A stretch of DNA of 39,451 nucleotides. Source: a virus (lineage: Duplodnaviria; Caudoviricetes). The notes below the pieces were generated by a model, which worked only from the letters and a program-made list of their open reading frames with translations, was not told where the DNA came from and did no database searches. Positions 1-39,451 of the stretch are shown here, piece by piece (position 1 is the stretch's first letter; each line of letters opens with the position of its first letter). Location: IMG/VR virus record IMGVR_UViG_3300048687_000155, positions 1 through 39,451 of that record; one strand, given 5' to 3'. Made by a program: the position numbers and the translations under genes.

Positions 1-125
1 GGATTTCAGTCTCTTTCCCTTTCCATCGGGCTCGCGTCTTCTCTAACTCGCGATTCAGTTCAAGCATTAGCTTCTGATGCTTCTCGCGCCGAAGGCGCTC
101 CCGTATGCCTGCTTTAATCGGGTCG
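1..125. repeat. Direct terminal repeat, copy 1 (identical to 39327-39451); most likely circular-assembly overlap
   Basis: ggatttcagt...ttaatcgggtcg occurs at both ends, 125 bp. Confidence 0.95.
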
Positions 126-145
126 TGACGTTTCGGTGGCAGCAT
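1..145 (-). CDS. Small basic hypothetical protein spanning the circular junction (54 aa, MLPPKRHDPIK...RGFKNE; stop at 39307-39309)
   Basis: Manual translation from ATG at 145 across the terminal repeat; overlaps both neighbouring minus-strand genes. Confidence 0.6.
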   Translation of the reverse strand, partial: MLPPKRHDPIKAGIRERLRREKHQKLMLELNRELEKTRARWKGKETEI

Positions 146-506
146 TAGACTGACCCTCTATTTCCTTCAAATAATCCACTAAATCGTTTGGTTCACTCAC
201 TGTAATTACCGGGATCTTAAACGCCGTCGCGATCTCGAAGTGCTTCTGCTCCTGCACCAGGCTCAACGCGCCCTTCTGCCGCTTGGTTTCAAGGAAGAAC
301 CCGGGGTGTCTTTGATGGACACATATATAGTCGGGCAAGCCCGGGGACCCGATTCGGATGAAGCGTCCATCGGGTGTCTTAAACAAACCGCTTTGCAGGC
401 GCACCACATACCACCCGCGATAAGCCAGTAAATCACGGCACGATTTTTCAACGTTATCCTCACTGAGTTGCGGAGCTAGCGGGGGCTTTAGCTTGAAGTG
501 GCGCAC
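114..506 (-). CDS. VRR-NUC family PD-(D/E)xK nuclease
   Basis: SEDNVEK...GLPDYIC...FLETKRQKGALSLVQ pattern. Confidence 0.8.
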   Translation of the reverse strand: MRHFKLKPPLAPQLSEDNVEKSCRDLLAYRGWYVVRLQSGLFKTPDGRFIRIGSPGLPDYICVHQRHPGFFLETKRQKGALSLVQEQKHFEIATAFKIPVITVSEPNDLVDYLKEIEGQSNAATETSRPD

Positions 507-538
507 CCCCGCAGCATACCGCTACTCGCTTCAGCGCA

Positions 539-892
539 CTACCAGGACCAATCCGAACAGCACTTAGGAGTGCTAAAGGACGGGAACGTTGGCTGCGAAG
601 GAAAACCGAACGTTGATTGTGGAGCGATGATGATCGGGGCCGAGGTAGCTAGCGGGTTATTGGCGCTGTATGGCGAGATGGCGCTGCCATAGATGCCGAT
701 CGGATTGTTAATCGATAGCGGGCTGATCTTGCTCCCGTAAATACCGATCGGATTCGATGTCGAATACGGATCGATAGGATTAGACGACAAGTTCCCGAGG
801 AATACGCCCTTGCCGTCATTCGAGTAAAGGCGTGGTGCTTGTTGCCCGAAGGCAGTCATAGCAAGTAGAGTGGCAGTGATAAGTAGTTTCAT
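539..892 (-). CDS. Exported protein with repeated NPIGIYGS motifs
   Basis: Signal peptide MKLLITATLLAMTAFG; two NPIGIYGSxIS repeats. Confidence 0.7.
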   Translation of the reverse strand: MKLLITATLLAMTAFGQQAPRLYSNDGKGVFLGNLSSNPIDPYSTSNPIGIYGSKISPLSINNPIGIYGSAISPYSANNPLATSAPIIIAPQSTFGFPSQPTFPSFSTPKCCSDWSW

Positions 893-1018
893 AAGTTGTC
901 CTTGTTCAAATTGTTAATACATTCCGCACCGGATACTTCGTCTCATCGTGGTTCTGATCGTGTGTGGCGATAGGAAGAAACCATCCCGATTCGAAGCATC
1001 CGGCTTGGAAACTTGTTG

Positions 1019-1258
1019 TTAATCCACCAGCTCGCACTCAAGATCGTAATATCCCGGCGGCAACGGATCCGGGGCCAGCCTGATCTGCCAGGCTGCGATC
1101 CATTCCGTTTTCCGCTCGAGATTCAGGTGGTGCTTGCCGCTCGCTTTAGCGCTGGGTGCCTGAAGCTCCGTGTACAACTGGTCGAGAGCGTCCCATAGTA
1201 AATCCCGCTCCCGCTCGATTCTCGCGAGGCGGGCTTTGATCTTCTTGTGCTTTGCCAT
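1019..1258 (-). CDS. Hypothetical protein
   Basis: ATG overlaps the stop of the Gp157 gene. Confidence 0.6.
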   Translation of the reverse strand: MAKHKKIKARLARIERERDLLWDALDQLYTELQAPSAKASGKHHLNLERKTEWIAAWQIRLAPDPLPPGYYDLECELVD

Positions 1259-1773
1259 TAGCTTCTCTTTAGGTGCTCCCGAACCTCGATGGCTACGCCA
1301 GGGATATCTTCACCCATCTTTAAAGCACGTTTTATAGGCTCTTTTGGGACCGTTACCGTTTGGACTACCGATTTCCACTCGGCCGGCACAAGGTCGGGAT
1401 TCACGATCGCGAGCGCCTCGCTGGTTCGAATCCCAAACGTGGTGAACTTGCCTTTCAGCTTCTGGTCAGGGCGTTTGCGGAGCACCTCGAGTAAATAGCC
1501 TTCCAGCCGGTTCTGTGCCCTTTCCGCGGCTTTCTCGCGGGCCATCAGGCGATCCCGCTCGGCCTTGGCGTTCATCTGGATGTTCTCAAGCGACTTCAGC
1601 ACGCCCGCGATGCTGTCGATCTTTGAGGCGAGTTTGCCAACGTACTGCTCGATCTTTAGGGAGAGCTCCTCACGGTGTTCTTCCGGACACGAGTCAAGCG
1701 AGTCGAGTAACGCTTCAAGGTCCTCTTCAATCAACCACAAGGGGTCTGATGCTACAGCTACGGTGTTCGTCAT
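1258..1773 (-). CDS. Siphovirus Gp157-family protein
   Basis: Coiled-coil N-terminus; C-terminal KEPIKRALKMGEDIPGVAIE motif. Confidence 0.8.
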   Translation of the reverse strand: MTNTVAVASDPLWLIEEDLEALLDSLDSCPEEHREELSLKIEQYVGKLASKIDSIAGVLKSLENIQMNAKAERDRLMAREKAAERAQNRLEGYLLEVLRKRPDQKLKGKFTTFGIRTSEALAIVNPDLVPAEWKSVVQTVTVPKEPIKRALKMGEDIPGVAIEVREHLKRS

Positions 1774-1916
1774 TTTGGTTTTCCTCAGGTTTTAACGCCG
1801 AAACGCGGATCTGAGCTTCGGCATAGCAGTCACGGCAGATCCCGCCCGGATCCTGTAGCGCTTCGATCAACACGGTTCGTTTGCACACGGTACATTGGCG
1901 CGTCATCTTCTTCGCT

Positions 1917-2057
1917 TTAGCGCCGCGTTATGTGTTCCCACCACGTTTTCGAGCAATAGGCTTCCCAGCACACCTGACACCACCCGAACTCACTGCCGAT
2001 GCTGTCGTGAACCTCGAATACCTCGCCGCATTTACAAACCTTGCGTTCCGTGACCAC
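1917..2057 (-). CDS. Small Cys-containing protein (VTERKVCKCGEVF...CQVCWEAYC)
   Basis: Manual translation; starts at the stop of the upstream gene; its stop lies within a CGCTAAAGCG motif. Confidence 0.5.
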   Translation of the reverse strand: MVTERKVCKCGEVFEVHDSIGSEFGWCQVCWEAYCSKTWWEHITRR

Positions 2058-2860
2058 TAGAACGGTACGCTTTCTTCGATCTCGACAAACGGTAGCGGTT
2101 CCTGATGCAGCAGGTCAAACAATTCTCGGCAAACCGCTCGCGCCTCACCAAGGTTCTTCAAGTTTTGCCACTCCGGTGCTCCGTATCCATCCAGAATCTT
2201 CGAGAAGTGTTCGTAGGCCTTATCCGTCCCGTCGCGTGCGGTAAGTTGGTTGACTAGGCCTTGCAGGGCACGGCCAACGCTATCCTTATCGACCATCGTG
2301 GCCTGTAATTTCTGAAGTTCTGTAAGCGGGGCCGATGCTGGGTGCGGGGGTTTCGGTGCGGGGTGAGAGTCTTCCACGTCCTGGGAATAGAATTGGCTTG
2401 CGCCGGTAGTGCTTAACACCGCATCGACCATGGCGCGTTTCTTTGCCATCTTCAAGATGGTGTTCGCTACATCCGCGAGGTTGCGGCGTTTGTTGTACTG
2501 CGATTCGCGGCTGGAGCAGGAACCGATGCCGCTGCCCCGGAGCCGTCCGTCCGCACCCCGGAGAGAACACTTGACCTCATAGGCGAAGAACTCGGGCGCT
2601 TCCCACTGTTCAATCCGCTGAGTCACATCGATATCGGGGGCAAGGCCAAAAAATGCGCAGAGCTTTTCTGCCCCGGGTTTCAGCAGGGTCGGTTTGGTCC
2701 GGGTGCCGGGGATGACGCCGAAGTCTTCGCCCTCGATCATGATTTGTGAGACAAACTCCCGGATCGTGTCCCAACGCTGTTTGGCTTCAGCGATGGTGAG
2801 GGCCGGCATCCCGGACCGCTCGACCTTGTCTTCGATTACCGCCAGCTCCTGATTGCTCAT
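2057..2860 (-). CDS. Conserved phage protein, putative ssDNA-annealing/recombination protein
   Basis: EDFGVIPGT-KPTLLKPGAEKL and NTILKMAKKRAMVDA motifs; next to Gp157. Function is inferred. Confidence 0.6.
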   Translation of the reverse strand: MSNQELAVIEDKVERSGMPALTIAEAKQRWDTIREFVSQIMIEGEDFGVIPGTRTKPTLLKPGAEKLCAFFGLAPDIDVTQRIEQWEAPEFFAYEVKCSLRGADGRLRGSGIGSCSSRESQYNKRRNLADVANTILKMAKKRAMVDAVLSTTGASQFYSQDVEDSHPAPKPPHPASAPLTELQKLQATMVDKDSVGRALQGLVNQLTARDGTDKAYEHFSKILDGYGAPEWQNLKNLGEARAVCRELFDLLHQEPLPFVEIEESVPF

Positions 2861-3060
2861 TTCTTCTCCTTCTTGTGGTAGGTTTTCAAGCCTAACTGAA
2901 GCAGCATCTTGATCGCCTGGGTTTGGTTTCGGGAATAGCTTTCAAAGCGGAACGCTTCAAGCTCGTCGTAAAGCGATGCCTCAACCCATACGTGCAGCTG
3001 CCTCTTGCCTTCTTTCACCTCGGGGGTCTTCGCTTCAGCGCGTGGTAGCGTTGCCTGCAT
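2857..3060 (-). CDS. Ribbon-helix-helix (Arc/CopG-like) regulator
   Basis: 67 aa; beta strand QLHVWV followed by two helices; first gene of the leftward operon. Confidence 0.65.
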   Translation of the reverse strand: MQATLPRAEAKTPEVKEGKRQLHVWVEASLYDELEAFRFESYSRNQTQAIKMLLQLGLKTYHKKEKK

Positions 3061-3124
3061 ATTTAGAAGTATACACTACTATCTGCTAGTTGCAAATCAT
3101 TATTACAACTGATACCATTCTGGT
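3061..3124. promoter_or_regulatory. Divergent sigma70-type promoters sharing a palindromic -35 (TTGCAA, 3090-3095)
   Basis: Plus strand: TTGCAA-17-TACCAT (3113-3118). Minus strand: TTGCAA-16-TATACT (3073-3068). AT-rich gap between divergent operons. Confidence 0.65.
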
Positions 3125-3394
3125 GTGGACAGCTACTACACCTACCTGATCAAAAACGTGGATTACATAGAGGACGAAGAGCAGCCAGAGCCCAAGGTAT
3201 GCATCTGCCCGGATTATGCAGGCACAGCCAACGTGGCGTATTGTGAGGCGTGCGCGGACTGGACGGATAACGTCGAGCTCCGAGCCGAGGTGGCTTACTC
3301 AGAGGAACGCGCCGCAGAGAACAAGCTGTTGCTTGCCAACTTCGAGCTGGTGATGGCGGAAACACGCCGCGCTTTAAGAAAGGAATCCAAGTGA
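3125..3394 (+). CDS. Hypothetical protein with CxC/CxxC motifs
   Basis: First rightward ORF; GTG start just after the -10 box. Confidence 0.6.
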   Translation: MDSYYTYLIKNVDYIEDEEQPEPKVCICPDYAGTANVAYCEACADWTDNVELRAEVAYSEERAAENKLLLANFELVMAETRRALRKESK

Positions 3395-3567
3395 CGAACA
3401 GCTATGAGTGGGAACTGCTCCGCGGCATGCTGAACGATTTAATCGTGAAGGTGGATAAACTCGTTCTCGTCAGCGATCGCCACCAAGCCCTGATCGAACG
3501 CCAGGATGCCCGCTGGGACCGCGTCCGCGAAGCGTTCCTTGCCGAAGGAGAGGAAGACAATGACTAG
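3391..3567 (+). CDS. Hypothetical coiled-coil protein (58 aa)
   Basis: GTGA overlap with the upstream gene; manual translation MTNSYEWELLRG... Confidence 0.55.
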   Translation: MTNSYEWELLRGMLNDLIVKVDKLVLVSDRHQALIERQDARWDRVREAFLAEGEEDND

Positions 3568-3742
3568 CACCACCGCGAATCAGATCCTGGCGGGCATTGC
3601 CGATGACGACTACCGCTCCTTCGACGTGGCCGCGGCGCTTGCCATCCGGCTGATGCAGGTGCAGATAGAGCACCTCACTGTAGAGATAGCCGCACTACGG
3701 CAAGCGCTAGCGTTGCGGGGGGATACCGAGCATGAATTCTAA
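3560..3742 (+). CDS. Hypothetical protein
   Basis: ATG at 3560 after GGAGAGG; start trimmed from the 3506 ORF. Confidence 0.55.
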   Translation: MTSTTANQILAGIADDDYRSFDVAAALAIRLMQVQIEHLTVEIAALRQALALRGDTEHEF

Positions 3743-3998
3743 AGACCCCGCCTATAGCGTTCATGAGGAACCGGTGCCGGTAAAGTTCTACTTCTACCGC
3801 AGACAGCACGCAATGGAGTTCCTGTCCGAGCTCCACAAGCTCGAGGCCGATGCCCAGTTCTCCCAGACGTTCTCCGGGGGCAAGCAGCGTTGGGTGGTGG
3901 TAACGGATCCGGAGACCCTCTGGTTCGGCCCGGGGCTAGCGGACTGGTTCCGCAAAGCGAAGGAGCGCTGGGCACCATCTGAGGGTAAGCTAGCCTGA
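3732..3998 (+). CDS. Hypothetical protein
   Basis: Overlaps both neighbours in the operon. Confidence 0.6.
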   Translation: MNSKDPAYSVHEEPVPVKFYFYRRQHAMEFLSELHKLEADAQFSQTFSGGKQRWVVVTDPETLWFGPGLADWFRKAKERWAPSEGKLA

Positions 3999-4855
3999 TG
4001 AAACACATCGTAGGATTCAGTGGCGGGATCGACTCGCAGGCTTGTTGCCGGTGGGTGCTTAATCAATATCCGGCGGCGGATGTGATCATAACCAATTCGA
4101 GCGCCGGGCAATGGGAAGACCCTTTGACCATCGAGCATGTCGATTGGTACGACGCTTACGTACACCCGGTCATCCGCACCGAAGCCATCGTAGCGGATCT
4201 TTGGGAGACACCGGGTTATGCGGAAAAGCGCGGGTTTGATGGGAATGCGCCCCTGACTTATCAACAGATGTGCGTAATCAAAGGACGCGCACCGTCCCGC
4301 ATGGCGCAGTTTTGCACCAAAATTCTAAAGCTGAAGCCATGCAAACGCTGGTTGGTTAGCGCTTTCGGCGTAGGCGGCACGTATGAAGGGGAAGACTACT
4401 GTTTGTACAAAGGAGTTCGCCGGGAGGAATCCCCGTCGCGTGCAGATACGCCGCGGGAGCAATGGGATGAATACTTCGATTGCCGGATGATCGCACCGTT
4501 GGTTGACTGGACGAAACAGCAGTGCTTCGATTACGTTCAGTCGTACGGGGAACGGATTAACCCGCTATACACGATGGGTTTTAACCGGGTTGGCTGTATG
4601 CCATGCATCAATATCTCTAAGGAAGACATCGTCAACACTTCTATCCGGCGGCCGGATGCCATCCAAAAAGTGCGAGCGCTTGAAGGGGATCTAGGGCGAA
4701 CGTTCTTTTCCGCGAAGACCGTTCCAGGTATCGATCTGGCCTTTATCGATCAGGTTATCGAGTGGGCACACACCGCAAGAGGCGGGCGACAGCAGCTATT
4801 CCCGATCTTCCACGAACGCGAAGCCTGCGAATCGAAGTATGGATTGTGTGAATAA
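3998..4855 (+). CDS. PAPS-reductase (CysH/DndC-like PP-loop) family protein
   Basis: FSGGIDS PP-loop; GVRREES; GFNRVGCMPC. Confidence 0.85.
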   Translation: MKHIVGFSGGIDSQACCRWVLNQYPAADVIITNSSAGQWEDPLTIEHVDWYDAYVHPVIRTEAIVADLWETPGYAEKRGFDGNAPLTYQQMCVIKGRAPSRMAQFCTKILKLKPCKRWLVSAFGVGGTYEGEDYCLYKGVRREESPSRADTPREQWDEYFDCRMIAPLVDWTKQQCFDYVQSYGERINPLYTMGFNRVGCMPCINISKEDIVNTSIRRPDAIQKVRALEGDLGRTFFSAKTVPGIDLAFIDQVIEWAHTARGGRQQLFPIFHEREACESKYGLCE

Positions 4856-4856
4856 G

Positions 4857-5105
4857 ATGAAGATCCTGACGCACGAGGAGTATCTTGCGGAGACCCGGAT
4901 CTTCGGGTTCATCGGGGTTTACAGGTTCTGGAAAACGCTAGTAGAGTCCACCCCTCCCGATCAGCTTAAAGCGGAAGGCTACCGGTTCCTGTGCTCGATT
5001 GCAGAGATGATCGCCAACGAAAAGCAGGGGCAGCCGCTCACCTCGTACGAGGCTGAAGCGCTCGAGTATTGCGGGGTGACCGTGTACTCAGAATACCTGC
5101 AGTGA
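4857..5105 (+). CDS. Hypothetical protein
   Basis: ATG immediately after the upstream stop. Confidence 0.55.
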   Translation: MKILTHEEYLAETRIFGFIGVYRFWKTLVESTPPDQLKAEGYRFLCSIAEMIANEKQGQPLTSYEAEALEYCGVTVYSEYLQ

Positions 5106-5254
5106 AAAAACTCGACACGTGGTCCGAGGCTAACGACGAGGCAGCCCGGATTATTCTTACTAATCCCGATAAATATCCTGGAATTATGCAGGTATGGGCA
5201 CGATTATACCGGAAACTCACCACGATCGAGCAGCTATATAAAAATCAGGCCTGA
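5102..5254 (+). CDS. Small hypothetical protein
   Basis: GTGA overlap with the upstream gene. Confidence 0.5.
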   Translation: MKKLDTWSEANDEAARIILTNPDKYPGIMQVWARLYRKLTTIEQLYKNQA

Positions 5255-5355
5255 TGTGCTGCTCCTACTGCGTTTCGGGTTGGCGGACCCTTCAAACCCA
5301 GGATAGCGCAGGTAAAGTTCGGGTTGCGATAGGATTACAGCGAGCGTAAAATCGA

Positions 5356-5391
5356 AGGGCCTGATACGGTTTCCACGGCGTATCAGGCCCT
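5356..5391. promoter_or_regulatory. 13-bp perfect inverted repeat upstream of prim-pol (terminator or operator)
   Basis: agggcctgatacg-N10-cgtatcaggccct. Confidence 0.5.
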
Positions 5392-5456
5392 CAGACTTTC
5401 TTGTTAACGAGGATCACAATGACCGAGAGCTAGGAGACTCTTCGACCACTTCGACT

Positions 5457-6305
5457 ATGTCTAATATACACGAATTTCCACAGCCCTTGCCAGCGAAAGA
5501 AATCCTGGCTGCGATTCCCCCAGAAATCCGGGGACTCAAACAATACGTTAACTGGTCCTGGAAGCCCGACCCTGACGGCGGGAAACCCACAAAACGAATC
5601 GTGCAATGCGCCAACGCTGTTCTGGCTCGTTCCACCGAACCCAGGGACTGGTCAAGTCTCGACTTCGCCCTCGACCAGTTACATCGATTCGACGGTATTG
5701 CCTTCGTCATCACTCCCCCTTACTGCGGCATCGACCTCGATAACATCTGGCGTTCCGATGCTGCCGAACCACCTCCGGGAGCGCAGAAAATTCTCGATAT
5801 ATTTGCCGACACTTACGGTGAAGCATCTCCAAGCGACACAGGCTACAAAATCTGGTGCAAAGCCCGCGCACCCCATAGCGGTTCCTGGACTATACAAACT
5901 CCCGAAAGCCGCGCAGGCCTGCTAAAACCCTCAGGGATCGAGATCTACGATCACGACCGTTTCTTCACCATTACCGGGCGCTCAAACAACGTCCCCGTCA
6001 TCACCGATCATCAGGCAGATGTTGAAAAGCTGGTCACCTGGCTCGATCGAGTAAAGGCCCGTAATCGCGAAGCCGAACGCAAGGCCCCCCGGCGCTTCGC
6101 CAAATATCCACAGGAGCTAAGCGAGGGCGAACGCTATCCGTTTCTCCGGTCTCTCTGTGGGGCGATGATCGCCTTCAACGCTTGTCCTGAAGCTATCGAA
6201 GCCGCCCTGGTAGTCGCTAACCAAATGCAATGCCAGGATAAATACCCGTTACCTAAACTCCAAACACTTATCCAAGACCTGATCAAAAAGGAACTGGAGA
6301 AATGA
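5457..6305 (+). CDS. AEP primase-polymerase (NrS-1 N-terminal type) with PriCT-like C-terminus
   Basis: GIDLD, EASPSDTG and IEIYDHDRFFTITG motifs; EGERYPFL helical tail. Confidence 0.85.
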   Translation: MSNIHEFPQPLPAKEILAAIPPEIRGLKQYVNWSWKPDPDGGKPTKRIVQCANAVLARSTEPRDWSSLDFALDQLHRFDGIAFVITPPYCGIDLDNIWRSDAAEPPPGAQKILDIFADTYGEASPSDTGYKIWCKARAPHSGSWTIQTPESRAGLLKPSGIEIYDHDRFFTITGRSNNVPVITDHQADVEKLVTWLDRVKARNREAERKAPRRFAKYPQELSEGERYPFLRSLCGAMIAFNACPEAIEAALVVANQMQCQDKYPLPKLQTLIQDLIKKELEK

Positions 6306-7351
6306 AAAACAACCCAGGTTCTGATTGGGATACCTTTGGCGTCGAGGACCCACCTAAAACCAACGGGAAAGACCACAAACCACCACCCCAACAGGAACCA
6401 CCGCCCCGTGTTTACAACTGCGAAGAAGTACTCGCGATCGAAACCCCGACCGAAGAAATGCTGTTTGAGGGGTACCCTATCCCCGCACGCGGAGCCACCC
6501 TTAAAGTGGGAGCGGCCCGCAGCGGGAAAACCCTCCTCGCCGTACAGGAAGCCATCGCGGTCGCTAGTGGAAAACCATTGTTCGATTACTATCGCGTGCT
6601 CACTCCCGGACCGGTATTGATCGTCGAACAGGACGACCCTGGAGGCGCCTCCAGCATTAAAACCATCATCGAACGATCAGGCATTACCAAAGGCTCCAAC
6701 CTGCCGTTACACGTCGCAACCGGGGTAAATTTCGGGTTCGGCCTCGCCATGCTCGACTGGCTCGAAGAACAAATCGAGCGACTGTCCCTTCGCATGATCG
6801 TTCTCGACTCCTATACCGCGCTGCGCGGTCCCCATCAATCCGGCGGGGATATCGTCAAAACCGAACAATTGGAACTTACCGCGCTCGACGAACTCGCCAA
6901 GCGCCGCGCCATGGCTAACCAGATCATCCACCACGGGTCCAAAACCGCCGCCTCGAAAAGCCTGGACTGGACCATGTCCGCGGCCGGCACCTTCGTCATG
7001 GGCGCTGCCACCGAAGCGCAAGTTCACCTCCAACGGTTTTCTGAAATGGACAGCGCCGCCACCGAGCGCCTGATCCGGATCCGCGGCCGGCATTCCGCCG
7101 ACGTTCAGATGGTTCTCAAGTTCCGAAAAGAGACTTTGAACTTCGAGTGGATTCTCGAGGGTAGTGCCGCTTCGTTCTATCCCCTGATCCAGCAAATCCA
7201 GCTGGAGTTCAAACGACAAGCGTTCGACTACAAGGAACTGATGAGTCTCACCGGGGCTAGCCGTTCGACAACATTCCGGCAACTTAACCAACTACAGTTA
7301 GCCGGCGTACTCAATAAGACCGCGCACGGCAAATATATCTTGACTGTGTGA
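6302..7351 (+). CDS. RepA/AAA_25-type replicative helicase with C-terminal wHTH
   Basis: Walker A GAARSGKT; Walker B MIVLDS; IIHH motif. Confidence 0.85.
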   Translation: MKNNPGSDWDTFGVEDPPKTNGKDHKPPPQQEPPPRVYNCEEVLAIETPTEEMLFEGYPIPARGATLKVGAARSGKTLLAVQEAIAVASGKPLFDYYRVLTPGPVLIVEQDDPGGASSIKTIIERSGITKGSNLPLHVATGVNFGFGLAMLDWLEEQIERLSLRMIVLDSYTALRGPHQSGGDIVKTEQLELTALDELAKRRAMANQIIHHGSKTAASKSLDWTMSAAGTFVMGAATEAQVHLQRFSEMDSAATERLIRIRGRHSADVQMVLKFRKETLNFEWILEGSAASFYPLIQQIQLEFKRQAFDYKELMSLTGASRSTTFRQLNQLQLAGVLNKTAHGKYILTV

Positions 7352-7640
7352 GACTCGTGAGACTGATGAGACTATTGAGCCGCGGACCCCCTAAATTGCG
7401 TTAGCTGGTTAACGTTCAAAGTTGAGCGTGAGACTGATAGATCCCTAGGATCTATGAGACTAATGAGACTAATGAGATTAGTGGGACTGATAGAGAGAGC
7501 ACAAAACGCTATGTACGAAGCCAGATACACCCTGGGCGGCGCGAATCAGAGACGAAAGTCTCATCGGTCTCACAGACTCACATAGGGGCCAAAGTCTCAT
7601 TCGGTATTTTTAGTCTCATCAGTCTCATCAGTCTCATCAG
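7349..7640. repeat. Iteron-like TGAGACT repeats with 9-bp period in opposing orientation; putative replication origin
   Basis: Forward copies at 7349, 7358, 7367, 7429, 7455, 7464 (degenerate 7473, 7482); reverse copies at 7557, 7593, 7612, 7621, 7630 (degenerate 7566); non-coding, directly after the helicase. Confidence 0.75.
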
Positions 7641-7665
7641 TAGTAAATGTTAAGGAGGATTACAA

Positions 7666-7971
7666 ATGCTTATCGACTTACAAGACCCGGAGTCCTACTC
7701 CATGTCCCGTCACGACGAATGCTTTTATTGCGAACACAAACTAGGGCCGAAGTTTATCGAATGGAACGGCCAGGGCAAAGACCGATCGCGCTTCTTGACG
7801 ATCGCCTTACACCCTGAATGCGTGATCGAATTGACCTTGCGCTTGATGCGAGACGTGCATGAGTTTGAATGCACCTCCCATGTTCATCTCGACTGGACCG
7901 AAGGCGACGACAAACCTAATCCAGTACGCAGACCCTATGAACGCCAGAAAAACCAGGAGGTCACCAGGTAA
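7666..7971 (+). CDS. Hypothetical Zn-binding protein
   Basis: Strong RBS AAGGAGG; CxxC and HxxC motifs. Confidence 0.65.
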   Translation: MLIDLQDPESYSMSRHDECFYCEHKLGPKFIEWNGQGKDRSRFLTIALHPECVIELTLRLMRDVHEFECTSHVHLDWTEGDDKPNPVRRPYERQKNQEVTR

Positions 7972-8124
7972 CCGAAGTGCTCCAGGGGACCCGTAAAATT
8001 ACGCGTCCCCTTGCGTAACTCCCTCCATCTGGTAGACAATCCTTGAAAGCAGTACCATAGCAACCCACGTTCCGGTCCCGTTGACTCACGTCTAAAACCG
8101 GCTCCCCACCCTCCACCTCCATCC

Positions 8125-8463
8125 ATGCACGCCATAACGTGGCGCATTTCGCGCCAGACCCCTGTCCTCGACCATAACGGCACTCTGCTCTACCGCGCAC
8201 CCCGCGATCGCGTAGAGAGCCTCCTAGCCCGCAAGGACGTGGACCCCAGCCTCAAGGGCGATCGCCTCAAGTCCCTCCGCTTCCGCGGCCCCGATCCCGC
8301 CTTGTCCCTCGAGGGCTCTCACCACAAACGCCCCATCGGCTCCCCCCACAAGAACGAGTCCTACTTCAACGTGCGCGGCTGCTGGCACCTCGACCGCATC
8401 CCCGAGAAATACCGGGAACACTTCGTCGCTGTGCTTACACAGGTGTTGCAAAGTGAACGATAA
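8125..8463 (+). CDS. Hypothetical protein
   Basis: ORF overlapping the start of terS. Confidence 0.55.
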   Translation: MHAITWRISRQTPVLDHNGTLLYRAPRDRVESLLARKDVDPSLKGDRLKSLRFRGPDPALSLEGSHHKRPIGSPHKNESYFNVRGCWHLDRIPEKYREHFVAVLTQVLQSER

Positions 8464-8965
8464 AAAGGGCAAGCGCGAGTTGGTTAAGGAGAGCACGCCA
8501 GCACGGCAGCAGCGGTTTCTCGAGGAAGTTGCCAAGGTCGGCATTCTTGAAGTGGCCGCGATTCGCGCCGGTATTCAACGGATGCAGCATTATCGTTGGC
8601 TGGAGAATCCTGAATACGCGGAAGCATATGCGATAGCCCAGCGGGAATCAGATGCACGTCTGGAAGCGGAAATTCGTCGCCGTGGAGAAGAGGGTTATAA
8701 GCGAGCGGTCTGGCATTTAGGTAAGCAGGTTGGGGAAGAAACCGTATACTCCGACAATCTGCTGATGTTCTACGTGAAACGTAGGATGCCCGAATATCGG
8801 GATGTTTCCTCAACGTCCGTCAACCTGACAGCGAACGTACAGACCAACGTGCGGATTGATTTAACTAAGTTGACTGATGAACAACTAACACAGCTGGAAG
8901 AGTTAGCTAAGACTGCTATAACTCCGCCTGCTTTACCTGCTGTGGATATCGAAGAAGCATCATAA
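8453..8965 (+). CDS. terS: Terminase small subunit
   Basis: N-terminal HTH; G-x-VGEETVYSDNLLMFYVKRRMPEYRD motif; upstream of TerL. Confidence 0.8.
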   Translation: MNDKKGKRELVKESTPARQQRFLEEVAKVGILEVAAIRAGIQRMQHYRWLENPEYAEAYAIAQRESDARLEAEIRRRGEEGYKRAVWHLGKQVGEETVYSDNLLMFYVKRRMPEYRDVSSTSVNLTANVQTNVRIDLTKLTDEQLTQLEELAKTAITPPALPAVDIEEAS

Positions 8966-9019
8966 GTTCCAGTACCTTAGAGCCATTTACCGGATCAGAT
9001 AAATGCGCGATTCTGGGAG

Positions 9020-9970
9020 TTGGATACTAAGATTTGTACTAGCTGCAAAGCTGCCAAGGACCTCTTGGAGTTCTACTCGTATTTCCGCAAGAGGGACGGC
9101 AAAACTCGGGTTGAATCAATCTGTAAAGTTTGTCACCTAGTCCGAGATAGACAAGGTCCCAAGCAACCTCGCAAAAAAGAACCGTTTCCGGTCGCTTCTG
9201 ATGAGGGCACCAAAGTTTGTATCAGGTGTTGTTGCCTGAAGTCTCTTGAAGAGTTTTATTCGTTTTACTCGAGTCGATATGGCAAAACATGTACGCATGC
9301 TCAATGTAAAAAGTGTAAGGCCAGTGAGACAAAGGCACATTATGTGCCTCATCCGAAACCAATCCAGGTAAAGACAGAAGAAGAGAAGCAGCAGTATTTC
9401 CGGGACTACCAAAAAAGCAATCGCGGCAAGATGAATTCTTACCGGGAAGCCTGGAAGGCTAAGAACCGGGAGTATTTCGAGGCTCAGGCAGCGGCTTATT
9501 ACGAGGCTAACAAGGATCGTATCCGGGAGCGAGACAAGGCCAGGCGTAAGGCAGAGAAGGAAACTGCTAAGACGCGCTGGCGATCCGAACGGCTAGCAAA
9601 GAAAGCACGACGGGATGCAGGTTGGCGTAAGGAAGCCCCAGCGATTCAGGTCGCTGTTACTGAGTGCTTGGAATCCTACCGGATTGGGAATCAGTATTGG
9701 GATGTTTACGAATCACAGTTAATCGATAATCCGACTATCGATCACATTGTGCCGGTTACGGCAGCAGGCACGCACACCGCGGATAACTTCTGCATAACCT
9801 CACTTGAAAACAATGCTTCAAAAGGAAATCGGTCCCTTCTCGTCTGGCTTGCCAAACGTGCAAGGCGATTTGCAGCAGCTGCTAAATCCAGCGGCACTCG
9901 CGGCCGAAAGGCTACGTCGCCAGAGAAATCGGCTCGATCAAATCTTCCCAGAGAAAGGCCCGTTCCGTAG
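9020..9970 (+). CDS. HNH endonuclease with N-terminal Zn-ribbon repeats
   Basis: Repeated K-x-C-x2-C...EFY units; TIDHIVP...N...NASKGN; overlaps the 5' end of terL. Confidence 0.8.
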   Translation: MDTKICTSCKAAKDLLEFYSYFRKRDGKTRVESICKVCHLVRDRQGPKQPRKKEPFPVASDEGTKVCIRCCCLKSLEEFYSFYSSRYGKTCTHAQCKKCKASETKAHYVPHPKPIQVKTEEEKQQYFRDYQKSNRGKMNSYREAWKAKNREYFEAQAAAYYEANKDRIRERDKARRKAEKETAKTRWRSERLAKKARRDAGWRKEAPAIQVAVTECLESYRIGNQYWDVYESQLIDNPTIDHIVPVTAAGTHTADNFCITSLENNASKGNRSLLVWLAKRARRFAAAAKSSGTRGRKATSPEKSARSNLPRERPVP

Positions 9971-10613
9971 GGAATTGTATCCGAAGCATATGCTGTTTTT
10001 CCGCGGTGGTGGCCAGCATGATCCGATTCCTGGGTGTTGTCCTCCGGAGTGTGATGGCTCACCGCATAGAGAACGTTGCTGGATCGCAGCGAATCGTGTC
10101 GGGAAAACTACAGCAGGTGTTTACGAGGTAGTACTTCATCTTACTGGGAAATACCCTGACTGGTGGACAGGTAAGCGGTTTGATAGGCACATCAAGGCAT
10201 GGGCAGCATCAGATACCAGTAAAACTGTGAGAGGGGTTCTGCAGGAGAAATTTCTGGGCCCTCCTAATGCCAGGGGCACGGGATTAATCCCAGCAGATGA
10301 CATCGTGTACTCGACTGCTAAGGCTGGGATAGCGGAAGCTGCTGATGTCATCTACGTAAGGCATGTCAGTGGTGGTATATCGAGCGTGCAGTTGAAGAGT
10401 TACCAGGAAGGGCGTGAGTCTTTTCAGGCGGACACCATTGATTTTGTGCTTTTGGACGAAGAACCCGAAATCTCAATTTATGCTGAGGTTCTTATTAGAA
10501 CCATGTCAACTAACGGACAAGTCGCGCTTGTATTCACGCCTCTTCAAGGATTAAGCGAGGTAGTGTTGAGTTTCCTGCCGGAAGGAGCGCAGCCGAAGGT
10601 GGTGGCTGAGTGA
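9804..10613 (+). CDS. terL: Terminase large subunit, N-terminal ATPase half (P22 gp2-like); exact start uncertain
   Basis: YPKH motif; Walker A AANRVGKT; YPDWWTG; Walker B LLDEEP; coupling motif FTPL. Confidence 0.9.
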   Translation: MKTMLQKEIGPFSSGLPNVQGDLQQLLNPAALAAERLRRQRNRLDQIFPEKGPFRRELYPKHMLFFRGGGQHDPIPGCCPPECDGSPHRERCWIAANRVGKTTAGVYEVVLHLTGKYPDWWTGKRFDRHIKAWAASDTSKTVRGVLQEKFLGPPNARGTGLIPADDIVYSTAKAGIAEAADVIYVRHVSGGISSVQLKSYQEGRESFQADTIDFVLLDEEPEISIYAEVLIRTMSTNGQVALVFTPLQGLSEVVLSFLPEGAQPKVVAE

Positions 10614-10708
10614 CAACGCTGTCAGCGTATGCTCGAGCCATATGGCGCTGGTGGCCGGAGATTCTGTTGTGGCCATGGCGTGCCCGCGGACCGGTGGATC
10701 TTAGCGAC

Positions 10709-10717
10709 TGCTATGCT
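10709..10717 (+). promoter_or_regulatory. Extended -10 promoter candidate (TG-C-TATGCT) for the array
   Basis: About 30 nt upstream of the first array unit; no consensus -35. Confidence 0.35.
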
Positions 10718-10746
10718 ACGGGCGCTAATGCGCTAAAGCGAAGAGC

Positions 10747-11275
10747 GAAGAAGCCGACATAGAAGAGAGAACCAGGAAGCCAGAGCGAGCCATTACGAGA
10801 GAGAGCACCGTGATCATAGAGCGAGCCGTGAATACAGAGGGCACCGTTGATTTAGAGCGAGCCATGGCTTTCGGACAAGGAGAGCGAGCCGAGAAAACTG
10901 AGAGTGCCGTGCTCAAGGAGCGAGCCGGGGAAATAGAGAGCACCGTCGCACGGAAGCGAGCCAAGCAGCAGGAGAGTACCGCACTGTCCGAGCGAGCCGT
11001 AATCGCGGAGAGGTACCGAAGAGCGGAAGCGAGCCGGGGTTTCGGAGTGTTGCGCTAAAGCGTGTTGCGCTAAAGCAACGAACCGAGAAAAAAGAGCGAG
11101 CCGACATGCACGAGAGCACCGGATTAGGTGAGCGAGCCATCAAGCCAGAGAGTACCGTGCAGCAAGAGCGAGCCATACACACTGAGTGAACCGGGATGCG
11201 TGAGCGAGCCGAAGACAGTGAGTGAACCATGCGTTACGAGCGAGCCGAACCCAAGAGAGAGTAGCCTTAACTGGT
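10747..11275 (+). ncRNA. TIGR-like tandem interspaced guide RNA array, ~14 units of 36 nt (9-nt edge repeat, spacer A, 9-nt loop repeat, spacer B)
   Basis: Edge repeat RAGCGAGCC alternates with loop repeat GAG(A/T/G)G(C/T/A)RCC; unique 9-nt spacers; abuts a Nop-domain gene. Confidence 0.88.
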
Positions 11276-12083
11276 GAGCGCAAATATCGAAGCTGTCCAG
11301 AAACTGTCGCGGGACCTTCGCGCCGCCGCCAAGCTGATGGGTGTGCGCGAAGCCAGATATTTTGTTGACAGTTACTACGACCTTCAGGACTACCGCATCG
11401 CAGCCGCCAACCAGCAGCGCAAACTGCTCGAGGGCCAGGAGCCCTCCGAATTCATCGCCTGGCTAAACGGGCAACTGGTGGTGCTCGAGAATCAGATCAA
11501 AGCCGTGCTCGACAAGTGGAGCGCGGCGCAACCGATGGGCGAGTGGAGCCGTTCGATCGTAGGGATCGGCCCCGTAATTTCATCGGGATTGATTGCCAAC
11601 ATCGATATCACAAAAGCCCCGACCGTAGGCCATATCTGGAGATTTGCGGGCTTGGATCCCACTACGAAATGGGGTAAAGGTGAGAAGCGCCCTTGGAACG
11701 CATCCCTCAAACGTCTGTGCTGGTTGATGGGCGAGTCGTTCGTTAAGGTGAGCGGGCACAAGGACGATGTGTACGGCAAGCTGTATCTCGAGCGCAAGGC
11801 CTATGAGCAGCAGCGCAATGAGGCTGGTGAACTTGCGCCGCAAGCAGCGGAACGCCTAAAGCAGGCGAGAGCAAAGAAGTTGGATGACGGCCTGATTAAA
11901 CTGTTCGAATCCGGCAAATTGCCCGCAATGGCTCTGCACGAGCGGGCAAAACGGTGGGCGGTTAAGCTGTTCTTGGCACATTACCAGGAAGCTGCATACC
12001 GTTTGCATTATGGGACGGAACCGCCGCTCCCGTACCCAATTGCACATTTAGGTCATGCGCATTTAATAAAGGGGCCTCAGTAG
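11274..12083 (+). CDS. tasA: TasA-like protein (Nop / IS110 C-terminal domain, no RuvC or HNH)
   Basis: Coiled coil, SIVGIGPVISSGLI, IWRFAGL, PWNASLK, HERAKRWAVKLFLAH; no N-terminal DEDD domain; directly downstream of the array. Confidence 0.8.
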   Translation: MSANIEAVQKLSRDLRAAAKLMGVREARYFVDSYYDLQDYRIAAANQQRKLLEGQEPSEFIAWLNGQLVVLENQIKAVLDKWSAAQPMGEWSRSIVGIGPVISSGLIANIDITKAPTVGHIWRFAGLDPTTKWGKGEKRPWNASLKRLCWLMGESFVKVSGHKDDVYGKLYLERKAYEQQRNEAGELAPQAAERLKQARAKKLDDGLIKLFESGKLPAMALHERAKRWAVKLFLAHYQEAAYRLHYGTEPPLPYPIAHLGHAHLIKGPQ

Positions 12084-12185
12084 CCCGTTTCAAAAACGTC
12101 ATCCTAAACGCCTAGCTGCGGCTGTTGCAAACAAAGCCATCTTTCAGCCCTGAAAACCTGTTTCAGAATCGATCATATTTGACGC

Positions 12186-12437
12186 ATGCGAATCGGCATT
12201 CCACCGCGTACCCCGCCCCGGCGGAGACCAAAGCTGAATGCATGTGATCGAGGGGAGTGGGACCGTCAGGTCAGGCTGGAAAAATACACCACGGAACGCG
12301 GCAAGCGCAATTGGCGTCTGCACAGAGATCTCTGGAAGGATAGCCGCCGGTGGAACTGTAGAAGCCTTTACGACTATAGCTACTATCTCCGTAGTTGTGC
12401 TTACTGGTTCGTAGAGAGAAGCGCGAACGCAGGATAA
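12186..12437 (+). CDS. Hypothetical basic protein
   Basis: ORF track; plus-strand operon. Confidence 0.45.
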   Translation: MRIGIPPRTPPRRRPKLNACDRGEWDRQVRLEKYTTERGKRNWRLHRDLWKDSRRWNCRSLYDYSYYLRSCAYWFVERSANAG

Positions 12438-12462
12438 GGTACGTTATCTTGCACTCGACCCC

Positions 12463-12672
12463 ATGAAGGAAAAGAAGCCGAAGCAGCTCCGGGTAACGGT
12501 CTCGCGGGTGGTGGTTAAGCCCGACTATACGGATGTCCACTTAACGTATGGCCGGTCACTTGGACTTGGCACGGTGCGGCTGCACACGGAAGATTTCGCC
12601 GACTTCGTTGAAGGATTGCGTCTAGGATTCGGTGATATTGTTATCACGCACGCCAAATCAATCAAGGAGTAA
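12463..12672 (+). CDS. Hypothetical protein
   Basis: ORF track; operon spacing. Confidence 0.55.
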   Translation: MKEKKPKQLRVTVSRVVVKPDYTDVHLTYGRSLGLGTVRLHTEDFADFVEGLRLGFGDIVITHAKSIKE

Positions 12673-12678
12673 CCCACG

Positions 12679-12873
12679 ATGGCTGTAAAGAAGACGGTAG
12701 TTGTTGTTCGTCCCTTTAAGGACAGGGACGGCCGAGATCATAAAGTAGGCGAGCGGATCGAAGTGGATCCGGACTACGGGCAGGAGATCATTCGCGACGG
12801 GAGTGTTAAGGAAGACGCCGCACATCCTGATCAGAGCCTGCCAACGCCCCCCAAGGCCGAGCCCAAGTCGTAA
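12679..12873 (+). CDS. Small conserved phage protein
   Basis: RBS AAGGAG; VVRPFKD-DG-DHKVGERIEV pattern. Confidence 0.65.
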   Translation: MAVKKTVVVVRPFKDRDGRDHKVGERIEVDPDYGQEIIRDGSVKEDAAHPDQSLPTPPKAEPKS

Positions 12874-12891
12874 ACCAGCCAGGAGGAGGTA

Positions 12892-13086
12892 ATGGATTTA
12901 ATTCAACTATTAATTGTGCTGATTATCGTTGGCGTAGTTTTATATTTCGTCAACCATTACCTCCCATTGGACGCGCCGATCCGAATGCTGATCAACGTAG
13001 TGGTGGTGATCATCCTGCTGCTCTGGCTGCTGGGTTTGTTCGGGTACGGCCGGTACAACGTAGGGGTTCCTCACGTTGGGCGCTAA
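12892..13086 (+). CDS. Two-TM small membrane protein (Thivi_2564-like); possible holin
   Basis: RBS AGGAGG; two long hydrophobic helices. Confidence 0.7.
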   Translation: MDLIQLLIVLIIVGVVLYFVNHYLPLDAPIRMLINVVVVIILLLWLLGLFGYGRYNVGVPHVGR

Positions 13087-13210
13087 AGCGAAGAGCGGTG
13101 ATCGATCCACCCGGGACCTGCTCAGGAGCCCGTCCTGGTTGTGGGTGATGATTGCGGGCGCCGGGATGTGGGCTGCCTGTTTATATCTCGCGTGGCTCGC
13201 ATGGCGCTAA
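13076..13210 (+). CDS. Small single-TM protein
   Basis: Manual translation ...SPSWLWVMIAGAGMWAACLYLAWLAWR; TTG start uncertain. Confidence 0.35.
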   Translation: MGAKAKSGDRSTRDLLRSPSWLWVMIAGAGMWAACLYLAWLAWR

Positions 13211-13324
13211 TCTGATAGAGCGTCGACAGTAGTCGATAGCTCAAATCAGAAGGAGGCGCGAAGCCGCAGTCGCGGGATATGGGAGCTTACGTCGCAGTAG
13301 ATAGCCAAAGAATCGAGAGCAAGA

Positions 13325-13360
13325 ACAATAGCCCCGTCCGACAGCGGGGTTATTGTATTT
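13325..13360 (+). terminator. Hairpin, probable terminator
   Basis: acaatagccccg-N8-cggggttattgt followed by attt. Confidence 0.45.
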
Positions 13361-13395
13361 ATGGGTGGTCCACCTCCTTACCAGCTACCCCGGCG

Positions 13396-14370
13396 ATGAA
13401 CACCAGACCGTTGTTTCGCGTGCTTGCCATGGCCGGGGTGCTGGGTTCGATGGGCCGCCCGCAGCAAGCCGATCCACGGCGTCCTGACGCGCAGCCTCGG
13501 GCAGGCTCCCCCACCTCGAACTACGACCCGTTCAAGACGGGGGTGCAGAGCGTACCAACGAACGTTGTCATTGCGCTTGGGAGCACGGTAACGATCGCGG
13601 ATATGGTATGTGAAGTTATATCGTGGCCACGCGACACCCGTAGCGTCACGTGCGGCTTGTCCGGTTCGCAGCCGGCCTACTCCGGGGTGCTCATCGTGCA
13701 TTTCACTGACAAGTCGGCATGGTCTCGGACGGTCAGTGTGGAGCAACCCACCAACGCGGGGGTCAGGAGCACGTGGGGTGTCGCAGCCATGACCGTCTAC
13801 GGAGCTAAGGATATCTCGTACGTTGAATTTTCAAATGGCGGGACGCTAGCGATCTGGGAGCAGACACCGGCGGCAAAGAACGTACTCAAGGAACCGGCTG
13901 CTTACCCGACGCCACAGACAACGTACCCGCCTCCGGTTCACGTTCGCGAGATGCTCTGCAACGCGAGTGAGTTTCTGGTCGGGAAAGACCAGAACCCCGC
14001 GGCCACTCCATCCTACTCGATTACGTGTGTGCTGGCCGGGGATCAGCAGTATTATGGCGGGGATCTCGCCATCTGGTGGCATCAGTTTGAATCCCGCATT
14101 GCCGAGAAGAACACACCTCCACCGGTGCCAAAGGCGCAGAGCACAATCGACACTGCAAACCACGCCGAGTACGTGACTGTCGCGCATGATGTGATTTCGG
14201 GAGTGCAGCAGTACTGGGGTGTGGCCGCGATTCTGGTGCAGTCCCCGGTGAAGCTAGCGGTAGACAGGATTCAGTTTTATCCCGAGCGGGAGGATGTGTC
14301 ATGGTTTCCGGGGCAGCAGCCGTTAGGAACGCTAAAGCGAGGGAACTCGAGCGTTGTGACCGGGAGATAG
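13396..14370 (+). CDS. Exported beta-rich protein with an internally duplicated domain
   Basis: Signal-like MNTRPLFRVLAMAGVLG; two copies of TC-L-G-Q...G-L...WGVAA. Confidence 0.65.
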   Translation: MNTRPLFRVLAMAGVLGSMGRPQQADPRRPDAQPRAGSPTSNYDPFKTGVQSVPTNVVIALGSTVTIADMVCEVISWPRDTRSVTCGLSGSQPAYSGVLIVHFTDKSAWSRTVSVEQPTNAGVRSTWGVAAMTVYGAKDISYVEFSNGGTLAIWEQTPAAKNVLKEPAAYPTPQTTYPPPVHVREMLCNASEFLVGKDQNPAATPSYSITCVLAGDQQYYGGDLAIWWHQFESRIAEKNTPPPVPKAQSTIDTANHAEYVTVAHDVISGVQQYWGVAAILVQSPVKLAVDRIQFYPEREDVSWFPGQQPLGTLKRGNSSVVTGR

Positions 14371-14504
14371 CGGAAGCGGTGTCTACCTTGCTATCCGGCT
14401 ACCCGGATATCGATGGACCGTTGCTGGGGCTGTACGACTGGCGTTGTGAGAAGCGGTTGCTAGAATCCGAGATTGCACAAGAAGACAACGCAAGCGGAGA
14501 TTGA
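14301..14504 (+). CDS. Small hypothetical protein
   Basis: RBS GGGAGG; helical ELERCDREI segment. Confidence 0.5.
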   Translation: MVSGAAAVRNAKARELERCDREIAEAVSTLLSGYPDIDGPLLGLYDWRCEKRLLESEIAQEDNASGD

Positions 14505-14673
14505 CGCGGTTTGTGAGTTGTACCGCGAGGGACTGAGTTATCAGAAGATCGCGAACCGGTTGAAGATCGGGGTAGCCTCGGTCGAGCACCGGCTACGTCT
14601 AGGCAAGGTCGAGCGAAACCGGATGGAGTACCGGCAGCGGCCAACGGACCCTGTTAAAGCAGGTAAGATGTAG
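14473..14673 (+). CDS. Small HTH DNA-binding protein
   Basis: LYREGLSYQKIANRLKIGVASVEHRL. Confidence 0.7.
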   Translation: MHKKTTQAEIDAVCELYREGLSYQKIANRLKIGVASVEHRLRLGKVERNRMEYRQRPTDPVKAGKM

Positions 14674-14729
14674 GTGCAGAGTGTGGCATCTCTGTTTTTC
14701 TCCATCGTTGTTTAGTTGTCCATTGTTCG

Positions 14730-14777
14730 AACAAACGGTCGGGACCTCCTCCTCGGAACCCGGCCATTTGTTTTTTT
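14730..14777 (+). terminator. Intrinsic terminator
   Basis: aacaaacggtcggg ... cccggccatttgtt stem followed by a T tract. Confidence 0.65.
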
Positions 14778-14788
14778 AGGCATACCGA

Positions 14789-14938
14789 ATGCACGGCGCT
14801 AAAGCGAACGAGCACGAGTATCAGTCGAACGCCTGTTATCACAAGGTGCACGAGGAGTGTGATCAAGCGTGTGAGTACTGTCAGGCGGAGTGTTCGTGTG
14901 CTTGTCATCAACCGGCAGAGAATTGGGACCATCAGTGA
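14789..14938 (+). CDS. 49-aa Cys/His-rich metal-binding peptide
   Basis: MHGAKANEHEYQSNACYHKVHEECDQACEYCQAECSCACHQ...; GTGA overlap with the next gene; missing from the ORF track. Confidence 0.6.
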   Translation: MHGAKANEHEYQSNACYHKVHEECDQACEYCQAECSCACHQPAENWDHQ

Positions 14939-15189
14939 AGACGCGGCTAGGTCAGTACATGATCCACAATCAACCGCTGTATAAGCAGGTTGGTGGCGCG
15001 GGCGGGGTGTGGATCGACGTGGGCAGCACTCGGGCTCGGTTCCTGCGGGACACCCCCAACGCTAAGGTGAACGAGGTTGGCATGATCACCCGTGTGCTGG
15101 GGCTGGGCCGCGTCGAGGTGACGCTCGAGGACGGGCGTGTCCAACGTGTTGACAGGCACCTGCTGCACTTATTGAGCGCCGATGAGTAA
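14935..15189 (+). CDS. Hypothetical protein, SH3-like C-terminus
   Basis: GTG start overlapping the upstream stop. Confidence 0.5.
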   Translation: MKTRLGQYMIHNQPLYKQVGGAGGVWIDVGSTRARFLRDTPNAKVNEVGMITRVLGLGRVEVTLEDGRVQRVDRHLLHLLSADE

Positions 15190-15284
15190 GGCGCTGAAGC
15201 GAATAGAATAGATTCAGCAGGGCAATCAGTGCTCGCCAGCACCGATTACCCCTGACCGAAACCACAACCAGGGAGGGTTGCGGA

Positions 15285-16040
15285 ATGGCTGACCCCAGCG
15301 TAACCGAAGAGAAGAAGACATGTACTCAGTGCGGCGAAGCGAAAGCGCTCTGTGAGTACAGAACATACAAAGAAGTAGCCGGTATTGGTAAGCGAAGACA
15401 GCGCCAACGTACCGAATGCAGAACTTGCGCTGCGAATCGTTGCAAAGAATCGCGAGTACGAATTCGCACAGCCGAGCTTGAAATTGCGCAGAAGCGATTG
15501 GAAACGCTTGCACCAGAGAAGCGTTGTTATATTTGCACTGCAACAAAGCCGATAGAGCAGTTTCGGCGAATCAATTACATAACAAGCACTGGCAAGTTAA
15601 GTTGGCGGTTTGATAGTAGATGTCTTGAGTGCACCCGAGAACGCGATCGACAACGCTATCAGCACAATCAGGAAAAGGAAAAAGCGCGAGTAAGAGAGTA
15701 CGGCAAGCGCACACGTGAAGAGCGAACGGCAGTCGCAAGACTCTATCGCCAGACGAATCCTGAAAAACTAAAGCAGTGGCGTGAAGCGAAGTACAACCGA
15801 GATCTGGAGCGTAAATATGGCGTCACGTTCGAGATCTTTCAAGGACTAATAGAGCGCTATGGACGGCAGTGCATGATCTGCAAAAACAGTGAAGGCAAGA
15901 TCGGAGTCGATCACTGTCACAAGACCGGTAAGATCCGTGGTCTCCTCTGCAATGGTTGTAATCTCGCACTAGGCAATATTAAAGAAGATCTCGATCGAGC
16001 ACGAGGGTTGGCACATTACATCGAGGCTTATTGCAAATGA
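15285..16040 (+). CDS. Endonuclease VII-type HNH homing endonuclease
   Basis: CMIC...VDHCHKTGKIRGLLCNGCNLALG; N-terminal Zn ribbons. Confidence 0.85.
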   Translation: MADPSVTEEKKTCTQCGEAKALCEYRTYKEVAGIGKRRQRQRTECRTCAANRCKESRVRIRTAELEIAQKRLETLAPEKRCYICTATKPIEQFRRINYITSTGKLSWRFDSRCLECTRERDRQRYQHNQEKEKARVREYGKRTREERTAVARLYRQTNPEKLKQWREAKYNRDLERKYGVTFEIFQGLIERYGRQCMICKNSEGKIGVDHCHKTGKIRGLLCNGCNLALGNIKEDLDRARGLAHYIEAYCK

Positions 16041-16783
16041 GTAAGTTCGTGGTGATGGCAACTTGGTCGGATATCCCGCACTTAAGTGAAGAGGCTAAAT
16101 TAGATCTTTGGAATTCTATTCCTGCATATCAGCGTGAAGCACGATCGAAGGGTATCCCCTCGCTTGGTTCGGGTGCGATATACCCGATAGCGGAATCCGA
16201 TTTAGTGGTGCCGGAGATGGCGATCCCAGATCACTGGCCGCGTGCGTATGGGATGGATGTAGGGTGGAACCGGACGGCGGTTGTGTGGGTTGCGCTCAAC
16301 CGGGATACGGACGTTCTGTATTGCTGGTCCGAGCACTACCGCGGCGAAGCCGAGCCGGTGGTACATGTGCAGGCGATCCAGTCGAGGGGCAAGTGGATCC
16401 GGGGCGCGATCGACCCTGCAGCGCGAGGCCGGGGACAGATCGACGGCCGGGAACTGTTGCAGATGTACACCGACCTGGGGTTGGACCTGACACCCGCGGA
16501 TAACGCAGTCGAGTCCGGTATTTACCACGTGATGACGCGCATGAGCTCGGGCCGGCTGAAGATCTTCCCATCGCTGGCGAACACGTTGAGCGAACTGCGG
16601 CTGTATCGGCGGGATGAGCGCGGCAAAGTGGTAAAGGCGCGGGATCACCTGATGGATGCGCTCCGTTATGTTTGTGTTGAGCTGCACAACGTGATTCAAA
16701 CCAAGTCGACCGCGGTGAAGGATGAAGACCGCGAGTACCTGACGCCGGAGCGCAGCTACGCCTCGACCGGTTGGATGAGTTAG
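16037..16783 (+). CDS. terL: Terminase large subunit, C-terminal (lid plus RNase H nuclease) half
   Basis: TWSDIPHL...REARSKGIPSLGSG; GMDVGW; DHLMDALRY; ATGA overlap and GAGG RBS. Confidence 0.9.
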   Translation: MSKFVVMATWSDIPHLSEEAKLDLWNSIPAYQREARSKGIPSLGSGAIYPIAESDLVVPEMAIPDHWPRAYGMDVGWNRTAVVWVALNRDTDVLYCWSEHYRGEAEPVVHVQAIQSRGKWIRGAIDPAARGRGQIDGRELLQMYTDLGLDLTPADNAVESGIYHVMTRMSSGRLKIFPSLANTLSELRLYRRDERGKVVKARDHLMDALRYVCVELHNVIQTKSTAVKDEDREYLTPERSYASTGWMS

Positions 16784-16802
16784 GCGCTGAAGCGAAGAAT
16801 CG

Positions 16803-17027
16803 TTATTCGGCGGGATCGTACAGCTGCTCAAAGATATCTGGTTTGCAAGGGTAGCGTTCCCCTTTTACGCCGGTAATTACCCAGTCGTTCGGTGACACGT
16901 GCAGCGGACCTTCGAGCGTGCGGATAAAGGGGTTTCCGTCTTTGTCCCGTTCGATGCCTGCGGGATCCGGGTCACCGGGAACGTACTGGGTCGCTTCTAT
17001 AACGACTGGTTTCTTACGATATTTCAT
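16803..17027 (-). CDS. Small conserved phage protein (PGDYG-like family)
   Basis: MKYRKKPVVIEA...TLEG...DWVITGVKGERYPCKPDIF. Confidence 0.75.
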   Translation of the reverse strand: MKYRKKPVVIEATQYVPGDPDPAGIERDKDGNPFIRTLEGPLHVSPNDWVITGVKGERYPCKPDIFEQLYDPAE

Positions 17028-17043
17028 GAATTGAGGATGCCAT

Positions 17044-17241
17044 ATGGGAATGTGTACCGCGTGCAGTGAGGAATCGTTACATGCCAGGCCGAAGAAGAAG
17101 CCGGCGGCAAAGGCCAAGGTAGCGAAGGTGATGGACGAGTTTTCAAGCGGTGAGCTCAAGAGCAGTTCGGGAACGCCCATAGTCCGCAAGGATCAGGCCA
17201 TCGCAGTGGCATTAAACTCCGCCCGTAAATCAAAGAAGTAA
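17044..17241 (+). CDS. DUF6496-like small basic protein
   Basis: KVAKVMDEFSSGELKSSSG...QAIAVALN. Confidence 0.7.
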   Translation: MGMCTACSEESLHARPKKKPAAKAKVAKVMDEFSSGELKSSSGTPIVRKDQAIAVALNSARKSKK

Positions 17242-17253
17242 CTTCAACTCAAC

Positions 17254-19365
17254 ATGTCGGATTACGCGACCGCGCAAGCGCTGCTCCCGGGCTTGCCTGG
17301 GAAGACTGCGCCTTCTAAAAAGGACAGTGAAGATTTCCTGGCGACAGCCAGGGCCCGGTTCGATCTTGTTGCTGTGTACGAAGCGGAGTATCGAAAAATT
17401 GCGCTCGATGATGTTCGCTTCTATGACGGGGACCAGTGGGCCCAGGAAATTGCCACCCATCGCAAACTCGATCACCGGCCGTGCCTCACGATCAACCGAT
17501 TGCCGCAGTTCGTTCACCAGGTCAGCAACAACCTCAAGCAGCTCAAGGCCGCGCCCAAGGTCAGCCCGGTAGACGCGCAAGGGGACCAGAAGACCGCCGA
17601 GGTGCTGCAAGGGCTGTTACGGCACATCGAGACCCAAAGCAATGCGGATGCAGCCAGGAGCTATGCGGCGTTTTATGCCGCGGTGTGCGGGCGAGGTTGG
17701 TACAGAGTCGTCACCAAGTATGTCGAGGGGAACACCTTCGATCAGGAAATCTACGTACAGAGGATCAAGAACCCGCAGACGGTGTACATGGACCCGAGCT
17801 GCCAGCAGCCGGATTACTCCGACGCCAAGTACGCCTTCATCGTTGAGGACTTGACCGAGGATGCGTACAAGGAACGCTACCCCGACGAGGACCTGTCGAG
17901 TGCCGAGGATTACCGCTCGCATGGCGATGGGTCTCCGGTCTGGCGTTGGGAAGGCGGCGTCAGGATAGCGGAGTATTTCTGCCGGCACACGCGCCAGGAG
18001 ACGATTGTGATGCTTCGGGACGGCACGATTCTGCCGCTTGAGGAGGCCCCCGAAGGAGTGCCGGTAATCCGCAAGCGCACTGTAGACGTGCCGTATGTCG
18101 AGTGGAGTGTGATCAACGGCGAGAAGGTATTGGAGCAGGCGGAGTGGCCGGGTAAGTATATCCCGCTGATCGGTGTTGTCGGCGAAGAGTACGACGTGGA
18201 CGGACGGGTGTCGATGGTGGGCATGGTGCGGCATGCGAAGGACGCCCAGAGGATGTTGAATTACTGGGAATCCGCGAAGACAGAGATCATTGCGCTGGCT
18301 CCGAAGGCCCCTTTTATAGTCGCGGAAGGGCAAATCGAGAACCACGAAAAGGAGTGGAGCCAGGCCAACTCGAAGACGTTCGCGTACCTGCAGTACAAGC
18401 CGAAGAGCGTTGGTCAGGAGATGGTGCCCCCGCCACAACGTCAGGTCTACGAGCCCCCGGTGCAGAGCATTACGGTGGCGCAGATGCAGACCGTGGACCA
18501 CCTCAAGGCAACCACGGGCGTGTACGATGCGAGCCTCGGTAACCGCAGCAACGAAACGACTGGAGTTGCTATCAAAGCTCGACAGCTGCAGGGCGATGTC
18601 GCCAACTACCACTACAGCGACAACCTGGCGATTGCGATTACCCACGAGACCCGGGTATTAATCGATTTAATCCCGAAAATATATGACCGACCTGGACGGA
18701 TTATCCGGATTATCGGTTCGGATAATACCGAGAAGCAGGTGCCGGTAGGGATGCCGTTTGACGACCAGGGGATTCAGCGGCTGTACGACCTGGGGTTAGG
18801 CCGTTACGACGTGGTAGCGGATGTCGGACCGAGTTATAAGACCAAGCGGGAGGAGTCCCGGGAGGGCATGCTAGGGTTCGCGCAGGTGGCGCCGGAGCTG
18901 GTGCCGCAGTACGCCGATCTGTATGTGGAGGCGCAGGACTGGCCGATGGCGGATGCGATTGCGGAGCGGGTGCGCCCGCCGAACATTCCCCCTAAAGGAC
19001 AAGAACAGCTTCCGCCGGCCGCGATGCAACAGATTAACCAGCTGCAGCAACAGAACCAGCAACTAAACGAAGCGTTGCAGCAGGCGACCGAAGCACTGAA
19101 CGTGCAGAAGATTCAGATGGACGCGAGCGAGCGGATGCAGATGCGCGAGATTCAGAGCAAGATGGCGATGCTCGAGCAGAAGCTGGCGAGCGATCAGTCG
19201 AGGGATTCGCAAAAGAACCGGGTGACCGTTGCTACTACGGAGAGCAAGATCGATAGCCAGGAGTCGATCGCGCAGTTAGATGCGGAGACCCGGTTGGTAG
19301 CGGAGAAGATGAAACAGAACGGCCCACCCCGTCCTCCGCTGACCGCGTTTGAACGAGAAGACTAA
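17254..19365 (+). CDS. Portal protein (P22 gp1-like)
   Basis: DDVRFYDGDQW, RPCLTINRL, KDAQRMLNYW, GRYDVVADVGPSY; C-terminal Q-rich coiled coil. Confidence 0.95.
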   Translation: MSDYATAQALLPGLPGKTAPSKKDSEDFLATARARFDLVAVYEAEYRKIALDDVRFYDGDQWAQEIATHRKLDHRPCLTINRLPQFVHQVSNNLKQLKAAPKVSPVDAQGDQKTAEVLQGLLRHIETQSNADAARSYAAFYAAVCGRGWYRVVTKYVEGNTFDQEIYVQRIKNPQTVYMDPSCQQPDYSDAKYAFIVEDLTEDAYKERYPDEDLSSAEDYRSHGDGSPVWRWEGGVRIAEYFCRHTRQETIVMLRDGTILPLEEAPEGVPVIRKRTVDVPYVEWSVINGEKVLEQAEWPGKYIPLIGVVGEEYDVDGRVSMVGMVRHAKDAQRMLNYWESAKTEIIALAPKAPFIVAEGQIENHEKEWSQANSKTFAYLQYKPKSVGQEMVPPPQRQVYEPPVQSITVAQMQTVDHLKATTGVYDASLGNRSNETTGVAIKARQLQGDVANYHYSDNLAIAITHETRVLIDLIPKIYDRPGRIIRIIGSDNTEKQVPVGMPFDDQGIQRLYDLGLGRYDVVADVGPSYKTKREESREGMLGFAQVAPELVPQYADLYVEAQDWPMADAIAERVRPPNIPPKGQEQLPPAAMQQINQLQQQNQQLNEALQQATEALNVQKIQMDASERMQMREIQSKMAMLEQKLASDQSRDSQKNRVTVATTESKIDSQESIAQLDAETRLVAEKMKQNGPPRPPLTAFERED

Positions 19366-19370
19366 CGCCT

Positions 19371-20714
19371 ATGCCTGCTTTCGATGTTGCGGGTGCCCGG
19401 AAGGCCGGTTACGACGATAAGGAGATCCTGTCGTATGTCGCCGGCGAGGAGAATCCGGACCTGATACCCGGCACCGATGCGGAGAAGATCCGGCTGTTGC
19501 TGGCCCGCAACGGCAAGCACATGCTGGATGTCGAGTATCTTTCGCCAACGCAACTGGAGCCGATGCAGGAGGTGCAGTTTCAGGACTGGGCGAAGCGCAA
19601 TAAGGTACGTCTTGAACCCGGGTGGAACGAAGACTACGACATGCGCGGGCTCTGGAAGGCGAACCCGAGCGCATCGCCGGATCCGCACGGGCACTGGCCG
19701 GACACGTATAAGCTGCCGAACCACCCAACCTTTTCGAGCCAGTCGGTGTATGCGCTGCCGGATTCGCCCAGGTGGTACGGGAAGCGGCTGATTGACTCGC
19801 AGGGCAAGGTGCTTGCGGATGAGTCGGATTCTCCGTTAGATTTACCGGAACTTCCTGCTCCGAAGTTGCCGCAGGGTCTGAGTGGTCCGCCTGCTTCTGT
19901 TCCCGGCAGCGTGCCGCAGACTGGAGAGCGCCGCAACCTATCGCCACAAGAAGCTGATGCGTTGTGGAGTGAGCAAGGTATACAGCCAACGTTGCCGCCG
20001 TTAAACCCGATGGATCTGGCGATGCTGGGGTTGAGCGGTCCGGAGCAGGATACCGGGATCCCCTTGTCGATGCTGGCAGCGGTGCGAAAAGGCGGCAAAG
20101 GCACAACCTTAACAGACCTGACCAAGCCGGTTCGGGCGTACCACGGAACGACAAAGTTTTTTGACGAGTTCGACCCGGCAGTATCGAAGGACCTCGGTAT
20201 CCATTTCGGCACGCCTGAACAAGCGACTCAGGCTGTTAAAGGTTTTTATGGGGATTTCCCCGAAGGTGCGCATATCCGGCCCGTGGATATCAAGGTGGAG
20301 AATCCCGTCAGGCTGCCGGATATTTTTTCGCTTCTCGGCAAGGGCAGGGTTTCCGATGTTAAGAAGCTAACGCTCGAATCTCCTCTGCGGTGGGCGGATC
20401 AAGACCGGCAACAGCTATATGCCGCAGCCAAACGCATCGATGCGCTAAAGCGAAAAACAGGCGGGATCAGATCCTGGGTCCTGCCGGAACACTCGACTTT
20501 ACTAAGCGATGCGGAAAAGGCGGAACTTAAAGATGTCGAGCGCAGCTACTGGGCTTTAGTAGAGAAAACCATCAAGGACAACGGGTACGATTCTGCCGTC
20601 TACGCCAACAAGGTTGAGGGCAAAGGCGACAGCTACATCATGTTCGATCCTGCCCGCATTGCTCCTGCTTATGGCGGCTCCCTCCCGGATTTAGTCAAAA
20701 AGAAACGGAAATAG
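19371..20714 (+). CDS. Multidomain protein with C-terminal ART-PolyVal-like ADP-ribosyltransferase domain
   Basis: RAYHGT...GIHFGT...GYDSAVYANKVEG..SYIMFDP; N-terminal GYDDKEI motif; central HWPDTYKLPNHPTFS domain. Confidence 0.65.
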   Translation: MPAFDVAGARKAGYDDKEILSYVAGEENPDLIPGTDAEKIRLLLARNGKHMLDVEYLSPTQLEPMQEVQFQDWAKRNKVRLEPGWNEDYDMRGLWKANPSASPDPHGHWPDTYKLPNHPTFSSQSVYALPDSPRWYGKRLIDSQGKVLADESDSPLDLPELPAPKLPQGLSGPPASVPGSVPQTGERRNLSPQEADALWSEQGIQPTLPPLNPMDLAMLGLSGPEQDTGIPLSMLAAVRKGGKGTTLTDLTKPVRAYHGTTKFFDEFDPAVSKDLGIHFGTPEQATQAVKGFYGDFPEGAHIRPVDIKVENPVRLPDIFSLLGKGRVSDVKKLTLESPLRWADQDRQQLYAAAKRIDALKRKTGGIRSWVLPEHSTLLSDAEKAELKDVERSYWALVEKTIKDNGYDSAVYANKVEGKGDSYIMFDPARIAPAYGGSLPDLVKKKRK

Positions 20715-20716
20715 AT

Positions 20717-21658
20717 ATGTCATTAGTTGTATCCAGCACCACCGACAGCCAGGAAGCGGTCAACGCGGCCGCCGGCATCGAAGCGCCCCCTGAAGAGCAG
20801 GCGCAGAAGCCAACGCCGGTTCCGCTCGAGGACCCCGACACCGAGGAGGAAGAGCCCGAGGATCCGGACGAGGAAGATTCCGACAAACCGGTTGCGGAAC
20901 AGAATGCGCTAAAGCGAGAGAAGCCGAAGGGTGGGTTTCAGCGTAAAATCGAGCGCCTGCAAGCGCAGAACGAGCAGCGCGAGCAGCGGATCCGGGAGCT
21001 TGAAGCGGAGCGCCAACGCTATGCACCACCACCCCAGCAACCGCAGCAGCAACCTGCCGGACCTCCGAAGGCGGAGGATTACCCCAACGACTACGAGGCT
21101 TACAACCGGGCGGTGATCCGCTACGAGGCACGCCAGGAGATCGAGCAGGAGCTGAAATCCCGGGTGGAAGCGCAACGCCAGCAGGCCGAGCAGAAGGCGC
21201 AGCAGGAGATAGATCAGCGCTGGCACCAGGGTGTGAGCGCGATGAAGCAACAAGCTACGGATTTCGAGGATACGCTCGAGAGCGTGTCGCACATCATATT
21301 GCCGCCGTGGATTGAAGCGGCGATCAAGCGGGACCCTAACGGGGCGCATCTGGCCTATGAGCTGGCGCGTCACCCGGAGGAGTTTCAGAAGATCGCCGAG
21401 ATCCCGAACCCGCTGGAGGGCATCAGCGCTCTGGGCGAGTTTCGAGGATCGATTAAATCACAGGCGGCAGCACCGCGTGGCGCTGAAGCGGATCTTCGCC
21501 AAGGCGCTCGAAAGGTTGCATCCGATGCGCCCGCGCCGATCCGGCCGGTCGGTCAAAGCGTGTCCGGCACCCGAGTCACCCGTTCGCTCGACGAGTTGTC
21601 TTATCAGGACTACAAGCGGGCCCGCGAGCGGGAGATCAAAGCGCGGAAGCAGCGCTAA
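20717..21658 (+). CDS. Scaffolding protein
   Basis: Acidic N-terminus; GFQRKIERL; HLAYELARHPEE; precedes the coat gene. Confidence 0.85.
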   Translation: MSLVVSSTTDSQEAVNAAAGIEAPPEEQAQKPTPVPLEDPDTEEEEPEDPDEEDSDKPVAEQNALKREKPKGGFQRKIERLQAQNEQREQRIRELEAERQRYAPPPQQPQQQPAGPPKAEDYPNDYEAYNRAVIRYEARQEIEQELKSRVEAQRQQAEQKAQQEIDQRWHQGVSAMKQQATDFEDTLESVSHIILPPWIEAAIKRDPNGAHLAYELARHPEEFQKIAEIPNPLEGISALGEFRGSIKSQAAAPRGAEADLRQGARKVASDAPAPIRPVGQSVSGTRVTRSLDELSYQDYKRAREREIKARKQR

Positions 21659-21763
21659 AGCGGATCTTCGCTTTGGCTCGCAGCGCTAGGCGACCGTCGT
21701 GAGATAGACGTCTAGCGAACCAAATAACCAGGTCACTACTGCCGGGAGGCAGAAGGAGTATAG

Positions 21764-22975
21764 ATGGCGGGCAATAATTTATTGACCATGAGTATGATTA
21801 CACGCGAAGCCGCGCGTGTGCTCGAAAATAACCTCTGCTTTGCAAAGCAGATACGTAGAACGTACGCCGATGAGTTCGCCCGCAGCGGAGCGAAAATCGG
21901 CAGCGTCCTAAACATTAGGAAACCACCGAAGTACATCGGTCGTGTGGGACGCACCTGCGTGGTTGAAGACGTTGTCGAGACCTCCGTCCCATTGAGCCTC
22001 ACGACGCAGTTCGGCGTGGACATGTCGTTCACGTCAGCCGAGATGGCGTTGAGTATCGATGACTTCAGCGATCGCATTCTGAAGCCAGCTATCGCCGTTG
22101 TTGCTAACAAGATCGACCGCGATCTGCTGTCGATGTACAACGTTGTGCCGAACGTGGTGGGCACCGCGGGCGTCGTACCCAACGCATTGCTCACGTACTT
22201 GATGGCGGGAGTGGCTTTGGATGACAATATGGCGCCTCGCGATAATCAGCGGGCTATCGTCGTGAACCCGATCCAGCAAGCAACAATTGTTGACGCATTA
22301 AAAGGTTTATTCCAATCTGCCTCGCAAATTGAAGATCAATATGAGCAAGGCACGATGGGCCTCACGGCGGGATTCAAGTGGTGTATGGATCAAAATGTGT
22401 GGACGCATACAGCTGGCGCGTATGGCGGCGCACCGATCGTCTCCGGCGGCTCGCAGGTCGGAAGTAACCTGTTAGTCTCGGGCTTTACCGCAGCCGCAGC
22501 CCCTCGATTGAAGAAGGGCGATATGTTCACGCTAGCAGGTGTCAACGCAGTGAACGGGCAGAACCGTCAGACGCTCGGGTACCTCAGAACGTTCACCGTC
22601 ACCTCCGATGTTTCCTCCGCGGCTGATGGCACGGCAACGGTGCCTATCTATCCGCCCATCATCGCTACCGGTGCCACTCAGACGGTAACCGCATCTCCGG
22701 CCGGCGGCACCCCGCTCACGATGACCTTCACCGCGGGGCAGGTCACCTCGCAGGCCCTTGCATTTCATAAAGACGCGTTCACATTCGCTTCCGCCGATTT
22801 ACCCCTGCCGGACGGCGTGGACAAAGCAGCGCGGGTCAGCGACTCGCAGTTGGGGTTGTCGATCCGCATGATTCGCCAATACTCGATCTGCGATGATGCG
22901 TGGCCAACTAGGCTCGATATTCTTTACGGGTTTGCGCCCGTCTATCCCGAGCTTGCGTGCCGCATAATATCCTAA
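21764..22975 (+). CDS. Major capsid protein (P22 gp5-like)
   Basis: NLLT..MITREA..VLENNL; GAKIG; RLDILYG; strong RBS. Confidence 0.95.
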   Translation: MAGNNLLTMSMITREAARVLENNLCFAKQIRRTYADEFARSGAKIGSVLNIRKPPKYIGRVGRTCVVEDVVETSVPLSLTTQFGVDMSFTSAEMALSIDDFSDRILKPAIAVVANKIDRDLLSMYNVVPNVVGTAGVVPNALLTYLMAGVALDDNMAPRDNQRAIVVNPIQQATIVDALKGLFQSASQIEDQYEQGTMGLTAGFKWCMDQNVWTHTAGAYGGAPIVSGGSQVGSNLLVSGFTAAAAPRLKKGDMFTLAGVNAVNGQNRQTLGYLRTFTVTSDVSSAADGTATVPIYPPIIATGATQTVTASPAGGTPLTMTFTAGQVTSQALAFHKDAFTFASADLPLPDGVDKAARVSDSQLGLSIRMIRQYSICDDAWPTRLDILYGFAPVYPELACRIIS

Positions 22976-22992
22976 GGTGATATACTGGCCTT

Positions 22993-24126
22993 GTGCCAGA
23001 AATATATCTTACTACGGATCGGTTCTCCTCTAAGGATTGTGAATACTGCGGAAGGCTTTATCGAGTCCCGCGTTCCCGGCTCGCTGCGAGCAAGTACTGC
23101 TCATACGAGTGCATGGGAAAGGCGAACACCAGAGATGTTCAATCCAAGCTATGCGGGGTATGCGGTAAGCCGTTCGAACAGCGAAGAGGGGAAATGCCTG
23201 CGAGGTTTCAGGCACGCAGTTATTGCTCGCAGGCGTGCGCGGGAGTAGCGAAGCGCAAGACCGTTCAGCCCGTAAAGCCATGCGAGGTTTGCGGTGAGTT
23301 GTTTAGTCAAGGCGCACAAAGACTACATGCCTTTCTAAAAAGAAGGTACTGCTCAGTTCAGTGCACTGCGGTATCACTACAGAACGATATTCAAGATGTT
23401 CTGGCTCATGTCAAACCTGATCCTGTAAGCGGTTGTCATGTCTGGACCGGGCGCAAGGATTGGAGAGGATATGGGCGTACCAGCCTGAAAGGCCAACCAG
23501 TGCAAGCGCACCGCGCGGTGTGGGAGCACTATAAAGGCCCGATTCCCGAAGGATTACATCTAGATCACATTTGCCGCAATACAAGTTGCTGCAACGTTGA
23601 TCACTTACGGGCAGTAACTCCCAAGGTCAATGTATTGGCGGGTATTGGCCCGGCAGCACGCTATGCCGCCCGTGAAAACTGTGATAAATGCGGTGGCCCG
23701 TTCAGCGTTTTTCCCGATGGTATCCGATACTGCAAACCTTGCCGTGATGCCAAGGTAGCGGAGTATCAGCAGTGGCGGCGTGCCAATAAGAAAGCTGGCG
23801 GTGATGGTGTCAAGCATGCTGTCACACCGGAACACAAAAAGCGTCAAGAGGCCGAACAGCGGCGCACTGAAAACACTAAGGCATGTCTTGATTGCGGTGC
23901 TACGTTCACAGCCGCATACGGACAATGGACCGCATTTAAACGCCGGAAGTATTGCTCTCCTGAATGCGCCCGGAAGCATCTAGGCGACAAACGCAAGGCA
24001 GTAGCTGATTGCGTGAAGTGCGGAACGCCTTACAGTACATATCCCAGCGGCAAGCGTTATTGCAGGCCTTGCGCTGAAAAGACACTGAAATTAAAGAAGG
24101 AGAAGGAAATTGGCACAAGAATTTGA
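22993..24126 (+). CDS. HNH endonuclease with multiple Zn-finger repeats
   Basis: CxxC...YCSxxC repeats; AHRAVW...LDHICRNTSCCNVDHL. Confidence 0.85.
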   Translation: MPEIYLTTDRFSSKDCEYCGRLYRVPRSRLAASKYCSYECMGKANTRDVQSKLCGVCGKPFEQRRGEMPARFQARSYCSQACAGVAKRKTVQPVKPCEVCGELFSQGAQRLHAFLKRRYCSVQCTAVSLQNDIQDVLAHVKPDPVSGCHVWTGRKDWRGYGRTSLKGQPVQAHRAVWEHYKGPIPEGLHLDHICRNTSCCNVDHLRAVTPKVNVLAGIGPAARYAARENCDKCGGPFSVFPDGIRYCKPCRDAKVAEYQQWRRANKKAGGDGVKHAVTPEHKKRQEAEQRRTENTKACLDCGATFTAAYGQWTAFKRRKYCSPECARKHLGDKRKAVADCVKCGTPYSTYPSGKRYCRPCAEKTLKLKKEKEIGTRI

Positions 24127-24727
24127 TGGCACCAATACGCTCAACCCCGTAGGGTTTGCGTTCAGCACCAGTGCGGGGCCCTTCCAAGCCCAGCCTTATC
24201 CGCGTTACGTATATCACGCGACGGAACCACCGCGCACGGTTAACAGTAAAGAAGAATACGAGGCATTGGGTGAGGGCTGGTTCCTGACCTACCAGCATCA
24301 GGAATACCCGAAGATCATGTTCGCGCCGAACGGGAACACGGTGACCGTGAACAACCCGGAGGAGGAAACCGCGCAGGGCAGTGCGGAAGGCGGGCCATGG
24401 ACGACCACGCCGAACCCAACGGACCCGGCAGCGCCGATCGATCAGTCCCGCAGCACCAACTTCACCTTGCAGGACAAGGCGGAAGCGATCCGCGACTCGC
24501 GCCGGCTAAGCCTCGATTACGTGCAGTTGAACCAGGCGCTCGACTGCTACGCGGACAACGCGCCGATGCGGGCGATTGACCAGAGGGAGATCCCGCGGCC
24601 GCGAATCCATCCGACCGAGACAGCGGAGCAGATCCGCAAGCGGCGGGAAGAAGACGAAGAGCGGCGTAACCGCGGCGAGCACGTCGAGCACAATGCGAAA
24701 GCAAAGAACGACAAGAAGGACAAGTAG
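24110..24727 (+). CDS. Head-module protein with duplicated YP...V...EE...W motif
   Basis: YPRYVYH..TVNSKEE..GW and YPKIMF..TVNNPEE..PW; RBS GGAG. Confidence 0.65.
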   Translation: MAQEFDGTNTLNPVGFAFSTSAGPFQAQPYPRYVYHATEPPRTVNSKEEYEALGEGWFLTYQHQEYPKIMFAPNGNTVTVNNPEEETAQGSAEGGPWTTTPNPTDPAAPIDQSRSTNFTLQDKAEAIRDSRRLSLDYVQLNQALDCYADNAPMRAIDQREIPRPRIHPTETAEQIRKRREEDEERRNRGEHVEHNAKAKNDKKDK

Positions 24728-24729
24728 CC

Positions 24730-25077
24730 ATGGCCACGCACAACGCTGAGGAGCACCCGCGGCCCACACAACTCCCTGCGGACAAGCGGGACCGCGAGCA
24801 CAAGTCCACGAGTATCCCGTTCGCCATCCATGAGCTTGACGAAGAAGACTGCCTGATCATCCGCTTGGACAGAAAAGATCCAGCGCGACGGAAGATCATG
24901 TCTGCGATCCAGACAGCACTCGAGAGCCTGGGGCATCGTACAGATGATGCTACGCGGGCCAAGAGCTATGCAGCGGAGCGATTACCTGATGACTGGCGAA
25001 GGAAGATGCCGGCCCGCGACCCGAATGACCCAAACGAAACTCGTGCCTACCGTAAGCCCGGAGAATCAGCGCCCTGA
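24730..25077 (+). CDS. Hypothetical protein
   Basis: ATG 2 nt after the upstream stop. Confidence 0.55.
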   Translation: MATHNAEEHPRPTQLPADKRDREHKSTSIPFAIHELDEEDCLIIRLDRKDPARRKIMSAIQTALESLGHRTDDATRAKSYAAERLPDDWRRKMPARDPNDPNETRAYRKPGESAP

Positions 25078-25078
25078 C

Positions 25079-25115
25079 GCCCTAAAGGGATCAGTCCCTT
25101 CAGGGCCTGAAGGCC
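25079..25115. repeat. REP-like palindrome with three CCTRAAGG cores
   Basis: gccctaaaggga-tcag-tcccttcagggc overlapping ggcctgaaggcc. Confidence 0.45.
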
Positions 25116-25233
25116 AACAACGCCCTAAATTCGTGACGTTCAAAATGCGGTGCGGAAGGCTCTTGCGGGTGCTTGACACGGCATCGGCAAGGGCCAACGC
25201 AAAGAGGATGGGTTGGATTGAAGTACGTACGAC

Positions 25234-25737
25234 CTAGCGGTTCCACGACAGATCCGTGAGATGAGCCCATCGATGCCGATTAGAGATATTTTTCAGGTGT
25301 GAGCGAGAAATTCCGAACTGTCTCGCTATATCTGCTTTGTCCTTGCCGGAAAGATACAGGGTGTTTATCTCTCGTATCTGAGCTTCCGTAAGCCTACTTT
25401 GACTGTGTGCCTCACCATGGTGGTCGGGGTATATTCGTCGTCCCTTCCGAATGCAGTCCTGGGTGTTGTCGTTTTTTGTCCCCAAGAATAGATGGGAAGG
25501 GCGAAAGCATCGGGGATTATCACACTTGTGACAGATACACCAAGGCCCCGGTAACATGGGACCGTAATGCAATATGTAGGCTAAACGGTGTACTCGTTTT
25601 TCTCCGTATGATGAGCTCAGGTAGCCATATCCCAAAACATCTGCTGCATAGGGCCATTCCATGCATTTGGCTCCGTCCGCAGGTGGATGCTTGATAGCTT
25701 CTTTGAGGTACTCGAATCTGGTAGGGTGAGAACGCAT
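25234..25737 (-). CDS. HNH endonuclease with C-terminal HTH, antisense to the structural operon
   Basis: CHKCDNPRCFRPSHLFLGTKNDN; GGAGG RBS before ATG at 25737. Confidence 0.85.
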   Translation of the reverse strand: MRSHPTRFEYLKEAIKHPPADGAKCMEWPYAADVLGYGYLSSSYGEKRVHRLAYILHYGPMLPGPWCICHKCDNPRCFRPSHLFLGTKNDNTQDCIRKGRRIYPDHHGEAHSQSRLTEAQIREINTLYLSGKDKADIARQFGISRSHLKNISNRHRWAHLTDLSWNR

Positions 25738-25820
25738 CGGGGCCCCTCCATCGGGCTTTGGTGCACGGGTCTGTTGCTGGTACAAACAGCGCAGGCCCTC
25801 TTCTATTTTAGAGGACAAAT

Positions 25821-26471
25821 ATGGCGACAGTGCAGCAATTCATAGAGTCAACGTTGCGTTTGATAAGGGTCTTAGACAGCGGTGAATCAGCGACTGCGAC
25901 GGAGTTGAGTGATGGTTTGACATCTCTGAATCAGTTGATAGGTTCGTGGTCTGCAGCAGGTTTGCCCGTGTACCAGGAGACGATGGTCGCGTTCGGGCTG
26001 ACCGGCGCGGAGTCCTATCCGCTTGCGATCCGTCCGGTGCGGCTCACCTCCGCCTATGTCCATTACGCGGGGATCAGCTTTCCGGTGGCGATCGTTCCCT
26101 CGCAGGTGTGGGCGCAGCCAAAAGACAGAACCGCCACCTCGAAGTTCGCCAAGGAACTTTACTACGATGCGGGTTACCCCGTCGCCACGGTCTTCCTGTG
26201 GCCGGCTCCTGGCATCGGCTCAACGCTCAAGCTGTACGTACTCGCTCCGCTTGCGCAGTTTGCGTCCTTGAGCGATACGATCAACCTGCCGCCCGGTTAC
26301 GAGCAGGCACTGCGCTACGGACTCGCCGGGGTGCTGGCGCCGGAGTATGGATCGGCGCTACCGCCGGAATATCAGCAGCAGGCCGCGCAAGCAACGGCTA
26401 ACATCGCCACCATGAACGCCGCGGCGATCGGGCAGGCCCCGCCCGCAACGCAAGTACCGGCAGCATCTTAG
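25821..26471 (+). CDS. Head-tail adaptor, P22 gp4-like (copy 1)
   Basis: T..I..LR.I.VL..GE...DGL..LN..W; LPPGYEQALRYGLA..LAPEYG. Confidence 0.8.
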   Translation: MATVQQFIESTLRLIRVLDSGESATATELSDGLTSLNQLIGSWSAAGLPVYQETMVAFGLTGAESYPLAIRPVRLTSAYVHYAGISFPVAIVPSQVWAQPKDRTATSKFAKELYYDAGYPVATVFLWPAPGIGSTLKLYVLAPLAQFASLSDTINLPPGYEQALRYGLAGVLAPEYGSALPPEYQQQAAQATANIATMNAAAIGQAPPATQVPAAS

Positions 26472-26494
26472 GCGCTAAAGCGAAGAAGATAAAC

Positions 26495-26798
26495 GTAAGC
26501 AACCGCGTGCCTAAAGGCAGCGGCTTGTAGCTGAATTATGCAGACCGATTTCTACACAACGCGCTACGTTCACGGCCAGCTTACAGGTGGCCCTACCGTT
26601 ATTCACGGCAGCGAAAGTTACACAATACTGCAAGAAAACAAGCCCAACCGTTTACCCGTTTCCGGGTGCCTTCAGCTTGACAACACCAATTGTATTAAGC
26701 GTGGGGACGGTCGGCAACCAACAGACGTACCAGTACGAAAGGGTGGCGCTTCCTCCGCATGGCTGAAGCCAACGGTTTCCGCGCCACAGTTTATATGA
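26495..26798 (+). mobile_element. Non-autonomous IS200/IS605 (IscB-type ends) miniature element
   Basis: Left hairpin gtaagcaaccgcgtgcctaaaggcagcggcttg; right hairpin ggcgcttcctccgcatggctgaagccaacggtttccgcgcc...tttatatga; no transposase inside; boundaries approximate. Confidence 0.55.
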
Positions 26799-28810
26799 CA
26801 ACTACGAACGATAACTGCATCGGACTGATGAGTGGGACGCTGGTGCGTCCCGTGCCGCGCTACCCCGCAAGCGTTGTCACTGACGCCTCGCTGAAGGTGG
26901 CCGCCAACCGCATTCAGGCGTCCCTGGTGGGATCTGTGGGAGTGGGCGACACCCTGCTAACGTTTGCCGATGTATCGCGCCTGGTGCCCGATATGCTGCT
27001 TTCGCTCGATAGCGAAATTGTCAGCATCACCTCGATCAGCGGCAACGTGGCTACCGTAGTTCGCGGCTTTGACGGCACCCAGCCCGCTTGTCACTCCTCA
27101 GGAACGATTGCAGCCGCCAATACGGTTGCTTATCATCACAACGCACTGGTAGCCGAGGTCGAAGCCATCGAGCAGGCGCTCGGGCCGAACCTGAGCAACA
27201 TCGGCGGGGCGACCGGGTCCTCCATCCTTGCCGGCAGTTATGACTTCGCGGCGCAGACTCCCGGCGGCACGCTCATTGCCGGCACCAACGTGATCACGCT
27301 GAACCCTGTGCCGCGCGGTGTCAGCGGAACCGACAAGCATCATTGGCTGTGGATCGACCAGGGCACGGGAACGCCTGAAGCCTGCCTGATCACCGGCGGG
27401 ACAGCGGTTTCGGGCGCCGTATCGGGCACTGTGATCGTCAATTGCGCGTTTCCTCATTCGGGCGCGTGGCGGATCTCGAGCGCAACCGCCGGCATCGAAG
27501 AGGCGTTGAACCTGTCCCGCTACGTTGCGGAAGCCAGGCGTACCGTTACGATTCACGCGCCGATTTGGCTGGATAGCGTAAAGGAACTTTATGCTGCGCC
27601 GCTGTGGGGAGTCGAAATCATCCAGGCATCCGTCAATACCGACTGCGTGTGGATCGGGGATGACGGGTTGTCGGAATCGCTCGGGTGTGTGTTGCGCGGC
27701 TTTAGTTTTTCAACGGCCAGCGGCACATGGTCATCGGGCTGGGCGATCAACGTGAGGTGCGCCGGGTTTGTCGAGATCCGTGACTGCTACGTGTACGCCA
27801 ATAGTCTGATATGGGGCGGCATCAACTTATACCGTGTAGTCCGCGGGAATTTGTGGAACAACTACATTTCAAGGACCCAGAGCCACGGTGTGCTGATCTC
27901 CGGTCGCGATGCGGGCAACCAGTCGATGACCTGCAACCTGATCCACTGCGAATTCGTCTCGCCCGCCGGGAATCCTGTCCGGGTCGGTGATTACGCGCAG
28001 GGGCTTTCGTTCCGGGACTGCATTTTTAACGGGTGCGTTACGGATGCCATCTCGTTTTCTCCTGCCACGTTTACCTCGGGCGTGAACGTCAACTACTTCA
28101 TCTCGGAATGCGACATCGAGGGTGCGGGCATCTACGCGCAGAACGTAGCCAATCTGCAGATTGTGAATAACTGGTTGTCTGCCGCGCCCGCGTTAAGCAG
28201 CCTGAAACTCGCTGCTTCGGTCGATACCGTAGTGTTTGTGGGCAACCTCATCACCGGGGCGGGTGGCGCAACATCGGTTCCGCTCATCGATAACAGCGCT
28301 ACGAATGTGCTGATCTCGGGCAATTCCATCAATGGCGGTGGCACGCCGCTGATACCCGTGCTCGTCGCGGTAGGGGCAGCGGCTAGAAAAACCACGATTA
28401 CCGGCAATCTGTTGTTTCTCGCGGACAAGTGCGTGCAGATTAATGCTGCCGCCGCAGACACCAGCATCACCGGGAACACGTTTACTAATACCACTACCCC
28501 GGTATCGGGCAAGGGCAGCAACCGTTATGTCACTCAGAACAAGGGTATCGACGATCAGATACCGGGGGGCATGACGGCGACCGCAACGATAACGCCGCTG
28601 AACCCGGTGGTGATCGTTGTCGGAACAACGGCGATCGATACCATCACGGTTCCCGATACGTTCTCGGGACCGTTGACGCTGCTGCCCGGGAATCCGTTTA
28701 CCTGGACGGCTGCCGGCAATATCCGGGTGGCGGGGACCGCGGTGGTCGGCAAGGCGCTCACGCTCGTGTGGGACTACATCGATGCCAAGTGGTGGCCGAG
28801 CTACACCTGA
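26795..28810 (+). CDS. Tailspike with right-handed beta-helix (putative depolymerase)
   Basis: N-terminal anchor with VVRGFDGT; repeated I-x-GN-x-I/F beta-helix coils. Confidence 0.75.
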   Translation: MTTTNDNCIGLMSGTLVRPVPRYPASVVTDASLKVAANRIQASLVGSVGVGDTLLTFADVSRLVPDMLLSLDSEIVSITSISGNVATVVRGFDGTQPACHSSGTIAAANTVAYHHNALVAEVEAIEQALGPNLSNIGGATGSSILAGSYDFAAQTPGGTLIAGTNVITLNPVPRGVSGTDKHHWLWIDQGTGTPEACLITGGTAVSGAVSGTVIVNCAFPHSGAWRISSATAGIEEALNLSRYVAEARRTVTIHAPIWLDSVKELYAAPLWGVEIIQASVNTDCVWIGDDGLSESLGCVLRGFSFSTASGTWSSGWAINVRCAGFVEIRDCYVYANSLIWGGINLYRVVRGNLWNNYISRTQSHGVLISGRDAGNQSMTCNLIHCEFVSPAGNPVRVGDYAQGLSFRDCIFNGCVTDAISFSPATFTSGVNVNYFISECDIEGAGIYAQNVANLQIVNNWLSAAPALSSLKLAASVDTVVFVGNLITGAGGATSVPLIDNSATNVLISGNSINGGGTPLIPVLVAVGAAARKTTITGNLLFLADKCVQINAAAADTSITGNTFTNTTTPVSGKGSNRYVTQNKGIDDQIPGGMTATATITPLNPVVIVVGTTAIDTITVPDTFSGPLTLLPGNPFTWTAAGNIRVAGTAVVGKALTLVWDYIDAKWWPSYT

Positions 28811-28811
28811 C

Positions 28812-28860
28812 GTTCGCTTTAGCGCGATCCGTTATGCCCCGGAAATGCGCTAAAGCGAAC
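28812..28860. repeat. 14-bp perfect inverted repeat made of two GCGCTAAAGCGAAC copies
   Basis: gttcgctttagcgc-N21-gcgctaaagcgaac. Confidence 0.8.
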
Positions 28861-28944
28861 TCGCCCCGATAAACAGCAGAACCGCGAAGAAAAAGAAAGC
28901 CACAGCGACCAGCGCAAGCGAGATGACAAACAGGATTAGCACGA

Positions 28945-29724
28945 ATGCCCAACTTTAATACAACCCTGTGGAACTCGTCTATCTGGGGCGGTACCAGTGG
29001 TACTACGGGCACAGGTGCCGTTACCGCCCGAAGGCTGATCTACGACGCCTACCGTGCCCTCGGTGTTTTGCGTCCCGGGCAGCAGACCAGCCCGGAAGGA
29101 CACGAGGATGCCTTCGGGCTGCTCAACGATATGGTCGATTCCTGGAACACGGAATCGCTGATGATCCCGGCCCTTGAGCGTGCGGTGTACCCGCTGACCG
29201 CAGGAGTTGGTTCCTACACATTAGGACCAGGTGGAACGCTGAGCGGATCTCGTCCGCAACGAACCGTAAGTGCAGCACTGGTGGCCTGTGATTGCGGGTG
29301 TGGCTGCGCTGATGGCGATTGCCGGCAACTGGTATTACGTTCCACGTGGATGGACTGCTCCTTGAAGTGTGGGGTTTTTATCGACTCGGCGTACCCGAAC
29401 GTGAACGTCCGCATCCATCCCGCACCGTCCGCAGGACAGTCCCTGGCACTGCAGTCCTGGGGAACGCTCTCGAGCTTTGCGGATCTCGACAGCGCTTACG
29501 GGTTCCCTCCGGGTTATGCGCTCGCGTTGCGGTGGGGATTAGCTTTCGAACTCGCCCCGTTGGCGTTGATCATGATGAAGATACCGTCGAACCTGCTGCA
29601 GGTGATCGAGCAACGTGCCGTAGCATCGAAGGCTGCAGTCAAGTCGTTCAACTCGAGTCCACCCCCCGAGATAGAGATAGCCTCTGGTGGACACTACGAT
29701 TTCTGCTCGGATTCCTATATCTGA
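28945..29724 (+). CDS. Head-tail adaptor, P22 gp4-like (copy 2) with Cys cluster
   Basis: TARRLIYDAYRALGVL..G...DAF.LLNDMVDSW; FPPGYALALRWGLA.ELAP. Confidence 0.75.
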   Translation: MPNFNTTLWNSSIWGGTSGTTGTGAVTARRLIYDAYRALGVLRPGQQTSPEGHEDAFGLLNDMVDSWNTESLMIPALERAVYPLTAGVGSYTLGPGGTLSGSRPQRTVSAALVACDCGCGCADGDCRQLVLRSTWMDCSLKCGVFIDSAYPNVNVRIHPAPSAGQSLALQSWGTLSSFADLDSAYGFPPGYALALRWGLAFELAPLALIMMKIPSNLLQVIEQRAVASKAAVKSFNSSPPPEIEIASGGHYDFCSDSYI

Positions 29725-29727
29725 AGA

Positions 29728-29807
29728 GTTGATCCCCCGGAAAAATGCGAACTGCGGCATCTCTATCGATAACGCGTACCCGCTTCAATGAGGCCGGGGG
29801 ATCAACC
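29728..29807 (-). CRISPR. Single-spacer CRISPR fragment with truncated type I-G(I-U)-like repeats
   Basis: Minus strand: GGTTGATCCCCCGGCCTCATTGAAGC, 36-nt spacer, TTTTTCCGGGGGATCAAC; the halves merge into a 36-nt repeat ending ATTGAAGC; no cas genes. Confidence 0.65.
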
Positions 29808-29864
29808 GCAGCGTAGCACTGAAGCTTCAAACGAATCTATAGCACGGAAGTACCACAGGTTCTA

Positions 29865-30365
29865 ATGTCTAACTGCATACCGATTCCCGGCCCTCCGGGA
29901 CCCCCGGGGCCTACCGGACCGCAAGGCATACCGGGGACTCCGGGCGGACCCCCTGGACCGGCTGGCCCAACGGGCGCAACCGGGGCGACCGGCGCCGCGG
30001 GCGCAACTGGGCCGCAGGGGCCGGCCGGTGTCGTCAACCCGTTCCGTCTCGGACATACCTGGGGGCTGTCCGGTGATGTGTCAGCCCTAACCACGCTGCC
30101 ATCCATGTTCGTGCCGCTGCGTTCAGGGCAGGCATCAACGCTGATCGGGCTGCGGGCGAAGATCGGGAGCGGGACCAGTATCGGTGTGCAACTGAAGCGC
30201 AACGGCAGCAACCTCGGCAGCGTGATAACAGTGACCACAACTGTAGCGACAACGGTGTTCAGTCAGGCACTGGCGGCCGATGACGAGTTGACGCTGGTGC
30301 TGTCCTCCCCGGCAGGCACCCCCTCGAACCTCGGCATGACTTTATACCTGGAGCACACCCCATGA
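29865..30365 (+). CDS. Collagen-like tail fibre protein
   Basis: Gly-X-Y repeats followed by a beta-sandwich C-terminus. Confidence 0.75.
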   Translation: MSNCIPIPGPPGPPGPTGPQGIPGTPGGPPGPAGPTGATGATGAAGATGPQGPAGVVNPFRLGHTWGLSGDVSALTTLPSMFVPLRSGQASTLIGLRAKIGSGTSIGVQLKRNGSNLGSVITVTTTVATTVFSQALAADDELTLVLSSPAGTPSNLGMTLYLEHTP

Positions 30366-31345
30366 ATCTGCTCCTCATCGATAGTTTTGACCATTACAAC
30401 ACTGCCGATATTGCCAAAAAATGGACTGCGGCCAACATCGGCAGCATCAGCGCAGGCACCGGACGGAACGGCACCGCTTCGATGCGAATCTTCGGCTCGC
30501 AGAACGGTCCGCAGTTTTCCGTGTCCAACCTGCCTACGGTCTATGTCGGGTTCGCCTTCAGGTTGCAGAATGCCGGCGCGACCATGCACATGCTTCGCCT
30601 GCTCGACGGCGCATCCATCCAGCTCGACATGGGGATCACCCCGTCGAACTTCATGGTGGTCAAGCGGGGCGGCGCGACCGTGGTGTCTACCGCGACCACG
30701 AATGCGCTGTCGGCAGGAGCTTATTACTTCCTCGAGGCGCGGTTCACGCTGCACGCAAGCGCCGGGAGTTGCGAGGTGCGGGTGAACGGGGTAACCGTCA
30801 TCAACGACACGGGGCTGAACCTCATCACCTCAGCCAATGCCTATATGAATTCCGTAATGCTGATGTCTGCCGCGGGAACCGGCAATCACGATTTTGATGA
30901 TTTTTGGATGACGACAGATGCTTTCCTCGGGGATTGCAGGGTCGTTGCCGTATTGCCGCAGGGCGCAGGCAATTACAGTCAGTGGACTCCCAGCGCCGGA
31001 CTCGGGTGGCAGTGCGTCGACGAGGCGGCTATGAATGCCGATACTGATTATGTCTTGAGCGCCGTTGCAGGCCAGCGCAACTCTTACGACTTCGCCCCGG
31101 TTGGTTTTACCGGCAATGTCAAAGCGGTGCAGCAGATAACAACGCTACGCAAAGACGATGCCGGATCGCGCACAGCGCAGCAGTTCGCCCGCATATCGGG
31201 CACGGATTACGACAGTGCGAATATCACCGTACTCGACAGCTACGCCATGCAGCGGCGCATCCTGACGGTGAATCCGGCCACGGGCGCGGGCTGGAACACC
31301 TCTGATATCGATAATGCGGAATTCGGCACGCGGATTGTCAGCTGA
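30362..31345 (+). CDS. Tail/receptor-binding protein (lectin-like beta sandwich)
   Basis: ATGA overlap; FDDFW, GDCRVV motifs; beta-rich. Confidence 0.65.
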   Translation: MNLLLIDSFDHYNTADIAKKWTAANIGSISAGTGRNGTASMRIFGSQNGPQFSVSNLPTVYVGFAFRLQNAGATMHMLRLLDGASIQLDMGITPSNFMVVKRGGATVVSTATTNALSAGAYYFLEARFTLHASAGSCEVRVNGVTVINDTGLNLITSANAYMNSVMLMSAAGTGNHDFDDFWMTTDAFLGDCRVVAVLPQGAGNYSQWTPSAGLGWQCVDEAAMNADTDYVLSAVAGQRNSYDFAPVGFTGNVKAVQQITTLRKDDAGSRTAQQFARISGTDYDSANITVLDSYAMQRRILTVNPATGAGWNTSDIDNAEFGTRIVS

Positions 31346-31497
31346 TGGCAATAAGATTAACGCAAGAGGTACTCGAGATCCTCGCGGTGACGATACCTGC
31401 GGTTAGGTGTACCCAAGAAGTGCTTGAGATTATCGGCAACCTGAGCGAACCCGAGAACCCCGGCAGTCAACGGCAACCGATAGTGACTATCGCCTGA
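31345..31497 (+). CDS. 50-aa tail-associated peptide with RxTQEVLEI duplication
   Basis: TGATG overlap; MAIRLTQEVLEILAVTIPAVRCTQEVLEII...; missing from the ORF track. Confidence 0.6.
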   Translation: MAIRLTQEVLEILAVTIPAVRCTQEVLEIIGNLSEPENPGSQRQPIVTIA

Positions 31498-31510
31498 TGG
31501 ATCACAGCCC

Positions 31511-32935
31511 ATGCCTATAGCGCCATTTTCGCTCTGCGGTGGAACCAACATTACCCGTGACTCGCTTTGGAGTTGCGAACGAAGCGTGAACTGGTTCCCA
31601 ATCATCGACACCTCCGGCACCGCACAATCGAAAGTCGAGCTCGCCCCGATTCCGGGATTGCAGGTCTTCACAACGTTAACCAACCCTCCCATAAGAGGTC
31701 TATGGGCGGGCGACAACCGCTTATTTGCCGTAGCGCAGGGTGGGTTATTCGAGATCTTCTCGAGCGGCGCAGCCACCGCGATAACAGGTGGTGTCCTCAG
31801 CGCAGCCACTCCGGTGCAGTTCGCCGGCGGGGGGAACGAAATACTCATCGCATCCGGAGACCAGATTTGGTATGCAACCGGTGGGGTCAGCCACAAGACG
31901 TACGATGGCGCGATCTCAGTTGTTTACCTCGACGGCTATTACATCATCCTAAGGACGGACGGAAAGACCATCCAACTCTCAACGGACGGACTCGTATGGG
32001 ACCCGCTCGATGTAGCGCAGTCGCAGGCGATGCCTGACCGCCTTGTCAGACTCGAGGTGCATGAGGGCCATCTGTGGATCTTCGGGCAGCGCTCAATCCG
32101 TGTCTGGTACGACAGCGGGAACGCCGATTTCCCCTTCGCGCCGATTGATGGGGCCATGATCGACCAGGGCACGATGGCCCCGTGGAGTGTCACAAAGATC
32201 GATCGCCGGTTGTACTGGCTCGGTATGGACCAGTACGGTTACGGGCGGGTGTTTAGGACCGAGGGTTATACACCGGTTCCAATTAGCAACCAGGCCATCG
32301 AATACCTGATTAAGGGCTACTTGGATTTAGGGACCGATCAGTGCATCACCGGCTCGGGATATACCGAGAATGGGCACACGTTCTATGTGTTGTCGTTCCC
32401 GAAGGCGAAGGCTTGTCTGGTGTATAACCTCACAACGAACATGTGGCATGAGCGGGCACGCTGGAATGCCGATCATTGGGAGCACTGGAGAGGGGCTAGC
32501 TTTCACGCATTCTGCTTCAACAAACATTTGGTGGCGAGAACTTCCGAGGCACCGTTTCCGGATGGCGATCACACCAAGATCTACGAACAGGGCTTACACA
32601 TATTTGGCGACGACGGGAACCGCATCCGCCGCTATCGCGCCGCACCGTATACCCAGGCAGACCAGCAGTGGTTGTTTCACCATTACCTGAGACTGCTCAC
32701 CTCGGGAAGCAGCGCAGTAACGATGCGCTATCTCGGGGATGATGGCGCGACGTGGTCGAACGAACGGACCGTCGCCCCCTTCAAGCACGAGATCAAGTAC
32801 CGCAGATTAGGCAGAGCGCGGGACCGGATGTATGAGTTGTACCTACTCGACTCCTTGACCGGGGCGCAAGGGATTATCGAAGGCTACCTGCATCTGGCCG
32901 ATCCGCCGCGAGACGTGGCTTCGGTGCAACGCTGA
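31511..32935 (+). CDS. Tail hub / packaged-DNA stabilisation protein (P22 gp10-like)
   Basis: YLDGYY, LWIFG..SI.VW, GHTFYVL.FP, WHER, RRLGRARDR motifs. Confidence 0.85.
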   Translation: MPIAPFSLCGGTNITRDSLWSCERSVNWFPIIDTSGTAQSKVELAPIPGLQVFTTLTNPPIRGLWAGDNRLFAVAQGGLFEIFSSGAATAITGGVLSAATPVQFAGGGNEILIASGDQIWYATGGVSHKTYDGAISVVYLDGYYIILRTDGKTIQLSTDGLVWDPLDVAQSQAMPDRLVRLEVHEGHLWIFGQRSIRVWYDSGNADFPFAPIDGAMIDQGTMAPWSVTKIDRRLYWLGMDQYGYGRVFRTEGYTPVPISNQAIEYLIKGYLDLGTDQCITGSGYTENGHTFYVLSFPKAKACLVYNLTTNMWHERARWNADHWEHWRGASFHAFCFNKHLVARTSEAPFPDGDHTKIYEQGLHIFGDDGNRIRRYRAAPYTQADQQWLFHHYLRLLTSGSSAVTMRYLGDDGATWSNERTVAPFKHEIKYRRLGRARDRMYELYLLDSLTGAQGIIEGYLHLADPPRDVASVQR

Positions 32936-33855
32936 TGCGTAAGTTCGGGGGGATGACCCGCGCGGAAAGGTTCTCCGTTTCCACGGATCAGATATCCCCG
33001 CTGCCGATTCCGCTGCCGTTACAGAACGAAGTAGTGGACGAACGGCGCCTGCTGACCGTGCCGTGGGTCAGCTTGTTTCAGTGGATTCTGAATATCGGCA
33101 CCCGGATCTATCTCGAGGGAACGCACGCGGACAGAATCGACAACAAGAACGACCCCGCACAGTTCCGACCCGGCACATGGTTTTACGAGACGGACAGAAC
33201 GGTGCTGTATCAGGTGCGTGTGATCAGCGGCGAACCGCTATGGGTCTATGTGGCCGGCACAATGCGAGGGTTGGCAGTGACGGACAAGCCCACGGACCTC
33301 GGCGTCTACGACACCAACTTTTTGTTTTACGCAGCCGATTACGCGCACACCTGGAGATGGACCGGAAGCACCTGGCAATACGCGCCCGGGGATCGGGCAA
33401 GCGGCGAGATCGCGTGGTTCACGGCAGACCCCGGCACCGGCTGGGCGTTGTGCAACGGCACGTCTACGTTCCGAACGCTCGGCAATGCCACCACCTCGGC
33501 GATCTCGACGCCGAACCTGATTACGGCGTATGTCAAAGGCGCGGCCGCGTACTCACCGACAGTTGTGCCCGCAACCGGCGGCACGATCTCGGGGACAACG
33601 GACACCGAATCAGGTCACACCCACGCAGTAGACCTGCCTTACCAGAACACGCTCGGGTCCAACCTCAGCGACATCGAAGTGGTGTATTCAGCGAGCAGTC
33701 CGGACAAGGCCGCACGGGCGGGGCACGTGCATTCGATCGACCCGCCGACGGTAACCTCGGCTGCGGGGAGCGCCCACAGTCACGGGCTGACGGGGGCAAG
33801 TATTGCGGCGGGCGAGCCGAAGCACGTTGATTTGATGCCGTACTTGCGGCAATAA
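32935..33855 (+). CDS. Tail fibre/needle-associated protein
   Basis: Collar-like GWALCNG; repeated H-x-H motifs; position after the hub. Confidence 0.6.
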   Translation: MRKFGGMTRAERFSVSTDQISPLPIPLPLQNEVVDERRLLTVPWVSLFQWILNIGTRIYLEGTHADRIDNKNDPAQFRPGTWFYETDRTVLYQVRVISGEPLWVYVAGTMRGLAVTDKPTDLGVYDTNFLFYAADYAHTWRWTGSTWQYAPGDRASGEIAWFTADPGTGWALCNGTSTFRTLGNATTSAISTPNLITAYVKGAAAYSPTVVPATGGTISGTTDTESGHTHAVDLPYQNTLGSNLSDIEVVYSASSPDKAARAGHVHSIDPPTVTSAAGSAHSHGLTGASIAAGEPKHVDLMPYLRQ

Positions 33856-33868
33856 AGGGGATTTATCT

Positions 33869-34933
33869 ATGGGCGCATGGTTGATGGCAGGGGCGGGGCT
33901 AGCCAAAGGATTAGGGGCGTTTATCGGAAGTCGAACCCTAAGCGGGGGCATTAAACGAGCGGGGACCGAACTCTACCAGTCGCGGCAGCGTGAAGCCGCC
34001 AATGCCGCAGGGGTGCCGGAGACGATCAACCCCGGGCTGGCCGAGGCTTACCAGAACGCAGCCACCGGCTACAGCGGGGTGGCGAACCGTAGTGCCGACG
34101 ACTTGGGGTCTCTGGCACGGCAGGGGGCTGCCGGCGTCAATACCGCGGCAACCGGCGCTAACGAGTACCTCAACCCCTACGTGCAGGGAGGGCAGCAGGC
34201 ATTCCGAACGCTCAGCGACCTGGCCGCGGCCCCGGAGGAACGGTTCGACTTCCAGTTCAGCCAGGACGATCCGAGCTATCAGTTCCGGATGAATGAGGGC
34301 CAGAAGGCGATCGAGCGCAGTGCTGCTAGCCGCGGTATCGGGCAGACCGGGGGCACCCTCAAAGCGTTGACCAACTACGGGCAGCAGGCCGCATCACAGG
34401 AATACCAGAGCGCGTACAACCGGGCGCTCGGTACGTTCAACGCCAATCAGGGCGCACGCCAGCAGCGGGTGGGCACGCTTTCCGGATTAGCCGGGATCGG
34501 CTCGAATGCCGCGACGGCATCGGGGCAGAACCTGTATAACGCCGCCACGTACGGGGGTAACCTCGGCATGCAGGCGGGACAGACAGGCGGCAACTGGCGC
34601 AACGCGGCGGCGCTACAGGAAGGCAACTACGGCATCGACTCGCAGAAGGACCAGGCCAACATCGCCATGAAGTACGGGGACCTGGCGCGGAACCTGAGGC
34701 TCTCGGGGGATGAGGCGACCGCGCAGTCGATTCTCGCCAACGCGGGCGTGGGGGCTGATATGTGGCAAGGGTTGGGCGGTGCAGCGGGCAGTGCGATGGG
34801 CGAGTGGGGGAACGCCAAGGGTGGTTGGGGCGGCGGATGGAATTGGGGCGGCGCGACCCCTGGATCTTACCCGGGATTGCCCACCACGGGCGCGAGCGGC
34901 GGATATAACTATCCGATCAGGCCGAGGTTTTAA
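33869..34933 (+). CDS. DNA ejection protein (gp7-like)
   Basis: DPSYQFRMNEGQKAIERSAASRG...KALTNYGQ; Gly/Ala/Gln-rich. Confidence 0.75.
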   Translation: MGAWLMAGAGLAKGLGAFIGSRTLSGGIKRAGTELYQSRQREAANAAGVPETINPGLAEAYQNAATGYSGVANRSADDLGSLARQGAAGVNTAATGANEYLNPYVQGGQQAFRTLSDLAAAPEERFDFQFSQDDPSYQFRMNEGQKAIERSAASRGIGQTGGTLKALTNYGQQAASQEYQSAYNRALGTFNANQGARQQRVGTLSGLAGIGSNAATASGQNLYNAATYGGNLGMQAGQTGGNWRNAAALQEGNYGIDSQKDQANIAMKYGDLARNLRLSGDEATAQSILANAGVGADMWQGLGGAAGSAMGEWGNAKGGWGGGWNWGGATPGSYPGLPTTGASGGYNYPIRPRF

Positions 34934-34936
34934 ACG

Positions 34937-36571
34937 ATGGGCGGAAATATCTTCTCCAATATAAGACGGGTCGAGTACCCGGATTTCACCGGAGAGCGTG
35001 CGAAGTACGAGGCCCTGAAGCACGCCGAGCTACAGCGCAAGCTCCAGACCCAGCAGGCGCTGCAGCAGCAGGCCGAGTTCGGCCACAAGCAGCAGGACTG
35101 GCAGCGCGAGGATGCGTTCCGTGGGGCCCTTGGCAGCCTGCCGCTGACGGACGAGTCGGGTGCAATCCCCGGCACAACGCTCACCGCGCTGGCAAAGATC
35201 GATCCGATACGGACCTCGACATTATCCGAGGCGATGGCAAAGCGGGCGGCAGCCGTAAGCGAAGCCCGGATCAAGGCGCAAGCGGAGAAGGAGCACCACT
35301 CAAAACTCGGCTTCTACGATTTCTCTTCGGCGATGAACATCGAAGACCCGCAGAAGCGATTCGAGCATGTGATGTCACGGTTCGATCGCTACGAGAAGTT
35401 AGGGGTGCTCGAACAGCCGGAGCTCGAGGACCTGGCAACTAGCGGGTTGACCCCGAAGCTGATCGACCGGGTGGGCACACGTCTGCTCGGCCAGGAGGAG
35501 TACGGGAAGATTCAGGCGCAAGCGCTTACTCGTCAGGAAGCACTAGCGAAGGCGGTCTCGGAAGCGAAGACCCGGCCGGCCGAAGAACAGGTGAAGTTGC
35601 TCGCCGGGGACCTGGCTACCAAGAAAGCGGCCGGGGTACGGCTGTTTAACGCGAATAGTCCGGAGGAGTGGGACAAGGCCATCAACTCACTACCGGAAGA
35701 CGAGCGGGCGCAGTGGATGGACAAACCGTTCAACCAGAAGAACCGCTACAAGGCGTTGACGCTGGGGCAGACTCCGACCGAGATCCTGACCCAGGAACGG
35801 CTGGCGAAACCGGACGACCTGGACAAAGTAACGCAGGCTCTGAACAACCCTGATACGCCGCGGGAGCAGATCCCCTACCTCGAGGCCACCCGGAAACAGA
35901 TGATCGAGAACCGGATCGCCACCCAACCGGACCGGCTTCTGAACCCCGCGGAGTTTGCCCAGGCCTTGGAGCTCACTACCGCGAAGTCGAAAGCGTTGCA
36001 GGAGGGTAAGCCACCATCTCAGGGCGAGGAGCTGCTGGCGGGTTATGCGGCGCGGGTGAAGCAGGCGAACCAGGGCTTCGAGAATCTGACCATGGGCGAC
36101 AAGGAGATGGTCTGGAACAAACTCACACCGGATTTCCTGAACACCGAAGCCGGGCAGGTCTTTGCCCAGGACGAACGCAACTTTATCAACTCCGTCTTAC
36201 GCCGGGAATCAGGAGCGGCAATCTCTCCTCCCGAGTTTACGAGCGCCCGGGCGCAATACATCCCGCAACCGGGGGATTCACCGGCAGTGCTCGAGAAGAA
36301 ACGCCGGAACCGGCTGATCGTGCAGCAGAGTCTGATCCGTGGTTCGGGCCGAGCCTATGTGGATCCGGACGAGCTGTTGCGGCAAGCGGGGGTTGATGTA
36401 CCTACGCTCACGCCGGGAACCCCGCCACCTGCTTCTGCTCCAGGCACCATTCCGTCCCCGTTACTGAGCGGTGGGAAGCCCTCTCCTGCTGTCCCTCAAG
36501 GAGCTAAACCCGGAACCCGGGAAAAGTGGGTGCGTGACTCCAAGGGCGTATTGCGCAAAGCGGGGAACTGA
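34937..36571 (+). CDS. DNA ejection protein (gp20-like position)
   Basis: Helical; NSVLRRESGAAIS...Y.PQPGD motif; synteny. Confidence 0.65.
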   Translation: MGGNIFSNIRRVEYPDFTGERAKYEALKHAELQRKLQTQQALQQQAEFGHKQQDWQREDAFRGALGSLPLTDESGAIPGTTLTALAKIDPIRTSTLSEAMAKRAAAVSEARIKAQAEKEHHSKLGFYDFSSAMNIEDPQKRFEHVMSRFDRYEKLGVLEQPELEDLATSGLTPKLIDRVGTRLLGQEEYGKIQAQALTRQEALAKAVSEAKTRPAEEQVKLLAGDLATKKAAGVRLFNANSPEEWDKAINSLPEDERAQWMDKPFNQKNRYKALTLGQTPTEILTQERLAKPDDLDKVTQALNNPDTPREQIPYLEATRKQMIENRIATQPDRLLNPAEFAQALELTTAKSKALQEGKPPSQGEELLAGYAARVKQANQGFENLTMGDKEMVWNKLTPDFLNTEAGQVFAQDERNFINSVLRRESGAAISPPEFTSARAQYIPQPGDSPAVLEKKRRNRLIVQQSLIRGSGRAYVDPDELLRQAGVDVPTLTPGTPPPASAPGTIPSPLLSGGKPSPAVPQGAKPGTREKWVRDSKGVLRKAGN

Positions 36572-36573
36572 AG

Positions 36574-38076
36574 ATGGCCAGGGAAATTGAATACGACGGA
36601 AAAGTCCACGAGTTTCCTGACGATGCGACGGATGCCGAAATCCGTTCAGCGCTAGGGGGAACGCAGCCTGCGACAGCGACGCCTCCCACAGAGGGCGTGG
36701 TTATGGATACGCTACGCAAATTCGCGCCTCAAACCGCAAAAGACGTTGTTGCTATCGGGGAACTGCTGCAGGGCTTTACTTCCGGCGCAGCAAATACATT
36801 AGTACATGGGCCAGCCACGTTGATGGGGCTTGCTACGCCTCTTACGAAACAACTTGCCACGGCACCTGATACACCCATGGGGCAAGCAGGCAGGTTTATC
36901 GAGCAGGGCGCTGAATTCATGATCCCCGGTATGGGCGCAGCTAAGGGAGCAGCGCTCCTGAAGAACGCTCCTCGGGTTGCACAGGTCCTGGGGCGAGCCG
37001 GGATGGAAGCAGCAGGAGCGGGAACGTTAGCAGCTATTCAATCTGGCGGTGACCCGGAAGCGGCACGCAACGCAGCATTGCTGGGTGGTGGAATCTCGGC
37101 AGTAACGGGAGCCCTCCCGCTGGTGGCGCCGGCATTGAAAGAGGCCGCGTCAACGCAGTATGCGCGAGTTCTGAACCCAACAAAGGAAAAGACTAAAGCG
37201 ATTGCAGCGAAGATTCGCCCTGAGATGCTCAGCCGGGGCATGTGGGCGGGCAGCTTGCCGCGAATGCTCGAGAGCACGCAATCCCGGCTGGGTGTTCTCG
37301 GACAGCAAATAGATGATGCCTGGGAAGCGATGAATCAAGCAGGGGTTCAGGCGCGAATTGAGCCGCTGCTAACGCGTCTCGATGATTTCAGCACCGATGC
37401 TTTCCACGGGACAACACCCAGTGGAAAACTTGCCCCTTTAGGTGACGAAGCAGTACAAGCGGCAAAAGAAGTTGAGGGAATCAAGAAGCACATAATCGGC
37501 TTATCGGAAGTTGATCCGGCTACAGGAGAACGTGTCATTACCTCGGATTCCTTCCTGCGCCTGCGCCGATTCTGGGACAAGGTCGCCGACCAGGCTGGGG
37601 CTCATCAGAAGGATCTCAATTCCTGGATTCCCGCAGAGATCAACAAAGAAGCCGCGGATATCGCGAGGAGCGAATTAGCAAAAGCCCGGCCTGACTTAGC
37701 TGCCATCAACAAGGAATTCTCGCTTCACAAGGACATGGAGACGGTCCTGAAGTCCACGATAGGGCGCCGGGTGGGGCAGCAGAAACCGCTCACGCGCCAG
37801 TTAATGAAGGCATCCGGCGTGGCTGCAGGCAGTAGTGTTGGGGGTCCTATCGGAGCTGTTATCGGGTCTATCGGAATGGATCAACTGCAGGGGCTCGTAT
37901 CTTCCGCGGCATGGGGAACACTAAGCGCGGTGGGAAAGAACAAACTGGCGGAAGCCTTAGCGAGAGGGGAAAGAGGTCCGGCCCTTTTTTACCTCAACCA
38001 ACTACTGCGTACTGCCGGGATGCCCATGATCACAAAAGACCGAGAGCCTACTTCAACACCCGTTTCCAATCCGTAA
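36574..38076 (+). CDS. DNA ejection protein (gp16-like position)
   Basis: N-terminal EFPDDATDAEI; Gly/Ala membrane-like segments; last structural gene. Confidence 0.65.
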   Translation: MAREIEYDGKVHEFPDDATDAEIRSALGGTQPATATPPTEGVVMDTLRKFAPQTAKDVVAIGELLQGFTSGAANTLVHGPATLMGLATPLTKQLATAPDTPMGQAGRFIEQGAEFMIPGMGAAKGAALLKNAPRVAQVLGRAGMEAAGAGTLAAIQSGGDPEAARNAALLGGGISAVTGALPLVAPALKEAASTQYARVLNPTKEKTKAIAAKIRPEMLSRGMWAGSLPRMLESTQSRLGVLGQQIDDAWEAMNQAGVQARIEPLLTRLDDFSTDAFHGTTPSGKLAPLGDEAVQAAKEVEGIKKHIIGLSEVDPATGERVITSDSFLRLRRFWDKVADQAGAHQKDLNSWIPAEINKEAADIARSELAKARPDLAAINKEFSLHKDMETVLKSTIGRRVGQQKPLTRQLMKASGVAAGSSVGGPIGAVIGSIGMDQLQGLVSSAAWGTLSAVGKNKLAEALARGERGPALFYLNQLLRTAGMPMITKDREPTSTPVSNP

Positions 38077-38121
38077 TTGTAATCAGCACAATCATAAACA
38101 ACCAGCATCCCCAATCCAGCA

Positions 38122-38643
38122 TCAAACGGTTCCCGCCTGCTTCGCGATCTTGCGTAGCTCGTCTATCGGAATATCCGTTCGTCCCTTCCCGATCCGAAGC
38201 ATTGCTTCTCTCAACGTCTTATAATCCCTGAGCTTTTTAGCCTCGTATTTGATCTGCATCTGCATCAGTAGAATGTGAGCTTCAATCTGCTCTGCGGTGG
38301 CTTCGCCAAGTGTGATCCAATCGCATTCTCCGTACGCTGCAGGGTTTTCTCTATCGAGCGGCACGCTTACCTCATCGTCTAAATCCAATTTGTCGGTTCC
38401 GAGATCCAGGCACAGTTGCCTGATATCCGCTAACGTCTCTCCGGATTCCGCTTGTTTCTTGCGCAATATTCGTATGCGGGCATCAAGAGCTTCGAGCAGC
38501 AACGTTTCCGAGTACTGATCGACAATCGAGCGGTAGTGTATCGCTACCCAAGCGGACAGGTCGCGTACCTTTTTGCCTTCAGATCTACGGATTGCTTCCT
38601 GCATTGCTTCCGTCAAAGTATGAATGAGTGCCGCTGTTGTCAT
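38122..38643 (-). CDS. Hypothetical protein
   Basis: ATGA overlap with the upstream minus-strand gene. Confidence 0.6.
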   Translation of the reverse strand: MTTAALIHTLTEAMQEAIRRSEGKKVRDLSAWVAIHYRSIVDQYSETLLLEALDARIRILRKKQAESGETLADIRQLCLDLGTDKLDLDDEVSVPLDRENPAAYGECDWITLGEATAEQIEAHILLMQMQIKYEAKKLRDYKTLREAMLRIGKGRTDIPIDELRKIAKQAGTV

Positions 38644-39314
38644 TTTTCGTACTCCTCAAGTAATTGGGCTAAGGTCATTTGCGCCTGGCGTATCGTAACA
38701 GGCCAGTCATTGCTGTAGGAATAGTACTGTTTCATCCACGCCACCACTTCCGGCAGTGCTGCGGCGGGAACAGCAAGCTTTTCAACCGATTCAAAAACAT
38801 CGGAGTACCGGTACCGAAGTTCGCTGCTTTCCTCTACTTCTGCCTGATATTCTTTGGCTTTCCGTTCCTCTTCCAGGTCCCGTGGAGGAGGTGGTGGCAA
38901 CTTCGCCTTCACTTGCCGCATCACTTCGTTCAACACTTGTTTCATCGTAGGTTGTGGTCCATTTGTTTCGACGGCGGCTTGCCATACCGCACGTTGGTCC
39001 TCTGGTAAGAGTGAAGTTAAAGGGCGAACTTGTGCTTCAGTCAGAGGCTTGGATACATTTGTATCCAAGGTGCCAATTGGCGCCAGATTCTCCACCACCC
39101 CAGCAGCCCTGATTTGCTTGTTCGCATAATCTCTACTCCACCCCCAACGCCCCTTGCAGTACTCCTCGAACGTTGGATACTCCTCGCGATATAACCGGTG
39201 GTCCCGGATTTCTAGCAGCGCCTGCCCCACCTCGACAAACGTCTGGATACCGCGCTCGATGACACGCTCACAGGCATCCAGTGTTCGGATGGGGACGGCA
39301 GATGGCTCACTCAT
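38640..39314 (-). CDS. Conserved phage early protein, putative DNA-binding
   Basis: FVEVGQALLEIRD.RLYR..Y.TFEEYC..RWG; EAQVRPL. Confidence 0.7.
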   Translation of the reverse strand: MSEPSAVPIRTLDACERVIERGIQTFVEVGQALLEIRDHRLYREEYPTFEEYCKGRWGWSRDYANKQIRAAGVVENLAPIGTLDTNVSKPLTEAQVRPLTSLLPEDQRAVWQAAVETNGPQPTMKQVLNEVMRQVKAKLPPPPPRDLEEERKAKEYQAEVEESSELRYRYSDVFESVEKLAVPAAALPEVVAWMKQYYSYSNDWPVTIRQAQMTLAQLLEEYEK

Positions 39315-39326
39315 TTTTAAATCCGC

Positions 39327-39451
39327 GGATTTCAGTCTCTTTCCCTTTCCATCGGGCTCGCGTCTTCTCTAACTCGCGATTCAGTTCAAGCATTAGCTTC
39401 TGATGCTTCTCGCGCCGAAGGCGCTCCCGTATGCCTGCTTTAATCGGGTCG
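39327..39451. repeat. Direct terminal repeat, copy 2
   Basis: Identical to 1-125. Confidence 0.95.

Follow-up and report, generated by a model that had tools for sequence, protein, structure and literature searches.

A circularly permuted type I-G guide RNA gene lies beside its target gene in a P22-like podovirus and likely works like a homing element

The window analyzed here, the whole DNA stretch of 39,451 nucleotides, is the complete 39.4-kb record of a P22-like podovirus with direct terminal repeats. The genome encodes a P22-like portal and coat together with several HNH and endonuclease VII genes, and the metagenome runs containing the phage come from soil and rhizosphere; no RNA data set is among the runs listed for it. 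A non-coding unit of 80 nt, which encodes no endonuclease, lies between a head-tail adaptor-like gene and a collagen-repeat gene, 3 bp past the stop codon of the former (Table 1). Among the atlas neighbors of the adaptor-like gene, SU10_adaptor or P22_Tail-4 is found on 11–22% of members. No Cas family matched any of the 47 ORFs of the phage that were scanned, and the handle motif of the unit is present once in the whole genome.

Table 1. Positions of the split unit, its neighboring genes and its own target copy in the window
Feature	Positions	Strand	Basis or remark
Head-tail adaptor / tail-tube-like gene (target gene)	28945–29724	+	phrog_12985
Own diverged target copy with PAM	29361–29399	-	copy 29396–29361, TTC PAM 29399–29397; 23/36, mismatch block at guide positions 9–12
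5' half of repeat: T run and 3' arm (7-nt stem strand plus 6-nt extension)	29728–29745	-	T5 at 29745–29741; 3' arm at 29740–29728
36-nt spacer (37 if the repeat front has four T)	29746–29781	-	matches tail-connector gene of related phages
8-nt 5' handle ATTGAAGC of type I-G crRNA	29782–29789	-	equals repeat end in Spirochaetia I-G array
4-nt linker from stem base to predicted Csb2 cut site	29790–29793	-	T. sulfidiphilus Csb2 geometry; inferred
5' arm: 3' strand of repeat hairpin (7 nt) plus 6-nt extension	29794–29806	-	perfect inverted repeat with 29728–29740
Extended -10-like promoter (TG, 1 nt, TAnnnT hexamer at 29815–29810)	29810–29818	-	sequence, regex; inferred
Collagen-repeat tail-fiber-like gene, downstream	29865–30365	+	joins upstream gene directly in unit-less relatives

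The unit consists of only two complementary repeat halves around a spacer, with no full repeat and no direct repeat. The half repeats, the 36-nt spacer and the 13-bp stem described in the original prediction were all borne out: the arms form a perfect 13-bp inverted repeat, one of only four perfect inverted repeats of at least 11 bp (gap of at most 100 nt) genome-wide. A contig from the independent run X4 covers positions 29623–29887 with no differences; because this run carries the identical stretch, the unit is no assembly artifact. Run X1, which may be where the record comes from, was left out of this comparison. Folding of the unit region gave a z score of -3.5, with none of 200 shuffles equally good, and an Rfam search of positions 28500–31000 returned as its best match CRISPR-DR16 on the handle half, below threshold (E 2.3). 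The extended -10-like motif ends 3 nt ahead of the 5' arm, and transcription is predicted to start within the first bases of this arm; a strict sigma-70 scan called no promoter at the unit. A reading of the unit as a terminator was rejected because its loop measures 53 nt and no terminator was called there. We identify the unit as the gene of a single-spacer type I-G crRNA in circularly permuted form.

The repeat class was assigned by comparison with a genuine array in a Spirochaetia MAG, whose repeat differs from the halves of the unit only at the first base and in the loop. This array adjoins csb2, cas7g and cas4g/cas1g, and the repeat of the unit therefore belongs to type I-G, in agreement with the I-G-like form recognized before. 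A search with the merged repeat, proposed at the same time, yielded this near-identical repeat and not the exact one, which is absent from 185,579 genomes scanned with a narrow pattern. The Spirochaetia MAG, the sole match to a wider repeat pattern, is not claimed as the phage host, and a host search via capsid homology and cluster names pointed to no host.

The Csb2 protein of T. sulfidiphilus cuts 4 nt 3' of a 7-bp stem, leaving an 8-nt handle, and remains bound to the hairpin at the crRNA 3' end; the same system uses a TTN PAM and spacers of 36–37 nt, and its Cas7 leaves every sixth guide base unpaired (bioRxiv 10.1101/2022.08.08.503147, available text, as for the other papers cited here). 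The PAM differs among I-G systems, being TAT in Bifidobacterium (PMC12915315). When the arms of the unit pair, they give the I-G geometry of a 7-bp stem, 4 nt and an 8-nt handle. The unit thus resembles the T. sulfidiphilus crRNA in stem, 4-nt spacing, handle, spacer length and TTN PAM, but its hairpin joins both ends of the transcript and is predicted to become a two-piece duplex after one cut. A single Csb2 cut would yield a 62-nt RNA with a 17-nt 5' piece still annealed. The description of the guide as pre-trimmed was inexact, as the 8-nt handle would be released only by one cut 4 nt beyond the stem. The duplex energy is -26.3 kcal/mol for 13 bp against -14.8 kcal/mol for the 7-bp core, and we propose that the stem was extended from 7 to 13 bp because the cut-off 5' arm would thus stay annealed.

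A repeat finder linked the spacer to the phage's own upstream gene (family D13); this target and its next-door position had been overlooked before. Translated from its plus strand, the spacer gives a 12-residue peptide with homology to a single site of the tail-connector family (at best 10/12 identical). The TAG-AG-ATG string, formerly likened to a gene junction, is a coincidence, as the other strand of the spacer reads in frame within the tail-connector gene. The phage's own target copy sits 332 bp from the unit, mid-gene and on the template strand. It retains the TTC PAM and guide positions 1–8, and it carries 13 mismatches, nine of them at paired positions and three of those nine at positions 9–11. 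Its divergence at the target site has a rank of 0.058, which is suggestive.

Comparison with relatives covered 37 loci, which gave 16 distinct best sites, 15 of them alignable. Thirteen of these 15 alleles match the spacer better than the phage's own copy (23/36) and two match it equally; a TTN PAM precedes 10 of the 15 (TTC in nine, TTA in one). The best relative alleles match at 28/36 with a TTC PAM, for which a simple binomial gives about 6e-6 per 20,000 sites. One relative (L016), in which the two genes join directly without a unit, carries an allele with eight mismatches, six of them at the every-sixth unpaired positions and only those at 10 and 35 paired. The suggested spacer search with PAM check thus succeeded for relatives and failed for an exact protospacer. 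Exact targets in cultured phages did not go beyond chance Erwinia matches, degenerate peptide patterns of the exact target gave no hit in viral or metagenome contigs, and no contig in runs X1, X2, X5 and X6 matched the spacer alone. Because the spacer is of full length, its rival matches are PAM-flanked and their mismatches fall at positions that Cascade leaves unpaired, we read the unit as a targeting guide and not as the decoy that had been offered as an option. That the guide targets relatives at all is very probable, and the phage's own allele may be spared through its mismatches at paired positions.

Neither the handle motif nor the unit occurs in 26 related viral records (four of them near-complete), so that spread is not directly visible. 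The unit is missing downstream of the gene in 23 of the 24 relatives listed, and the remaining one (L017) ends 8 nt after the gene. Eight listed relatives have a direct or near-direct gene junction at the unit site. Several relatives carry other, unrelated inserts there, marking the site as an insert hotspot.

Split units form a wider viral family. A motif scan without a pairing requirement, restricted to one motif class and covering 46 of the 64 IMG/VR parts, detected at least 122 viral loci. They amount to at least 147 distinct units, comprising 38 split units by a combined rule, 48 chance-like units and 61 canonical units in 18 loci. At least nine contiguous cross-arm pairs are present in 33 of the 86 units without a full repeat, compared with 0.29% of 6314 mismatched arm pairs. 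The 38 split units, among which the doubtful L146 was retained, carry 37 different arms; five or six pair types occur at stem positions 4–14, a diversity that is partly circular because the units were selected for pairing. Spacers of CRISPR length are found in 33 of the 38 split units versus 15/48 chance units, and an extended -10 motif lies upstream of 13/38 versus 3/48. The genes beside split units include major head, adaptor and other virion genes. Having no direct repeat, such units would escape CRISPR finders.

Linkage between unit and target was analyzed across 35 carrier records, some of them partial, with 36 spacers, among them this phage's, that of L049 and that of a borderline unit. 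For 17 of the 36 spacers the best match in the own genome lies at most 1.5 kb from the unit (5.2 expected), and 10 of the 11 own-genome matches of at least 23/33 fall within 620 bp (1.7 expected). With equal flanks of 300–500 bp, a local match at p ≤ 0.01 was obtained for 12/38 split units, 1/12 canonical units (from loci with at most two handles) and 0/48 chance units. TTN stands ahead of the best local site in 14/38 split units (1.7 expected). Without L146, the significant local matches are 11/37 and the TTN sites 13/37. About two thirds of the split units have no significant local match.

Analysis of mismatch positions, which leaves out L164 (best rival 24), revealed that in the rival alleles of eight spacers (rival at least 25/36) mismatches occupy 28/48 positions at 6n and 15/48 at 6n+3 (p = 0.007). 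The 18 own alleles, examined in preset windows, display no such bias (58 at 6n versus 57 at 6n+3, each of 108). The spacer reading phase places codon third positions at 3n in 14 of 18 cases (null 0.43, p = 0.003); this bias partly reflects codon usage, the null comes from the genes of this genome, and some automatic frame calls are doubtful. Carrier alleles depart from the guide by recoding or by PAM loss (L158, L164, L107). At the level of sequence, the layout is permuted, the stems covary, the targets are PAM-flanked, the own alleles look protected and the linkage is tight.

Individual carriers give a closer view of these relations. The guide of G027 matches the scaffold gene start of this window (20725–20763, minus strand) at 30/36 with a TTG PAM, and the scaffold start of G027 itself, immediately following the unit, has been altered by mostly synonymous recoding (22/36). 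On the far side of the G027 unit from the intact gene lies a shortened second copy of the scaffold start whose PAM is broken (L172:7728–7775), possibly a trace of how units arrive. The split unit of G029 is an insertion relative to positions 14450–14470 of the window, an empty site here. Compared with G046, the G035 unit is an insertion too; G046 bears a 28/36 target with a TTC PAM at a distance of about 350 bp. In G057 and G031 units occupy one site, and the guide of either phage is a better fit to the other.

The guide of L167 matches L336, a 97%-identical unit-less sister, at 32/36 with a TTT PAM and mismatches at positions 12, 30, 34 and 36; as a test of the prediction, L336 has no paired-position mismatch before 34. 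The L167 own allele encodes the same peptide and has mismatches at 3, 9, 13, 15, 30 and 34. Between L336 and L337, 6 of the 36 site positions differ versus 9% gene-wide (p = 0.11), which is likewise no more than suggestive of local recoding. Other tests gave weaker results: the L165 guide reaches 30/36, with TTC in 13 of 16 good matches. The L164 own allele (30/36, PAM lost) is better than that of any of 79 relatives, and among these 79 no relative reaches 27/36 for the L164 or L166 guides. A search for relatives of the L074 neighbor gene returned only itself.

The reading we prefer, at a probability of roughly 0.6, is that the permuted I-G guide directs host Cascade-Cas3 against co-infecting relatives at a site next to where the unit itself is inserted, and is inherited, together with the resistant allele, like a free-standing homing element. 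Minus-strand transcription would begin at the extended -10 promoter. In silico folding and covariation in the family show that pairing of the arms restores the repeat hairpin, whose loop is left open and whose stem grows from 7 to 13 bp. By the published geometry, Csb2 would cut 4 nt past the stem, and the product would have the handle–spacer–hairpin order of a mature I-G crRNA. Cascade-Cas3 would subsequently attack rival alleles with a TTN PAM, the target being shown by sequence and cleavage presumed. The resected rival genome would be repaired from, or recombine with, the carrier, copying the resistant allele and the linked unit, and the outcome would be local marker exclusion. A host type I-G system is an assumption of the model.

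The earlier suggestion of a Cas-less guide that would hijack host Cascade finds support in these sequence comparisons. I-G Cascade-Cas3 resects bidirectionally and, with a donor present, supports homology-directed repair (PMC10482374). Free-standing homing endonuclease genes lie between conserved genes, their products cut hundreds to thousands of bp away, and the genes are inherited once resection reaches flanking homology (PMC2988022). The chances are even that the unit is a protein-free homing element: an 80-nt permuted guide which uses host Cascade-Cas3 as its endonuclease, cuts the neighboring gene's unit-less allele in co-infecting phages and is copied together with a recoded resistant allele. 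An equally balanced judgment applies to the extension of this idea, in which such units would be a natural and widespread RNA-guided cleave-and-rescue drive in phage populations.

The chief rival to the homing reading is whole-genome killing with linkage as a by-product. The unit would then be a plain inter-phage weapon: host Cascade-Cas3 would destroy whole rival genomes (superinfection exclusion), the unit would not be copied into rivals, and its adjacency to the target would reflect selection against self-targeting recombinants or capture of the unit at a Cas3 break. We consider this rather unlikely, although all the targeting evidence fits it equally well and the partial duplicate of the target-gene start beside the G027 unit resembles a capture scar. 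Array pieces can be captured through phage-CRISPR recombination. Published mini-arrays are interpreted as weapons (PMC11656645, PMC6858448), and wild-type I-G Cas3 makes long bidirectional deletions (PMC10482374), by which a 39-kb rival may be destroyed outright instead of converted. However, a significant local match occurs in only one of the 12 canonical short arrays of the same scan, a small sample, and close linkage between cutter and resistant allele would be expected to give drive whenever genomes recombine. Mere scars are also hard to reconcile with the 37 different stems, which are compensated and accompanied by promoter-like motifs.

The other explanations fare worse. It is very unlikely that the unit is a once-functional guide now inert in this lineage, or a structured insert whose only role in the late operon is RNA stability or termination; the lack of an exact target, the absence from the 26 related records and the hotspot for unrelated inserts are in its favor, but it is opposed by the perfect stem, by a handle identical to the end of a live I-G repeat, by the loop size and missing terminator call given above, and by the relative allele with only two paired-position mismatches. 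A Racr-like RNA anti-CRISPR would titrate Csb2 or Cas7 irrespective of the spacer, and since abundant repeat mimics can compete for Cas proteins (PMC10651486) such an effect could accompany targeting; as the main function it is most improbable, because the full-length spacer, the PAM-flanked targets, the target-gene adjacency and the 6n bias need base pairing in a complete Cascade. We give just as little credence to a regulatory crRNA-like RNA of the CreR or Cracr kind, which would repress a host cas promoter or the phage's own gene by parking Cascade there. Phage Cracr RNAs do exist (10.1101/2024.10.29.618823), and the own allele keeps its TTC PAM and guide positions 1–8; yet the Cracr spacers quoted measure 21–26 nt (10.1101/2024.10.29.618823) against 36 nt here, the spacer is placed mid-gene, on the template strand, and matches rival alleles better than the own one, and several members of the split-unit family have lost their own PAM.

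Several known systems come close to the unit. Virus-borne mini-arrays target related viruses (PMC11656645), and the mini-array spacers of SPV1 and SPV2 target regions near the arrays, a pattern whose 'origins and consequences' were not clarified (Medvedeva et al. 2019, PMC6858448). Like these mini-CRISPR arrays, which hold one or two spacers, the unit is Cas-less and intergenic, its targets lie in related viruses, and its own orthologous site is mutated. In contrast to them, it is a single repeat cut at the loop, with halves that flank the spacer and a lineage-specific stem (9–30 bp in the family), and it has no leader-repeat for new spacers; moreover, split units are of bacterial type I-G, and their adjacency to targets extends across many lineages. 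With the free-standing seg and mob homing endonuclease genes of T-even phages ('intronless homing', marker exclusion; PMC2988022) the unit shares an intergenic position, absence in relatives and an attacked site in the neighboring gene hundreds of bp away. It differs in being protein-free, with its specificity held in an 80-nt RNA and host Cascade-Cas3 as the candidate nuclease, and Cascade-Cas3 resects processively whereas a homing endonuclease makes one break.

Racr (PMC10651486) and Cracr RNAs (10.1101/2024.10.29.618823) are likewise phage repeat mimics that engage host Cas proteins. Racrs are solitary repeats in aberrant complexes (PMC10651486), whereas the unit has a targeting spacer; Cracrs direct short spacers against cas or toxin promoters (10.1101/2024.10.29.618823), whereas the 36-nt spacer of the unit matches phage coding sequence. 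The term 'I-G' does not occur in the main texts of PMC10651486 and 10.1101/2024.10.29.618823, and term look-ups in the available text of these two and of 10.1101/2023.03.03.530964 gave no split or permuted unit. Within the literature searched, which excludes subscription papers and preprint supplements, neither a split or permuted I-G unit nor the homing reading was found. Having no full repeat and no nuclease of its own, the unit is therefore classed as a new form of viral mini-CRISPR guide, which likely works like a homing element; new here is that its target is the adjacent tail-connector gene as found in related unit-less phages. The observation behind the original prediction is confirmed, and its interpretation is partly supported overall.

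If the homing reading is true, unit and resistant allele would spread jointly, in the manner of a homing endonuclease and without a protein of their own. A type I repeat can evidently be split and restored by pairing of the two transcript ends. Such a guide needs a single repeat, would go unnoticed by repeat-based CRISPR finders and cannot be lost through repeat-repeat recombination. The reading also offers a testable answer to the question raised in 2019 of why viral mini-array spacers target sites near the array. If linkage means homing, split units would be the smallest known selfish elements of their type and CRISPR immunity would drive phage gene conversion and mosaicism; reciprocal targeting within a phage clade could then be read from genomes, with this phage both shooter and target.

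Several further observations concern the family and the genome. Three split units (8250, 9197 and 12668 of G033:C1, L182) lie on a 16.9-kb contig, each adjoining a diverged copy of its target, and two units with stems of 25–30 pairs (G034:C1, 9011 and 31919) lie on a 100-kb contig. Short canonical or half-degenerate I-G mini-arrays occur in other viral contigs (L005/L006, L056, L106, L124, L143) and are possible intermediates toward the split form. A 10-nt hairpin motif, GC[GA]CT[AG]AAGC, has 19 copies in the window (e.g., 537, 1923, 10730, 13080, 16784, 26472, 28847 and 29816), 18 of them along the local direction of transcription, and is also present at the unit's intergenic spot in relatives L027, L028, L242 and L247; we guess it to be a boxB-like antitermination site.

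The terminase large subunit gene is in two pieces (9804–10613 and 16031–16783) separated by 5.4 kb, and an endonuclease VII-like gene precedes each piece. Between the pieces, positions 10746–11250 hold an array of two alternating 9-nt motifs with 18/36-nt spacing, followed by an ORF of 269 aa (11274–12083, plus strand) that has a weak IS110 transposase match and is 91–93% identical in G029 and G050. By layout, this array and ORF are TIGR-TasA-like (PMC12045711) and would represent a second RNA-guided system in the phage. Clusters of 9-nt tandem repeats in inverted arrangement follow the primase/helicase genes at 7349–7641 and are likely origin iterons. An ART-PolyVal domain gene lies between portal and scaffold at 19371–20714 on the plus strand.
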